Shown one piece after another: positions 1-49,534 of a DNA stretch of 49,534 nt. How positions within the stretch are numbered: position 1 is the stretch's first letter; each line of letters begins with the position of its first letter. The position numbers were made by a program, and so were the translations under genes. The DNA comes from Candidatus Thorarchaeota archaeon (lineage in GTDB: Archaea; Asgardarchaeota; Thorarchaeia; Thorarchaeales; Thorarchaeaceae): contig JBHLRZ010000025.1 in assembly GCA_048882045.1 (NCBI GenBank), positions 1 through 49,534 of the forward strand, in the 5' to 3' direction. The notes under the pieces were generated by a model. It saw only the letters and a list, made by a program, of their open reading frames with translations, had not been told where the DNA came from and ran no database searches.

Positions 1-677
1 AAAATATCAGTTGTATACTCCAATCTGATTCCCTTGTAGATGTCCGAAACAGTAAGTTCGGGAAGACCTCTCACAGAATATCCCGAAACTGGTTCGAAGT
101 TTGAGATTATCTCGAACCGGAACGAGAAACCAGTGTTAACGATTCCATTCCTGCCAACAGGGAGACCAAGTGTATAGAGACCAAACTCTCGGGTTAGCAG
201 CCCTTCAACGAATATTGTAAGTGTTGCTTCAGCTTCTGCCTCGACATTCATTTTGACTTCATAACCGTCTGACAGCCGCTGCACCAAAACTGCGCTCTTA
301 TTGGCTTCTACACTTTCGTCGTAGATCTGTACAGCCTGCTGCTCGGGAAGAACTCTTCCCCAATAGACAACCCCATTTAGAAGGACCGATATATTGCTCA
401 ACCTGAGTCCGTCATCGAGACCAAGGTACCAATCTATCTCCTTGTCTTCCGGAGATGCATAATTATCATACATCATTCGATAACTCAAGTTTGCGTAATT
501 GTCTATGATGCTGCCCTGGATCGAAACATCATATGGGTCGATCTTGCCAGCATCTGACAGAATCTTCGTTTGTCCTGACATTGACTCTGGAGTGGTCTGC
601 CTATCAAAGACAGTTGCACCCACGAGTACAACTACCAACAGGACAGCTACTAACGGAATGTTGTCTCTTTCTATCAT
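1..677 (-). CDS. Secreted/membrane-anchored VIT (vault/inter-alpha-trypsin) domain protein, probably VIT-vWA; runs off the window edge
   Basis: Not in ORF track. Manual translation from ATG at 677: MIERDNIPLVAVLLVVVLVGATVFD...VSIQGSIIDNYANLSYRMMYDN...LSNISVLLNGVVYWGRVLPEQQAVQIYDESVEANKSAVLV...; hydrophobic N-terminus, VIT-like pattern (G.V....A...Y..) and GAGGGGAG RBS upstream; no stop seen before position 1. Confidence 0.75.
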   Translation of the reverse strand, partial: MIERDNIPLVAVLLVVVLVGATVFDRQTTPESMSGQTKILSDAGKIDPYDVSIQGSIIDNYANLSYRMMYDNYASPEDKEIDWYLGLDDGLRLSNISVLLNGVVYWGRVLPEQQAVQIYDESVEANKSAVLVQRLSDGYEVKMNVEAEAEATLTIFVEGLLTREFGLYTLGLPVGRNGIVNTGFSFRFEIISNFEPVSGYSVRGLPELTVSDIYKGIRLEYTTDI

Positions 678-804
678 ACAATCCACTCCCCTCAACCCTA
701 TTGGTGAGGTTCTATAAACCTCCACTCGTGCTCTTCGATACACATGAAGAGTGATATTCTCCTTCGACCAAACCGTATGGGTAAACTAAGACATTAGTCT
801 AATC

Positions 805-847
805 TTTGAACAAATTGTTCTAGAATTTGTACAAAATCTCTATAAAA
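805..847. promoter_or_regulatory. Two TTTG(A/T)ACAAA palindromic boxes followed by a TATA box
   Basis: tttgaacaaa 805-814 and tttgtacaaa 826-835 start 21 bp apart; ctctataaaa at 838-847; lies between divergent genes. Confidence 0.45.
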
Positions 848-971
848 TCAGAAAACCCATTTCGCGCGGAATGTTCGGCTATTGTCGAATTCCTGTTTCA
901 AAAACAAATCAATTTATACTTCCATTTCCATCAGGAGAATTACTGCGTGGGCCTTATGGCCAAAGGAGCGT

Positions 972-1823
972 ATGAAATTGAGTGAGTATGACTTAAAGAC
1001 ACTCATTCAGTACTTGTCAGCAATAGCACTTGCATTATTCTATCTGATCTATCTACCATGGACATATTTGTCCGCAGCTGTGCTAACTGATGCAGCACTG
1101 ACATGGGTGTACTACTTTACTCTTGTAATTGGACTGTTGTTCCCGATGTATTATGCAATTGGGAAAGAAAACATGGCGTGGATCTGCTTAGGTCTATCCC
1201 TGATTCTCAACTCCATAATATGGATGGTATTGCAAGCAGCACAAGCAGCTGCAGCAGCCATGGTTCTCATTGTAGGACTCCTTTTCTTCATTGGACCCTT
1301 CCTTGAGACCCGAGTTGGTAACTGGGACCTTGTAAGGAATCTGTTCCATTTCTTGAAGGGACTATTCCTATTATTGGCCGTTGGCATGTATACCACTCCC
1401 ACTCCCTTCAATCTTGATCAGATGATTGGAGTTACAAGTGCAAACCACATTATGCCTCAATTCATCTACATGGGTGGAGGCATAATGGTCGCATTTGCAG
1501 TGACCCTTATGTTGTACGGTCTGTTCAACATCTTCAAGATGTACACCGGTGACACAGTAGGTATGTACTTCGGAGATCTGGCAAAGATCTTCTACATGCT
1601 GATGGTCCTTGTCTTCCTGCTTGGAATCACCTACAATGGCGTATCTTACGCTGTTTCAGCCTACTTCACCAATCCATGGAGTGCAACGTTGCCATGGACA
1701 TCAGGTTCTATTGGATTCTTTGCGGGTATGTATTCGCTTGGAACCTCAAACCTAGGAGGAATCCTACTAATCATCCTCTTCATCTATGGGATGGGCAAGA
1801 TCGCCTCCAAGTTTGAACAATAG
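972..1823 (+). CDS. Polytopic membrane protein of unknown function (~8 TM)
   Basis: ORF 882..1823; likelier start ATG 972 after AAGGAG; almost entirely hydrophobic helices. Confidence 0.75.
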   Translation: MKLSEYDLKTLIQYLSAIALALFYLIYLPWTYLSAAVLTDAALTWVYYFTLVIGLLFPMYYAIGKENMAWICLGLSLILNSIIWMVLQAAQAAAAAMVLIVGLLFFIGPFLETRVGNWDLVRNLFHFLKGLFLLLAVGMYTTPTPFNLDQMIGVTSANHIMPQFIYMGGGIMVAFAVTLMLYGLFNIFKMYTGDTVGMYFGDLAKIFYMLMVLVFLLGITYNGVSYAVSAYFTNPWSATLPWTSGSIGFFAGMYSLGTSNLGGILLIILFIYGMGKIASKFEQ

Positions 1824-1837
1824 TCTGTAAGATTTTT

Positions 1838-1877
1838 GGAAAGGGAGAGTTTCTCCTTTTCCTCTCTCTTTCTTTTT
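1838..1877 (+). terminator. Hairpin plus pyrimidine/T tract
   Basis: ggaaagggaga/tctccttttcc stem, then tctctctttcttttt, between convergent genes. Confidence 0.6.
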
Positions 1878-1879
1878 CA

Positions 1880-2770
1880 TTAATACCTTTCAAAGAGTTT
1901 CTCTAAGATTATAGTTGTGCAATTTGCAAGTTCTACAAATTGTTCTGCATGCCACCTTGTTCCCTGGTTGTAACCCCAATGGATTGGAATTGCAAGCGCT
2001 AAGTTTGAAGAAACTTTCAGGTCCTCAACTGCATCAGCAGCCTCATCAGGTTCCATCCACGCATATCCACTGACCGGTAGGAGAGCAATGTCAGTAACTA
2101 TAGATTGCATCTCAGGAATTCTGTCAGAGTCTCCTGCATGATATATTCGGGTGTCATTGAGTTCCGTAATAACTCCAATATAGTCTGAAGAAGGTGGATG
2201 AAAGAGAGTTTGAGTTCCCGGTCTATATTTGTCGACATTATATGAGGATACGAAATCAAATTTGACATCAGAAAACTCCAGAGTATCTCCAGGGTACACA
2301 ATGTAATCTGGTCGCAACGTGTATGATGGAATACGGGATGAAATTGTTATTGTTTCATTATCTCGGAGTGCGTTGATATCCGAGATTGAATAATGTGGAA
2401 GATGGTCATGAGTGATGATAATATAGTCAGCAGTTTCTAGTACTGGACTTTCTTTGTCATCAATATTGTATGGATCTATGTAGATCACTGTGTCATTAAA
2501 CTTGAACTTGAAACCTCCTATGATAATCCACATCATTTCTATACCATTGAAGTGAAGTATGTCAGGTGTCAGTTCAACAGTGTCATCAGGAGGTTCTGTA
2601 GTGGGATTTGTGACTGTATTCGTTAGCGTTGAATTTCCCAGTGAGTCAGGTGGGATCAGGAGGGTAGACATGCCCAAATAAGTTCCAAATCCAGTTACTA
2701 AAGCTACTACTATCAAAGCAACAACCTTGTTCCGGTCAACCATTTTCAAACCTCTATTCTCGTCGGACAC
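1880..2770 (-). CDS. Membrane-anchored MBL-fold metallo-hydrolase (UlaG/Lactamase_B-like)
   Basis: IYIDPY, ITHDHLPH (variant HxHxDH), YHAGD, DIALLPV, AIPIHW; N-terminal TM helix and Thr/Pro linker. Confidence 0.85.
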   Translation of the reverse strand: MSDENRGLKMVDRNKVVALIVVALVTGFGTYLGMSTLLIPPDSLGNSTLTNTVTNPTTEPPDDTVELTPDILHFNGIEMMWIIIGGFKFKFNDTVIYIDPYNIDDKESPVLETADYIIITHDHLPHYSISDINALRDNETITISSRIPSYTLRPDYIVYPGDTLEFSDVKFDFVSSYNVDKYRPGTQTLFHPPSSDYIGVITELNDTRIYHAGDSDRIPEMQSIVTDIALLPVSGYAWMEPDEAADAVEDLKVSSNLALAIPIHWGYNQGTRWHAEQFVELANCTTIILEKLFERY

Positions 2771-2910
2771 ATAATGAATAGTTTCAATTTGTAACCGCTA
2801 ATAATGCCATATCTTTTCACGCAACTGAAGTGATGTTTGTCCAAGCAATTGCAGTCAATGTATTGCTCAGTCTTATAGTGACATCAACTGAATCGAATAT
2901 GTGACTTGAG

Positions 2911-3189
2911 ATGGAAGAACGAGTATCGGTAAGGAAGCCGCATCTTGATTCGATCAAAGAATCATCACTCAGATTTGAGTCATTCACAGAGAAGTTTCTC
3001 TCCTCCTCGCTTAGCAATCAGATAAAGTGTCCTTCATGCAAGAATACTATTGACTTCAACGGTCCTGTCAAATGGTATGGTCCAGATACGTTCTCCTGTG
3101 GCTCTTGTGATAGATATCTGAGTATGAGGCTTGTTGAACGCGCAATGAGAGACCTCGGTATGCGCTCCTTTGAGATCACAGAGATGTGA
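2911..3189 (+). CDS. Small zinc-ribbon protein
   Basis: CPSC...CGSC pair in 92 aa. Confidence 0.65.
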   Translation: MEERVSVRKPHLDSIKESSLRFESFTEKFLSSSLSNQIKCPSCKNTIDFNGPVKWYGPDTFSCGSCDRYLSMRLVERAMRDLGMRSFEITEM

Positions 3190-3234
3190 CAACTCTATCA
3201 TTATATTGAAAGGGCATGCATTTCTTAGTGACAT

Positions 3235-3624
3235 ATGAAGAAAACCTTCTTTGACATCCTTGATGGTTGGACCTTGATTGTAGACAGAGGTTCAGTAGAA
3301 ATCACACTGAACGATATGTCTCAAGCCTTCTACAAGAAAAAGGTCGTCTTTCTTTTTCTGGAAGAAATCTGGGATCTCTTAGAGAAATATGATGATCCTT
3401 CAGAGTTTATGACTGATGAAAGGTTGAGCTTCTTGATTGAGAAACTACTTCGGAAGGAGGAGAATGAGGAAGTAGCCAAGTTTGTAGAGCTCGAACTTGG
3501 TGGACCTCCAACCTATGAAACAAAAGTCCTCAATGTTGATGAGACGATTGCTGAGTATCCATCTTGGTTCAAAGAATATGATGGGAAGACATGGGATGAT
3601 TTCAAATCTAGTCTGTTTGATTAG
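3235..3624 (+). CDS. Hypothetical acidic protein
   Basis: 129-aa ORF with protein-like composition that fills the gap between genes. Confidence 0.7.
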   Translation: MKKTFFDILDGWTLIVDRGSVEITLNDMSQAFYKKKVVFLFLEEIWDLLEKYDDPSEFMTDERLSFLIEKLLRKEENEEVAKFVELELGGPPTYETKVLNVDETIAEYPSWFKEYDGKTWDDFKSSLFD

Positions 3625-3637
3625 AGGAAGGAGATTA

Positions 3638-4054
3638 TCATTTCTTCATCTCTTCGAACTCTCTCACTGTTTGACTAGCCCTTCCAAGAGATGCTATTGT
3701 TAGAATAATCATCCAGATTGGAAAGAGTATCAACCACGGAGCCCCTCCCATGGCCATGGGAATATATGAAACAATGGCCAAGTATGTAAACGCTATGTAG
3801 TATGGAAGTTGAACATAGATTCCTATTCTTCTTGGCTTCTTTACGAAGAGCATGTACACCCTTTGCCAGGTTTCCATCTCATCCTCGGAGAGATGCTTGA
3901 TTCTTCGACCTGAGTACTCTTTCATTCCCTTCCTGATACATTTCTCGAAATACCGTTTCATTATTCTCTCCAAGAGCATTGCACCAAGAAGGAGAAGTAC
4001 TCCTGACCCAACAAGGATAGCCACACCAATATCCCCTGTGATTGTAACCTGCAA
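3638..4054 (-). CDS. Small membrane protein (3 TM)
   Basis: TTG start after GGAGAGGAG; three hydrophobic segments. Confidence 0.7.
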   Translation of the reverse strand: MQVTITGDIGVAILVGSGVLLLLGAMLLERIMKRYFEKCIRKGMKEYSGRRIKHLSEDEMETWQRVYMLFVKKPRRIGIYVQLPYYIAFTYLAIVSYIPMAMGGAPWLILFPIWMIILTIASLGRASQTVREFEEMKK

Positions 4055-4123
4055 TATCTCCTCTCCTTACTTAGGGGGTCAGTATATTTTGAGTCTTTAA
4101 TATTCTCTGAACTAGACTTCACG

Positions 4124-4444
4124 TCAAGTTTCATCATCAATGAACCCATGTTCGATAGTCATCTTTCTGTTCCATGTTTCTTTTGCTAGAAGAATGAGTC
4201 CAATGCTATCTACAATCATAAGAAGCGCTATGAAGATTGCTTCCCCCAACACCAGTCTCGGTAGAATGATCACGACTATCGTCAAGAGTCCAAGTGTAAG
4301 AATGGCTACAAAACGAGCTACCCAAGTCATTAACATCACTTGATCTTCAACTTCTGACCATTTCCTGAACATGAAGTAAAACAAATATCCAACTAAAAGG
4401 AAGAACTGGAATCCAACTGTGATGACCAGGTAACCACTCTGCAT
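4124..4444 (-). CDS. Small membrane protein (3 TM)
   Basis: ATG after AGGAGT; hydrophobic helices. Confidence 0.7.
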   Translation of the reverse strand: MQSGYLVITVGFQFFLLVGYLFYFMFRKWSEVEDQVMLMTWVARFVAILTLGLLTIVVIILPRLVLGEAIFIALLMIVDSIGLILLAKETWNRKMTIEHGFIDDET

Positions 4445-4487
4445 ACTCCTAACTATTCATGAATGTAGTTAGTTCTTGTCATTGGGT

Positions 4488-4527
4488 GGAAGAAAAGAAG
4501 TTGATTCCGGAGCATTTGCTCCGGAAT
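4488..4527 (-). terminator. Hairpin plus U tract
   Basis: attccggagc/gctccggaat stem (4504-4527), then caacttcttttcttcc on the minus strand just after the stop at 4540. Confidence 0.65.
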
Positions 4528-4539
4528 GGTGTATTCAGA

Positions 4540-5100
4540 CTAATCTTGATAACCCTTCATGTAGCCCTCACGCTGGTTCCACTTCTCTTCGAGACGTTGC
4601 ATGATGGTCCACATTCTGTAGGTGTAGTTCCATGCCTCATCGAACTTGCCCTGGTTCATCTGGTCGAGAAACTCCTCCGCAACATCATTGATGTCACCAA
4701 TGTCATCAATGAGTACCGCATCGAACTCATATGCCTGGTCGAGCTCTCTCTCATTGATCTTCTCTTTAGAGCCCCATGCAGCATAGCCATAGTCGGCGTA
4801 TCTGATGGCTGACTCAATCTTGTCAGTGAGTGCAAGCATCCTGTCGAAGGTTTCCCAGGTCTTACTCAAGTTGTAGTCGACCGCCATCATCTGGAGCTTC
4901 TCCAAGTCCTGCTTGACCAGACGGAGCTGGTCTGCCATGAACTCTCGAAGGACCTTGTCCGCGGCGCGACGTTCTTCTTTCTCTTGATATCCATGCCAGC
5001 CGGGTATGTAGTGAGTGATTTTGCCAAAGAAGCCTCCCTTGATGTCCTTGGCAGCCTTCTTTCTGATTCGCTTGGCAATGGGGTCAGTTATTTTGACCAT
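4540..5100 (-). CDS. Conserved helical hypothetical protein (IPGxxGY..E.RR.ADK.LR...IRYADYGY family)
   Basis: ORF 4540..5127; likelier ATG 5100 after CAGGAG; the motif is recalled from uncharacterised archaeal/bacterial proteins. Confidence 0.75.
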   Translation of the reverse strand: MVKITDPIAKRIRKKAAKDIKGGFFGKITHYIPGWHGYQEKEERRAADKVLREFMADQLRLVKQDLEKLQMMAVDYNLSKTWETFDRMLALTDKIESAIRYADYGYAAWGSKEKINERELDQAYEFDAVLIDDIGDINDVAEEFLDQMNQGKFDEAWNYTYRMWTIMQRLEEKWNQREGYMKGYQD

Positions 5101-5269
5101 GCTGATAATTCTCCTGATTGTATTCAATCCCTAACGACATGTAGGGTTGACCTGCATGGGACTATACTTGAGTCCTTAAAAAACATGTCACAACATGTTC
5201 TACCTTTTCTACAGGCCTTACAGCGCATATGATTGAGCTTAAATATGGTGCCAAGTTGTCTCGAGAACC

Positions 5270-7249
5270 ATGACAATGCAGGGAACAATCCGCAAACCGG
5301 ACTGGACAATTGAACCTGCGAAGATACGGTCCACCGCGGATGAAGCGATTGAAGAGGCGAAGAGAAATCTGAAAGAGATAGCCAATACACCTGTTGGTGA
5401 AGAGAGCCTAGAAACACTCCAGCGATTTGAAGAGGTGTTGGGTTCAGTAGGTGCGACTCTAAGTCAACTTCGATTTCTCAAGTATGTTTCTGCAAACAAA
5501 GAACAGCGCGATATTGCGGATGAAGTCGAAAAGGACTCCCTCAAGTTAGAAAACGAAATCTGGGGTCGAAAGGATCTGTTTGATGTTCTAGTTCGCTTGG
5601 AACCACGAATTGATTCATTTGATCCTGAGGAAAAGACACTGCTTGATAAAGCACTCAAGGAATTTAGACATCGAGGGGCTGCTTTGGACGAAGAAAAGAG
5701 AAAGGAGTTCCTCGAGATTTCCAACAACATATCAGTCCTTGGATCTGAATTTGGTCGAGTCATCAATGAGATCACTACGACCATTCCGTGTGCTGTTGAG
5801 GAACTGGATGGTGTCCCACCTTCTGCATATGAGAACCTTGAGAAGGATGGTGACAAGTATCTTCTTACACTCGACTATCCGGTTGTTATTCCTGTAAGAG
5901 ACTATGCTACTAATCCTGAGACTCGGAAGAAGATACTGATCCCATTCTATGGACGTGGAGGGAAAGAGAATAGCGAGAGGCTAGCTGATGCCCTTGCTCT
6001 CAGAGATCGACTTGCTAAACTTGTTGGGACCTCCAACTATGCTGAGTATTCAATTCGGAGAAAGATGGCAAAGACACCTCAACGTGTAATCGATTTCATG
6101 AATGATCTGAAAGAGAAGTTGACTCCCCTGATGGAGAAAGAGATGACCACATTACGGGAACTCAAAGCGAAGGAACAAAATATACTATTAGAGGAGACCG
6201 TCATCGAAATTTGGGATCTCTTCTATTACCATGAGATGCTCTTGCGAGAGAAGTATGCAGTTGACCAGAACGAAGTGAAGAAGTACTTCCCCGCTGATTC
6301 TGTTATTGAGGGTGTACTTCGAATCTATCAGAAAGTACTCGATCTTGATTTTGAGGAGTCATCTGACACCAATAGCTGGTATGAGGATGTCAGGGAGTTC
6401 AAAGTTATTGACAAAACAAATGGAAAGACTCTGGGCGTGTTCTATCTGGACCTCTTTCCAAGGGAGGGAAAGTTCAAACACTATGCAGTTTTTGATATTA
6501 TGAGTCGTCGAGTTGTTGATGGAGAGGAACTGCTACCCCTTTGTGCAATGGTATCAAACTATCAGAAGCCATCAGAAAAACACCCATCTCTTTTCAACCA
6601 TTCAGAGGTTGAAACCTTCTTTCACGAATTTGGTCATTTGATGCACGTCATTTCTAACCAGTCGGAGTATGCATCCTTTAGCCTTGATGGAGTCTTGCCA
6701 GACTTCATTGAAACTCCGTCAATGATGTTCCAGAACTGGGCATGGAAGGAGGAAGTTTTAGCAGACATCTCTGGACACTTTGAGGACTCAGCCAAGAAGT
6801 TGCCATCTGAACTGATTAGGAAACTGATTGCTGCAAAATTAGTCGATGCTGGGTCCTTGTATCTCCGACAAGTCTGCTACTCGCTGGTTGATATGGCATA
6901 TCATACTGAAGGTGCTGATGACACCACTGCAGTGTTTCACGATATGCTCTTTGAGCTAACTAGGATAAGAATGCCTGATGGAACCAGAATGGATGCTGGA
7001 TTTGAACACCTCATGAGTGGCTATGAAGCTGGTTACTACAGTTACCTCTGGTCACAGGCATATGCAGAAGATGTCTTTACAAAGTTTGAAGAGAATGGAT
7101 TCATGGATACCAGGACTGGAGTCGAGTATAGAATGAAAATACTTGCTCCAGGTGGCAGTCTTGATCCAGATGACATGGTCCGAGACTTTCTAGGTCGTGA
7201 GATGAATACTGACGCTTTTATGAAATCCCTCGGACTAGATGGAAAGTAA
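5270..7249 (+). CDS. M3A metallopeptidase (thimet oligopeptidase/neurolysin-like)
   Basis: FFHEFGHLMH zinc motif, YLDLFPREGK, DFIETPS, FEHLMSGYEAGYYSYLWS; 659 aa. Confidence 0.95.
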   Translation: MTMQGTIRKPDWTIEPAKIRSTADEAIEEAKRNLKEIANTPVGEESLETLQRFEEVLGSVGATLSQLRFLKYVSANKEQRDIADEVEKDSLKLENEIWGRKDLFDVLVRLEPRIDSFDPEEKTLLDKALKEFRHRGAALDEEKRKEFLEISNNISVLGSEFGRVINEITTTIPCAVEELDGVPPSAYENLEKDGDKYLLTLDYPVVIPVRDYATNPETRKKILIPFYGRGGKENSERLADALALRDRLAKLVGTSNYAEYSIRRKMAKTPQRVIDFMNDLKEKLTPLMEKEMTTLRELKAKEQNILLEETVIEIWDLFYYHEMLLREKYAVDQNEVKKYFPADSVIEGVLRIYQKVLDLDFEESSDTNSWYEDVREFKVIDKTNGKTLGVFYLDLFPREGKFKHYAVFDIMSRRVVDGEELLPLCAMVSNYQKPSEKHPSLFNHSEVETFFHEFGHLMHVISNQSEYASFSLDGVLPDFIETPSMMFQNWAWKEEVLADISGHFEDSAKKLPSELIRKLIAAKLVDAGSLYLRQVCYSLVDMAYHTEGADDTTAVFHDMLFELTRIRMPDGTRMDAGFEHLMSGYEAGYYSYLWSQAYAEDVFTKFEENGFMDTRTGVEYRMKILAPGGSLDPDDMVRDFLGREMNTDAFMKSLGLDGK

Positions 7250-7303
7250 AAGAAAGAACATTGTAGGGCAGTATTCCTGCCCTACTTGTCTTGTTTTGAT
7301 TTA
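7247..7303. terminator. Bidirectional hairpin terminator
   Basis: gtagggcag-tattc-ctgccctac (7263-7285) with an A-rich run on the left and a T-rich run on the right, between convergent genes. Confidence 0.7.
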
Positions 7304-7305
7304 GT

Positions 7306-8505
7306 CTACCAGAGCTGGTACTGTCTATTGACAAAACCTTCCCAGACTCGTGGAAGCTTACCAATGACTTCCTCAGTGATTGACTCAGCTGAAGCCTTTA
7401 CAGCTTCAATATCGCAATCACCAAAGAGCTCGACATTGATTGCCTTAGGTTCTGTAATCGGAGCACCAATCTGGCTAACAAGGTAGCAATAGACCTGTGA
7501 CAGGTCAGGATGTTCCTTGTAGACACGTTCAACTATCTCACGGGCTGCAACGTTGTATGTTTTGCCAACATGTGAAACTGGATTCTTACCAGCGGCTGCT
7601 TCGAGAGTCATTGGTCTGTAGGGAGTGATCAAACCATTGGCTCGATTACCGCGTCCAACCTGCCCATCATCACCATGCTCAGCGGATGTACCAGTAACTG
7701 TAAGATAAAACAGACCATCCTCTGGACTGTCTGCAGTGTTGACACTCACTTCAACTGGCATGTCAGTGATCTTGACTGCCAAGTCCTTGATGATATCAGA
7801 GATTCCTTCCATTACATTTGCGTACTCGTCTGCATCCTTGGTCTTGCTCGAAATTATTGCTGCAGCGACCTGAACATGAATTCGGTCGTCAATCCGTGTA
7901 CCCATGATCTTGATATCCTCTCCAATCTGGGGCCACTCCTTCTTGACCTTCTCACTGTTCAGAACCTGCTCAGACTCAAGGGTGATGAGCTCAGTTGGTG
8001 ACAGAGGTGCGTATCCGACGCCGAAGCTTGTATCGTTTGCTCTTGGTATTCCGCTTTCCAAATCGAAGTTCCCAACGAGGTCTGTACTCCCTGCACGGAT
8101 TTTGTAGTCGATGATGACATCAGAGTTTACATCCAGATTTGGAAGATCTGCACTTAGCCACTCTCGTGTGTGCTCCACTGCAAACTTACCAACTGGTACG
8201 ATTCGCTCATAATCCTTGTCAACAACATCAACTGCTCTGCCGCTCATCAGGATGTAAATGGGCTCAATGACATCCCCGCCGCCAAACTTGGCGTTGGACT
8301 GTCCACCAACAAGAAGGACCTTGTCCACGTTGTGATGCTGAACCTGATCAAAAACTTCCATGTAATACTGACTTAGGCGAACTGACAATTCTTCAGCTGC
8401 CTTGTCGCATAAAGTATCTGGGTGGCCCTTACCCTTTCGTTCCACAATCTCTACAGGGAGCTTGTCAACGGACGGGCCTGCTCCACGCGTGACTTTTAGA
8501 TTCAT
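7306..8505 (-). CDS. mat: S-adenosylmethionine synthetase, archaeal type
   Basis: VEIVERKGKGHPD, ANDTSFGVGYAP, GEDIKIMG, TGTSAEHGDDGQVGRGNR, EAAAGKNPVSHVGK; start placed at ATG 8505 (MNLKVT). Confidence 0.97.
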   Translation of the reverse strand: MNLKVTRGAGPSVDKLPVEIVERKGKGHPDTLCDKAAEELSVRLSQYYMEVFDQVQHHNVDKVLLVGGQSNAKFGGGDVIEPIYILMSGRAVDVVDKDYERIVPVGKFAVEHTREWLSADLPNLDVNSDVIIDYKIRAGSTDLVGNFDLESGIPRANDTSFGVGYAPLSPTELITLESEQVLNSEKVKKEWPQIGEDIKIMGTRIDDRIHVQVAAAIISSKTKDADEYANVMEGISDIIKDLAVKITDMPVEVSVNTADSPEDGLFYLTVTGTSAEHGDDGQVGRGNRANGLITPYRPMTLEAAAGKNPVSHVGKTYNVAAREIVERVYKEHPDLSQVYCYLVSQIGAPITEPKAINVELFGDCDIEAVKASAESITEEVIGKLPRVWEGFVNRQYQLW

Positions 8506-8597
8506 AATAATCAACTCGTCTTTCCCACGAGCGCGCAGAAAACTGCATAAATAACTTTTCATGGGTCATTCGCATGAGTAATATTCCCAAGCATTTT

Positions 8598-8614
8598 TAT
8601 TCCCTTAAGGAATA
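8598..8614. promoter_or_regulatory. Palindrome TATTCC-N5-GGAATA, candidate operator
   Basis: tattcccttaaggaata just before the HTH-CBS gene; a second TATTCC half-site at 8582-8587. Confidence 0.4.
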
Positions 8615-8619
8615 TAGAC

Positions 8620-9159
8620 TTGAAGCAAATGATGTCTGTAGAAAGCCTTCAGAATCTTCGTCACGAAGTCGGAATGACTCAGGCGGAGCTGGCAATTGAA
8701 GTTGGTGTGTCACAATCATACATTGCTAGACTTGAACGGGGAACCTTAGATCCTAAACTCTCCATTGTGAACAAGATATTCCAAGTATTATCAAGTAGAC
8801 TTAGTAAGACCTGCGCCGATATTATGACCGTTGACCCTGTTACAATTGACGCTCGAGATCCTGCATCAGTAGCTGTTGGATTGATGCAGAAACATAACTA
8901 CTCTCAAATTCCAGTTCTCCGAGGTACTCAAATGATTGGCCTCGTTACAGAACGTGACATCATCAGGAATCTCCAGCATGATATGCAGGAGTTGTCAGTT
9001 CAAGCTGTCATGAGCCCAGAGGGAGTCCCAATGATTGATGAAACTACTCCTGTTGACGTTATCACTCCTCTCTTTCAAAAGTACCAAGCAATTCTTGTTC
9101 AGAACCAAGGACGGATTCGTGGAATCATTACCAGGTCCGACCTTCTGAAATTGACCTAG
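8620..9159 (+). CDS. XRE-HTH transcriptional regulator with a CBS domain pair (COG3620-like)
   Basis: LRHEVGMTQAELAIEVGVSQSYIARLERG (HTH_3), followed by two CBS motifs (YSQIPV..GLVTERDI; GIITRSDLL). Confidence 0.92.
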   Translation: MKQMMSVESLQNLRHEVGMTQAELAIEVGVSQSYIARLERGTLDPKLSIVNKIFQVLSSRLSKTCADIMTVDPVTIDARDPASVAVGLMQKHNYSQIPVLRGTQMIGLVTERDIIRNLQHDMQELSVQAVMSPEGVPMIDETTPVDVITPLFQKYQAILVQNQGRIRGIITRSDLLKLT

Positions 9160-9171
9160 TAGATTTGCTCG

Positions 9172-9843
9172 TTAACGTTTTTTGATTACAACTACTATGA
9201 CCCCTATTATTGCAATTGTAACTGTACCAACTCCAATCAAGAGTGGAACTATGCTACCAGTTGAACGAGTAGTTCTAATGATGCGAAAAGTACCATCATA
9301 ATATTGCCAATTCATCTCTAAGAGATTCAGAGCACCATCACTCTTCGAGTATCTTACAGTGTCGGTATGAACACCACGAGTTTCGTCAACTGATATGGCC
9401 ATTCCCCACTCGGTTTCAGTATCAATTATATCAATTTCATCTTCAGTGTAATTCCACATCAAAAGAGATAGGTCTTTCACAAGACTCCAGTTCCCTATGG
9501 GATACGCAGACCAGTGAAAAGCCATGAATTCTATCTCTGTATCATTCATAAAATAGAAGGAAAAATATGTGTTGTATTCATTACCAGATGCTGCATTAAT
9601 TCTGGGAGATTCAGTGACATTAATCGGAATTGTAGGGAGACTGTCAATCTCTACATAATAATAGTAATCACGATTACTACTCGAAACCGAGTATCGAGTT
9701 GCGTAATGGTAATCAAAACGATCGCCAATCTCAATCCCCCAAGTTAGTCCATGATTGGTTACTCCTTGTGCAGTTCCACAACACATAATCAATATTAACA
9801 GCATTGGAATTACAGCTCTCGAATCAAACCCTCCTGACCTCAT
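9172..9843 (-). CDS. Secreted protein with C-terminal TM anchor and basic tail
   Basis: Signal-like N-terminus, several NxS/T sequons, C-terminal hydrophobic helix ending KKR. Confidence 0.8.
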   Translation of the reverse strand: MRSGGFDSRAVIPMLLILIMCCGTAQGVTNHGLTWGIEIGDRFDYHYATRYSVSSSNRDYYYYVEIDSLPTIPINVTESPRINAASGNEYNTYFSFYFMNDTEIEFMAFHWSAYPIGNWSLVKDLSLLMWNYTEDEIDIIDTETEWGMAISVDETRGVHTDTVRYSKSDGALNLLEMNWQYYDGTFRIIRTTRSTGSIVPLLIGVGTVTIAIIGVIVVVIKKR

Positions 9844-9978
9844 ACCTTCTCTAAAAGTTCAATGTAATTAATTAATCAATCGGAAGTCTACAGTTCCCTG
9901 TTTTGTTTTACAAATCATCCGTTTTGGTCCCCAGAGAATGTCTTATATGGACTGTAAGCAAGGTTCACTCGGAAAACA

Positions 9979-10635
9979 ATGGCACATTACCTAGATTCCC
10001 TTGACGACCTCCGCGAAGGTCTCGACACTTTTGTTGAGAAATGGGCCAATATTCAAAGGAAGTCTGTCAAGTCGATTCAAGCTGTTACTAACACTATCAT
10101 GCAGGTCGAACACTTGGACGGACCACTAGGTAAGCTCGAATCATTTCAAAACATTCGAGAGAACGCGAAAGGCATTCTCCTTGTGAACCTCTATGACCGC
10201 CTCGTGCCTAGCCTCGAGAGTTCCATTCGTGAGTTTACAAAACTCATGCACATGTTTGAGAATCTACGTCACACATCTTCGAAGATTCAGACACTCACCG
10301 AAACGATGAGGGGCAACCTAACAGAGTCTCCAGAACTAGAGGACCTGGTCGGATTCCTTGATCTCATTATGATCAGTGTTCGTGACATCCTGAACATGTA
10401 TGAGTCTGAGTTCCTAGTCAAGCTCACAATCTTTAGAGACTTCGAAGAAGGAGCAATCGAGATTGGAGTTGTGAGTAATTATCTCACGGTCTGGGGAATC
10501 GAACCCAATATCGAACAGAGTGCACGTGATAAACTCCTCAAGGACCTAGATGAGCATGTCGAGCTTCTCAGAGATGTCTTTGCTGGGAAGACTGGCATTC
10601 GAATCCCTGATGCCTACAAGAAGATTCAGCTCTGA
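9979..10635 (+). CDS. Helical protein resembling eukaryotic CINP / C1orf109 family
   Basis: KWANIQ..., ILNMYESEFLVKLTIFRDF and YLTVWGIEPNIE match recalled CINP motifs (KWETL, LLEMYRKELLLKRTV, YLSMWLHQPYVE); similar length. Confidence 0.65.
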   Translation: MAHYLDSLDDLREGLDTFVEKWANIQRKSVKSIQAVTNTIMQVEHLDGPLGKLESFQNIRENAKGILLVNLYDRLVPSLESSIREFTKLMHMFENLRHTSSKIQTLTETMRGNLTESPELEDLVGFLDLIMISVRDILNMYESEFLVKLTIFRDFEEGAIEIGVVSNYLTVWGIEPNIEQSARDKLLKDLDEHVELLRDVFAGKTGIRIPDAYKKIQL

Positions 10636-13445
10636 TTTCGCATTGCTATTTTCTTTCGTACCTCTTCAATGATGAAGACAATTGAGGCTAACAGAAACAC
10701 AAGTATCCACTCAACAGGTTCCACAGGAACTAGTTCGAAGAGTGCTGTCAAAGGTGGGAAGATGAAGAGGACAGCCACAAGGAGAATGTCGATGACATAC
10801 ACAATCCATAAAATCCTGTTTCTGAACAGACCCAGAGTAAAGGCTGATTTCGTGGGTGACCTACAGTTCTGAGCACTGAACCATTGAGTAACAATAAGGG
10901 AAACGAAGATCATAGTTCTTATCTTCGGTTCTCCACTTCCAAGATAGACAAAGTAAATGGCTAGTACAATGGTAGTCATCATGCTTCCATAGAAGAGGGC
11001 ACGTGTCAGAGTCTGTGTTGAAAGTACTCTTTCTCTGATAGAACTTGGTGGTCTATCAAGTAATCCAGCTTCCTTTGGTTCAAGTGAAACTGCAATGTCA
11101 AGCATTCCGTCTGTAACTAGATTTACCCAGAGGATTTGAAGAGGTAACAGCAACACTGGATTTACAAAAATCAAGAGAGTGGCCAGAATTAGGAAGCTTT
11201 CTGCGAAGTTCGTAGATGTAAGAAAAAGCACGACTCTCCGAAATGTGTTGAGGATGTGACGACCTTCATCAATACCATCCACGACGGACTCGAAGCGCTC
11301 ATCCTGTAGAACAATGTCGGCAGCCTCTTTTGCGATGTCTGTACCCGTAATCCCCATGGCTATACCAACATTTGCCTGTCGAAGGGCTGGTGAGTCGTTC
11401 ACACCATCCCCAGTCATTGTTACTATTTCCCCAGACTTTTGAAGCGCTTTTACGACACGTAGTTTGTGAATAGGATTTGTTCTTGCCAAGACAGTCGCTC
11501 GTCTTTCCAGCGTGACTTGTAATTCATCATCATCCATGGCATCGATATCATCTCCTGTCAGACTGACATCATCCATCTCTGGTTTGAAGATGCCTACCTC
11601 TTTTCCAATGGCCTTTGCAGTGAATTCATTGTCCCCAGTTATCATTATGACTTTGATACCTGCTCGTTCTGCCTTTGTGATGTAGTCTCTAACTCCTTCT
11701 CTTGGAGGATCGTTGATTCCTGCTAGTCCAATGAATTCCATATCCGTCAAGTCTTCTTCAGTTATCTGAAGATGATACTGAGGAAGGTGTCTGATCGCGC
11801 AGCTTAGTACTCTCATTCCTTGAGAGGCAAACTCACTCACAACTTCCTCACTTCCCGATGGTTTAGTAAGGAATGCTTCTATGATTTCAGGAGCTCCTTT
11901 TACAATGAGAAGATTTAGGTCCTCTGAGCTAAGTGCGGGGTGTTCTTGTTGCACAGATTGACTAGGTCTGTGAAGAGTCGCCATGTATTTCCTATCACTA
12001 CTGAAGGGGATCTCAGAAACACGAGCCCAAGCTTCATCAAGAACATACTTGTGAAGTTCGGCTTTTTCTAGCGCGACAATTAGTGCTGCCTCTGTCGGAG
12101 ATCCTCGAATTCTCCAGATTCGATTATCTCCAGTACATTTCCTTATTGGATCATCTTCACCAAGACATTCTGTATATATATCTGAATCATTGCAAAGTGC
12201 CAGATATGACAGGATTTTCTCGAGATCAGTAAATCTCGTAAGACCCTCCCGAGTGATTCTCACTCCACTTTCTTGATCGAAATCGATATCTTCGTGAATG
12301 TGTTCCGACCGCAGGCAAGTTTCTGGACCACAACCCTCTAGAAAGATACCTCCGCTTTCTGCATCAAAACCTACTCCACTCACCTCATAGAAGTGCCTGG
12401 GCGTGAATATCCTTCTCACCATCATCTGGTTTCTGGTGAGAGTTCCTGTCTTATCTGAACAAATCACATTTACAAGACCGAGGGTTTCTACAACATTCAG
12501 GTTTCGAACTATGACGTTCTTCTTCGATAAGCGATAGACTCCTACAGAGAGCACGATCGTTATGACAGCAATTAAGCCCTCTGGAATGGCTGAAACCAAT
12601 GAAGATAACGCAAACAAGATGAGTTCCAAAGTTTCTATCTGACGATATGTGCCCAAGAGTATGGTGAGAATGAGGAAAGTAAATGCTAATCCTATAAAGA
12701 ACAGACTCAGACGTTTCAATCGAATCTCGATTGAGGTTTCTTCTTTCTCCACACGTTGAAGTTCTCGATTGATTTCTCCTAATGACGTCTGGTCTCCAAT
12801 CTTTTCAACTAAAACTCGTGCTCGTCCTTGAGTGACATATGACCCTGCAAAAACCTTGTTTGACTCTTCATAGTAATGGGGTTCTTCTATCAGACAGACT
12901 ACATCCTTCTTCACCGGGACGCTTTCACCAGTCAATAGACTTTCATCAACATGGAGGTTCCGCTCGAAGATCACCCTAGCATCAGCTGGAACTCTCTCAC
13001 CTGCTCGTAACAGCAAAAGATCTCCAGGGACAATGTCCAAAGAGGGAACCTCTTGCTCTTCACCATTTCGTATGACTATTGACTTCTCCTCTATGAGTTT
13101 CTTAACCGACTCGATGGTCTTCTCTGCTCTCCACTCTTGCGCAAAGCCAATTATGGAATTGATGAACAGAATGATTGCTATCACTATTGTATCTTCAATA
13201 TGATTCCCAATCCAAGAAACTAAAGCAGCCAAAATAAGAACGTAGACAAGGGGTGATTTGAACTGACGAAGGTACATTAACAGAGGATTTGCGCTTGCTT
13301 CTAAAGTAAGTCTGTTCTGACCAAACTCTTTTCTCTTTGCGATGACCTCGTTTTCACTAAGCCCCTCAGGATTGTCACCCAGACTTAATAGACATTCATT
13401 ATAATCTACATATTCTTCTGTAGTCCTAGTCCCTTCTTCAGACAT
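10626..13445 (-). CDS. P-type ATPase, type IIA (Ca2+/Mn2+-like)
   Basis: DESLLTGES, IPEGL, CSDKTGTLT, KGAPE, DPPR, TGDN, TGDGVND, LWVNLVTDG. Confidence 0.95.
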   Translation of the reverse strand: MSEEGTRTTEEYVDYNECLLSLGDNPEGLSENEVIAKRKEFGQNRLTLEASANPLLMYLRQFKSPLVYVLILAALVSWIGNHIEDTIVIAIILFINSIIGFAQEWRAEKTIESVKKLIEEKSIVIRNGEEQEVPSLDIVPGDLLLLRAGERVPADARVIFERNLHVDESLLTGESVPVKKDVVCLIEEPHYYEESNKVFAGSYVTQGRARVLVEKIGDQTSLGEINRELQRVEKEETSIEIRLKRLSLFFIGLAFTFLILTILLGTYRQIETLELILFALSSLVSAIPEGLIAVITIVLSVGVYRLSKKNVIVRNLNVVETLGLVNVICSDKTGTLTRNQMMVRRIFTPRHFYEVSGVGFDAESGGIFLEGCGPETCLRSEHIHEDIDFDQESGVRITREGLTRFTDLEKILSYLALCNDSDIYTECLGEDDPIRKCTGDNRIWRIRGSPTEAALIVALEKAELHKYVLDEAWARVSEIPFSSDRKYMATLHRPSQSVQQEHPALSSEDLNLLIVKGAPEIIEAFLTKPSGSEEVVSEFASQGMRVLSCAIRHLPQYHLQITEEDLTDMEFIGLAGINDPPREGVRDYITKAERAGIKVIMITGDNEFTAKAIGKEVGIFKPEMDDVSLTGDDIDAMDDDELQVTLERRATVLARTNPIHKLRVVKALQKSGEIVTMTGDGVNDSPALRQANVGIAMGITGTDIAKEAADIVLQDERFESVVDGIDEGRHILNTFRRVVLFLTSTNFAESFLILATLLIFVNPVLLLPLQILWVNLVTDGMLDIAVSLEPKEAGLLDRPPSSIRERVLSTQTLTRALFYGSMMTTIVLAIYFVYLGSGEPKIRTMIFVSLIVTQWFSAQNCRSPTKSAFTLGLFRNRILWIVYVIDILLVAVLFIFPPLTALFELVPVEPVEWILVFLLASIVFIIEEVRKKIAMRNQS

Positions 13446-13501
13446 AAACCCTCTCTCACCTTCGACAAAATTCCCTCTTAAATTTAAGAGATACGATATG
13501 G

Positions 13502-15229
13502 CTAGTTAGAATCAGTATCTGTTGATATGCCCTGTTTCTGCATTCTTATCCGGTTGGCTATCTCTTCAATCTCTACATCCAACTCGCTCTTGAAATTCTG
13601 ATATACACCTTCAGAGATTTTACCTAATTCGAATTGCTTCTCATAGAATTCTAGTTTGGTTCTAAGGATTTCCTCACGAACTCCAAGTTCTTGTAGTCTA
13701 GACCTTCTTTCAGAAACAACTCTCCTTAGCTCATCTTCCAAATTGAAGATTTCTTCCTCCAATTCCGCTTTGAGTCTACTATACATTGAGGTGTCTATTT
13801 TCCCTTCAGTATATTGGTCAACTAGATGAAGTAAGGCTTGCCTTGTTGCATCTCGATGTACAGTAATTTCCTGTGCACGATCTTGTTTTTCTACAAGTCC
13901 AAGAAGATTGGCAAAAAATGAAGTGGATAATCCCTGTACAACTAGACTAACTAGCAACACGATGAACACGATAGCATAGATTGTTGGAACGACAGTTGAA
14001 ATCGCAGTAACAAAACTGCTTTCCGAGGAATAATGTATGATAACTGTGACTGCAATCGCTGCTAGTGCAGCACTGGCTACTCCCTTTATTCCCGCCCAAC
14101 TCAGGAAGAACCTCTCTTTCATCCCCATCGTTCTATCACCAGCAGTCATAATGAAGACAGAGATTGGTCGAGCCACTAGAATGACCAATGCTGCAGTTAG
14201 CAGGCCGAGTGCTATTATTCCTGGATTTGCCATAATGAAAGCAATTGTTTCAGTGGAGGCATCTCCCTGAATGAGGGGGACACTCAATGAGTAACCTAGG
14301 AGTATGAAGACTAAAATTTCAAAGAAGAATGATACATTCTTCATGACTCCTCTCATCGACCTTTGAGGGAGGGGCTCGCGGCCAAACCTTCTTTGATTTG
14401 CCATGAAGATTCCTGCAAAGACTGCAGCTAAAGCACCAGATTGAATTTCAAAGACTGTGAAGAGCGCTCCTAATCCATAGGCCAGAAAAGGAGTTGTAGC
14501 AGTCAATATTGTTACGTTGGTATCATCACCTGCAATTGGAATTGCCCATCCTATACTTCGTGCTACAATGTAACCCAGAACAACACCTAAGCCCATACTG
14601 ACGACAAATTCAGCTAATACGTATCCCCAGTTTATACCACCAGTTTCGTTGGCTAATGAGGCTAACACAATGGGTTCAAAGACCAATAATACAAGAATCA
14701 CCGAGGTGGCATCATTGAAGACCGCTTCACCTTCTAAGATAGATAGTAGTTTTCGTTTTACCCTGACACCTCCTGACTCCAAAACTGAGAAAAGAGCGGC
14801 AGGATCTGTGGGCGCAAGTATCGCTCCTATAAGAAATGCAGCTATACCCACAGGAATGCCAATGGCTGCTGTCGATGCTTCTATTGCATATCCTCCAATC
14901 AATGCTGTAGCAAACACTCCTGCTGTTGCAAGTAGCATTACATTCACTATCGATAGTCGTAGCTCGCGTAGATTCAGAGTCAGTCCTGCATAGAACAGTA
15001 CTGTCGCAAGTGTCAATTGTGCGATGAAATCAAATCCAGCAATCTGCACTAGTTGCGTACCAGGATTCAGAGAAATCAATACACGACCCATGACTAGACC
15101 AGTCAGAACTAATGGTATTGGATGAGGTACTCGATATCTTTCAGCAGCCTTCGCAATTGCTACTCCGATGATAAGGATACCAGCTATCAAGACCAGAATT
15201 GTAGTTGGTAGCTCCCCACCCTGCATCAA
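13502..15229 (-). CDS. CPA1/NhaP-type cation:proton antiporter with C-terminal coiled coil and SHOCT-like repeats
   Basis: LAPTDPAA, LEGEAVFND, ARP, W.G.KG motifs; about 13 TM; soluble C-terminal tail. Confidence 0.9.
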   Translation of the reverse strand: MMQGGELPTTILVLIAGILIIGVAIAKAAERYRVPHPIPLVLTGLVMGRVLISLNPGTQLVQIAGFDFIAQLTLATVLFYAGLTLNLRELRLSIVNVMLLATAGVFATALIGGYAIEASTAAIGIPVGIAAFLIGAILAPTDPAALFSVLESGGVRVKRKLLSILEGEAVFNDATSVILVLLVFEPIVLASLANETGGINWGYVLAEFVVSMGLGVVLGYIVARSIGWAIPIAGDDTNVTILTATTPFLAYGLGALFTVFEIQSGALAAVFAGIFMANQRRFGREPLPQRSMRGVMKNVSFFFEILVFILLGYSLSVPLIQGDASTETIAFIMANPGIIALGLLTAALVILVARPISVFIMTAGDRTMGMKERFFLSWAGIKGVASAALAAIAVTVIIHYSSESSFVTAISTVVPTIYAIVFIVLLVSLVVQGLSTSFFANLLGLVEKQDRAQEITVHRDATRQALLHLVDQYTEGKIDTSMYSRLKAELEEEIFNLEDELRRVVSERRSRLQELGVREEILRTKLEFYEKQFELGKISEGVYQNFKSELDVEIEEIANRIRMQKQGISTDTDSN

Positions 15230-15235
15230 GAAAAA

Positions 15236-15859
15236 TCAAATCTCCGCAACTATCTCCGCGCATTCTTTCACATAATCAGAAATATGCTCCAATTCAGCTA
15301 CAATCTTCCTCATAATATAGCTCGCAAAATCGCAATCGCTACCGGTTGCAACAGATATCTGGCGGCAGATGACAATATTATCCTCGTCAATCTCCCGTTC
15401 TAATTTGATCAATACCTCAAGTGTTTCTTCAGCTTCATCAAGATATTCCGCTCTTTGAATGACCATCTTCTTCAAGGCTGTTAACATTTCGTTAACTTTG
15501 GACGATATTGTTGACATAGAATCCATGAAGATCTCGTTAAATGATTCATCCTGCAGAATGTCTATCAGAACTAGAACCCTCAGAAATGTATGTTGAATAT
15601 TCAAAAGGTGAGATATTATCGACTGTGTTAGGATTCCGAGTTCATCACGTGGAAGTCTTTTAGAAAATGCATACTTGTCAACCAAACCCCGAATACCCTT
15701 GAAGGCTTCCTTACGCTTGTTGAGCCATGCCTCATCAACCAACTCATCACAATTCACACAAAGCCTTTTGTGGATATACTCGCTGATTTTTTCTTGAACC
15801 TCAAGTATACTGGTCAGATATCCCATGATGGCTTCTCTGTCCAGAGTTTCGGTTGACAT
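15236..15859 (-). CDS. PhoU/DUF47-like helical regulator
   Basis: KLEREIDE and ELEHISDYVKECAEIV resemble the PhoU/DUF47 E...D metal/phosphate motifs; 207 aa. Confidence 0.7.
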   Translation of the reverse strand: MSTETLDREAIMGYLTSILEVQEKISEYIHKRLCVNCDELVDEAWLNKRKEAFKGIRGLVDKYAFSKRLPRDELGILTQSIISHLLNIQHTFLRVLVLIDILQDESFNEIFMDSMSTISSKVNEMLTALKKMVIQRAEYLDEAEETLEVLIKLEREIDEDNIVICRQISVATGSDCDFASYIMRKIVAELEHISDYVKECAEIVAEI

Positions 15860-15862
15860 CGA

Positions 15863-16114
15863 CTATTCTTCCTCTCCTTCAGTTCTTCTCCATGCTAATG
15901 CAAGATCAACATGGATGAAGTGGCGTCGAATTGTCACCTCAATCCCAGTTTCTATGGGTTCACCAAGGGGCACTTCGATCACTCCTTCCCTCAAAGTGGG
16001 CATTGGGAGTTCGAGCTTCTCTCCAGCTCGCATTTGCTCTGCTATTTCGACAAGGAGATCTGCTAGGTTGGTCAACGTTTTCTCCTCTTCGAATTCATAT
16101 TCTTCAATACGCAT
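15863..16114 (-). CDS. Amphi-Trp domain protein
   Basis: 83 aa from ATG 16114 (AAGGAG upstream): amphipathic helix LADLLVEIAEQM, beta strands, terminal L.W followed by an acidic tail. Confidence 0.75.
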   Translation of the reverse strand: MRIEEYEFEEEKTLTNLADLLVEIAEQMRAGEKLELPMPTLREGVIEVPLGEPIETGIEVTIRRHFIHVDLALAWRRTEGEEE

Positions 16115-16273
16115 CTTGCATTCTCCTTTGAAACGCAATGCAATTGCTAATGCATCTTTGTAAGAGTCCTTTTTAGCATAACCGTTTGTACTTGAGAGGT
16201 TGATTTTGACCATCATCCTTAATTGTAAATCACACTTCACATGCCTTCAGTCATCGAAAGGAAGTATATCCTA

Positions 16274-17419
16274 ATGGGAGAAGATAAAGACTTCATAGTC
16301 ACACCCTGGAAGGTCGAGGGTATTGTGGACTACGATCGTCTCATCGAGCAGTTTGGAACCGAGAGGATTACTCAAGAGCTGAGAGAGAGAATCTACAAGA
16401 TTACAAAAGAGAGGCACATGCTCCTAGATCGTGAGCTTTTTTTCTCTCACAGAGACCTCGGATGGATTCTGGATGAGTACAAGAAGGGGAACAAGTTTGT
16501 CCTTTACACTGGTAGGGGTCCCAGTGGAATCACCCACATCGGACACTTAGTACCGTGGGTCTTCACCAAATGGATGCAGGACAAGTTTGATACACGTCTG
16601 TACTTCCAGATGACCAACGACGAGAAGTACTTCTTTGAATCACACCTTAGCCTGGACGATGTCCGGAAGTTCACCTACGACAACACCCTAGACCTTTTAG
16701 CACTAGGATTCGAACCTGAGAACACTTTCGTCATTCAGGATATCGAGCACATTGATCTGCTCTATGAGATTGCAGTGGAAGTAGCTAGGAAGGTTACCTT
16801 CTCAACCGTTAAGGCAGTATTCGGATTCGACAACAGCACAAACATCGGGTCCTCCTGGCATCCAGCAATTCAAGCCGTTCCTGCATTTCTACATTCATGG
16901 CTATATGGAAAGACAACACCCTGCATCATTCCATGCGCAATTGATCAGGATCCTTTCTGGAGGATTACCCGTGATGTGTCTGAAAGGATGGGCTACTACA
17001 AACCAGCTAGTATTCAGTGTTCCTTTGTACCTGGCCTGAAGGAGGGCGGGAAGATGTCCTCTAGCGAACCAATGTCTGCAGTCTTCACTACTGACACTCC
17101 CAAGATGGCGAAGAAGAAGGTCATGGCGGCATTCACTGGCGGTCGAACGACTGTGGAGGAACAGAGGGAACTAGGTGCCAATCCTGATATCTGCAGTGTG
17201 TTCAAATACTACATGTTCATCTTCATGCCTGATGACAAGGACTTGGCTGACATCGAAGCCAAGTGTCGCGGTGGAGAGATTCTTTGTGGTGAGTGCAAAC
17301 AGATACTCGCTCCTATGATGATGGAGTTCCTTGAGAAGCACCAAGCCGCTCGAGATGAAGTCGTGGACCGTGTGCACGAGTTTTCAGCTGATCGGTTAAG
17401 AGAAGACATTCGTAGGTAG
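16274..17419 (+). CDS. trpS: Tryptophanyl-tRNA synthetase (archaeal/eukaryotic type)
   Basis: VTPW, LYTGRGPS, HIGH, IDQDPFWR, KMSSS, GGRTTVEEQR, CGECK; start likely ATG 16274. Confidence 0.97.
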   Translation: MGEDKDFIVTPWKVEGIVDYDRLIEQFGTERITQELRERIYKITKERHMLLDRELFFSHRDLGWILDEYKKGNKFVLYTGRGPSGITHIGHLVPWVFTKWMQDKFDTRLYFQMTNDEKYFFESHLSLDDVRKFTYDNTLDLLALGFEPENTFVIQDIEHIDLLYEIAVEVARKVTFSTVKAVFGFDNSTNIGSSWHPAIQAVPAFLHSWLYGKTTPCIIPCAIDQDPFWRITRDVSERMGYYKPASIQCSFVPGLKEGGKMSSSEPMSAVFTTDTPKMAKKKVMAAFTGGRTTVEEQRELGANPDICSVFKYYMFIFMPDDKDLADIEAKCRGGEILCGECKQILAPMMMEFLEKHQAARDEVVDRVHEFSADRLREDIRR

Positions 17420-17477
17420 ACTTTCCAACATCTCAAGTACAAAGATTAAACTGTAGGATTCTCCACGAAGAATTATC

Positions 17478-17957
17478 ATGACTGATAAAGAGGTCAAAGA
17501 GGAGCTACTGCAGGATGAAGGCATCATTGTAGAAGCCCCTCTTGAAATTCTCAGAGGAGCTGCGAAGAAAGTCCTTTTTGATTTTCATGAGAGTATCTTC
17601 GACATGGATGGTGAACCAAGAGCAAGTGAATCTGAAATCCAGTCAGGAGATACGGTACTATTTGTGGAAAACATGCCAAATCTCCCAGCTCGTATTGTTG
17701 CAGTGAAGATCATCAGAGATTACTGGTATGTCAATGCAATGTCAGAAACTCCTAGGGGTGGATATCCGTCTGGAAGAGATGCTATGAAGGCTGCAGAGCT
17801 AGATGAACACAACTTGGAAATCTTTGAGAGATTCATCATTGAGAAAGCAGGCAGGGACCACGTAAGAGATGTAGAGGACTGGTCTCCAGACCTAAAGAAA
17901 GAAGCTGCAGATGTACTTGGTATTTTGAAGCTAGCAATAAGGAAATGGCATCATTAG
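17478..17957 (+). CDS. Hypothetical protein
   Basis: 159-aa ORF co-oriented behind trpS with protein-like composition. Confidence 0.7.
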   Translation: MTDKEVKEELLQDEGIIVEAPLEILRGAAKKVLFDFHESIFDMDGEPRASESEIQSGDTVLFVENMPNLPARIVAVKIIRDYWYVNAMSETPRGGYPSGRDAMKAAELDEHNLEIFERFIIEKAGRDHVRDVEDWSPDLKKEAADVLGILKLAIRKWHH

Positions 17958-18139
17958 GAAGATATCTCACATTCGTTGGGGGATTGATTGCTTCAGTTCT
18001 GAAAATCATTGTATTCATTCTGGAATATAGTCTGATTGCATGAACAAGAGCCAAACACGGGTTCTTAGCCATGTGACGAACTCTTAAATGTGTACGAAGC
18101 AATTTGCCTTCAGATACAGACTCCGGAGAGTTTGATACA

Positions 18140-19186
18140 ATGGGTTCTGAAACACAAGCCGCAGACGTGTTCAAGTGTACTGTCTGCAATGGCAATGTAA
18201 AGACTGGACCCGACGACGTTGTTATCACATGCACCTATTGTGGTTCAACGACTACAATAGAAGGCAAGGCGATAGGGGACCACTTAATGGAAACTGCAGT
18301 GGATGATGAAATCCGATCTGAAGGATTCCGAGGTTTCCTCGACAAAAACAAGGGAATGAACAAGGCCCTTGCGAAAGATGCTAAAATTGTTGAGAATCGC
18401 TTGATCTATGTGCCAGTATGGACAGCCAAGGTAAAGGCTGACTCATACTACAAAGGATACAAGACAGTCCAGGTTCCAGTACAAAAAACGAGAACGGTAC
18501 GGGACTCTGATGGAAACACGAGGACCGAAACCTATACTGATTACGAAACAGGCTATGTCCCTGTTCAGGATGAGATTCATACCGACACTGACGAGCCATT
18601 CCTGGCTCGGAAAGGTGCGAGGTTTTATGGGCTTGAAGGTTATTTAGACACAATCAAGCTCACCGAAACCGTTCCTTATGACTTTGAGAAAATCAAGGAT
18701 CTTGAGCCAACAATGCTGAATGCTGAGATTGGACAACAGGAGTTCGAACTCGCAGTTCACAGTAAGGTGTCTGACAGACACAGGGCTCAAGCAGCAAGTG
18801 GGCTGGCAGAGCTCTTTGACTGCAGGACCACCACAAATGTGAGAGGTACAACCTACCTTCAGGCTCCGTTCTCTTTGATTCGATACAAATTTCAAGGAGA
18901 CCTCTACAAGGCAGCCATCGATGGTCACACAGGCAAAGTTGTACAGGGTGAAATCCCAATCACAATGGGTCAGCGCATAATGTGGACATTACTAGGAATC
19001 ATTGGCATCATCGTATCGGGTGTTGGAGGCGAATTCTTCATGGGAACAGGAATGGGAATCAATGCCATTCCTGAAGCAAACACGATGGAGATCATTGTTG
19101 GAATGGCAGCAATAATCCTGGGAATAATAATGACCTTCGCTGGATTCAGGGTACTCATAATGACCCAGCGGACGAAGAAGGGGTGA
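18140..19186 (+). CDS. Zinc-ribbon protein with two C-terminal TM helices (paralog 1)
   Basis: CTVC...CTYC, YVPVW motif, IDGHTGKVVQGEIP before the TM helices; ATG 18140 after GGAGAG. Confidence 0.8.
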   Translation: MGSETQAADVFKCTVCNGNVKTGPDDVVITCTYCGSTTTIEGKAIGDHLMETAVDDEIRSEGFRGFLDKNKGMNKALAKDAKIVENRLIYVPVWTAKVKADSYYKGYKTVQVPVQKTRTVRDSDGNTRTETYTDYETGYVPVQDEIHTDTDEPFLARKGARFYGLEGYLDTIKLTETVPYDFEKIKDLEPTMLNAEIGQQEFELAVHSKVSDRHRAQAASGLAELFDCRTTTNVRGTTYLQAPFSLIRYKFQGDLYKAAIDGHTGKVVQGEIPITMGQRIMWTLLGIIGIIVSGVGGEFFMGTGMGINAIPEANTMEIIVGMAAIILGIIMTFAGFRVLIMTQRTKKG

Positions 19187-19190
19187 TATC

Positions 19191-20162
19191 ATGGCTAGAT
19201 GTGCGTTTTGTGATGCAGATTTTCAAACTGGTCCCGGCGACCTTCTGCTTGTCTGTCCATACTGTGGAACCGCACAGACAACGGATGGTGCTAAGTTCAC
19301 TGATCACTACATGATACGTGTACATTTTGACCAATACGAAAGCCAGACAACACTACTCGACTGGGTTTCAAAACAACTTGGTGCTCCTGATGACTTGGCT
19401 GCAAAGGCAAAATTCCTCAAAGCTGAGCAGATCTGGTACCCGTTCTGGATTAGTCGTGTCGATGCCGATACGACATACCGAGGTCTTGGAAAGGATGCTC
19501 GTTTCCACAATGAGTGGCCTCAACGTAGAGGAGCCTACAAAAATATCGAGTATTTCTGGAAACCTGAGTCAGGTCGATTCACTCGAAGGCATGAGATTAA
19601 CATAGCCGCTGTAAAGGACATTGATTCTGATGTTCGTAATCATCCAATACCAACACGGGCAAAGGAGTTCTTCAGTCATGCACATGCAGAGGAGTTCGAT
19701 GGCAAGGTGCTCCACAGCAACATGACCATGGAACAGGCAAAAGGCATGGCTGAACAGATAGCGAAGGACAAACAGACAAATCTAGTACTTCAAGAGGTTG
19801 ATAAGATTGAGCAGAGGGAGGACAGGTTGGAGGTTGGAGAAACCTTTCTCATTCATGTGCCTGTCTGGGAACTTGAATATCGCTATGGAAACCGTAAATA
19901 CCTAGCCTCAGTGTCCGCTCCAACAGGATACGTGATTGAGAGCAAGTATCCACGGTCAATGGCATTCAGAGCAGCAGGAATAGGAGTCGGTCTTATTATG
20001 TTGCTTGCAGGCGCAGGTCTAATCGCAATTGCACTTGACCTCCTAGGTATTGGTCCAATCCTTCCTGGCGGTGGTCTGATTTCAGGCGGACTACTTCTAA
20101 TCATTGGTTTAGTCTTAATGTATAAGGGAGCTTCGCGCAAAGAAGCTAAAGAGGCTGTGTAG
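19191..20162 (+). CDS. Zinc-ribbon protein with two C-terminal TM helices (paralog 2)
   Basis: CAFC...CPYC, WYPFW, HVPVW, VSAPTGYV..KYP; starts 4 nt after paralog 1 with GGGGTGA RBS. Confidence 0.8.
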   Translation: MARCAFCDADFQTGPGDLLLVCPYCGTAQTTDGAKFTDHYMIRVHFDQYESQTTLLDWVSKQLGAPDDLAAKAKFLKAEQIWYPFWISRVDADTTYRGLGKDARFHNEWPQRRGAYKNIEYFWKPESGRFTRRHEINIAAVKDIDSDVRNHPIPTRAKEFFSHAHAEEFDGKVLHSNMTMEQAKGMAEQIAKDKQTNLVLQEVDKIEQREDRLEVGETFLIHVPVWELEYRYGNRKYLASVSAPTGYVIESKYPRSMAFRAAGIGVGLIMLLAGAGLIAIALDLLGIGPILPGGGLISGGLLLIIGLVLMYKGASRKEAKEAV

Positions 20163-20192
20163 GGAAACCTACACTCCCTTCCTTTTCTTTTT
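20157..20192 (+). terminator. GAAA-tetraloop hairpin plus U tract
   Basis: gtgtagg-gaaa-cctacac overlapping the stop codon, then tcccttccttttcttttt. Confidence 0.65.
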
Positions 20193-21355
20193 CAACCAAT
20201 TCTAGTAAGTGGTGAACTCTGCTCAACGGTTGTATAATACCCACTGAAGTTGTCCAACAATGGATCACTTTCTATCCAGATTGGCAAGCTTGGGGTTAGA
20301 ATAGATTCAAGAACCATGATTGCATTCTCTCGTGTGTCCAACTCTATTGAATTCGAGTCAAGTGCAGCATCTATGCCTGCTCTAACTATCCATGGCCCGA
20401 GAACGTTGTTCTTGTTGTTTCTTGCGAAATGAAATACCGTGATGTGTGACCTTTCTTGTTTTTTAACAAGATGCTGGTACGATGAGAATCTAGCATGGTC
20501 TCCATAGATTGCAGTCTTTGGATCTGTAGTAGCATTCTTCACCCGTTCATAGCTTGCTCCTCGTTCAAGTCCCTTCGGAGTTCTTTCTATACGAAAATAG
20601 TCTACTCGGGGTTCCCCTGGTTGAACAAGAACTGTGAAACTCTCATCTAGTAGTTCATTAGAGTATATTCTAAAGCTCGGAGGTACGGGTTTTTCATTAA
20701 GCTCAATTAGACTTCGGTTTATGTAACCATCAATTACAGCCTTGTACGCACCACGAGTCGGAACAAGTCTTCTACTGTCGATTCGTCCGAGAAGACCAAC
20801 TGACATTAGTCGCGCAACTTGATCCAAAGAGTAGTCATAATCTAGAAGCTTCCATGCTGACTCAGAAGATGGGATGTCAAGCTGAGTAATATTCTCAGCA
20901 ACCTTGCTAATTTCAGGTTCCGAAACTATCTCCACACTCTGTATATCAACAGATGGGCTCGCTGGGAGTTGGCCGCCAAGAGGTGAAAGTCCCCGAGGGG
21001 GTAGGCTGGCGGTTTCCACCTCGATGGCCACTGGACTGACAGAAAGGGCTATCGTCTGCAGGACTTCAACAAATTCCGAGGCTTCCATCACTCGGGCATT
21101 GATTGGGACTGTGAATCTATAGAGCTCACGTCTCATTGATAAAATGGTTTCACGGTTAAGACCACACCAAGATTCAGGATGGTCATATATTGAAAGGTAT
21201 TCTTGCGCATCAGTTGAGGCTAGTATACCCGCATTCATCATTGGATATTTAGCTGCCTCAACAGTAATTCCAGGTGGACTATATGCGGTCACGTGCCTAA
21301 GAGAGGTTGCGTGTCCAAGCTGCATCTGCGTCGTTCGAACGTGGCCAATTGCCAT
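20192..21355 (-). CDS. Divergent Nre-family (DUF650/DUF651) DNA repair protein
   Basis: SPPG..V...YP, D.PE.W, VGLLG..RRLVPTR, LG.W.VR motifs; start ATG 21355 after GGGGGT (ORF track extends to GTG 21421). Confidence 0.75.
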   Translation of the reverse strand: MAIGHVRTTQMQLGHATSLRHVTAYSPPGITVEAAKYPMMNAGILASTDAQEYLSIYDHPESWCGLNRETILSMRRELYRFTVPINARVMEASEFVEVLQTIALSVSPVAIEVETASLPPRGLSPLGGQLPASPSVDIQSVEIVSEPEISKVAENITQLDIPSSESAWKLLDYDYSLDQVARLMSVGLLGRIDSRRLVPTRGAYKAVIDGYINRSLIELNEKPVPPSFRIYSNELLDESFTVLVQPGEPRVDYFRIERTPKGLERGASYERVKNATTDPKTAIYGDHARFSSYQHLVKKQERSHITVFHFARNNKNNVLGPWIVRAGIDAALDSNSIELDTRENAIMVLESILTPSLPIWIESDPLLDNFSGYYTTVEQSSPLTRIG

Positions 21356-21538
21356 TGCCGTACCCCCGAATAAGGTGGACCCATGTTTAATTGGGCAACA
21401 TCTGCTATGTTGCTTTTCCACGATTCTTTACCTTTCGAACAGATTATGAGACAGGTGAGAGAGATAGCTGAAAGTATTCTTTCCTCGAAAGACATATAGT
21501 ATAACGAGTTAGGCGTTTGACAGCAACGGTGGGAGATC

Positions 21539-23140
21539 TTGAACGAAACCCCTAGTGACCATGACGAGCACGCGGCTCAACCAATAGTTACTCGGATAAA
21601 GGAATGGATTCTCACAAACCCAAATCCAGTCATTCTCTTCGTTACTGCATCGATTGCGACTATTGTTTCATGCGCATTCTATATCGAAATGATGCTTGGA
21701 CTTGGCAATCCTGGTTTCACTTTGGATGACTCTTGGATTCATCTACAGTTTGCGCGAACAATATTCGAAGGGACGCCGTGGGAATACTCACCAGGATATC
21801 CAAGCACAGGATCCACCAGTCCTCTCTGGTCGTTGATTCTGTCACCGATATTCTTCTTCGTTCAGGACACAATTTCAGTCATCTGGGGTGTATTTCTAAT
21901 TTCAATAATCTTCTTTATCGCTTGTTCGTACTTGTTGGGTTATATCATCTATTCCTACACAGAACAAGTCGTCTGGGGAGTCGTTGGGATTTTTGGCTTT
22001 GTCATTCTTCCCCGAAACACATGGCTCATGCTTTCGGGGATGGAAACCCCTCTCTTTATGCTAGTTCTCTTACTCGCAGTTTATTTCCTGGACCGAGAGG
22101 ACAAAAAGGCAGACTATATGCTTGGAGTCATAGCAGGTATAGCTTACCTCTCTCGACCTGAAGGAGTACTTGTTGCAGTTGTCCTTATTCCTCTACGATT
22201 CATGATGCTGGGATACAAACGTCAGATTGACCGCAATAGAGTTCTTTCACTCATTGTATCTGGAGTTATCGCTCTTGTGATTGTTACACCGTGGATTTTT
22301 CACTGCCTGAGTGTAACTGGCTACCCCCTTCCCGACACATTCTATGCAAAGGTACATACTCCCACACCCAGTGAGTGGGAAGCTTGGGATATCTGGTGGA
22401 ATATCTTCATCATTGAGATGAACTTCCTATTATTCGGATTCGCCGCTGGTGCATACCTGATCATAAGAGGCAAACCATTCCCTTGGATTCTAGCTTTGGC
22501 ATTGACCATCCTATATCGTTTATCTACTCCCTATGCCTCTCTTATCAATAATGCTCGATATCTCGTACCCATCTTTGATCTGTTTCTTATAGCTGGTATT
22601 GTATTTTCAGCCTGGCTAGTCAGTTTTTTCTTAGTTCGGATTTTGAAACTACAAGACATCCCAGAAACAAAATATCTTGCAGCAATACTTGTGCTCTTGG
22701 TCTTTGTATTGCCCATGATTCCATCCTATGTTTCTCAGTCTACATATTTCACAAAGTCAGTCCGAACAATAAACGACATGCATGTCGAAATAGGAACTTG
22801 GTTGGCTGGAAACACTCCTGAAGATGCAATCTTTGCAACGCATGATGCTGGTGCAATCCGTTACATATCAGGTAGGAGAATGATTGACATAGCTGGTCTC
22901 CTGAGTCCTGACATTATTCATGGCAATATGACAGCTCATGAAACCCTGAGCTACTTGCGACAGCAAGGATGCAATTACTTTGTTTTCTTTAATGAGCTAT
23001 TTGCATGGTGGGATTATCATCTCCCTTGGAATGCGGTTGAGACTTTGTATACCGTCCACATTCCACCTGAAATCTATGCCAGTGCAGGGAGAGATACCAT
23101 GTCGGTGTATCGAATATACTGGGAAAACACAAGCTACTGA
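21539..23140 (+). CDS. GT-C fold integral membrane glycosyltransferase
   Basis: DDSWIH in the first loop, G.TSPLW, SGMETPL, RPEG, DAGAI.Y, ID..GL; about 11 TM. Confidence 0.85.
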   Translation: MNETPSDHDEHAAQPIVTRIKEWILTNPNPVILFVTASIATIVSCAFYIEMMLGLGNPGFTLDDSWIHLQFARTIFEGTPWEYSPGYPSTGSTSPLWSLILSPIFFFVQDTISVIWGVFLISIIFFIACSYLLGYIIYSYTEQVVWGVVGIFGFVILPRNTWLMLSGMETPLFMLVLLLAVYFLDREDKKADYMLGVIAGIAYLSRPEGVLVAVVLIPLRFMMLGYKRQIDRNRVLSLIVSGVIALVIVTPWIFHCLSVTGYPLPDTFYAKVHTPTPSEWEAWDIWWNIFIIEMNFLLFGFAAGAYLIIRGKPFPWILALALTILYRLSTPYASLINNARYLVPIFDLFLIAGIVFSAWLVSFFLVRILKLQDIPETKYLAAILVLLVFVLPMIPSYVSQSTYFTKSVRTINDMHVEIGTWLAGNTPEDAIFATHDAGAIRYISGRRMIDIAGLLSPDIIHGNMTAHETLSYLRQQGCNYFVFFNELFAWWDYHLPWNAVETLYTVHIPPEIYASAGRDTMSVYRIYWENTSY

Positions 23141-24339
23141 CTTAGGGATTCCCGAACTGCTGATACTAGTTTCTCATAGAGTTCCTCATACTCAGCAACA
23201 TCTACAAAACCACCAGTGAAGTTGTCCTTGCTGCCTCCTCCCTTTCCGCCATACTTCTTCACTGCAGCAGAGATATAGTACGCTGCGTCGTGAGTTGTAT
23301 TGTTCGTTCGAAAGACGACGTGAGCCTTTGGACCCGGGGAAAATAATAGTATGACAGACCGCTCCTCGAATGAAAGTCTGTTTGCTAGATTCCTTAGGTC
23401 TTTCGAACCAAATCCAGGCAGGTATTCATGTCTGAAAGCAATACCTCCGATCATCTCTACACTTACTCCTGATGAAATGAGTTTTCCAATTCTATCTATC
23501 AACTTGGATGTATCATCAATAGCAGCTTTGGCTCCATCAAGAATAGCTCCTACCTGCTCCATCTCAAATGGATAGGTGTGTTTCCTTAGGAGGACTTGAT
23601 TGTATAGATTCCGCGTCAGGGTGATAGCTTTCTCTCCAGATACGAATTCGACTCTGGTGTTTCCATTACTATACTTTACATCAACCACCTTGAAGTACCC
23701 AATGTACTCGGTTGACTCCACATGGATTCCTGAACAAGCTGAGCTGTCAAGGTCACCTACGTTGACAATCCGTAGCATATCGTGTTTTGATGTGAGGTCT
23801 TCCCGAGCTCTAACTGATGAATCGATCTTCTCTGCATCGACAAAATCTGTTTTCACAGGAATCGACATATCAACTAGCACCTGAACTCCTTCCTCAGCTT
23901 CAAAGATATCATCAAACGATGCATGAACGTTACACAGTTCTAGAGTTCCATGATCTCCATCAATCCAAAGGTTTCCAACTTTAAGATCTGGATATGTTTT
24001 CTTTATGATGGATACAAAGAGATGTTCAGATGTGTGGTTTTGCATCATGGCCATTCGCCAATCCATATTGATTTCAAGAACCGCCTTACTCTGTTTTGGA
24101 AGCGAGTCATCAGCTATCAATGTGATACGATCCGAATCCATGATTGTATCCTGAATTGTGACCACTTTGTTTTCAATTCTAAGGAGACCCCGGTCACCTG
24201 CCTGTCCACCCCCTGCAGGTCTAACGACATTCTCCCTGAGCGTGATATAGTACGCATCTTCGTCTTTTTTGACATCATCAATGAAGACCTTGAATGAATC
24301 CCGTGTTGGGTCAGTCCAATAAGGTGGTCGCTCGTCCAT
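23134..24339 (-). CDS. alaX: AlaX-type alanyl-tRNA editing protein with C-Ala/DHHA1 domain
   Basis: PAGGGQAGDRG, MQNHTSEH, CSGIH zinc ligands, C-terminal GGKGGG. Confidence 0.88.
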   Translation of the reverse strand: MDERPPYWTDPTRDSFKVFIDDVKKDEDAYYITLRENVVRPAGGGQAGDRGLLRIENKVVTIQDTIMDSDRITLIADDSLPKQSKAVLEINMDWRMAMMQNHTSEHLFVSIIKKTYPDLKVGNLWIDGDHGTLELCNVHASFDDIFEAEEGVQVLVDMSIPVKTDFVDAEKIDSSVRAREDLTSKHDMLRIVNVGDLDSSACSGIHVESTEYIGYFKVVDVKYSNGNTRVEFVSGEKAITLTRNLYNQVLLRKHTYPFEMEQVGAILDGAKAAIDDTSKLIDRIGKLISSGVSVEMIGGIAFRHEYLPGFGSKDLRNLANRLSFEERSVILLFSPGPKAHVVFRTNNTTHDAAYYISAAVKKYGGKGGGSKDNFTGGFVDVAEYEELYEKLVSAVRESLSQ

Positions 24340-24457
24340 ACAATGTCACCTCTATCATTTGACCGATCATCTCTCTGTCAAAACTGTTTCCACCTGTTGG
24401 CCGAAACCGATATAGCGGATAAGTAGTTCCAAGAGGCTAGAATAGAGGCTTTATGAA

Positions 24458-25708
24458 ATGTTCAAGTTCATGAAATCCGATCCTGTAAAAAAGGCAAAGA
24501 AGCACATCGAGAAGGCACTCATAGAGCTTGAGGATGGATATCCTGAGTATGCCAGTATTGAATATGAGAAAGCCGCAAAACGCTTTCTTGAGGTTGAGCA
24601 GACTGATTTTGCTGTCAAATACTTCCGAGAAGCAGCATTCTATGCTCTCGAGAAAGGTGATCATTATCGATGTGCTGAGATGAAAATACTGGCTGCTGAG
24701 AGTTTGGTCAGTGAAGGTAGGTATGATGAAGCCGGAGGTCTCTATTCTGAGTGCTCTGATCATCTATTTAGGGAAAAGAAGGAAAGGGAATCAAACAGAT
24801 ATTTGGGGATTTCAATCATTGGATACCTAGCTGCGCGGAATTTCGATACCGCCACTAATATCATGCGAAAAGCTGAGAAACGATTGAAGGATACCCCATC
24901 CAAGAGGGATCCACTGTATTCACTGGCTGAGATGAGTGTAAGAATTCTCTGTGAAGGCGAAGACATCAAAAAGAACACATATGAGAATGCTGCAAAGAAA
25001 GCGAAACCAAATGAGTGTGAACAACCACTTGTCAAGTTTGTAACTGAATCGACCTGCCTAGCCATTGACACCGAAGTAATTCTTGAATGGGCTGGAGCAT
25101 CTCAGAAAGAGGTTAATGTGAAAGAACCACTCGAACTTGAATTACGTTACAAATGTCCTGCGAAAGTAAGAATCGTTGACCATCGGCTTCCTCTTTCAAA
25201 CAGTGTGATACTTACAAAGAAACCTGAATATTCCTCTGAACCAGCCACCGAAGAATCTTGGTTGTTAGAGTTTAAACCAGTGATTAGTGGACTAGGATCA
25301 ATTGGTCCCTTCACTGTAACGTTGGAGGGCGACCGAGTCCTTGTGAACAAACATAGCAATAAGATTGAATTCAATATTGCCAAAGCTCCATCACAGATTG
25401 CTCTAATTGTCAAACCAGAAGTGGTTTCCTGCACACTAGGAGAAGAAGCTGTACTCGAAGTGACAGTTCTGAACGAAGGTGATGGTCCAGCAGAGAACAT
25501 CGAATTTTCAACGGAACTCTCAGATGGACTAGAAATCTCTCTTGGAAATGAACAGAAGCTGATAAACTTCCTTGGCAGTGGAGAGAATGTAAGATTCCAG
25601 TTATTTGTACGGGCAGTCGGTCAAGGAGAAGAACTCGCAACGATGAAGGTTAGAGATGGCCGCTCTGGACAAGAAGTTGTAAAAACATCCATGGTCAGAG
25701 TAGGATAG
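24458..25708 (+). CDS. SNAP/TPR-like alpha-solenoid fused to two Ig-like (CARDB-type) domains
   Basis: About 200 N-terminal residues of A...Y/F..AA helical repeats; beta-rich C-terminal half with V.NEGDGPA.N motif; no signal peptide or TM. Confidence 0.75.
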   Translation: MFKFMKSDPVKKAKKHIEKALIELEDGYPEYASIEYEKAAKRFLEVEQTDFAVKYFREAAFYALEKGDHYRCAEMKILAAESLVSEGRYDEAGGLYSECSDHLFREKKERESNRYLGISIIGYLAARNFDTATNIMRKAEKRLKDTPSKRDPLYSLAEMSVRILCEGEDIKKNTYENAAKKAKPNECEQPLVKFVTESTCLAIDTEVILEWAGASQKEVNVKEPLELELRYKCPAKVRIVDHRLPLSNSVILTKKPEYSSEPATEESWLLEFKPVISGLGSIGPFTVTLEGDRVLVNKHSNKIEFNIAKAPSQIALIVKPEVVSCTLGEEAVLEVTVLNEGDGPAENIEFSTELSDGLEISLGNEQKLINFLGSGENVRFQLFVRAVGQGEELATMKVRDGRSGQEVVKTSMVRVG

Positions 25709-25725
25709 CAATCTTTCCTGAATGA

Positions 25726-26460
25726 CTAGCTCCTTCGCTTTTCCTTCTCAATCTCAGCTCGGATGTTCAAACAGGCTGTCATCACTTGTTCAATAGCCTC
25801 CTCTTCCTCGAAGGTCTTCAGCATATCATCAGCATCATCAAGGTTGTTTTCAGCCAGAGCCTCGCTGAATGAGAGCAAGGTTTCGAGCCAGTCCCAGTTT
25901 GTTTTGGTGATGATCTTCTTTGCCTTCTCTATCCGTTCCTTTGCCTTCTCCATCTTTTCAATGGTGGCAAATCCCATAGCTGCAAGTGAGAGGTTGATAA
26001 CTGCCCTCTCTGCATTACCTGCATCGACTGCTTTGTCCGCTGCCTTGTCATAGAGGTTTCCCATATTCTCGGCGCAGGTCAAGAAGTACTTGGTGTTACC
26101 AGTCTTGTGACAAGAATATGCTGCCCACAGATAGGCTTGAGCAGCAGTTTCGGTCATTCTTTCTAGAAGTGCTTCCTTTGCCGCATTCTCATAGAGTGTC
26201 AAGGCGGTTGAAAAATCACTTACCTGTCTGTATTGACTAGCTGCCTCCATATAGGCTGTTGCGGCAGATCTGTGGTCATCCTTCTCTACACTCTCTTCTG
26301 CATACATGTGATAGTACTCAGCGGCTTTTCGTGTCATATCTAGAACTCGGTCGAGATAGCAACTGGCAGCATTCTTGAACTGGTTGGCTGCTTGGTAGTA
26401 TCTCTCTGCCTCGAGAAACTCTTCTGCAATCCTTTCCCACTGTGTGCATTCATCATCCAT
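25726..26460 (-). CDS. alpha-SNAP/Sec17-like helical repeat protein
   Basis: [34 protein letters not shown] repeats; C-terminal [14 protein letters not shown]..; ATG 26460 after GAGGT. Confidence 0.7.
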   Translation of the reverse strand: [244 protein letters not shown]

Positions 26461-26706
26461 TGCTACTTGACCTCGAGAATTGTTTGATACAGAGCCTTCT
26501 CTCACTCTGTAAGGCTGTTTCTAGGGTGTGTGTGCTGTACAAATATGTTGCTCTGATGTGTTGGTCTCGATTTATCGAAGAAGAGAAGTCTGTTCGCGAG
26601 ATGATGATATAAAAATCAACTTTCTGGGTTATTGAGCCATCGCACAGAGGATTTTTATACGAAATACGTAATCTGTAATATAGCTTATATTCGTGTATGG
26701 GTATCG

Positions 26707-26805
26707 AAAAGGAGGAGAGAGTGATGAGGCAGTTTCGGAAGCTGGCTCTGCCCGTCACTAACCGGATAAGCTGACCAAGTCGGGAACATACGTTCCCGAC
26801 ACTCT
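26707..26805. other. Structured intergenic element (two or more hairpins) directly after the HMG-CoA reductase stop; terminator, 3'UTR structure or sRNA
   Basis: gtcgggaac/gttcccgac (26779-26800); agtgatgaggcag/ctgcccgtcact (26720-26759); pyrimidine tract follows on the minus strand. Confidence 0.55.
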
Positions 26806-28071
26806 TTACTTACCGAGTTCATCCAGTATATCTTTAGCGCGCTCGACTTTGACGTTTTTCTCCTTAACCAATTGTTCGGCGACTAGGTCTACCTCCTCAC
26901 CTCGAGCACCTGCAGTAGCAGCAACATTTCGTGCATGGAGTGCCATGTGACCTTTCTGAATGCCTTCTGATGCGAGCGCTCTGAGGGCTGCTAGGTTCTG
27001 CGCTAGTCCAACACTGGCGATGACATGACCAAGCTCCGTTGCTGTTTCCACACCAAGTATTTTGACACAGGCTCTGGCTACTGGATGAACTTTGGTCGCT
27101 CCTCCTACAAGACCTACTGCCATCGGGATCTCTATACTTCCGAGTAGGTGCCCCTCAGCTGATTTCTCATACTTAGTGAGTGAGCTGTATCCATCCATAG
27201 CTGCCCAGCTATGGGCACCAGCCTCGATGGCTCTGAAATCATTCCCTGTAGCGATGACAACTGAGTCGATACCGTTCATGATGCCCTTGTTGTGAGTGGA
27301 ACACCGATATGGATCTGCCTCTGCAAACGCCCATGCTGCAATGATATCATTGACAACCTCTTCTCCGCCCAATAACTCCTTGTCAAATGTAGCCTTTACT
27401 CGAACAAGTCTGAACTCTGCGAGGTTTGATAGAATCCTTAGGATTACTCTTCCTCCTGTTATGGATTCGATTCTTGGAGCCAAAGCTTCAGCCATTGTGT
27501 TGACTGCATTCGCTCCCATAGCATCTCTTGTATCGACAATGAGCTCGGTCACAAGCATCACCCCAACCTTAGAGTCAAAGATACGGACTCTGAGGTCTTT
27601 CGCACCTCCTCCGAATCGTACTAGAATCGGATCCTGTTCATTAGCAAAAGCAAGTAGCTCTTCTTTCCTCTCCATTATCTTGTTTTTCGCCTCATCAGGA
27701 TTCAAGACATCAACGACCTGTATCTGAGCGATCATGTTCGGACCTGTGTCTGTCGCTGTGAATCCTCCATGCCCTCTTGCCATTCTAGCTGCATTGCTTG
27801 CTGCAGCAACAACTGATGGTTCCTCAATAGCCATTGGGATAAGGTAATCTTTCTCGTTAATCAAGAAGTTGGTAGCGATTCCAAGTGGAAGAGTCATGGA
27901 CCCGACTACATTCTCGATCATATGGTCCAATACACCTAGATCAACTTTTCCAGGGTCAATCAACGGACTTAAGTCATCATCACTGAGACCTGTTACTTCT
28001 TTCAACTTCTTGATTCTGTCCTCTCTAGAGAGTTTATAGAATCCTGTTATCCTTGAATCTTTAACCATCAT
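26806..28071 (-). CDS. mvaA: Hydroxymethylglutaryl-CoA reductase, class II
   Basis: ENVVG, EEPSVVAAAS, DAMGANAVN, THNKGIMNG, GNDFRAIEAG, GHMALH. Confidence 0.95.
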   Translation of the reverse strand: MMVKDSRITGFYKLSREDRIKKLKEVTGLSDDDLSPLIDPGKVDLGVLDHMIENVVGSMTLPLGIATNFLINEKDYLIPMAIEEPSVVAAASNAARMARGHGGFTATDTGPNMIAQIQVVDVLNPDEAKNKIMERKEELLAFANEQDPILVRFGGGAKDLRVRIFDSKVGVMLVTELIVDTRDAMGANAVNTMAEALAPRIESITGGRVILRILSNLAEFRLVRVKATFDKELLGGEEVVNDIIAAWAFAEADPYRCSTHNKGIMNGIDSVVIATGNDFRAIEAGAHSWAAMDGYSSLTKYEKSAEGHLLGSIEIPMAVGLVGGATKVHPVARACVKILGVETATELGHVIASVGLAQNLAALRALASEGIQKGHMALHARNVAATAGARGEEVDLVAEQLVKEKNVKVERAKDILDELGK

Positions 28072-28172
28072 ACCAACCTCACAGCGTTATAACACCAAAT
28101 TGGGTATTCCATAAAAGTTCGACCATAGGGTTTAAGATGACAACAGCAGAGGATGCTGAGTAGTTGAGGACT

Positions 28173-29690
28173 ATGAGTTCAGAGCGAGATTTCAACGAAA
28201 TCATCACAGGTCTAGCGAAGAAACGCGGATTCTTTTGGGGTCCATCACCTGAGATTTACGGAGGTAGCTCTGGATTCTATGATTTAGGTCCTCTTGGAAA
28301 GCTACTCAAAAATAGACTTGAGAACCAGATTCGTTCAGCCTTTGTCCGTGCAAACTTCTGGGAGGTCGAGTGTCCCACTGTGAGCCCTGCTCAGGTGTGG
28401 AAAGCGTCTGGCCATCTTGATGGATTCATCGATCCAGTCACACAATGCACCAAATGTGGACAGGTCTACCGTGCAGACAACCTCATAGAAGAGAAATCTC
28501 CAGACACACAGATAGCTGGTCAGACAGTGGAAGAGTTGACTGAAACGATTGAGAAGATTGGACTCGTCTGTCCCGTCTGCAAAGGAACTCTTGGTCCTGT
28601 GGAAACCTACAATCTCATGATGAAGACACGTTTGGGTCTGGATCAGGAAGCATACCTGAGACCTGAAACTGCAACCACAACTTATCTTCTATTCAAAAGA
28701 TTCCTAACGTTCTTCAGAGACAAACTTCCTGCTTCAGTCTTTCAGATTGGCAAAGCATACAGAAACGAGATATCTCCCAGACAAGGTATGTTACGTCTTC
28801 GGGAGTTCACGCAGACTGAAGGTCAGATCTTTCTGCTTAAACAGGATGAGATGGACTGGCCACAGTTCGATGAAATCAAGAATGAAGAACTTCCTCTTGT
28901 CACATCCCAGGCTCAAGAGAAGGGTGACTACAAAGTGGTCATGACCAAGATGTCTGAAGCTATCAAGAAGGGTTACTTCCAGAAACCAGCTTACGCATGG
29001 TGTGTATACGTGGGATATGACATCTTCAGGAGGATGGGATTCTCAGAAGACAAGATGAGACTGCGTCAACACCTCATGACTGAACGAGCGCATTATGCAG
29101 CTGATGCATGGGACATTGAGATACACACTGACAGTTTCGGTTGGGTAGAATGCTGCGGTGTTCATGATAGGGGCAATTATGATTTATCGCGACATCAGGA
29201 ATTCTCAAAGCAGAATCTCCATGTGAAGGTGGACAAGAAACCCGTTGTGCCTGAAGTCCTTGAGATTGCTTTCGGTATAGAGAGACCCCTCTTCTGTTTG
29301 CTAGATAATTCGTTCAGACCCGAAACCAAGGAGCGTGACACTGATTGGTTACAATTCCCCCCAGAAGTTGCCCCCATACAAGTTGCTGTATTCCCTCTCA
29401 TGGGAAAAGATGAACTCCTGGGTCCTTCGCGAGAAATCTATGATGAGGTCATGGATTCTGGATTTGTATGTCAACACGACGTAGGAGGTTCAATCGGGAA
29501 GCGATATAGACGTCAAGACGAGGTGGGAACTCCCTATTGTGTCACAATCGACTACACAACACTTGAGGATGGAACTGTCACAGTTAGAGACCGTGATTCC
29601 ATGGAACAAGTCCGTGTTCACAGGGACCAACTGGTTGATACATTGAGAGGTCTTGTTCGACGGAAAATTCAGTTTGAATCTCTGAAATAA
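28173..29690 (+). CDS. glyS: Glycyl-tRNA synthetase (alpha2, archaeal/eukaryotic type)
   Basis: EIYGG, YLRPETA, QIGKAYRNEISPRQG, REFTQ.E, SIGKRYRRQDEVGTP; ATG 28173. Confidence 0.96.
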   Translation: MSSERDFNEIITGLAKKRGFFWGPSPEIYGGSSGFYDLGPLGKLLKNRLENQIRSAFVRANFWEVECPTVSPAQVWKASGHLDGFIDPVTQCTKCGQVYRADNLIEEKSPDTQIAGQTVEELTETIEKIGLVCPVCKGTLGPVETYNLMMKTRLGLDQEAYLRPETATTTYLLFKRFLTFFRDKLPASVFQIGKAYRNEISPRQGMLRLREFTQTEGQIFLLKQDEMDWPQFDEIKNEELPLVTSQAQEKGDYKVVMTKMSEAIKKGYFQKPAYAWCVYVGYDIFRRMGFSEDKMRLRQHLMTERAHYAADAWDIEIHTDSFGWVECCGVHDRGNYDLSRHQEFSKQNLHVKVDKKPVVPEVLEIAFGIERPLFCLLDNSFRPETKERDTDWLQFPPEVAPIQVAVFPLMGKDELLGPSREIYDEVMDSGFVCQHDVGGSIGKRYRRQDEVGTPYCVTIDYTTLEDGTVTVRDRDSMEQVRVHRDQLVDTLRGLVRRKIQFESLK

Positions 29691-29750
29691 TGAGATTTTG
29701 ATAGGACAAAACAGTAATACGGTTGACTAGCAATCCTGATTGTTAGGTTT

Positions 29751-30551
29751 GTGATAGACTTGAAGGACCAATATGAGGAGAAACCCTTTGATCGAGAGAT
29801 TGTTGTGGAACTAATGGAACAAGGACTTCGTTCTCACTACATATCTGGTCTAATTGAAGTAGATGTCACAAAAGGTCGTCAATTAATCAGAGAATATGAA
29901 GAATCCTCCGGAAAAGAACTCTCCTTTACAGCTTGGATAACGAAATGTATAGCACAGGCTGTCAGCGAACACAGGAATGTTCATGCAATTAGAAAAGGAA
30001 AGCGATTGATAATCTTCAACGATGTAGATGTTTCTGTCATGGTTGAAAGGCAGATAGATGGAGAGATGGGGGCTCAGACCTATATTGTAAGAAAAGCTAA
30101 TGAAAAAACAGTGCATGAGATTCAGGAGGAAATTTGGGCAATTCGATCTCGGAAGGATGGCGACATCTCTGATACGGTTAATCAAAAAATGATGAGAAGA
30201 CTTTTTGCTCTACCCAAGTTTCTGCGTGATTTCCTTTTTTGGCGCAAGTTTAGGACTGATCCTTTCTTTGTGAAGAAACACCTTGGTACTGTCACGGTAA
30301 CAGCAGTAGGAATGTATGGCAAAGGAAAAAGTGGATGGGCAGTCCCTATCAGTATCTCTCCTGTGCTTTTTGCACTTGGAGGAATAGCAAAGAAACCAGC
30401 AGTGATTGATGATGATGACATAAAGATAAGGGAATACCTCTGTGTCACTATCTTCATGAATCATGACGTAGTTGATGGTGGTCCTGCAGCTCGTTTCGTG
30501 GCACGTTTCGCTGAATTGGTCGAGTCTGTGTTTGGGATTGATATCGACTGA
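29751..30551 (+). CDS. Stand-alone 2-oxoacid dehydrogenase E2-type acyltransferase catalytic domain
   Basis: EVDVT, GTVTVT, HDVVDGGPAARF (H..DG motif); no lipoyl domain. Confidence 0.85.
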   Translation: MIDLKDQYEEKPFDREIVVELMEQGLRSHYISGLIEVDVTKGRQLIREYEESSGKELSFTAWITKCIAQAVSEHRNVHAIRKGKRLIIFNDVDVSVMVERQIDGEMGAQTYIVRKANEKTVHEIQEEIWAIRSRKDGDISDTVNQKMMRRLFALPKFLRDFLFWRKFRTDPFFVKKHLGTVTVTAVGMYGKGKSGWAVPISISPVLFALGGIAKKPAVIDDDDIKIREYLCVTIFMNHDVVDGGPAARFVARFAELVESVFGIDID

Positions 30552-30576
30552 TACAATATTTCGTTCTCTCTAGCAA

Positions 30577-30936
30577 TCAGAAGATTGTGTCCTCACTCAT
30601 CTTCACTCTGCCATTCTCGATGGGTACTCCTTCATCCTCACAGTGTTTACATCTGCCCTCAGCTCTCTTCCTATCACCACCAAAGCTGCCATCTTCCTTC
30701 ACAACTCGGTGACACGCGACGACAGGAAATAGTGGGTTCTTATGCAAGGAGTTCGCAACAGCCCTGTAGGCTTTTGGATTCCCAATCATTTTGGCAATTC
30801 TACCATAAGTGCTCACTTTTCCTTGCGGAATCTTGAAGGTGGCTGCATAGACTTTGCTATCGAACTCAGTATAGCCAGGAATCTCCAAGGTTGTACGTTT
30901 CACGTCCACCGCAGATTTGATCTTATTAAGGTCCAA
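30577..30936 (-). CDS. ogt: O6-alkylguanine-DNA alkyltransferase (MGMT family), single domain
   Basis: IPQGKVSTYGRIA, RAVANSL..NP, ACHRVV; TTG start after GGAGG. Confidence 0.85.
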   Translation of the reverse strand: MDLNKIKSAVDVKRTTLEIPGYTEFDSKVYAATFKIPQGKVSTYGRIAKMIGNPKAYRAVANSLHKNPLFPVVACHRVVKEDGSFGGDRKRAEGRCKHCEDEGVPIENGRVKMSEDTIF

Positions 30937-31080
30937 CGATTATTCCTCCAAACTGTCGATGAATAGAAAAGACGGTTCTCAAATATGGCTCTTTCACTCA
31001 AAGCAGCCGAGTGAAAGTGCATCCAATTATGGGAAAGAGAGATAAGGTCCGCAGCACATCTGGGCTCTGAGAGCGGGTGA

Positions 31081-31533
31081 TTGATGAACGATACAGATGA
31101 ACATGTTCAAGTGAAGACTATTCTTGTGGCTGTCGACGGTTCTGAGCATTCACTCAAGGCTGTTCGATATGCCTGCGCATTAGGAACACCTCTAGGTGCA
31201 GAGGTCATCCTGCTTCATGTAGTTCCGATGCTTGTTTCAGCAACACCATACCATGACACAGTTTCAGACCAACCTTTCATATCCCTTCAGAAGGTAGGAG
31301 AAGACATACTCGCTCGAGCAAAGACGATTACCAGAGACTTGAATTGTGAAGTCATCGACATGATAACCCATGGCGATCCTGCATCCAAGATTATAGACAT
31401 CGCTAAGGAGAGGGATGTGGACATTATCATTCTCGGTTCAAGAGGATTGAGTGGAATCAAACGATTGTTTGTTGGATCGATAAGCGACAAGGTTGCTAGT
31501 CATGCTCATTGTCCTGTAATGATTGTGCGGTAG
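31081..31533 (+). CDS. Universal stress protein (USP)
   Basis: ILVAVDGS, GDPA, GSRG..G....GSIS, CPVMIVR. Confidence 0.93.
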   Translation: MMNDTDEHVQVKTILVAVDGSEHSLKAVRYACALGTPLGAEVILLHVVPMLVSATPYHDTVSDQPFISLQKVGEDILARAKTITRDLNCEVIDMITHGDPASKIIDIAKERDVDIIILGSRGLSGIKRLFVGSISDKVASHAHCPVMIVR

Positions 31534-31538
31534 AAGTC

Positions 31539-32801
31539 ATGACAGATTCTGAATCCCTCGGGATCTCAGTTGACATTGGAACTAGTAATTTGACTCTGCA
31601 TCTGATTAATCTTCAAAGTTCGCAGGCCCTTGCTGAACGAGTCATTCCAAACCCTCAGAGCGAATATGGAGATGAGATCATCTCAAGAATGGATGCGGCA
31701 AGAGATTCAGAAGTAGCATCCAGGCTCGCATCACTCGTTCGTCAATCAATCGGGAATACGATAAACTCGATGCTGATTGAGACAATGCAGTCTAGTGATT
31801 CAGTCATTTCCATTGTGGTCGTCGGTAACACTGCAATGCACCATCTCTTCTACAAGCAATCAATCGCCTCCCTATTGAAGCCGCCCTACAACGCTGACCA
31901 TAAAGAAGCTGTCCTAGTTCCTGCCGCTGATGTGGATTTGCCCTTCAGCAAACTGACAAGTTGCTACTCTCCTCCCATCGTTGAATCCTATGTTGGTGCT
32001 GATGCAGTCGCCATGATGATTGAAACAGGCTTTCCTGATGCCAAGAAGACAATCGTATCCATCGATGTTGGTACAAACACAGAGATTGCAATCCTCAAAG
32101 ATCACAAGATTTGGATCGCCTCAGCCGCCTCAGGACCCGCGTTTGAAGGGATGTCAGTTCAATGCGGAATATCTGGAGGAGCTGGTGCTATCTCTGCAGT
32201 GTCGATAAAGAAAAGTGATCAGAAACCAGAGTTGGAGGTGATGGGAAGTGGAAAGCCATCAGGTATCTGTGGCACTGGGGCAGTTTCCGCGATAGCCAGT
32301 ATGCTCGATACAGAGATATTACTTCCAAGAGGATCATTCAACAGGCAGCTATCATCCCCCCAGTTGATTCTTGATAGTACTATCGTTCACTACGTTTTAG
32401 CAACTCAAAATGAGTCATTGACCGGTTCTAGCATAATCCTGACACAACCTGATATTCGAATGCTACAGCAGTCCAAAGCAGCGATACGTGGAGCATTTGA
32501 CCTGCTGCTTGAACATGCAGATATCATTCCACAAGATATTGATCAACTCAACCTAACAGGTGTCTTTGGAACGGGCCTATCAATGGATGATGCTGTTAGA
32601 ATTGGTCTGTTCCCCGAGTTGCCTTCTACTGAGGTTCGTCAAATTCTTGGTGGAGCTATTAGAGGTGCAGATCTCCTTCATATAGAAAAGTACAGGAACC
32701 TTGCGGATAAGATTGTTCAAGAAACTACCCACATTAACCTCACTGACAATCCATCGTTTAAGGAAAAGTTTACCAAATCTCTAGAATTCCCTAGTAGATG
32801 A
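31539..32801 (+). CDS. ASKHA ATPase, RACo/DUF4445 (corrinoid activator) family, without N-terminal [2Fe-2S] domain
   Basis: DIGTS, NPQ..YG.EIISR, GNTAMHH, DVGTNTEI, ASGPAFEG, GICGTG, KAAI; ATG 31539, 5 nt after the USP stop. Confidence 0.88.
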   Translation: MTDSESLGISVDIGTSNLTLHLINLQSSQALAERVIPNPQSEYGDEIISRMDAARDSEVASRLASLVRQSIGNTINSMLIETMQSSDSVISIVVVGNTAMHHLFYKQSIASLLKPPYNADHKEAVLVPAADVDLPFSKLTSCYSPPIVESYVGADAVAMMIETGFPDAKKTIVSIDVGTNTEIAILKDHKIWIASAASGPAFEGMSVQCGISGGAGAISAVSIKKSDQKPELEVMGSGKPSGICGTGAVSAIASMLDTEILLPRGSFNRQLSSPQLILDSTIVHYVLATQNESLTGSSIILTQPDIRMLQQSKAAIRGAFDLLLEHADIIPQDIDQLNLTGVFGTGLSMDDAVRIGLFPELPSTEVRQILGGAIRGADLLHIEKYRNLADKIVQETTHINLTDNPSFKEKFTKSLEFPSR

Positions 32802-33279
32802 GTTCATCCAAATGGTATATCTCTCCACGTCGTATTCTGGATGAGGAGAGGGGTCTCCCGTCCATAGTCCGCACCCTCGGGATGACTATAATGTGGAACC
32901 TTCGGAGTCCATTGTCAATTCGCATCTGATTGATGTCAAAAGCATTCTGGACCACCCCGATCTCATCTGAAACAATGAGCGCTTCGAGGTCCTTCATCTT
33001 GTCTGCCCCACCTTCCGTAGTTTCTATTGGAAAGATGCTAAACCTTTCTGGGTCAAACTCGAATTGGATGAACTTCTCAAGTTCAGCATACCGTTCAGCA
33101 TAACTCTGAATGAGGTGACGATCACTCTTATACTGGAGCATTGCGTCAGTCGTCAGACCCAGAGCCACCGTTTTGCTCAATTTGAAGGCTGTACGGATGA
33201 TGTGTTTATGCCCCTCATGTAGATGGTCAAATGTGCCAGCAAAGACAACCTTCTTGTATTGCCAATGACCATCTCCCAG
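32791..33279 (-). CDS. coaD: Phosphopantetheine adenylyltransferase, archaeal/eukaryotic type
   Basis: The frame upstream of the ORF-track TTG encodes KKVVFAGTFDHLHEGHKH; also LIVS.E, IN..R...GL, LSSSRIR. The only start candidate ahead of the HxGH motif is CTG 33279. Confidence 0.9.
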   Translation of the reverse strand: MGDGHWQYKKVVFAGTFDHLHEGHKHIIRTAFKLSKTVALGLTTDAMLQYKSDRHLIQSYAERYAELEKFIQFEFDPERFSIFPIETTEGGADKMKDLEALIVSDEIGVVQNAFDINQMRIDNGLRRFHIIVIPRVRTMDGRPLSSSRIRRGEIYHLDELIY

Positions 33280-33282
33280 AGC

Positions 33283-35274
33283 TTACACACTCCTTGACTC
33301 TATTATCCCTGCTTCGGTGAGGTCTTTTACAATCTTAATCATCTTTCGAGAGTCAATCTCTTTGAATTGGAAACAAATCATGTCCCAAACAAGATCAAGT
33401 GATGTCCAGTCTTTTGACATATTGAGCATCTCATCCATGGATGCGAATATCTGCTCCTCATCCTGGCTCATCTTGAAATACTCTGGACCCTTATCTCCCA
33501 AGCTCTTAATGACATATCCAGGGCTCATTGCATAGTCATGGATTCTCTTTACTTCTATTCCGAAGCTTTCTGCATCAAGAGAAATTTGGTCTTCCTGCAT
33601 TGCTTCCAATCCCACCTCTGCACATGCTCCTTCGTAGGCTTTCCTAGCTACTACCATCTCTGTTGTATAGACCATCTGCAGACTTGTCTTCAGTGATTGG
33701 CGAAGAGATTCCTGCTCAGAAATGAGCGACCATTCTTTTGTAGCTTTGTCAAGGGTTTCTTGACCAAGATCATGAGCAAGTCCTAACCATCGGAGAACCC
33801 TTGGATAGATCTTTTCTGGGTCCCCGAGACAGCGTGAGAGCTCTGTAACTCCTCGCATGCTAACCTCCTGCATCAACTCCACGAACTCGTTTCTGCACTC
33901 AGTCAGCAATGTTTCTTCATAGACGTGGTTCGGAAGAACTAGTGATAGTGCTGACAGAGCTCCAATCCTCGATGCATATGCCAATTGACGAGTATCCAAC
34001 TTGTCTGGCGTATCAGTTGAGGTGTGGTAGAACCGGTCTGGAAACTGATTCAACATTACAGCTGGTATCCCCACTGTACTATCTGTCAGCATGAAGTGGT
34101 CACTACCAGCAGAATATCGTTTATACTTGAAAGGAAGTGGTGCAACCATCCCGCCAACAAGTCGGTCATCCTCTCTCTCTGCTTCTTTCTTAGACCAATA
34201 TCGGACGACATTGTTCAATGTAGTTGGAAGTGAGAACGGGGTTCTGTATAGATTCAGGACAGAACCAGATTTTGTAGGATCTGCACCAACCATGTCAAGG
34301 TTGATCATCGCTCTACAACGTTTGAGCATCTCTGGTTGATTGTTGATGAAATAGATAGTGCCTGACCACTCAGGAATCCAGAGGAATCTTATGGAGTATG
34401 CTGGTTTTGGTATCTCATCATTCTTGATAAGATATGAGAGAGTACGTAGGATCTCAAGTAGAGCTGCACTTCCTGAAGCATTGTCGTTAGCTCCTGGATT
34501 AGGATGACATAGATGGGCTGCCAACCAGATCTCTTTCTTCCTATCATCACCAGGAAGTAATGCTGAGAGGACCTGAAGTTTACCAATGTAGAGATTAGCA
34601 TCTACCTTCGCCTTGACCTTTACAGTCTTCCCTTCTTTAAGCAGCTGTTTGATTTTGACTCCGTCACTCTGTCTCAACGAAAAACCAAACTTGGCCTTAT
34701 CCATCTTATCACTTGCTGGCCAGATTGCGTCATATCTTCTCAGTTCAGCTATCTCATCTTTTCCATTAGGAGGTACATAGGTCAATATCCCCGCTGCTCC
34801 ATGTTTGATACATGCGACTTCATGTGCAAGACGTGCGAGGCTTTCAGTAAGGACGATCTTCCCTCTGACATCTTTTCCTTCATAGTCTGCAGCAGTAAGT
34901 CCTTTTCCTACATCAATGACCTCTGACTCGATTTCGCAACTAGTTGAATGTGCGACCAGAGAAATTGGTTCCGCTCCGAAGTCCGCAAGAAGTCTATGTT
35001 CAGGTTCCACCAACTCAAGTCTGCCCTCTTCGCCTTCCCAACTGAATGGGTTCTGCCATGTGCCAATTGTAATCTTACCATCCGTTGGATATTCGAACAT
35101 CTCAATATCTGCCTCTGAAACTTTCTTGATTGTTGATTTGACATATTCGACTGCTTCAAGAAATCCAGGGCTTCCTTGTATCCTGTGATATGTTGAGATT
35201 GCTGATGCATAGTCCTTTGCGCGGATTCCAGAAATTGTATCCGCAACTGCTTTGATGATTTCGTGTGGTAACAT
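33283..35274 (-). CDS. M28-family (DUF4910-like) aminopeptidase with PA domain
   Basis: HRIQGS, DVRGKIVL (PA), HLCHP..GANDNASG, PEW.GT, NLDMVG, GSDH, YHTS.D. Confidence 0.85.
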   Translation of the reverse strand: MLPHEIIKAVADTISGIRAKDYASAISTYHRIQGSPGFLEAVEYVKSTIKKVSEADIEMFEYPTDGKITIGTWQNPFSWEGEEGRLELVEPEHRLLADFGAEPISLVAHSTSCEIESEVIDVGKGLTAADYEGKDVRGKIVLTESLARLAHEVACIKHGAAGILTYVPPNGKDEIAELRRYDAIWPASDKMDKAKFGFSLRQSDGVKIKQLLKEGKTVKVKAKVDANLYIGKLQVLSALLPGDDRKKEIWLAAHLCHPNPGANDNASGSAALLEILRTLSYLIKNDEIPKPAYSIRFLWIPEWSGTIYFINNQPEMLKRCRAMINLDMVGADPTKSGSVLNLYRTPFSLPTTLNNVVRYWSKKEAEREDDRLVGGMVAPLPFKYKRYSAGSDHFMLTDSTVGIPAVMLNQFPDRFYHTSTDTPDKLDTRQLAYASRIGALSALSLVLPNHVYEETLLTECRNEFVELMQEVSMRGVTELSRCLGDPEKIYPRVLRWLGLAHDLGQETLDKATKEWSLISEQESLRQSLKTSLQMVYTTEMVVARKAYEGACAEVGLEAMQEDQISLDAESFGIEVKRIHDYAMSPGYVIKSLGDKGPEYFKMSQDEEQIFASMDEMLNMSKDWTSLDLVWDMICFQFKEIDSRKMIKIVKDLTEAGIIESRSV

Positions 35275-35353
35275 ATTATCCTCTCACACAGGAAAAATCG
35301 GGTGATAATCTAACATAAGTAGTCTACGCCTATGGCTAAATCACCATAGTTGC

Positions 35354-35391
35354 AGAAAAAACAGGTCCCGGAGGTGCGTCTTTACCTCCGG
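35354..35391 (-). terminator. Hairpin plus U tract after ferritin
   Basis: ccggaggt/acctccgg stem (35368-35391), then gacctgttttttct on the minus strand. Confidence 0.65.
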
Positions 35392-35420
35392 TAGCTCCGT
35401 ATAATCAAGCATTCTAAGAC

Positions 35421-35948
35421 TTATGGAGCAGTAGAATCTACTGGGACTGGTGGAGCTGGTGGTCGAGCACCTAGCTCTGCATCGAGTTGAAGTAGAGCTG
35501 GAATTGAGTCACCAATTAACTTCAGTTTGTCCCTCTGTTCCATTGTATTTGCTTCTTCCTCAGTCTGCTCATTATAGAACCAAGTGAGCATTGCCTGTGT
35601 CGATCTGTCACCTAATTTGTCAGCAATGTCTCCAATCTTGTAGATTCTTTCTGTGACAATAGTTTCGTGATGGTAAGCGTCAGCAAATACTTCATGGGCT
35701 GATTCCCATTCAGTCTTTGGAGCTGCAATCTCTTTCATCACAACTCTCGCTCCACGCTCAGTGAGATGTCTGTAGAATCTCATTGCGTGATTGAACTCTT
35801 CTTGGTACTGTACCTCCATCCAATGAGCCATGCCAGTGAGGTTTTGTTGTTCAAACCAGGTTGCCATTGACATATAGATGAAAGCACTGTATAGCTCAAA
35901 ATTCAGTTGATCATTAATTGCGTCAACTAGTTCCTTACTTATCTCCAT
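35421..35948 (-). CDS. ftnA: Ferritin (non-heme, prokaryotic type)
   Basis: N.QLNFELYSA..Y, QYQEEFNHA, HETIVT..I, WFYNEQTEEE ferroxidase pattern; GAGGTG RBS. Confidence 0.93.
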   Translation of the reverse strand: MEISKELVDAINDQLNFELYSAFIYMSMATWFEQQNLTGMAHWMEVQYQEEFNHAMRFYRHLTERGARVVMKEIAAPKTEWESAHEVFADAYHHETIVTERIYKIGDIADKLGDRSTQAMLTWFYNEQTEEEANTMEQRDKLKLIGDSIPALLQLDAELGARPPAPPVPVDSTAP

Positions 35949-36005
35949 GAATAATACACCTCAACTTCGGTGTTAATGTTCTCAACCCTCAGTTGAACTC
36001 CTTCA

Positions 36006-36031
36006 CAATAGCTAATTCTATTGACTTTAAA
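36006..36031 (-). promoter_or_regulatory. Ferritin promoter: TATA (TTTAAA) with adjacent CAATAG-N6-CTATTG palindrome
   Basis: caatag 36006-36011, ctattg 36018-36023, tttaaa 36026-36031 with a purine-rich BRE-like sequence on the minus strand. Confidence 0.4.
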
Positions 36032-36206
36032 CTTTCGGTACGACACACTAGATAGAACGTTTTCTTATTGCAAAGATAACCATGACTATCAAAGTTGTAA
36101 CTGCATTTCTCTATTTGCTGGCTGGGTTTGTCATATTTGTCTTACGAACCTTTTTTTGAAATGATAGACTTTGTTGACTCTGTATAACGCCCGGAGTGAC
36201 AATTGT

Positions 36207-38960
36207 ATGGCACTTACCCACCTCACCATTTTGACATTAATGTTTGAATTTGTACCGCCCCTCGTGGCCTCACTCATTTACTTCCTCTTCTTCGGAGAGA
36301 GAAAGAGTAAGTTCATCGAGGCATTCATCGCTCTGATGTACTTGAAGACGGTTACTTTCTTCATTTTCAATATTGCAATGGGCTCACTTGGAATACCCGG
36401 AGGATTCGACTCCAATGTGAATGCACCCATTCTGTCTTGGTTGCTCCTAACAGATATGCTCTTCCAATTTGTAACTTCGCTGCAAGAGTACATGATCTGG
36501 GTTATGGTGTCATTCTTTGCTGTGTTGTTTGGAATGGTTGTCCTGGCTGCAAAATTAGCTCTCCAAGACCCAATGAAGATGAGGTTCAGTAATCTCATTC
36601 GGGGGATTACACGCAAAGAACCGCAGAGTGATGGTTACACTGGATTCCGAGATAGAATTGCACACATCACATTCGAAGGCGTCGAACCCGAACCACTCAA
36701 TCCTGAAGTGCAAGGCCGAGCGTGGAGAGACGCATGGAGAGACTATCTCATAATTGGATTAGCGACACTTGTTCCATCTATGTCGATTTATGTTGGTAGT
36801 CTACCTTCATTCATAATCTATAAGACTAATCTCGCTGAATGGCTGACAAATTGGCAGCCAAATACATACATCCTCAACATCCTAATCTTCATGACCTGGA
36901 TCTATCGTTTCGGATATCCTGCATCAAACAGAATTGCCAAGGGTGCAGGTCTTAGACTTGGTGATCGAGATATCGGCGGAGAGATGATGCGTGGAGTATT
37001 AGGTTGGTTCTTTAGACTCAACATTCTACTTACTCTAGGTTTCTTAGGTCTTCAGACCATTCAGGCATTGAATTCAGGTATTGCTGATATCTGGCCTATC
37101 ATGATTGAATACTACTTGCTGGGAATCGGATATGCAGTACCTCCAATCATCTTCGCTATCCTGATTCTTCCCTTAGTGGAAGACTTCGCAGTCGTTCTGT
37201 ATAAGAGACTCTTTGATTCTCTGACTCAAGCAGGTTCAAAACTATCAGGTATCTATAAGGGTGGAGCACTCAAAAATATTGGAGCTGGTATCGGTACTGG
37301 ACTAGTAGTTACGGGCGCATTTATTGCGTCTGTATTCGCTGTGACCATGAACTACGCCATTGAACACCTTCAATTTCTGTTCTTCCCCGGTGAAGTTGAT
37401 GATGAATATATTGCAGGTGCATTAGGAAGTCCGTTTAATAATGCAGATGTTCTTGGAGAAACAATTTGGTTGCTCATGATCTTAGCGATTCCTTTTGCTA
37501 TGATAATTGTGCTCGGGGTGATTGGGCATTACGTACGTGATCGTTTGAACAGTGGTGTTGAAACATTCGCTTTGTTCTCTGGTGTTACTCTTTCTGTATC
37601 AACCTACTTCTTGCTTCCAAACTTGGATTACATTGTGAGTGCTGCTCTGACTCCTGCATCGTTTGCGGGTGATGTTTTCACTAGATTGCGTCCGACTTTG
37701 ACATTGCCAACTGGAGAAATTTGGTATAGATATGCTGCACAGTTCATAATTAACCTCCCAGTGTTCGTTTTTGCAACTCTCTTCATTATGTACTTCTTCA
37801 TGTTTAGAGAGAGTTGGAGAGAAACGATTGGCGAAACCAGAGGGCCACTTCTCAATGTGAGTCTAAGGGACATTACTCAATCTGCAATCATGTTCTTTGG
37901 GGGTCTAATTGTATCTATCTTTGGAATCTATATCGCATCTACTATTTTTGCAAATCCGGGATATTTCAATGAACTCTTGATAGGCCTCCTTCAAAAGATT
38001 GCGAATCCTGATGGACTTGAGGGTGTGCTACCTCCTCCGGTTGACTTCCTTGCACCAAGGTGGTTCGATCCCAATGCTAATCCACTTGGATGGTTTGTGG
38101 TCTTTGCTGAGCACAACATGATCAGAATTCTACTGATGCTGGTGATGGGTCCGATTTTCTGGTCCGCTGTTCTTTGGTATGTAGGAGCTAAGAAGTCTGG
38201 CACTGAGAAGATTGTGGGAACATGGTCAATAGCAGCGGTTGCTATAGGTGGTGTACTCACCTATATGTGGACTCAGTATGATCTCTTACAAGGAGTGTTC
38301 AATCCATACGATCCAAGATGGGGATTCGCAGCTCAGCTTGGTCTTAGGGCAGTGTTTGTCTTTGGTGGATTGTTCCTGATCTTTGGACTTGTAGCAGCAG
38401 TGAGAGGATGGGCTGGACGGGGGATTGGAGTCTGGTGGTTCCCACTCTTCATCACCCTATTTGCAGCAGAGTACTTCATCTATGATGATCAATTTACTGT
38501 GATAGCCCTCATCATCTTGCCGATGTTTCTTGCTGGAGGCTACAAGTTCACATCCAAGGGTCGAAATGAGGAGTTCCTGATTTCATACATCAAATTTGGC
38601 TTGATGTCGATAGCAATAGCTGAGGTTCTCTCGACTGCATTGACACTTGGAGGATTGGCCATCATTGAGTATTCTTTTGGAATTGGCCTCTTGGAATTCT
38701 TGTCCAGAATTGTGCCTCATGCAATTGTGGAAATTCCCACATTCTTGGTAGCTGCAGCCGCATCGATTAGAATTGCTAGAGACCTTTGGCCTACAATCGA
38801 GAGTGAAGACTGGGATTCACTACCTGCAGAAACTCGTTCCCTGCTTGGTGACGAACGCACCTGGAGGACCTACTTGCTTATAGTTTTCTTCCTAGCAATT
38901 GCAGCCCTCATCGAAGCATTCGTCACGCCCATAATCTTCCATTATGTACTCGGAATCTAG
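36207..38960 (+). CDS. Very large polytopic membrane protein with C-terminal SpoIIM (DUF95) domain
   Basis: About 20 hydrophobic segments; IVPHAIVEIP and FLAIAALIEAFVTP SpoIIM motifs; ATG 36207 after GGAGTGA. Confidence 0.8.
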   Translation: MALTHLTILTLMFEFVPPLVASLIYFLFFGERKSKFIEAFIALMYLKTVTFFIFNIAMGSLGIPGGFDSNVNAPILSWLLLTDMLFQFVTSLQEYMIWVMVSFFAVLFGMVVLAAKLALQDPMKMRFSNLIRGITRKEPQSDGYTGFRDRIAHITFEGVEPEPLNPEVQGRAWRDAWRDYLIIGLATLVPSMSIYVGSLPSFIIYKTNLAEWLTNWQPNTYILNILIFMTWIYRFGYPASNRIAKGAGLRLGDRDIGGEMMRGVLGWFFRLNILLTLGFLGLQTIQALNSGIADIWPIMIEYYLLGIGYAVPPIIFAILILPLVEDFAVVLYKRLFDSLTQAGSKLSGIYKGGALKNIGAGIGTGLVVTGAFIASVFAVTMNYAIEHLQFLFFPGEVDDEYIAGALGSPFNNADVLGETIWLLMILAIPFAMIIVLGVIGHYVRDRLNSGVETFALFSGVTLSVSTYFLLPNLDYIVSAALTPASFAGDVFTRLRPTLTLPTGEIWYRYAAQFIINLPVFVFATLFIMYFFMFRESWRETIGETRGPLLNVSLRDITQSAIMFFGGLIVSIFGIYIASTIFANPGYFNELLIGLLQKIANPDGLEGVLPPPVDFLAPRWFDPNANPLGWFVVFAEHNMIRILLMLVMGPIFWSAVLWYVGAKKSGTEKIVGTWSIAAVAIGGVLTYMWTQYDLLQGVFNPYDPRWGFAAQLGLRAVFVFGGLFLIFGLVAAVRGWAGRGIGVWWFPLFITLFAAEYFIYDDQFTVIALIILPMFLAGGYKFTSKGRNEEFLISYIKFGLMSIAIAEVLSTALTLGGLAIIEYSFGIGLLEFLSRIVPHAIVEIPTFLVAAAASIRIARDLWPTIESEDWDSLPAETRSLLGDERTWRTYLLIVFFLAIAALIEAFVTPIIFHYVLGI

Positions 38961-38967
38961 AATTGAC

Positions 38968-39007
38968 ATGGAGCGGTTTCAAATCGCTCCATCTCTCTTT
39001 CTTTTTT
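38968..39007 (+). terminator. Hairpin plus U tract
   Basis: atggagcggtt/aatcgctccat, then ctctctttctttttt. Confidence 0.7.
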
Positions 39008-39030
39008 AATACTCGATTCACTCGACGTAG

Positions 39031-39190
39031 GCTTATATTCTAACTAAGCGAAAAGGTAGCAAAGCGCCGCTGCTAGTACCAAGAAGGTTTGTTGTCCGGA
39101 AACAAGTTTTCTTGGTCTACTTGAGATTGTACGTTTCAGTGCTCAAATGATGTAGCTGCGGTCGCCAATCAAGATTTACTTGAGGTGTAG
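39031..39190 (+). promoter_or_regulatory. Promoter (gcTTATATtc) and structured 5' leader of the giant surface-protein gene
   Basis: TATA at 39033-39038; stems 39064-75/39153-65, 39078-93/39101-16, 39121-29/39137-46, 39169-73/39179-83; RBS GAGGTG 39182-39187. Confidence 0.6.
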
Positions 39191-42100
39191 ACGACGAAGC
39201 TCATTACAAAGGGATTCTCTCTTGTTGTTGTAGCCCTCTTTTCACTATCACTCTTTATGACTCCTCCAGCTATAGACACAACTAATGAGGAGTCAATCAC
39301 AAATTCTATCTCTTATCAAAGGTATAATCCTCGCACCGTCGCAGATTATCCTGAAAATTACACAAGAGTCGATTGGGATCTAGGGACAGTAAATGAAGAA
39401 AACACACATAGTTGGAATTCGAGCCATTATCAATTCGGACCAACGGTAAATTGGCATACAAGAAATACGACTGATTCCAGTCTGATCACTTGGAATGATG
39501 AGATTGCTATAGATGAATATGTTGACTTTAGAGTAGAGATTCCATATAGCTCTCTGGGTGGTCAGACACCGTTCGGAGTATATCTCATGGGACAATACTT
39601 CAACATGTCTGCACTAGCCAACAGTGAAGGTGAGTTCCGTATGTCTGGTAACTCTCCGATTATGTTCATGGTCTACTATAATATCTCTGGAGGTAATTGG
39701 TTGACCTTCAGTAGTACTAACACTACCTGGCCTGAAAGTCCCCCTACTGAAATTCCTCCTGATTTCTCATTGAGTGATGTATTTGGGGCAGAAATAACAC
39801 CCTTCATGGAGATGAACATGGGGGCATCAGGTTATATTGCAGGAGCAGAGTCATACTGGGCCAATGTTCGACTAAGATTCAATTCTTCCACAATCGGCGG
39901 ATTTTACACAATTTCTTGTGGCGTTCAAGATGAAAGATTCAATTCACTTGCTGAAAGTCGATTTGAGGAGTTCAATAGTGGACGAATTATCGGGACTACA
40001 TTCGATTTCCTTGTTGATCAAGCAGTCGGAGGCTACTATGAATGGGCGAGAGTGTCTGATGATGGTTTTCCATTGTATTCAGCCACTCGAGGCATTGACT
40101 TCAATATGACTGCAACTATCACTAATGGAACTGTACTGAGTACTGCAACAGTGCTCTTTGATATACCAGATCAGGTTCGCACGCTGAATTGGGTATATGG
40201 CTTTTACACAGTTACTGAAGGAGTAACAGGAGTCTGGGAATTTGATGATGTTACTGAAACCTATGTATGGAATGCTACAAAGACAGTGAACTGGACATCT
40301 CAAAAGGAAGGTTTCCACTATGAGGAAGGATACACCTATCTTCACACTGAAAAGGAGTACAATTTCTGGAACGGAGGAAGCATAGAAACTAGATGGACCA
40401 GTGGTATGACTGCGATTGTCTATGACTTCGCTGCAGACACATTTACCACAATGCTCGCCTATGTCTATGAGAACATGACCTGGGTAGATGATGAATATGG
40501 TGGCTATTGGCAAAGAATTCAATGGCTTGAGTATGAACCCTGGCCAATGGACGGCAGCATCCCCCTACCATACATCGTGGATCAGATCACAAGTGAATCT
40601 TATTGGTACAATGGGAATCTCGTCGTTACCTTCAGAGGTCACATCGGTAATGATGTTCTTCCGACCACATCTGATGATGGTAATTGGCCACTCAAAGTTT
40701 GGGAGGTAATTACAGACATTCATGGTCGTAGCCTTGCTCCCAAAGCTCGTCTGCCATTATCCTCCCCTGAAGCTGCAGCGCAATATGATATGTTGAATTC
40801 TTTGGCTGTCGAGTCACCTGTTTCCATTGTAACACTGACTCATGGTGGTGAGCCATACCAGCCAGATTGGATGTTCTATACTGATATTGGAGTTCCCTTC
40901 ACTGTCAAGTCTTGGCTTCAAGGCGGCGCTGAATACATTGAGGAGATTGACGGTGTTGGTTTCTTTATGAAGGCCTATGAGGATGACTGGGGTTTTGACG
41001 GGACTTCTGACTGGCATCAATGGTCTGAAATTGAAATCCAAATACGTATAGATCCCTACGGTTTAGTCAATGTTGCTGTCTACAATAGAACTGTCCGAAA
41101 TCAGTGGATTACAGGATCACACTGGGACTGGGTCATGGTTGAAGTCATGCCAGGTAGATGGGAACCTCAATGGACACTAATAGATGACTGGCACTGGGAA
41201 GAGTTGACCTGGGATTTCATTGCAAATGACTGGACTCAAGAATGGCTGTCATTCGAATCACCAAATCTCCGAATGCCAGTTCATTGGCTTGATGTTGCTG
41301 GTCTTATGATTGACCTAATAGGCAACGATCTCAGAATTATCTTTGACATCTTGCCAACTCCTGAGCTCCCACAGCTGGAATGGAGATGGCAATACTTCTA
41401 TGGTGACCTCACTTGGGTTGTGGATTACGAATCAGGATGGGGTGAACACACTGTACTAGGTTGGAATGAAGACACAGTATACAGCTACCTGAATAGCACT
41501 TCGAAGTTATACATGGACGAACCAGTCAAAGCTGAAATCTTCAGGAACAACCAGACAGGAGAGTTCTATCAGCGTGAGAAAATCCCCTTTGTCGAGATAA
41601 ATGGTCAAGAGATTGACCTCAAACCGTATTACTTCACTGATTTGGAGTCAACTTGGGAAGAGGTAGTCTATTCAGAATTCAACTACGATACAGGTGAGGA
41701 GGAATACTTCATCCGATTTGCTAACGGTACTGAGATCCAGGTTTATACTGGAACGACCGCGGTCGTCTACAACATCACTTTACCAATGCAAGGAGATGCA
41801 TCCTTCCTTGCATGGGGCCAACAAACACTCTATACAGGTATTGCAGATATTCATTCAATGATGGCTGTAAACGGGACTTGGATTGCTGGAGACTGGGCAA
41901 CATTCTGGGACATGTATACAGCGACTGTCTACGCTGTAGTTCCAGCAACATTAGTGGATTATACCTACGTGACCTTTGCGAATGGTACAATTCCAATTTA
42001 TATGAGGGGTTGGCCTGAGTACATTGGTCCTGATCATTATAGGATGTACCTGAATGGAACCTTCGAGCCTGTTGATTTCTTCTGGAATCCAACATGGGGG

Positions 42101-45100
42101 TACCACTACTGGAATATGACAGATGGGCATCTATACAGAATTGAATGGCCATGGGAGTTGATGACTGGAACTTATCAGCTGAAGGAATTCTTCATCCCTC
42201 ACTTCCTGACCAGGACTCATGTCTATACACTGATTCAAGGCGTAAAGTACCCGCTCCCTGCACCAGGAATTCCTATGTGGAGTGTCTATGATTTAAACAA
42301 TCTCGAGAACATCTGGGACCATGTGAATCAGCGATACTTTGCAAAGGAATATGCATACGTCGATGGAACTCCATATGAAGCAATCCTACTGCCTATGCAA
42401 GAGTGGGAGCCAATCAATGGCTATGGGTATGATGTCTATCAGATTGATACAGGCGTCGTATACAACCTGACTGATTGGAGTATGGACCCAATATTCAAGC
42501 TGAATTACGACTATGGTGACTATATGATGAACCTTCCATGGACCACTACTGCAAATGGTACTATCTGGGTTCCAAATGTCGTACAAGAGGACTGGACAAT
42601 TGCCATCGGTCATCGTGACACGATGACGTACGAATTTGTTGCAGACGGTTGGCTTGATCTCCAGACCGGGTACTACGATGGAGACTACCTATCGGGGATG
42701 TCTATGATTACTGACCATAATGCGACTGGTGGTTATGACTATGTCATGACGATGAGTGGTGACAAGTTCTTCTATAATGAAACTTGGAGAGCTACGTTCC
42801 TCAACATCACACTGGCCAATGGCACATTCTTCTACTCAAGAATGGACCACCCAATAGCAGAACCAACTGACATCTCTAAACCAGACATTGACCGTTATTT
42901 CATGATTGACATTTACGGCAACTATCAGGGATGGCAGGGATGGATGGAATTCTCAGCAGAGCTAGTCTTCGTTGAGAATGTTACTGGCGATCCATGGAGT
43001 GGAAGCTTCTGGTTCGATGGTGCAAGTGTTCCAATTATCCAGTATCCTGTCGACTACTGGGAGTGGGATGGAATACAGTGGAATAATAGGACCAATACAG
43101 AGGACAACATTGTCCCATACTTCTACAACTTCCTACAATCTGCCATTAATGGGTCTAGATACGAGATAGTCAATTTATGGAATACTCCTGAAAGTTACAA
43201 GTTCAACTTCCCGTCGTGGGGTTTCAATGTGAGTGGAACCGAGTATCATGCCTTTGGAGCGAAGGAAGTGCTCTATCAAGCCTTCAAAACTCAGGGCTAC
43301 AGTATGAAGCGAGATTATGCACCACTTCCTATTACTGTTATCAGATCTCAGGAGGTCATCGTATACGGTGTTCCATCACGAGGCATGTGGGACCATGAAG
43401 TCTGGACTGTTGATCCACTATCTGGTGCACTCGACCTGGACGGTGATCTTGGAACTACAACGGATCAGTACTATGTGAAGGAAATCCACACTAGTACAGA
43501 CTACTTCAATATAACTCAGGAGTATCTTGATGTATCCATCCTATGGGAACCCAATAATCGAAATGTGTCTGATGAGTTCTCTCTTCACTCCTTCACAGGA
43601 ATGGTCACATTCAATTGGACCTATGATTGGAGCCAGACGAACATTTGGACTCATGCTGACACAGGAGCTACACTGACTGCAGGAGAGTACCTAACAGTCT
43701 ATAACGTGTTGTTCGATTCCTATGGCAATCCAAAGCCTGGCTATTGGGGCATTTCGTGGATGTTTGAAAACCGAACATACACTGACATGATTAATCAAGC
43801 CAAGGATGAAGGTTGGGACTGGGTAGAGGACAACTCACAGGAATGGAGCTGGCTTTGGTGGGAGCTTGATGAACAGTACAGTACTGAGGTGAGTAATGGA
43901 ACTCATTCGGACCTAATGGACATCAACCTTGCATACCAATATGCAGGTATGTTTGCGTGGAACGATACGAACTCGGACAATTTCATGGACATATCGTCAG
44001 AGAATCTAGGCGATGCAGAACTGACCCATTACTGGATGCCCGTCGATGTCGAATCTGTCAGTTTCACCACACCTGGTGAAGCATGGGGCAACTACAACAC
44101 AACTGATTCTGAGTATCGGCCAGTTGGAGAAACAATAGACTTCGGTGTTTCATTCGCGAATGTCACAGGAGAGGTCTATCCATTTGGTGAGAGAACATAT
44201 TTCGATTGGTATGAAGATGCATACTATGGTTCAGACTTTTCTGACTTCGAAGAACGACCTACTGAATGTCTGACTGAGGAGTTCGCAATCGATGTACACT
44301 TCACTGGTGAAGTCAATGAAACTGGTGGTAGCAACTCAGCTGCTGTCAAATTCGACATCACAGTTGGGGATTGGGACTTGTATACTCCTGGCGGATCCGA
44401 TGAACTCGAAGGTCGAAGCCTTGCAGTTGCATTCTACAGTGACATCACAATACTCACTAGTGGCGGCATGACTGCTAATGCAACCTACATTGATGATCTG
44501 GGTCAGACTGTTACTAATGATCAAGCTGCCGCATCATACAACTTCACTATGGCAAGTGGTCTGAGTAATGTTGCACTAATGAGTTTGGGTGGTGCATCAT
44601 ATGATTGGTCAAAGAACACTTCGATGCCTACAACAGTGGATGCTCAGACTATTCCTTTGGATGCATTTAGTGCTATCTATGTTTCTGGTGGTGGTCAATC
44701 TGCCACAACATTCTCTGTTGCATCAACACAGTTCTATACTGTGATTGGATTCCCACAGTGGGACGGATGGGCTGTTTCTGTAGATCCTATCTTCGTTGGA
44801 TACATTTCGTCTGGTACTGCTGACAATGAGCCGCCAATCTTTGGAATTGTTTCTCATGCTCCACTCATTCCAGGTCCCTTTGATGATGTCACTGTATCAA
44901 CCCAGATCTTTGACATATCAGGAATAAGCAGTGCAGTGCTACAGTATAGGGTCGATGATAGTCCATGGAACAATATCCCCATGACGAGCGTAGGTGATAC
45001 CTACAGTGGAACCATCCCTCCGCAGGTTGATGGAGCAATGGTGACTTACAGAGTGGTCGCACAGGATGGACTAGGAAACGAAGCAATATCAGTCGAGAAT

Positions 45101-45265
45101 TTCTACATTGTAGGCGAGGATGTGACTACACCTACAACCACAACAACTGGTGGTCCGACACCACCTGGACCGGGCCCCATCTCTGAGGAGATGTTAATGA
45201 TCTATGGGTCATTTGGTGCACTTGTGCTGATTGTTGTGATTCTTGCTGTCAAGCGACGTAAGTAG
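39191..45265 (+). CDS. Giant (~2020 aa) Trp/Tyr-rich cell-surface glycoprotein (S-layer/adhesin-like) with C-terminal Ig-like domain, Thr/Pro linker, TM anchor and KRRK tail
   Basis: ORF 39257..45265 extends in frame to 39191, adding TTKLITKGFSLVVVALFSLSLF (signal peptide); many NxS/T sequons; DLDGD and DTNSDN Ca-loop-like motifs. Confidence 0.85.
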   Translation, partial: TTKLITKGFSLVVVALFSLSLFMTPPAIDTTNEESITNSISYQRYNPRTVADYPENYTRVDWDLGTVNEENTHSWNSSHYQFGPTVNWHTRNTTDSSLITWNDEIAIDEYVDFRVEIPYSSLGGQTPFGVYLMGQYFNMSALANSEGEFRMSGNSPIMFMVYYNISGGNWLTFSSTNTTWPESPPTEIPPDFSLSDVFGAEITPFMEMNMGASGYIAGAESYWANVRLRFNSSTIGGFYTISCGVQDERFNSLAESRFEEFNSGRIIGTTFDFLVDQAVGGYYEWARVSDDGFPLYSATRGIDFNMTATITNGTVLSTATVLFDIPDQVRTLNWVYGFYTVTEGVTGVWEFDDVTETYVWNATKTVNWTSQKEGFHYEEGYTYLHTEKEYNFWNGGSIETRWTSGMTAIVYDFAADTFTTMLAYVYENMTWVDDEYGGYWQRIQWLEYEPWPMDGSIPLPYIVDQITSESYWYNGNLVVTFRGHIGNDVLPTTSDDGNWPLKVWEVITDIHGRSLAPKARLPLSSPEAAAQYDMLNSLAVESPVSIVTLTHGGEPYQPDWMFYTDIGVPFTVKSWLQGGAEYIEEIDGVGFFMKAYEDDWGFDGTSDWHQWSEIEIQIRIDPYGLVNVAVYNRTVRNQWITGSHWDWVMVEVMPGRWEPQWTLIDDWHWEELTWDFIANDWTQEWLSFESPNLRMPVHWLDVAGLMIDLIGNDLRIIFDILPTPELPQLEWRWQYFYGDLTWVVDYESGWGEHTVLGWNEDTVYSYLNSTSKLYMDEPVKAEIFRNNQTGEFYQREKIPFVEINGQEIDLKPYYFTDLESTWEEVVYSEFNYDTGEEEYFIRFANGTEIQVYTGTTAVVYNITLPMQGDASFLAWGQQTLYTGIADIHSMMAVNGTWIAGDWATFWDMYTATVYAVVPATLVDYTYVTFANGTIPIYMRGWPEYIGPDHYRMYLNGTFEPVDFFWNPTWGYHYWNMTDGHLYRIEWPWELMTGTYQLKEFFIPHFLTRTHVYTLIQGVKYPLPAPGIPMWSVYDLNNLENIWDHVNQRYFAKEYAYVDGTPYEAILLPMQEWEPINGYGYDVYQIDTGVVYNLTDWSMDPIFKLNYDYGDYMMNLPWTTTANGTIWVPNVVQEDWTIAIGHRDTMTYEFVADGWLDLQTGYYDGDYLSGMSMITDHNATGGYDYVMTMSGDKFFYNETWRATFLNITLANGTFFYSRMDHPIAEPTDISKPDIDRYFMIDIYGNYQGWQGWMEFSAELVFVENVTGDPWSGSFWFDGASVPIIQYPVDYWEWDGIQWNNRTNTEDNIVPYFYNFLQSAINGSRYEIVNLWNTPESYKFNFPSWGFNVSGTEYHAFGAKEVLYQAFKTQGYSMKRDYAPLPITVIRSQEVIVYGVPSRGMWDHEVWTVDPLSGALDLDGDLGTTTDQYYVKEIHTSTDYFNITQEYLDVSILWEPNNRNVSDEFSLHSFTGMVTFNWTYDWSQTNIWTHADTGATLTAGEYLTVYNVLFDSYGNPKPGYWGISWMFENRTYTDMINQAKDEGWDWVEDNSQEWSWLWWELDEQYSTEVSNGTHSDLMDINLAYQYAGMFAWNDTNSDNFMDISSENLGDAELTHYWMPVDVESVSFTTPGEAWGNYNTTDSEYRPVGETIDFGVSFANVTGEVYPFGERTYFDWYEDAYYGSDFSDFEERPTECLTEEFAIDVHFTGEVNETGGSNSAAVKFDITVGDWDLYTPGGSDELEGRSLAVAFYSDITILTSGGMTANATYIDDLGQTVTNDQAAASYNFTMASGLSNVALMSLGGASYDWSKNTSMPTTVDAQTIPLDAFSAIYVSGGGQSATTFSVASTQFYTVIGFPQWDGWAVSVDPIFVGYISSGTADNEPPIFGIVSHAPLIPGPFDDVTVSTQIFDISGISSAVLQYRVDDSPWNNIPMTSVGDTYSGTIPPQVDGAMVTYRVVAQDGLGNEAISVENFYIVGEDVTTPTTTTTGGPTPPGPGPISEEMLMIYGSFGALVLIVVILAVKRRK

Positions 45266-45272
45266 AATAAGA

Positions 45273-45304
45273 AGCGGGCTTAGTGCCCGCTCTACTCTCT
45301 TTTT
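45273..45304 (+). terminator. Hairpin plus pyrimidine tract
   Basis: agcgggc-ttagt-gcccgct, then ctactctcttttt. Confidence 0.65.
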
Positions 45305-45320
45305 CCTATCTCAAGGAATC

Positions 45321-45719
45321 TCACACAAGTTGAGATCGCAGTTTCTCATGGAAGAACTTGACGCCTGCAAGATGAGCCTCGTATGTGCAGTTAAAGAGGT
45401 CATAAGAAATTCCAGTTACTGGAATTGCATTTCGAATCATCAGGCAGTCCTTCTTATCCAGTCCAAAATTGACTTCAACAAGTGTAGCATTTGCCTTGAG
45501 TACCTTCTCATAGATCCCCTTCTTACTCCTCGTTGGGATATCAGACAAATCCATCAGTCGAGTTGTGAGGGTAATCCAATTCTTCCCGGGAAACACTTCA
45601 ATGACTTTGGTTTCAGTAGGGCTATATGGATACAGACTGAAGGTCTTCCTACCATGTTCTTCAAAGTCGATCTCCAGTCTCTTGAGGTACTCTTTTGCTA
45701 TGAACCAAGTCGTACTCAT
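45321..45719 (-). CDS. YbjN/type III secretion chaperone-like domain protein
   Basis: IYEKVLKANATL..VNFGLD pattern typical of the YbjN/CesT fold; 132 aa. Confidence 0.7.
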   Translation of the reverse strand: MSTTWFIAKEYLKRLEIDFEEHGRKTFSLYPYSPTETKVIEVFPGKNWITLTTRLMDLSDIPTRSKKGIYEKVLKANATLVEVNFGLDKKDCLMIRNAIPVTGISYDLFNCTYEAHLAGVKFFHEKLRSQLV

Positions 45720-45982
45720 TTCTTTTCTGTCCTCTTAGGAAGCAGACCTCCCTCTACTTTCCAGTCGTTTCCGCAGTTTAACCTATGGCACTATGGAAAC
45801 AGACTGGTAAAAACTTTGCGAATGAATTTACTAGATTTGTTTCATCCTGTATGACCTGCTGGAAATAACGGGTTCTCGATTAACTCCTCATGCTGTTTCT
45901 GAACAATTTCATTGATTTCGTTGTATAGAAATTCGAAAAATACAACGTTCTGCGGTCGACTCATTCTTTTTCGATAGGAGCG

Positions 45983-47380
45983 TCAATCCCAGTCTAGGAG
46001 TCTCTGTTCACCCTCGAAACTCCGTATCTCGGTAGCATCTTGTGTCACTTCCAGAGTTCCAGCAAAATTCCCTTTATCATCTCTCACTGCATAGTAGCCT
46101 ATGATCAGAAACTTGTCACGCAGTCTAATCCAGAACATAGCCTTGTCTTTCTTGCCTTCTTTGAAGTAGTTTAGGATTTTCTTTACCTTGTCATAGCTCT
46201 TACTTGGGTGGCAGTTAATTACATCACGCCCAATCACAGCTTGACTTCGTGGAAAAATGCGGTCATCTGTTGCTGAGTAGTACCTGACTTTCTCGTCTGG
46301 TCCTACAAATGAAATGTCAAGTGGTAAGTGTCTGAGTAGTAAGTCAATCTCTTTCAAGGTGAGATTTCCAGTGTTTAGATTAATCTTGGGAGATTCGGTC
46401 TTCTCCTCTACTTGGTGAATATCAATTGGGGATATGGGTTTCCATTCATTTCCGGGTAGGATCCACGCATATCCAATCTCTTCTTCACCAGTTCGTACCT
46501 TTACCCAATCGTATTCCGAGAGGTTTTCCAGAGACATTGGGAAGAGGATGTTTTCCTCTTTATAGATGAGTTCCTCAATCGCGGTGAGTAATTGATCGAG
46601 ATTCGCTACGTCTGACTCTGTTAACATTTCACGGATCTCGTCCTGCTTAGCCCACATCACAGTCGATGGTCCTGTCACTCCAACCTTCTCTAGGAGAGGG
46701 AAGAGCTGGTTCTGTAGTCGAGTATAGTGAATAACTATCCTCTTGAGTTCTTCAAACGTACTCTGGTCCTTCGGATTCTCTTTCAGGATATTCACTAATT
46801 TCTGAGCTTCTTCATTCTCACTCATATAGGTGTGAACTGGATGGCCCGGTGTGGTCTGCGGCGTCTGTTGAACATCTAGTGATTCTTTGAAGACCAATAC
46901 GTGTAAATCACAGAGGGCTGTGACCTGTTGAGCAGTCAGTTCTCCCGAATCGATAAGTGACTGTTCCATCTCAGCAATCTCAGTAGCACTTACATCGACA
47001 AGAATCTCCTTGAACTGGGATTGGAGTTCCTTCATATCTTCTCCACTATGCAATCCAAGAATCAGATCCTTCAGCTTTCGCTGTCGACTAGCTAGTTGCT
47101 CTTTCCAGGTACCTTTGTCTGCATCTTCTTTGTCTATGATGACTTCTTCGCTGGCTTGTTTCGAAATTGATTCTGACAGTAAGACAAAGAGTCGATTCAA
47201 AGGGACCTCTGACATCTTAGAAACATCGCTCAGTGTAGCCCGACGACCTATCGTCTTTTGCAGGATTGGATTCTGTAGCCTCTTGAGTTTAGGTGAAATC
47301 TCTACAAGAGTATCAAACAGAAAAGGGAACTCATTAGCCAAATCCAGAATCTTGGTGGATGCCTTGAGTGTCACTGCCAT
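45983..47380 (-). CDS. DUF438 family protein (DUF1858 + DUF438 + hemerythrin-like + PAS)
   Basis: L.NPIL.KT.GR.ATL, EIAEMEQ.L, LCDLH, PGHPVHTYM.EN, HY.R..NQLFP, KEENILFP, IGRDVINCHP. Confidence 0.9.
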   Translation of the reverse strand: MAVTLKASTKILDLANEFPFLFDTLVEISPKLKRLQNPILQKTIGRRATLSDVSKMSEVPLNRLFVLLSESISKQASEEVIIDKEDADKGTWKEQLASRQRKLKDLILGLHSGEDMKELQSQFKEILVDVSATEIAEMEQSLIDSGELTAQQVTALCDLHVLVFKESLDVQQTPQTTPGHPVHTYMSENEEAQKLVNILKENPKDQSTFEELKRIVIHYTRLQNQLFPLLEKVGVTGPSTVMWAKQDEIREMLTESDVANLDQLLTAIEELIYKEENILFPMSLENLSEYDWVKVRTGEEEIGYAWILPGNEWKPISPIDIHQVEEKTESPKINLNTGNLTLKEIDLLLRHLPLDISFVGPDEKVRYYSATDDRIFPRSQAVIGRDVINCHPSKSYDKVKKILNYFKEGKKDKAMFWIRLRDKFLIIGYYAVRDDKGNFAGTLEVTQDATEIRSFEGEQRLLDWD

Positions 47381-47450
47381 TTCAACACCTCTCTTGATCG
47401 AGCTTGTTTTGAGAGTTAACTATATTTAAGGAATATGATTGCTAGCTATT

Positions 47451-48266
47451 TCACGAATTTGTAAAACCACCATGATGAAACTCTATCTTACAATTGATCC
47501 TTCGTGCCCCACAGTAATTCTCAATGTCTTCCTCAATCTCATTCCATAAAGTGTAATCACTCTTGATCTTTCTATAGTAGTCTAAGAGATGGGGATAGTT
47601 CTTTTCAATCAGTTTCATAATCCTTGAAACATTATGGCTACGAAAGTTCAGATTTTCGAAATGAAATTCTTCATTGAAGAACTGTGAAGCTTCGATAATT
47701 TCTGCCCAATCTGACACTCTGGGGAAAACTGGTGAAATAAAAATCCAGGTGGGAATTCCTTCATTAGCAATGTTTTGCAGAGCCTTAAGACGGTCCCTCG
47801 GTTTAGATGCCTTAGGTTCGGTCAACCTCGCAAAATCCTCGTCGAGTGAATTCAGGGACACTCCAACACTAATATTCTCAAATTGCTTGAACAGATCAAT
47901 ATCCCGTTCAACAAGTCTTGATTTTGTAAGAATCTCTACTCTTGCCTTTGTCCCTACGAGTTTCTCTAAAATCCTACGAGTGTTCTCATACTTGACTTCA
48001 AGGGGAGTATAAGGATCTGTGACCGAACTAAATAGGATTGTCTTGCCATCATACTTCTCAGGTCTTATCTTTTCGAAATCATAGTTCTTGACATCTAGAA
48101 ACTCCCCCCATGTTTCTCCAAGGTGTCCGGTGAATCTTTTCATATACTCAGCGTAGCAGTAAATGCAAGCGTGCTGACAGCCAATGTATGGATTGATGAC
48201 AAAGTCAATACCAGGAATATTGCACTTTGTGATGATACCCTTTGCATTGACCTGATTGACTCTCAT
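47451..48266 (-). CDS. Radical SAM protein, spore photoproduct lyase-like family
   Basis: INPYIGCQHACIYCYA (CxxxCxxC), SSVTDPY.P.E, ILTKS, EP.AS...R. Confidence 0.9.
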   Translation of the reverse strand: MRVNQVNAKGIITKCNIPGIDFVINPYIGCQHACIYCYAEYMKRFTGHLGETWGEFLDVKNYDFEKIRPEKYDGKTILFSSVTDPYTPLEVKYENTRRILEKLVGTKARVEILTKSRLVERDIDLFKQFENISVGVSLNSLDEDFARLTEPKASKPRDRLKALQNIANEGIPTWIFISPVFPRVSDWAEIIEASQFFNEEFHFENLNFRSHNVSRIMKLIEKNYPHLLDYYRKIKSDYTLWNEIEEDIENYCGARRINCKIEFHHGGFTNS

Positions 48267-48278
48267 CAGATTTTCGAC

Positions 48279-48803
48279 TCATACTATGTATAAGAAGATC
48301 GACTCTTCTTCATGAATTTCCGAAGGTTTCCAACCATCAAGGATGAATCTATAGGATACGACTCGAGTTCCTGATTTTAGTTCCTTTGCTAGTTTGTCTC
48401 TAATCTTCTTGTTGATTATATATCCTTGATATAGAGTGACTACAGTTGCATCAGTCACACTGACATTGAAGAAGTTCCCTCGGATCACTCTGACTTTGTT
48501 CTTCAATCCATGACGCCAGATTTTGAATCTGGACCACATCAATCTCAGTGGGTCGATTTCGATCCCAATTGACGTTGCACCAAAGTCTCGCCCAGCCATG
48601 ACGATTATTCGACCATCCCCTGAACCCAGATCATAAAGAGTGTCGCTGCTACTTACTTTTCCTATCTCAAGCATCGACCGTACTCTCTTATTGGGTGTAG
48701 GTAGCCATGGCGCTCCGACAACCCCCGACCATGCAATCCAGGTCACAAAGATGACAATAACAATTTCTATCGCTAGGATGAGCATCCAATCAAACATCTG
48801 CAT
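48279..48803 (-). CDS. Class I SAM-dependent methyltransferase with N-terminal TM (FAM173/archaeal protein lysine methyltransferase-like)
   Basis: APWLPT, YDLGSGDGRI, GIEIDP, L..GTRVVS. Confidence 0.85.
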   Translation of the reverse strand: MQMFDWMLILAIEIVIVIFVTWIAWSGVVGAPWLPTPNKRVRSMLEIGKVSSSDTLYDLGSGDGRIIVMAGRDFGATSIGIEIDPLRLMWSRFKIWRHGLKNKVRVIRGNFFNVSVTDATVVTLYQGYIINKKIRDKLAKELKSGTRVVSYRFILDGWKPSEIHEEESIFLYIV

Positions 48804-48906
48804 GGTTTGTCAAATTTCAGGTAAATCTTTCATTGAAAACTCTTGTTAGAGTACAAGTCGTAACTATAATATTACTACAAATTGACTCGATTACAAGTGT
48901 CTAGAT

Positions 48907-49534
48907 ATGGAAATTAACAGACTCCTCAAGTATCTACGGTTCCGTTATGACCAAGATGATTTGTTGATTTCCAATCTTAAGAATATCACAAGTGGTTGGG
49001 AAACTGAGATACTCTCATTCGATCTTGAAGATAGTGAAGGACATGTGCAGAAATTAGTGGCCCGAATCTATCCTGGTTTGGACGCAGTCCACAAAGCTAA
49101 GAAAGAGTCATCAATCATGATGAAACTTCAGGAGATTGGATATCCAGTTCCAACTGTGCACCTTGTCGAAACAGAGAAGTCACATCTTGGCAATCCATTC
49201 ATGATTATGGATCGTATCGATGGTGGGACACTCGACGACAAGATGTATGAAGATCAAGACAGATGGGCATCTGTTTTCTTTGATTTGTTTGTTGACCTCC
49301 ACCAGTTGGACTGGAAAAAGATGATCCCCCCAGACATGTTTCCCCTGTTTGATGACTCATACTTCTATATCAAAACAACACTCTCAGATATGGAAAGAAC
49401 TCTCAACATTAATGGGAAGCAGGAACTCCTCCCTATTGTGGACTGGGCAAAGCATCGTTACAAGGATGTACCTTGCAAAACTCCTTCGATCATTCATGGT
49501 GACTTCCATACGTTCAATGTCCTAGTGGATGAGA
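48907..49534 (+). CDS. APH/ACAD10-like phosphotransferase; runs off the window edge
   Basis: Not in ORF track. Manual translation MEINRLL...SGWETE...E..IM..L...GYPVP...PFMIMDRIDG...LH.LDW...IIHGDFHTFNVLV. Confidence 0.88.
   Translation, partial: MEINRLLKYLRFRYDQDDLLISNLKNITSGWETEILSFDLEDSEGHVQKLVARIYPGLDAVHKAKKESSIMMKLQEIGYPVPTVHLVETEKSHLGNPFMIMDRIDGGTLDDKMYEDQDRWASVFFDLFVDLHQLDWKKMIPPDMFPLFDDSYFYIKTTLSDMERTLNINGKQELLPIVDWAKHRYKDVPCKTPSIIHGDFHTFNVLVDE

Follow-up and report, generated by a model that had tools for sequence, protein, structure and literature searches.

The CINPL locus

The window, by which we mean the whole 49,534-nucleotide stretch of DNA that was analyzed, is contig C25 of a 3.63-Mb Thorarchaeota genome that is 93% complete. 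The gene considered here is a single open reading frame of 218 aa with an ATG start, taken from the listing and translation of the open reading frames in the window, and we refer to its product as CINP-like (CINPL). It is alone on the plus strand: on one side lies a minus-strand gene (9172..9843) for a 223-aa product without a Pfam match, and on the other a convergent minus-strand gene (10626..13445) for a P-type cation ATPase, whose 3′ end is overlapped by the last 10 nt of the CINPL coding sequence. A gene placed in this way between two minus-strand genes needs its own promoter, and a candidate TATA-like box is present upstream.

9979..10635, plus strand: coding sequence of the five-helix CINPL protein, including the stop codon (open reading frame, homologues, profile, AlphaFold2 model, and dN/dS)
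9943..9948, plus strand: TATA-like box TTATAT, 31 nt 5′ of the ATG (read from the sequence)

The position of this box predicts a transcript start only a few bases 5′ of the ATG, and the CINPL mRNA would then be near-leaderless.

The nine orthologues from the same genus share a common Met start and contain no stop codons. Their median dN/dS is 0.02 (21 computable pairs), and pairs that contain the window gene have a dN of 0.05–0.07 at saturated synonymous sites. A ratio this low, with few nonsynonymous changes against saturated synonymous sites, indicates that the gene is protein-coding and strongly constrained; it is under strong purifying selection. Several of the close orthologues (database entries P0003–P0011) are called with N-terminal extensions, at 229–257 aa. 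These longer calls probably have wrong starts, as all nine same-genus genes have in common the MA(H/Y)YLD or MPHYLD start that is used for the window coding sequence.

Predicted Fold and Conserved Motifs

The AlphaFold2 model of CINPL (pLDDT 88.9, pTM 0.83) has five long helices and is helical throughout (H2–45, H51–55, H59–112, H118–157, H162–174, and H180–201), so that the 218-aa all-helical protein described in the initial annotation is also what the reading frame and the model give. That annotation had further recognized three motifs in the order in which they occur in CINP, and these lie, in that order, at the positions listed below together with the conserved loop between helices 1 and 2. 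Conservation was assessed in an alignment of 22 Asgard CINPL sequences (A1).

10039..10053, plus strand: motif 1, KWANI, residues 21–25, in helix 1, with W22 invariant (alignment A1 and HMM alignment)
10108..10152, plus strand: helix 1–2 loop, residues 44–58, EHLDGPLGKLESFQN, with L53 near-invariant (alignment A1 and DSSP of the model)
10390..10428, plus strand: motif 2, LNMYESEFLVKLT, residues 138–150, in helix 3, with M140 and E142 invariant (A1 and alignments to CINP)
10480..10515, plus strand: motif 3, YLTVWGIEPNIE, residues 168–179, in helix 4 and the turn before helix 5 (A1 and alignments to CINP)

Motif 2 agrees with the pattern L.MY..E.L.K.T and motif 3 with YL..W..(E/Q)P.(I/V)E. In the HMM alignment, W22 pairs with the tryptophan of KWE in human CINP, and HMMER pairs motifs 2 and 3 with LLEMYRKELLLKRT and YLSMWLHQPYVE of the human protein. 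Across the 22 Asgard relatives of alignment A1, in which identity falls to 18%, W22, M140, E142, E175, and P176 are invariant and P77, Y168, and W172 near-invariant; the helix 1–2 loop is conserved as well. Judged from these alignments, the motifs are more than chance.

Homology to CINP and C1orf109

A word-indexed search with CINPL returned 145 relatives, nearly all of them from metagenome-assembled genomes of Thorarchaeota, at 64%–94% identity and of the same length, and when the search was repeated with A1, all of the proteins listed were from Thorarchaeota. More distant relatives, at 18%–32% identity, came from searching 1.8 billion representatives exhaustively with HMMER; their source names are Asgardarchaeia, Hodarchaeota, and Promethearchaeota. 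Human CINP is already visible from the single sequence: in a phmmer search of the PDB, its chains are the four best matches (E = 0.004–0.008). The A1 profile finds human CINP in the PDB at E = 3.8e-10, with profile positions 6–186 aligned to chain positions 5–184, and a profile built without Thorarchaeota sequences (A2) finds it at E = 6.5e-10.

The relation to C1orf109 is more distant and is carried more by the family as a whole than by the window protein. CINPL matches Pfam PF15011 (C1orf109-like/CA109-like) over residues 19–150 at E = 3.9e-5, and its 24.0 bits fall below the Pfam gathering cut-off of 27 bits. PF15011 is found at E ≤ 1e-3 in 19 of the 22 Asgard members, no rival Pfam family appears, and five relatives (P0130, P0132, P0135, P0137, and P0138) exceed the cut-off at 35–54.5 bits, the best of them at E = 1.6e-14. 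An ESM Atlas feature search likewise has eukaryotic PF15011 clusters from plants, oomycetes, and arthropods as its nearest (score 0.93); the corresponding shape search returned generic helical matches only. Human C1orf109 was reached by neither A1 nor A2 among PDB chains at E ≤ 10, from which it appears that window CINPL is closer in sequence to CINP. By these profile matches, the Asgard family as a whole nonetheless bridges to the C1orf109 Pfam model.

Comparison of structures leads to the same two proteins. In a Foldseek search of 350,542 PDB chains, the top nine matches are CINP or C1orf109 chains (from four entries) except for one de novo design, and TM-scores to the C1orf109 chains are 0.56–0.60 (by query). 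Alignment to full-length CINP (8cih_A) with VIA gives Z 15.5 and an rmsd of 3.4 Å over 183/188 residues. An exhaustive VIA search of 48,161 representatives ranks CINP first (Z 14.4, 168/174 residues) and the C1orf109 chain 9gwj_C third (Z 12.8, 186/202 residues), these being the sole natural proteins among the top five; the others are de novo designs, and designed helical bundles reach Z 13.4 against the CINPL model. Given this high structural background of helical bundles, the fold match alone is not decisive. Once the statistics of the sequence matches and the collinearity of the motifs are added to it, homology to the CINP/C1orf109 pair is secure, and we are nearly certain that CINPL shares ancestry with eukaryotic CINP and, at a greater distance, with C1orf109. 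The kinship with CINP and the likeness to the C1orf109 family suggested by the initial annotation are thus borne out by profile and structure alike.

That the likeness reflects a chance similarity of unrelated helical bundles is very improbable and, on the sequence evidence, effectively refuted: although designed bundles score Z 12–13 against the model and the ESM Atlas shape matches are generic, the profile match is full length with three collinear conserved motifs, the profile lacking Thorarchaeota independently yields the same CINP match, no competing Pfam family exists, and an independent published analysis made the same assignment (PMC12962969).

Distribution, Copy Number, and Ancestry

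Searched with the 22-sequence profile, 128 of 400 Asgard genomes contain CINPL, in every case without internal stops. It is present in 79/85 genomes of the window's own family and in four other Asgard families (21/22, 17/19, 5/5, and 2/2), and with the same profile it was absent from the largest family sampled (0/135) and from others (0/31, 0/14, 0/12, and 0/12). This patchy spread agrees with the "five major clades" already published (PMC12962969). All 128 positive genomes hold one copy, the few second matches being contig-end fragments, and in the window's genome one copy was found by both the protein search and the PF15011 search. A second PF15011 match in that genome (13.5 bits, E = 0.1), inside a 487-aa frame, was dismissed as a C1orf109-type partner. 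No longer or fused forms of CINPL were found at E ≤ 0.01, in a search that is weak for such forms. With one copy per genome there is no archaeal counterpart of the CINP–C1orf109 pair, and the single-copy state fits a single ancestor of both adaptors.

It could also be that CINPL is orthologous to CINP only, and that C1orf109 either does not derive from it or has diverged within eukaryotes beyond recognition. The Asgard profiles reach human CINP (E of ~4e-10 to 7e-10) and, at E ≤ 10, do not reach human C1orf109; structural alignments give 16%–19% identity to CINP versus 12%–13% to C1orf109; and the tree of Koestlbacher et al. (PMC12962969) places eukaryotic CINP as sister to Hodarchaeales, without C1orf109. 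Yet PF15011, which matches most of the Asgard members at up to 54.5 bits, is a model that Pfam built for C1orf109; among natural proteins, only CINP matches the CINPL structure better than C1orf109 does (Z 12.8 over 186 residues); the five-helix layout is common to CINP and C1orf109 (PMC12019325); and each positive Asgard genome holds one copy. Weighing these observations, we consider descent of CINP only to be unlikely, if far from negligible.

Candidate Partners and Gene Neighborhoods

Two full ATPases of the Cdc48 type are encoded in the window's genome; both combine CDC48_N and CDC48_2 with two AAA domains.

Contig C19, 11351–13558, minus strand: Cdc48/VAT paralogue of 735 aa (L012/L013 pair; domain searches)
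Contig C16, 44666–46852, minus strand: Cdc48/VAT paralogue of 728 aa (L012/L013 pair; domain searches)

Both score highest against VAT (~760–776 bits), followed by p97 (~650–680), SPATA5 (~545), and Afg2 (~500), which indicates that the genome has no dedicated AFG2-type enzyme. A third CDC48_N match on contig C7, at 18 bits and near the C-terminus of a 796-aa frame, was dismissed. The N-domains of the two paralogues are 39% identical. The C19 protein ends in MYG, an HbYX-like C-terminus that resembles the LYG tail of p97, and its N-domain is 81%–93% identical across Thorarchaeota; the C16 protein ends in GYV and has clear N-domain orthologues (50%–95% identity) only within the Thorarchaeota family. 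Cdc48-N genes are present in every one of the 189 Asgard genomes that are at least 90% complete, and a search of these genomes with the C16 N-domain revealed no Cdc48 N-domain paralogue that tracks CINPL. Complex prediction of CINPL with the N-domains of both paralogues, run without controls, gave ipSAE values of 0.01 and 0.00, which speak neither for nor against binding. The genome contains one eL24 gene (PF01246 matches once, within an open frame of 72 aa), hence, as far as its 93% completeness allows, no Rlp24-like placeholder, and one NOG1-family GTPase.

The neighborhoods of six CINPL relatives contain no conserved partner gene. In Thorarchaeota the gene order is SAM synthetase, HTH-CBS regulator, a variable insert, CINPL, and cation transporters. 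The SAM synthetase is on the minus strand and the HTH-CBS regulator and CINPL on the plus strand (window, 7306–10635; L036, 2912–5660; L037, 512–5657). The gap between the HTH-CBS regulator and CINPL is empty in one genome and holds an 824-aa DEAD helicase in another; in the window it is occupied by the 223-aa minus-strand protein, which is hydrophobic in an N-terminal segment and in a C-terminal stretch. Elsewhere among the Asgard lineages, the neighbors differ and include no AAA ATPase; in some of them MetRS, RNase HII, PolB, and S26e are found. For instance, in an "Asgardarchaeia" relative (L007, 4677–8389) CINPL has a weakly Arf-like small GTPase on one side and RNase HII on the other; PAC2, a proteasome assembly chaperone, comes next after RNase HII, and the genes for DNA polymerase B and MetRS lie upstream. 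A second lineage also has MetRS near CINPL.

The window had further been proposed to hold two kinds of AAA adaptors, the second being SNAP-like. A 259-aa minus-strand product (25726–26505) does pass the Pfam SNAP model (PF14938), barely, at 25.6 versus 25 bits (E = 1.1e-5) and over residues 33–109 only, and its convergent 416-aa plus-strand neighbor (24458–25708) has no Pfam match at E ≤ 1e-3. The supposed SNAP-like pair thus comes down to one marginal, partial match.

A Possible Lid on an Archaeal Unfoldase

In human cells, four SPATA5 and two SPATA5L1 subunits carry two CINP–C1orf109 heterodimers on their N-domains; the heterodimers make up the funnel over the pore and, on pre-60S particles, recruit Rlp24 (PMC12019325, PMC11055677). 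The α1–α2 loop of C1orf109 contacts CINP in this complex (PMC12019325), and on the CINP side L162, S181, and S184 are the C1orf109-contact residues, of which L162, when mutated, breaks the contact (PMC11055677).

The best overall explanation of our observations is that CINPL belongs, as the Thorarchaeota orthologue, to the Asgard CINPL family already described, stands alone as a five-helix protein of ~200 residues, and serves as an AAA lid or adaptor; as a whole, we would give this account an even chance. The specific assignment as an adaptor on a Cdc48/VAT-type unfoldase, which draws on analogy with the human complex, is tentative and in our judgment falls slightly short of even. CINPL would cover, as a small helical lid, the N-terminal domains of a double-ring AAA+ unfoldase of the Cdc48/VAT type, would self-associate in place of the CINP–C1orf109 heterodimer, and, when bound as a lid, could deliver particular proteins or ribonucleoproteins to the pore as substrates. 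Because both human relatives bind the N-domains of SPATA5/SPATA5L1, AAA binding is most simply ancestral, and an ancestral-adaptor role for CINPL is plausible. Self-association is probable since no second paralogue is present. CINP L162, S181, and S184 align with V147, N167, and T170 of CINPL, positions that fall within the two most conserved archaeal motifs, and these conserved positions together with the conserved helix 1–2 loop would fit self-association; the loop, as the equivalent of the contact loop of C1orf109, may itself have a contact role.

Two full Cdc48-type ATPases are available in the genome for such a lid. On the other side of the balance, the CINPL gene is monocistronic and its context points to no partner, neither Cdc48 paralogue is AFG2/SPATA5-like, none follows the patchy spread of CINPL, and there is no Rlp24. 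Moreover, E147 of human CINP, which contacts R84 of SPATA5, is matched in the pairwise alignment by M131 of CINPL, in a region where that alignment is of low confidence.

The main rival to the Cdc48-lid mechanism holds that CINPL is a true CINP/C1orf109 homologue that works without an AAA ATPase in archaea, for example as a scaffold for a NOG1-family GTPase or for replication proteins, and that the family came to be linked with an AFG2-type unfoldase only in eukaryotes. Human CINP directly contacts rRNA ES27A and GTPBP4, the counterpart of the NOG1 family (PMC12019325), and its earliest descriptions are as a factor in replication and checkpoints (references in PMC12962969). The genome has its one NOG1-family GTPase and no AFG2-type ATPase, and no Cdc48 paralogue co-varies with CINPL. 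The translation and replication genes next to CINPL in some Asgard lineages (MetRS, RNase HII, PolB, and S26e) point the same way, but these neighbors differ between lineages and so carry little weight. Binding of AAA N-domains by both eukaryotic paralogues suggests instead that this property is ancestral. The CINP-bound segment of GTPBP4 (residues 452–474) and ES27 are also, to our knowledge, eukaryotic elaborations. We regard an AAA-free role, taken as a whole view, as a serious possibility that we are nevertheless inclined to doubt.

The Cdc48-lid mechanism has a further, evolutionary form, in which single-copy CINPL represents the state before the CINP/C1orf109 duplication and already caps, by associating with itself, the N-domain ring of an archaeal Cdc48. 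This form is speculative, and we think it improbable as it stands. If it is true, the eukaryotic machine for 60S maturation and replisome proteostasis, an AFG2-type unfoldase capped by adaptors, would go back to a module of Cdc48 and lid that predates eukaryogenesis, a point that is absent from the published work on Asgard CINP.

Relation to Published Work

CINP and C1orf109 were long held to be cofactors of the SPATA5 unfoldase that are restricted to eukaryotes (even "human-specific"), and the unfoldase is mutated in neurodevelopmental disease. Relatives in Asgard archaea shift the origin of the adaptor to before eukaryogenesis, a point already in the literature. CINP homologues, named CINPL, have been described from five major Asgard clades and as absent from other prokaryotes by Koestlbacher et al. 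(bioRxiv 10.1101/2024.07.03.601958; Nat Microbiol 2026, PMC12962969, Fig. 4h), so that the initial annotation was correct in recalling that structure-based Asgard surveys mention such proteins, and the present finding is not novel. The text of PMC12962969 does not mention PF15011, CA109, AFG2, or Cdc48, C1orf109 appears in one reference title only, and C1orf109/PF15011, copy number, and a possible Cdc48 partner are not discussed there. The window protein is, with near certainty as to its homology, the Thorarchaeota orthologue of this published family, and it adds confirmation in one further Thorarchaeota genome. Our small additions are that CINPL is always single-copy, that its matches include the C1orf109 Pfam model in addition to CINP, and that it is not accompanied by an AFG2-type ATPase, an Rlp24 paralogue, or a conserved neighbor.

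Comparison with Known Systems

Compared with the human 55LCC complex (SPATA5–SPATA5L1–CINP–C1orf109), the window's genome differs in three respects: it has no second lid paralogue or gene for a C1orf109 partner, no AFG2/SPATA5-type AAA pair, and no Rlp24-type second L24e paralogue. With C1orf109/AIRIM itself (PF15011; PDB 9GWJ chains A and C, 8RHN_B, and 9LGO_H) CINPL shares the five-helix layout, at a structural-alignment identity of 12%–13% and with a PF15011 score below the cut-off.

The likeness to human CINP is closer and extends to the length, the five-helix bundle, the tryptophan in helix 1, and the motifs MY..E.L.K.T and YL..W..(Q/E)P.(V/I)E. Sequence identity to CINP is nevertheless 16%–19%, and CINPL starts at the equivalent of CINP residue 17, without the N-terminal extension of ~16 residues. 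In place of the basic RKIK of human CINP stands DSLD, and E142, invariant in Asgard members, aligns with R157 of human CINP. In human cells the complex can form without the basic N-terminal PRKP/RKIK motifs of animal CINP (PMC11055677), which hence do not define the family. Compared with the published Asgard CINPL proteins (~200–240 aa), the window protein belongs to the same family, with a predicted structure and a full-length profile that match CINP, and is in no essential way different.

Follow-up and report, generated by a model that had tools for sequence, protein, structure and literature searches.

SNAP proteins comprise 14 helices, nine arranged as a twisted sheet and five forming a C-terminal globular bundle. 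In alpha-SNAP and its yeast counterpart Sec17, a hydrophobic loop between the first two helices attaches the protein to the membrane, the acidic C-terminal end engages and activates NSF, and basic residues line the concave face that binds SNAREs. The family includes alpha-, beta- and gamma-SNAP together with yeast Sec17 (PF14938; PDB 1QQE, 2IFU, 3J96, 9CRU, 9NLU), and HAP40 is a derivative of it. A genuine archaeal SNAP, if true, would mean that part of the membrane-fusion recycling machinery predates eukaryogenesis. Among Asgard archaea, SNARE-like genes have been described in Heimdallarchaeia only, explicitly not in Thorarchaeia, and the Heimdall SNAREs resist mouse NSF (10.64898/2026.10.19.760048, a 2026 preprint).

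The window, a 49,534-nucleotide stretch of contig JBHLRZ010000025.1, belongs to a Thorarchaeota (Asgard) genome of 3.6 Mb that is 93% complete. Near its middle lie two convergent genes, P0001 and P0002, which a preliminary description had put forward as a pair of SNAP/Sec17-like proteins and a possible archaeal precursor of the SNARE-disassembly adaptor. The features of the locus are as follows.

23134-24339, minus strand: AlaX-like gene (Pfam tRNA_SAD match), divergent neighbour of P0002
24458-25708, plus strand: P0002, an open reading frame of 416 aa
24458-25072, plus strand: P0002 residues 1-205, TPR-like domain of 10 helices in the AF2 model
25073-25708, plus strand: P0002 residues 206-416 and stop codon, two Ig-like beta-sandwich domains (CARDB / macroglobulin-MG-like)
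25709-25725, no strand: 17-nt spacer between the P0001 and P0002 stops
25726-26460, minus strand: P0001, an open reading frame of 244 aa with a start common to its homologues; all-helical, TPR-like and SNAP-shaped
25726-25728, minus strand: P0001 stop codon
25729-26100, minus strand: P0001 residues 121-244, six C-terminal helices and a basic tail, matching the SNAP C-terminus in fold and not in sequence
26104-26436, minus strand: P0001 residues 9-119, the sole part with significant likeness to SNAP-type TPR repeats in sequence
26461-26805, minus strand: 345-nt interval separating P0001 from HMG-CoA reductase; A/T-rich, TATA-like stretches read from the sequence
26806-28071, minus strand: HMG-CoA reductase, upstream of P0001 and co-directional, 67% identical to its counterpart in a sister-family genome (G025)

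The two convergent frames, with stops 17 nt apart, are real, as first described. Homologues of P0001 align from a common start, Met-Glu-Asp-Glu-Cys, and this shared start supports the 244-aa form of the protein. The 345-nt spacer upstream is probably the site of the gene's own promoter. A 101-aa frame in the interval between HMG-CoA reductase and P0001 (26453-26758, minus strand) was dropped as a gene because it is not conserved in the sister-family genome.

Close relatives of P0001 number 137 in a set of 5.8 billion proteins; all are about 240-250 aa long, nearly all come from Thorarchaeota, and they are named either "hypothetical" or "TPR repeat protein". Run against 301 Asgard genomes, the family profile matched full-length proteins in 70 of the 76 same-family genomes and in the single sister-family genome; outside Thorarchaeia, Heimdallarchaeia included, it found no family member. 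In the other Asgard genomes it returned only short matches (E 1e-5 to 1e-7), lying within larger TPR proteins, and clustering of 1.84 billion proteins at 50% placed the whole family in only about three clusters. Since intact homologues of 240-250 aa persist at 65-91% identity in the genomes of these two families (70/76 and 1/1), the family of P0001 is under selection. Its alignment contains 41 invariant columns, among them seven glutamates, C5, C34, H51 and three tryptophans. P0001 is a conserved, expressed-looking gene confined to one lineage, the Thorarchaeia. We found no paper describing Thorarchaeal SNAP-like proteins, and a search of NCBIfam gave nothing meaningful for P0001 or P0002.

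The AF2 model of P0001 is of high confidence (pLDDT 96, pTM 0.90) and consists of 12 helices arranged in hairpins. It displays the features of the TPR-like superfamily, an antiparallel hairpin solenoid with small and aromatic packing residues, and the last three of its helices no longer follow the regular repeat; the SNAP family likewise forms an all-helical hairpin solenoid that ends in a more compact helical cluster. Foldseek placed alpha-SNAP and Sec17 chains first (E 5e-5 to 1e-4), with TM-scores normalised to the model of 0.5-0.58 for the better matches. VIA-align, run against 48,161 representatives, ranked Sec17 first (Z 15.9; 215 residues, rmsd 4.1, model residues 1-244 on Sec17 48-290), with gamma-SNAP at Z 14.9, alpha-SNAP at 12.6, HAP40 at 12.5 and generic TPR and designed repeat proteins at 10-13. 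In a second structural comparison, ranks 1-10 were all SNAP-family chains (Z 14.2-15.8), followed by LGN at 14.0, alpha-SNAP at 13.8 and HAP40 at 13.5; helical repeats attain Z of about 14 through arrangement alone, as the aligner itself cautions, and many TPR structures match the model at Z 10-14. Sec17 alignments span 214-220 residues at rmsd 4.0-4.6, with model residues 1-244 on Sec17 46-290, and identity in the structural alignments to the SNAP family is 12-18%.

By two aligners, therefore, the closest solved fold to the predicted P0001 structure is SNAP/Sec17, and the comparison with Sec17 that the preliminary description had proposed came out in its favour, the match running through the C-terminal helices. 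LGN-type TPR matches mostly stop short of the last residue of the model, to which the SNAP-family chains extend. The 12 helices and the match to Sec17 46-290 are consistent with SNAP helices 3-14, with the qualification that the margin over LGN is small (<2 Z units) and that TPR proteins in the ESM Atlas score much the same; taken at face value, the colinear alignment of the model implies that P0001 would equal a SNAP minus its first two helices. A search of the ESM Atlas by fold gave ten neighbours, all of them generic TPR clusters (TM 0.50-0.57), a result that does not exclude SNAP because the Atlas holds few eukaryotic proteins. Likenesses to PCI/proteasome-lid proteins (8amz_Q, Z 9.8; 8usb_X, Z 12.4) fell below SNAP and LGN and were set aside, as P0001 carries no winged-helix domain.

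The sequence of P0001 gives a less specific picture. The A..(Y/F)..AA motif noted at the outset is genuine: it occurs at five distinct sites, a count reached by 0 of 2000 shuffles, and four such sites are present in a bona fide SNAP. The top Pfam family is SNAP (PF14938), with a score of 25.6 bits where the cut-off is 25, and the match is confined to residues 18-81, corresponding to positions 28-89 of a 282-position profile; with true SNAPs the match extends over positions 2-281 and reaches 245-354 bits. Classical TPR families in Pfam match weakly (TPR_7, E 0.49). A PDB profile search reached alpha-SNAP at E 0.004, and hhalign aligned the P0001 family to seven eukaryotic SNAPs over 108 columns with a probability of 96.7% (E 3.4e-10); the single P0001 sequence against the SNAP profile gave 91.6%. 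The family alignment sets P0001 9-119 on SNAP 96-205, one hairpin off the structural alignment. Shifted sequence registers of this kind are typical of repeat proteins.

As controls, two unrelated TPR proteins from Asgard archaea were compared with this SNAP profile and gave hhalign probabilities of 93% and 96.7%. The PF14938 cut-off is passed in 275 of the 301 Asgard genomes, mostly by multi-TPR proteins of 500-1400 aa with scores up to 58 bits, and in 2 of 14 control genomes, where Deinococcus and Methanosarcina were matched at the stricter E-value; TPR repeats of the SNAP type are thus common in archaea, Asgard and others alike. When the P0001 family profile was run against 1.84 billion proteins, the best matches outside the family were long TPR_12-type proteins (750-1350 aa), which themselves score 100-130 bits against Pfam SNAP, and eukaryotic SNAPs ranked after them (E 5e-8 to 9e-4). 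Neighbours in protein-language-model space tell a similar story, forming a continuum that begins with archaeal TPR clusters carrying SNAP-Pfam matches and leads to gamma- and alpha-SNAP, gamma-SNAP coming first. Because PF14938 is near-universal in Asgard archaea, TPR controls do equally well and the best non-family matches are TPR_12 proteins, the SNAP signal in the P0001 sequence is unspecific, and the likeness is one of generic SNAP/TPR_12 repeat type. Generic TPR_12 proteins such as LGN/Pins, kinesin light chain, BtubC, Rap phosphatases and long Asgard multi-TPR proteins share the hairpin repeat type with P0001, which differs from them in being short, single-domain and of fixed length (240-250 aa).

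The C-terminal half bears on the same point. The preliminary description had aligned P0001 with alpha-SNAP by eye from end to end and into the C-terminal bundle, and that sequence alignment is insignificant: HMMER gave its N-terminal register 5.6 bits and its C-terminal pairing 1.2-1.3 bits. Residues 121-244 matched the SNAP profile with an hhalign probability of 3.9%, and a PDB profile search with the same segment returned no SNAP among its matches. What survives of the idea is the fold, in which P0001 is colinear with Sec17 over its whole length and the C-terminal helices are covered; the C-terminal pairing made by eye agrees with this fold alignment and the N-terminal pairings disagree with it.

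We then compared P0001 with the working parts and partners of a SNAP. The model begins at the equivalent of Sec17 residues 46-49 (alpha-SNAP 51), so that P0001 is about 46-50 residues shorter at its N-terminus and has no counterpart of Sec17 1-45; neither the first hairpin nor the hydrophobic loop for membrane attachment is present. Both proteins share a similar acidic pI (4.7 in P0001) and differ in their ends: in place of SNAP's acidic terminus P0001 has a basic one, KEKRRS, which is K/R-rich in 15 of 15 rows of the Thor-family alignment, as the preliminary description had stated of P0001 itself. Neither a SNARE nor a synaptobrevin domain (PF05739, PF00957) was matched in the 93%-complete genome; NSF is absent as well, and only Cdc48-type ATPases, two Cdc48 homologues, are present. 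P0001 is not a working SNAP, because it has no membrane-insertion loop and no acidic NSF-activating tail and its lineage offers no SNARE substrate.

As P0001 is without these parts and partners, the best reading is that of a scaffold specific to its lineage, not of a proto-SNAP. Our preferred interpretation, to which we assign a probability of roughly 0.68, is that P0001 is a soluble, acidic, Thorarchaeia-specific protein-binding scaffold with a SNAP-like outline. We infer this role and the mode of binding by analogy with TPR-type scaffolds: the six TPR-like helical hairpins would form a surface that holds a segment of a partner protein. Invariant E9, E14, E17, E48, H51, E55, Y70, Y77, E91, E104 and W112 may contribute to that surface, and the K/R-rich tail could give a second, electrostatic contact. 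Helix 170-186 has a net charge of +4, and the other helices are mostly neutral to acidic. As a well-conserved, uncharacterised and Thorarchaeia-specific family, P0001 merits a screen for partners.

One alternative reading concerns the neighbouring gene. The two genes could specify a single two-subunit scaffold, their convergence reflecting a shared role, and much of the gene order is in keeping with this. In each of the 23 same-genus genomes with both genes, P0001 and P0002 sit side by side and converge, 8-60 nt apart. The same arrangement recurs in 13 of the 14 further genomes compared, which belong to other genera of the family; only G088 deviates, with a 1.2-kb gap. NCBI locus tags of the homologues are consecutive in many MAGs. 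Across the genus, presence and absence of the two genes are matched, one genome (G021) lacking both, and P0001 and the helical domain of P0002 show a weak profile similarity (hhalign probability 72%). Against a joint role, convergent genes are not co-transcribed, and five other Asgard families, all without P0001, possess P0002-like proteins of 420-447 aa. In the sister-family genome the two homologues share one strand and are separated by 7 kb, HMG-CoA reductase directly upstream of P0001 and the AlaX-like gene (Pfam tRNA_SAD) divergent from P0002. As each gene there keeps its own other neighbour, the Thorarchaeal arrangement looks like two older blocks set tail to tail; the adjacency of the pair holds within one family and breaks down in its sister. 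We therefore regard a two-subunit scaffold as unlikely.

A second alternative keeps closest to the original proposal: P0001 would be a true, highly diverged SNAP homologue, a surviving archaeal SNAP-fold adaptor through which helical bundles reach a Cdc48-type AAA ATPase as substrates. In its favour are the Sec17 and SNAP structures that top both aligners and are colinear with the whole of P0001, the 96.7% hhalign probability over 108 columns, and the finding that all 16 sampled family members match Pfam SNAP and hardly anything else in Pfam. Eukaryotic SNAPs are also the sole short single-domain proteins among the distant matches in the 1.84-billion-sequence search, and the genome does encode two Cdc48 homologues. 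SNAP-family chains at ranks 1-10 and coverage to the last residue leave room for a specific, very old relationship between P0001 and SNAP.

Several lines of evidence speak against true homology. The sequence signal is unspecific, equalled by control TPR proteins and accompanied by Pfam SNAP matches nearly everywhere in Asgard archaea, the C-terminal bundle is without sequence support, and the structural lead over LGN is less than 2 Z units, with generic TPR proteins as the ESM Atlas neighbours at equal TM-scores. The N-terminal loop is missing and the tail is basic; SNAREs were found neither in this genome nor, according to 10.64898/2026.10.19.760048, in the lineage; the family was not found in the Heimdallarchaeia or other non-Thor Asgard genomes searched; and the Cdc48 genes reside on other contigs. 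We consider a diverged SNAP homologue quite improbable. The best profile matches outside the family being generic TPR proteins and the pair being adjacent in one family only, the outcome is largely the one that the preliminary description had said would speak against its proposal, and the evidence does not support P0001 as an archaeal forerunner of the adaptor for SNARE disassembly: the best non-family matches are TPR_12 proteins, TPR controls perform equally, the C-terminal half lacks sequence support, no SNARE domain was matched in the genome and the family was found in Thorarchaeia only. The resemblance of P0001 to SNAP is one of shape and repeat type only. More speculatively, P0001 might be a relic of the archaeal stock ancestral to eukaryotic SNAP, one that recruited Cdc48 before SNAREs and NSF existed and was retained in Thorarchaeia only, a scenario we hold to be very doubtful. 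As repeats of the SNAP type are so common there, a Pfam SNAP match in an Asgard genome needs further tests before it is counted as a eukaryotic signature protein.

As a further alternative, P0001 could chaperone or escort basic proteins, histones or ribosomal proteins for example, after the SHNi-TPR manner of NASP and Hif1. This acidic-chaperone reading draws on its pI of 4.7, its seven invariant glutamates and structural matches to AtNASP (Z 12.6), sNASP (12.4) and Hif1 (10.0), and is highly improbable given that these matches fall below SNAP and LGN, that the typical acidic insertion loop is not seen in the model and that no histone or ribosome gene is linked to P0001 within the window.

P0002 is a separate scaffold, composed of a TPR domain and two Ig-like domains, whose family extends beyond Thorarchaeia. 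In its confident AF2 model (pLDDT 91), residues 9-204 form a TPR-like domain of ten helices, and two beta-sandwiches come after it. The description of both proteins as helical repeats thus holds for P0001 and for the N-terminal half of P0002 and fails for P0002 residues 206-416. Within the N-terminal 205 aa the A..(Y/F)..AA motif occurs at two sites, a count reached by 25 of 2000 shuffles. Sec17 and gamma-SNAP match the helical domain at Z 11.9, tied with LGN, and its hhalign probability against SNAP is 63.6%, compared with 72% against P0001; paralogy between P0001 and this domain was considered and set aside as weakly supported (BLASTP E 0.044). CARDB, DUF11 and MG-type domains are mostly extracellular. 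P0002 differs from them in that its sandwiches are fused to a TPR-like domain and its N-terminus is hydrophilic, no signal-peptide-like hydrophobic stretch being visible by eye. Pfam DUF11 falls below threshold on P0002 (13.4 bits against a cut-off of 24.6). The beta-sandwich fold resembles that of CARDB and macroglobulin MG domains over about 100 matched residues, Pyrococcus CARDB among them, and the last sandwich (residues 310-416) matches alpha-2-macroglobulin MG, complement C3 and CARDB at Z 11-12.6 and rmsd 2.2-2.4.

SNAP-like sequence among these Asgard proteins extends beyond P0001, the 244-residue SNAP-shaped protein of the window, and two further TPR proteins matched the Pfam SNAP family (PF14938):

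L013:1456-2190 (contig C15 of G053, a genome of another Asgard family), plus strand, 244-aa TPR protein
L023:1090-1968 (contig C9 of the source genome, G000, outside the window), minus strand, 292-aa TPR protein, P0279

The G053 protein scored 56 bits against Pfam SNAP and aligned with our SNAP profile from its extreme N-terminus (residues 4–158 to 7–166; probability 96.7%); judged by sequence, it is more SNAP-like than P0001. P0279 also outscored P0001, encoded by the same genome, in the Pfam comparison (27.4 bits, or 35.4 with neighboring stretches), and hhalign matched it to SNAP in the N-terminal register with 93% probability (residues 30–148 to 29–146). Its C-terminal tail is strongly acidic (DSPDDEDDDFDEDLLEFQDED). 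Directly upstream of the P0279 gene lies a 233-aa open reading frame that, by eye, looks like a small GTPase.

In two Thorarchaeial families, whose P0001 proteins share only 39% identity, an HMG-CoA reductase gene lies immediately 5′ of the P0001 gene or its homolog, in the same direction:

Window 26806-28071, minus strand, HMG-CoA reductase upstream of P0001
L009:3149-4408, plus strand, HMG-CoA reductase upstream of the P0001 homolog
Window 26461-26805, 345-nt non-coding spacer between HMG-CoA reductase and P0001, with A/T-rich TATA-like stretches

Within P0001 itself (window 25726-26460, minus strand), C5, C34, and H51 are invariant in both families. Because C5 begins helix 1 and C34 ends helix 2, the two cysteines may lie near each other within the hairpin. 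A metal or redox site is conceivable.

The β-sandwich half of P0002, the convergent neighbor of P0001, matched 420–447-aa proteins in five other Asgard families (E = 1e-9 to 1e-23), suggesting that its TPR-plus-two-Ig layout may be an Asgard-wide family. Three of these matches serve as examples; further ones exist:

G128:C190:1034-1867
G118:C116:2433-2951
G190:C23:18593-19303
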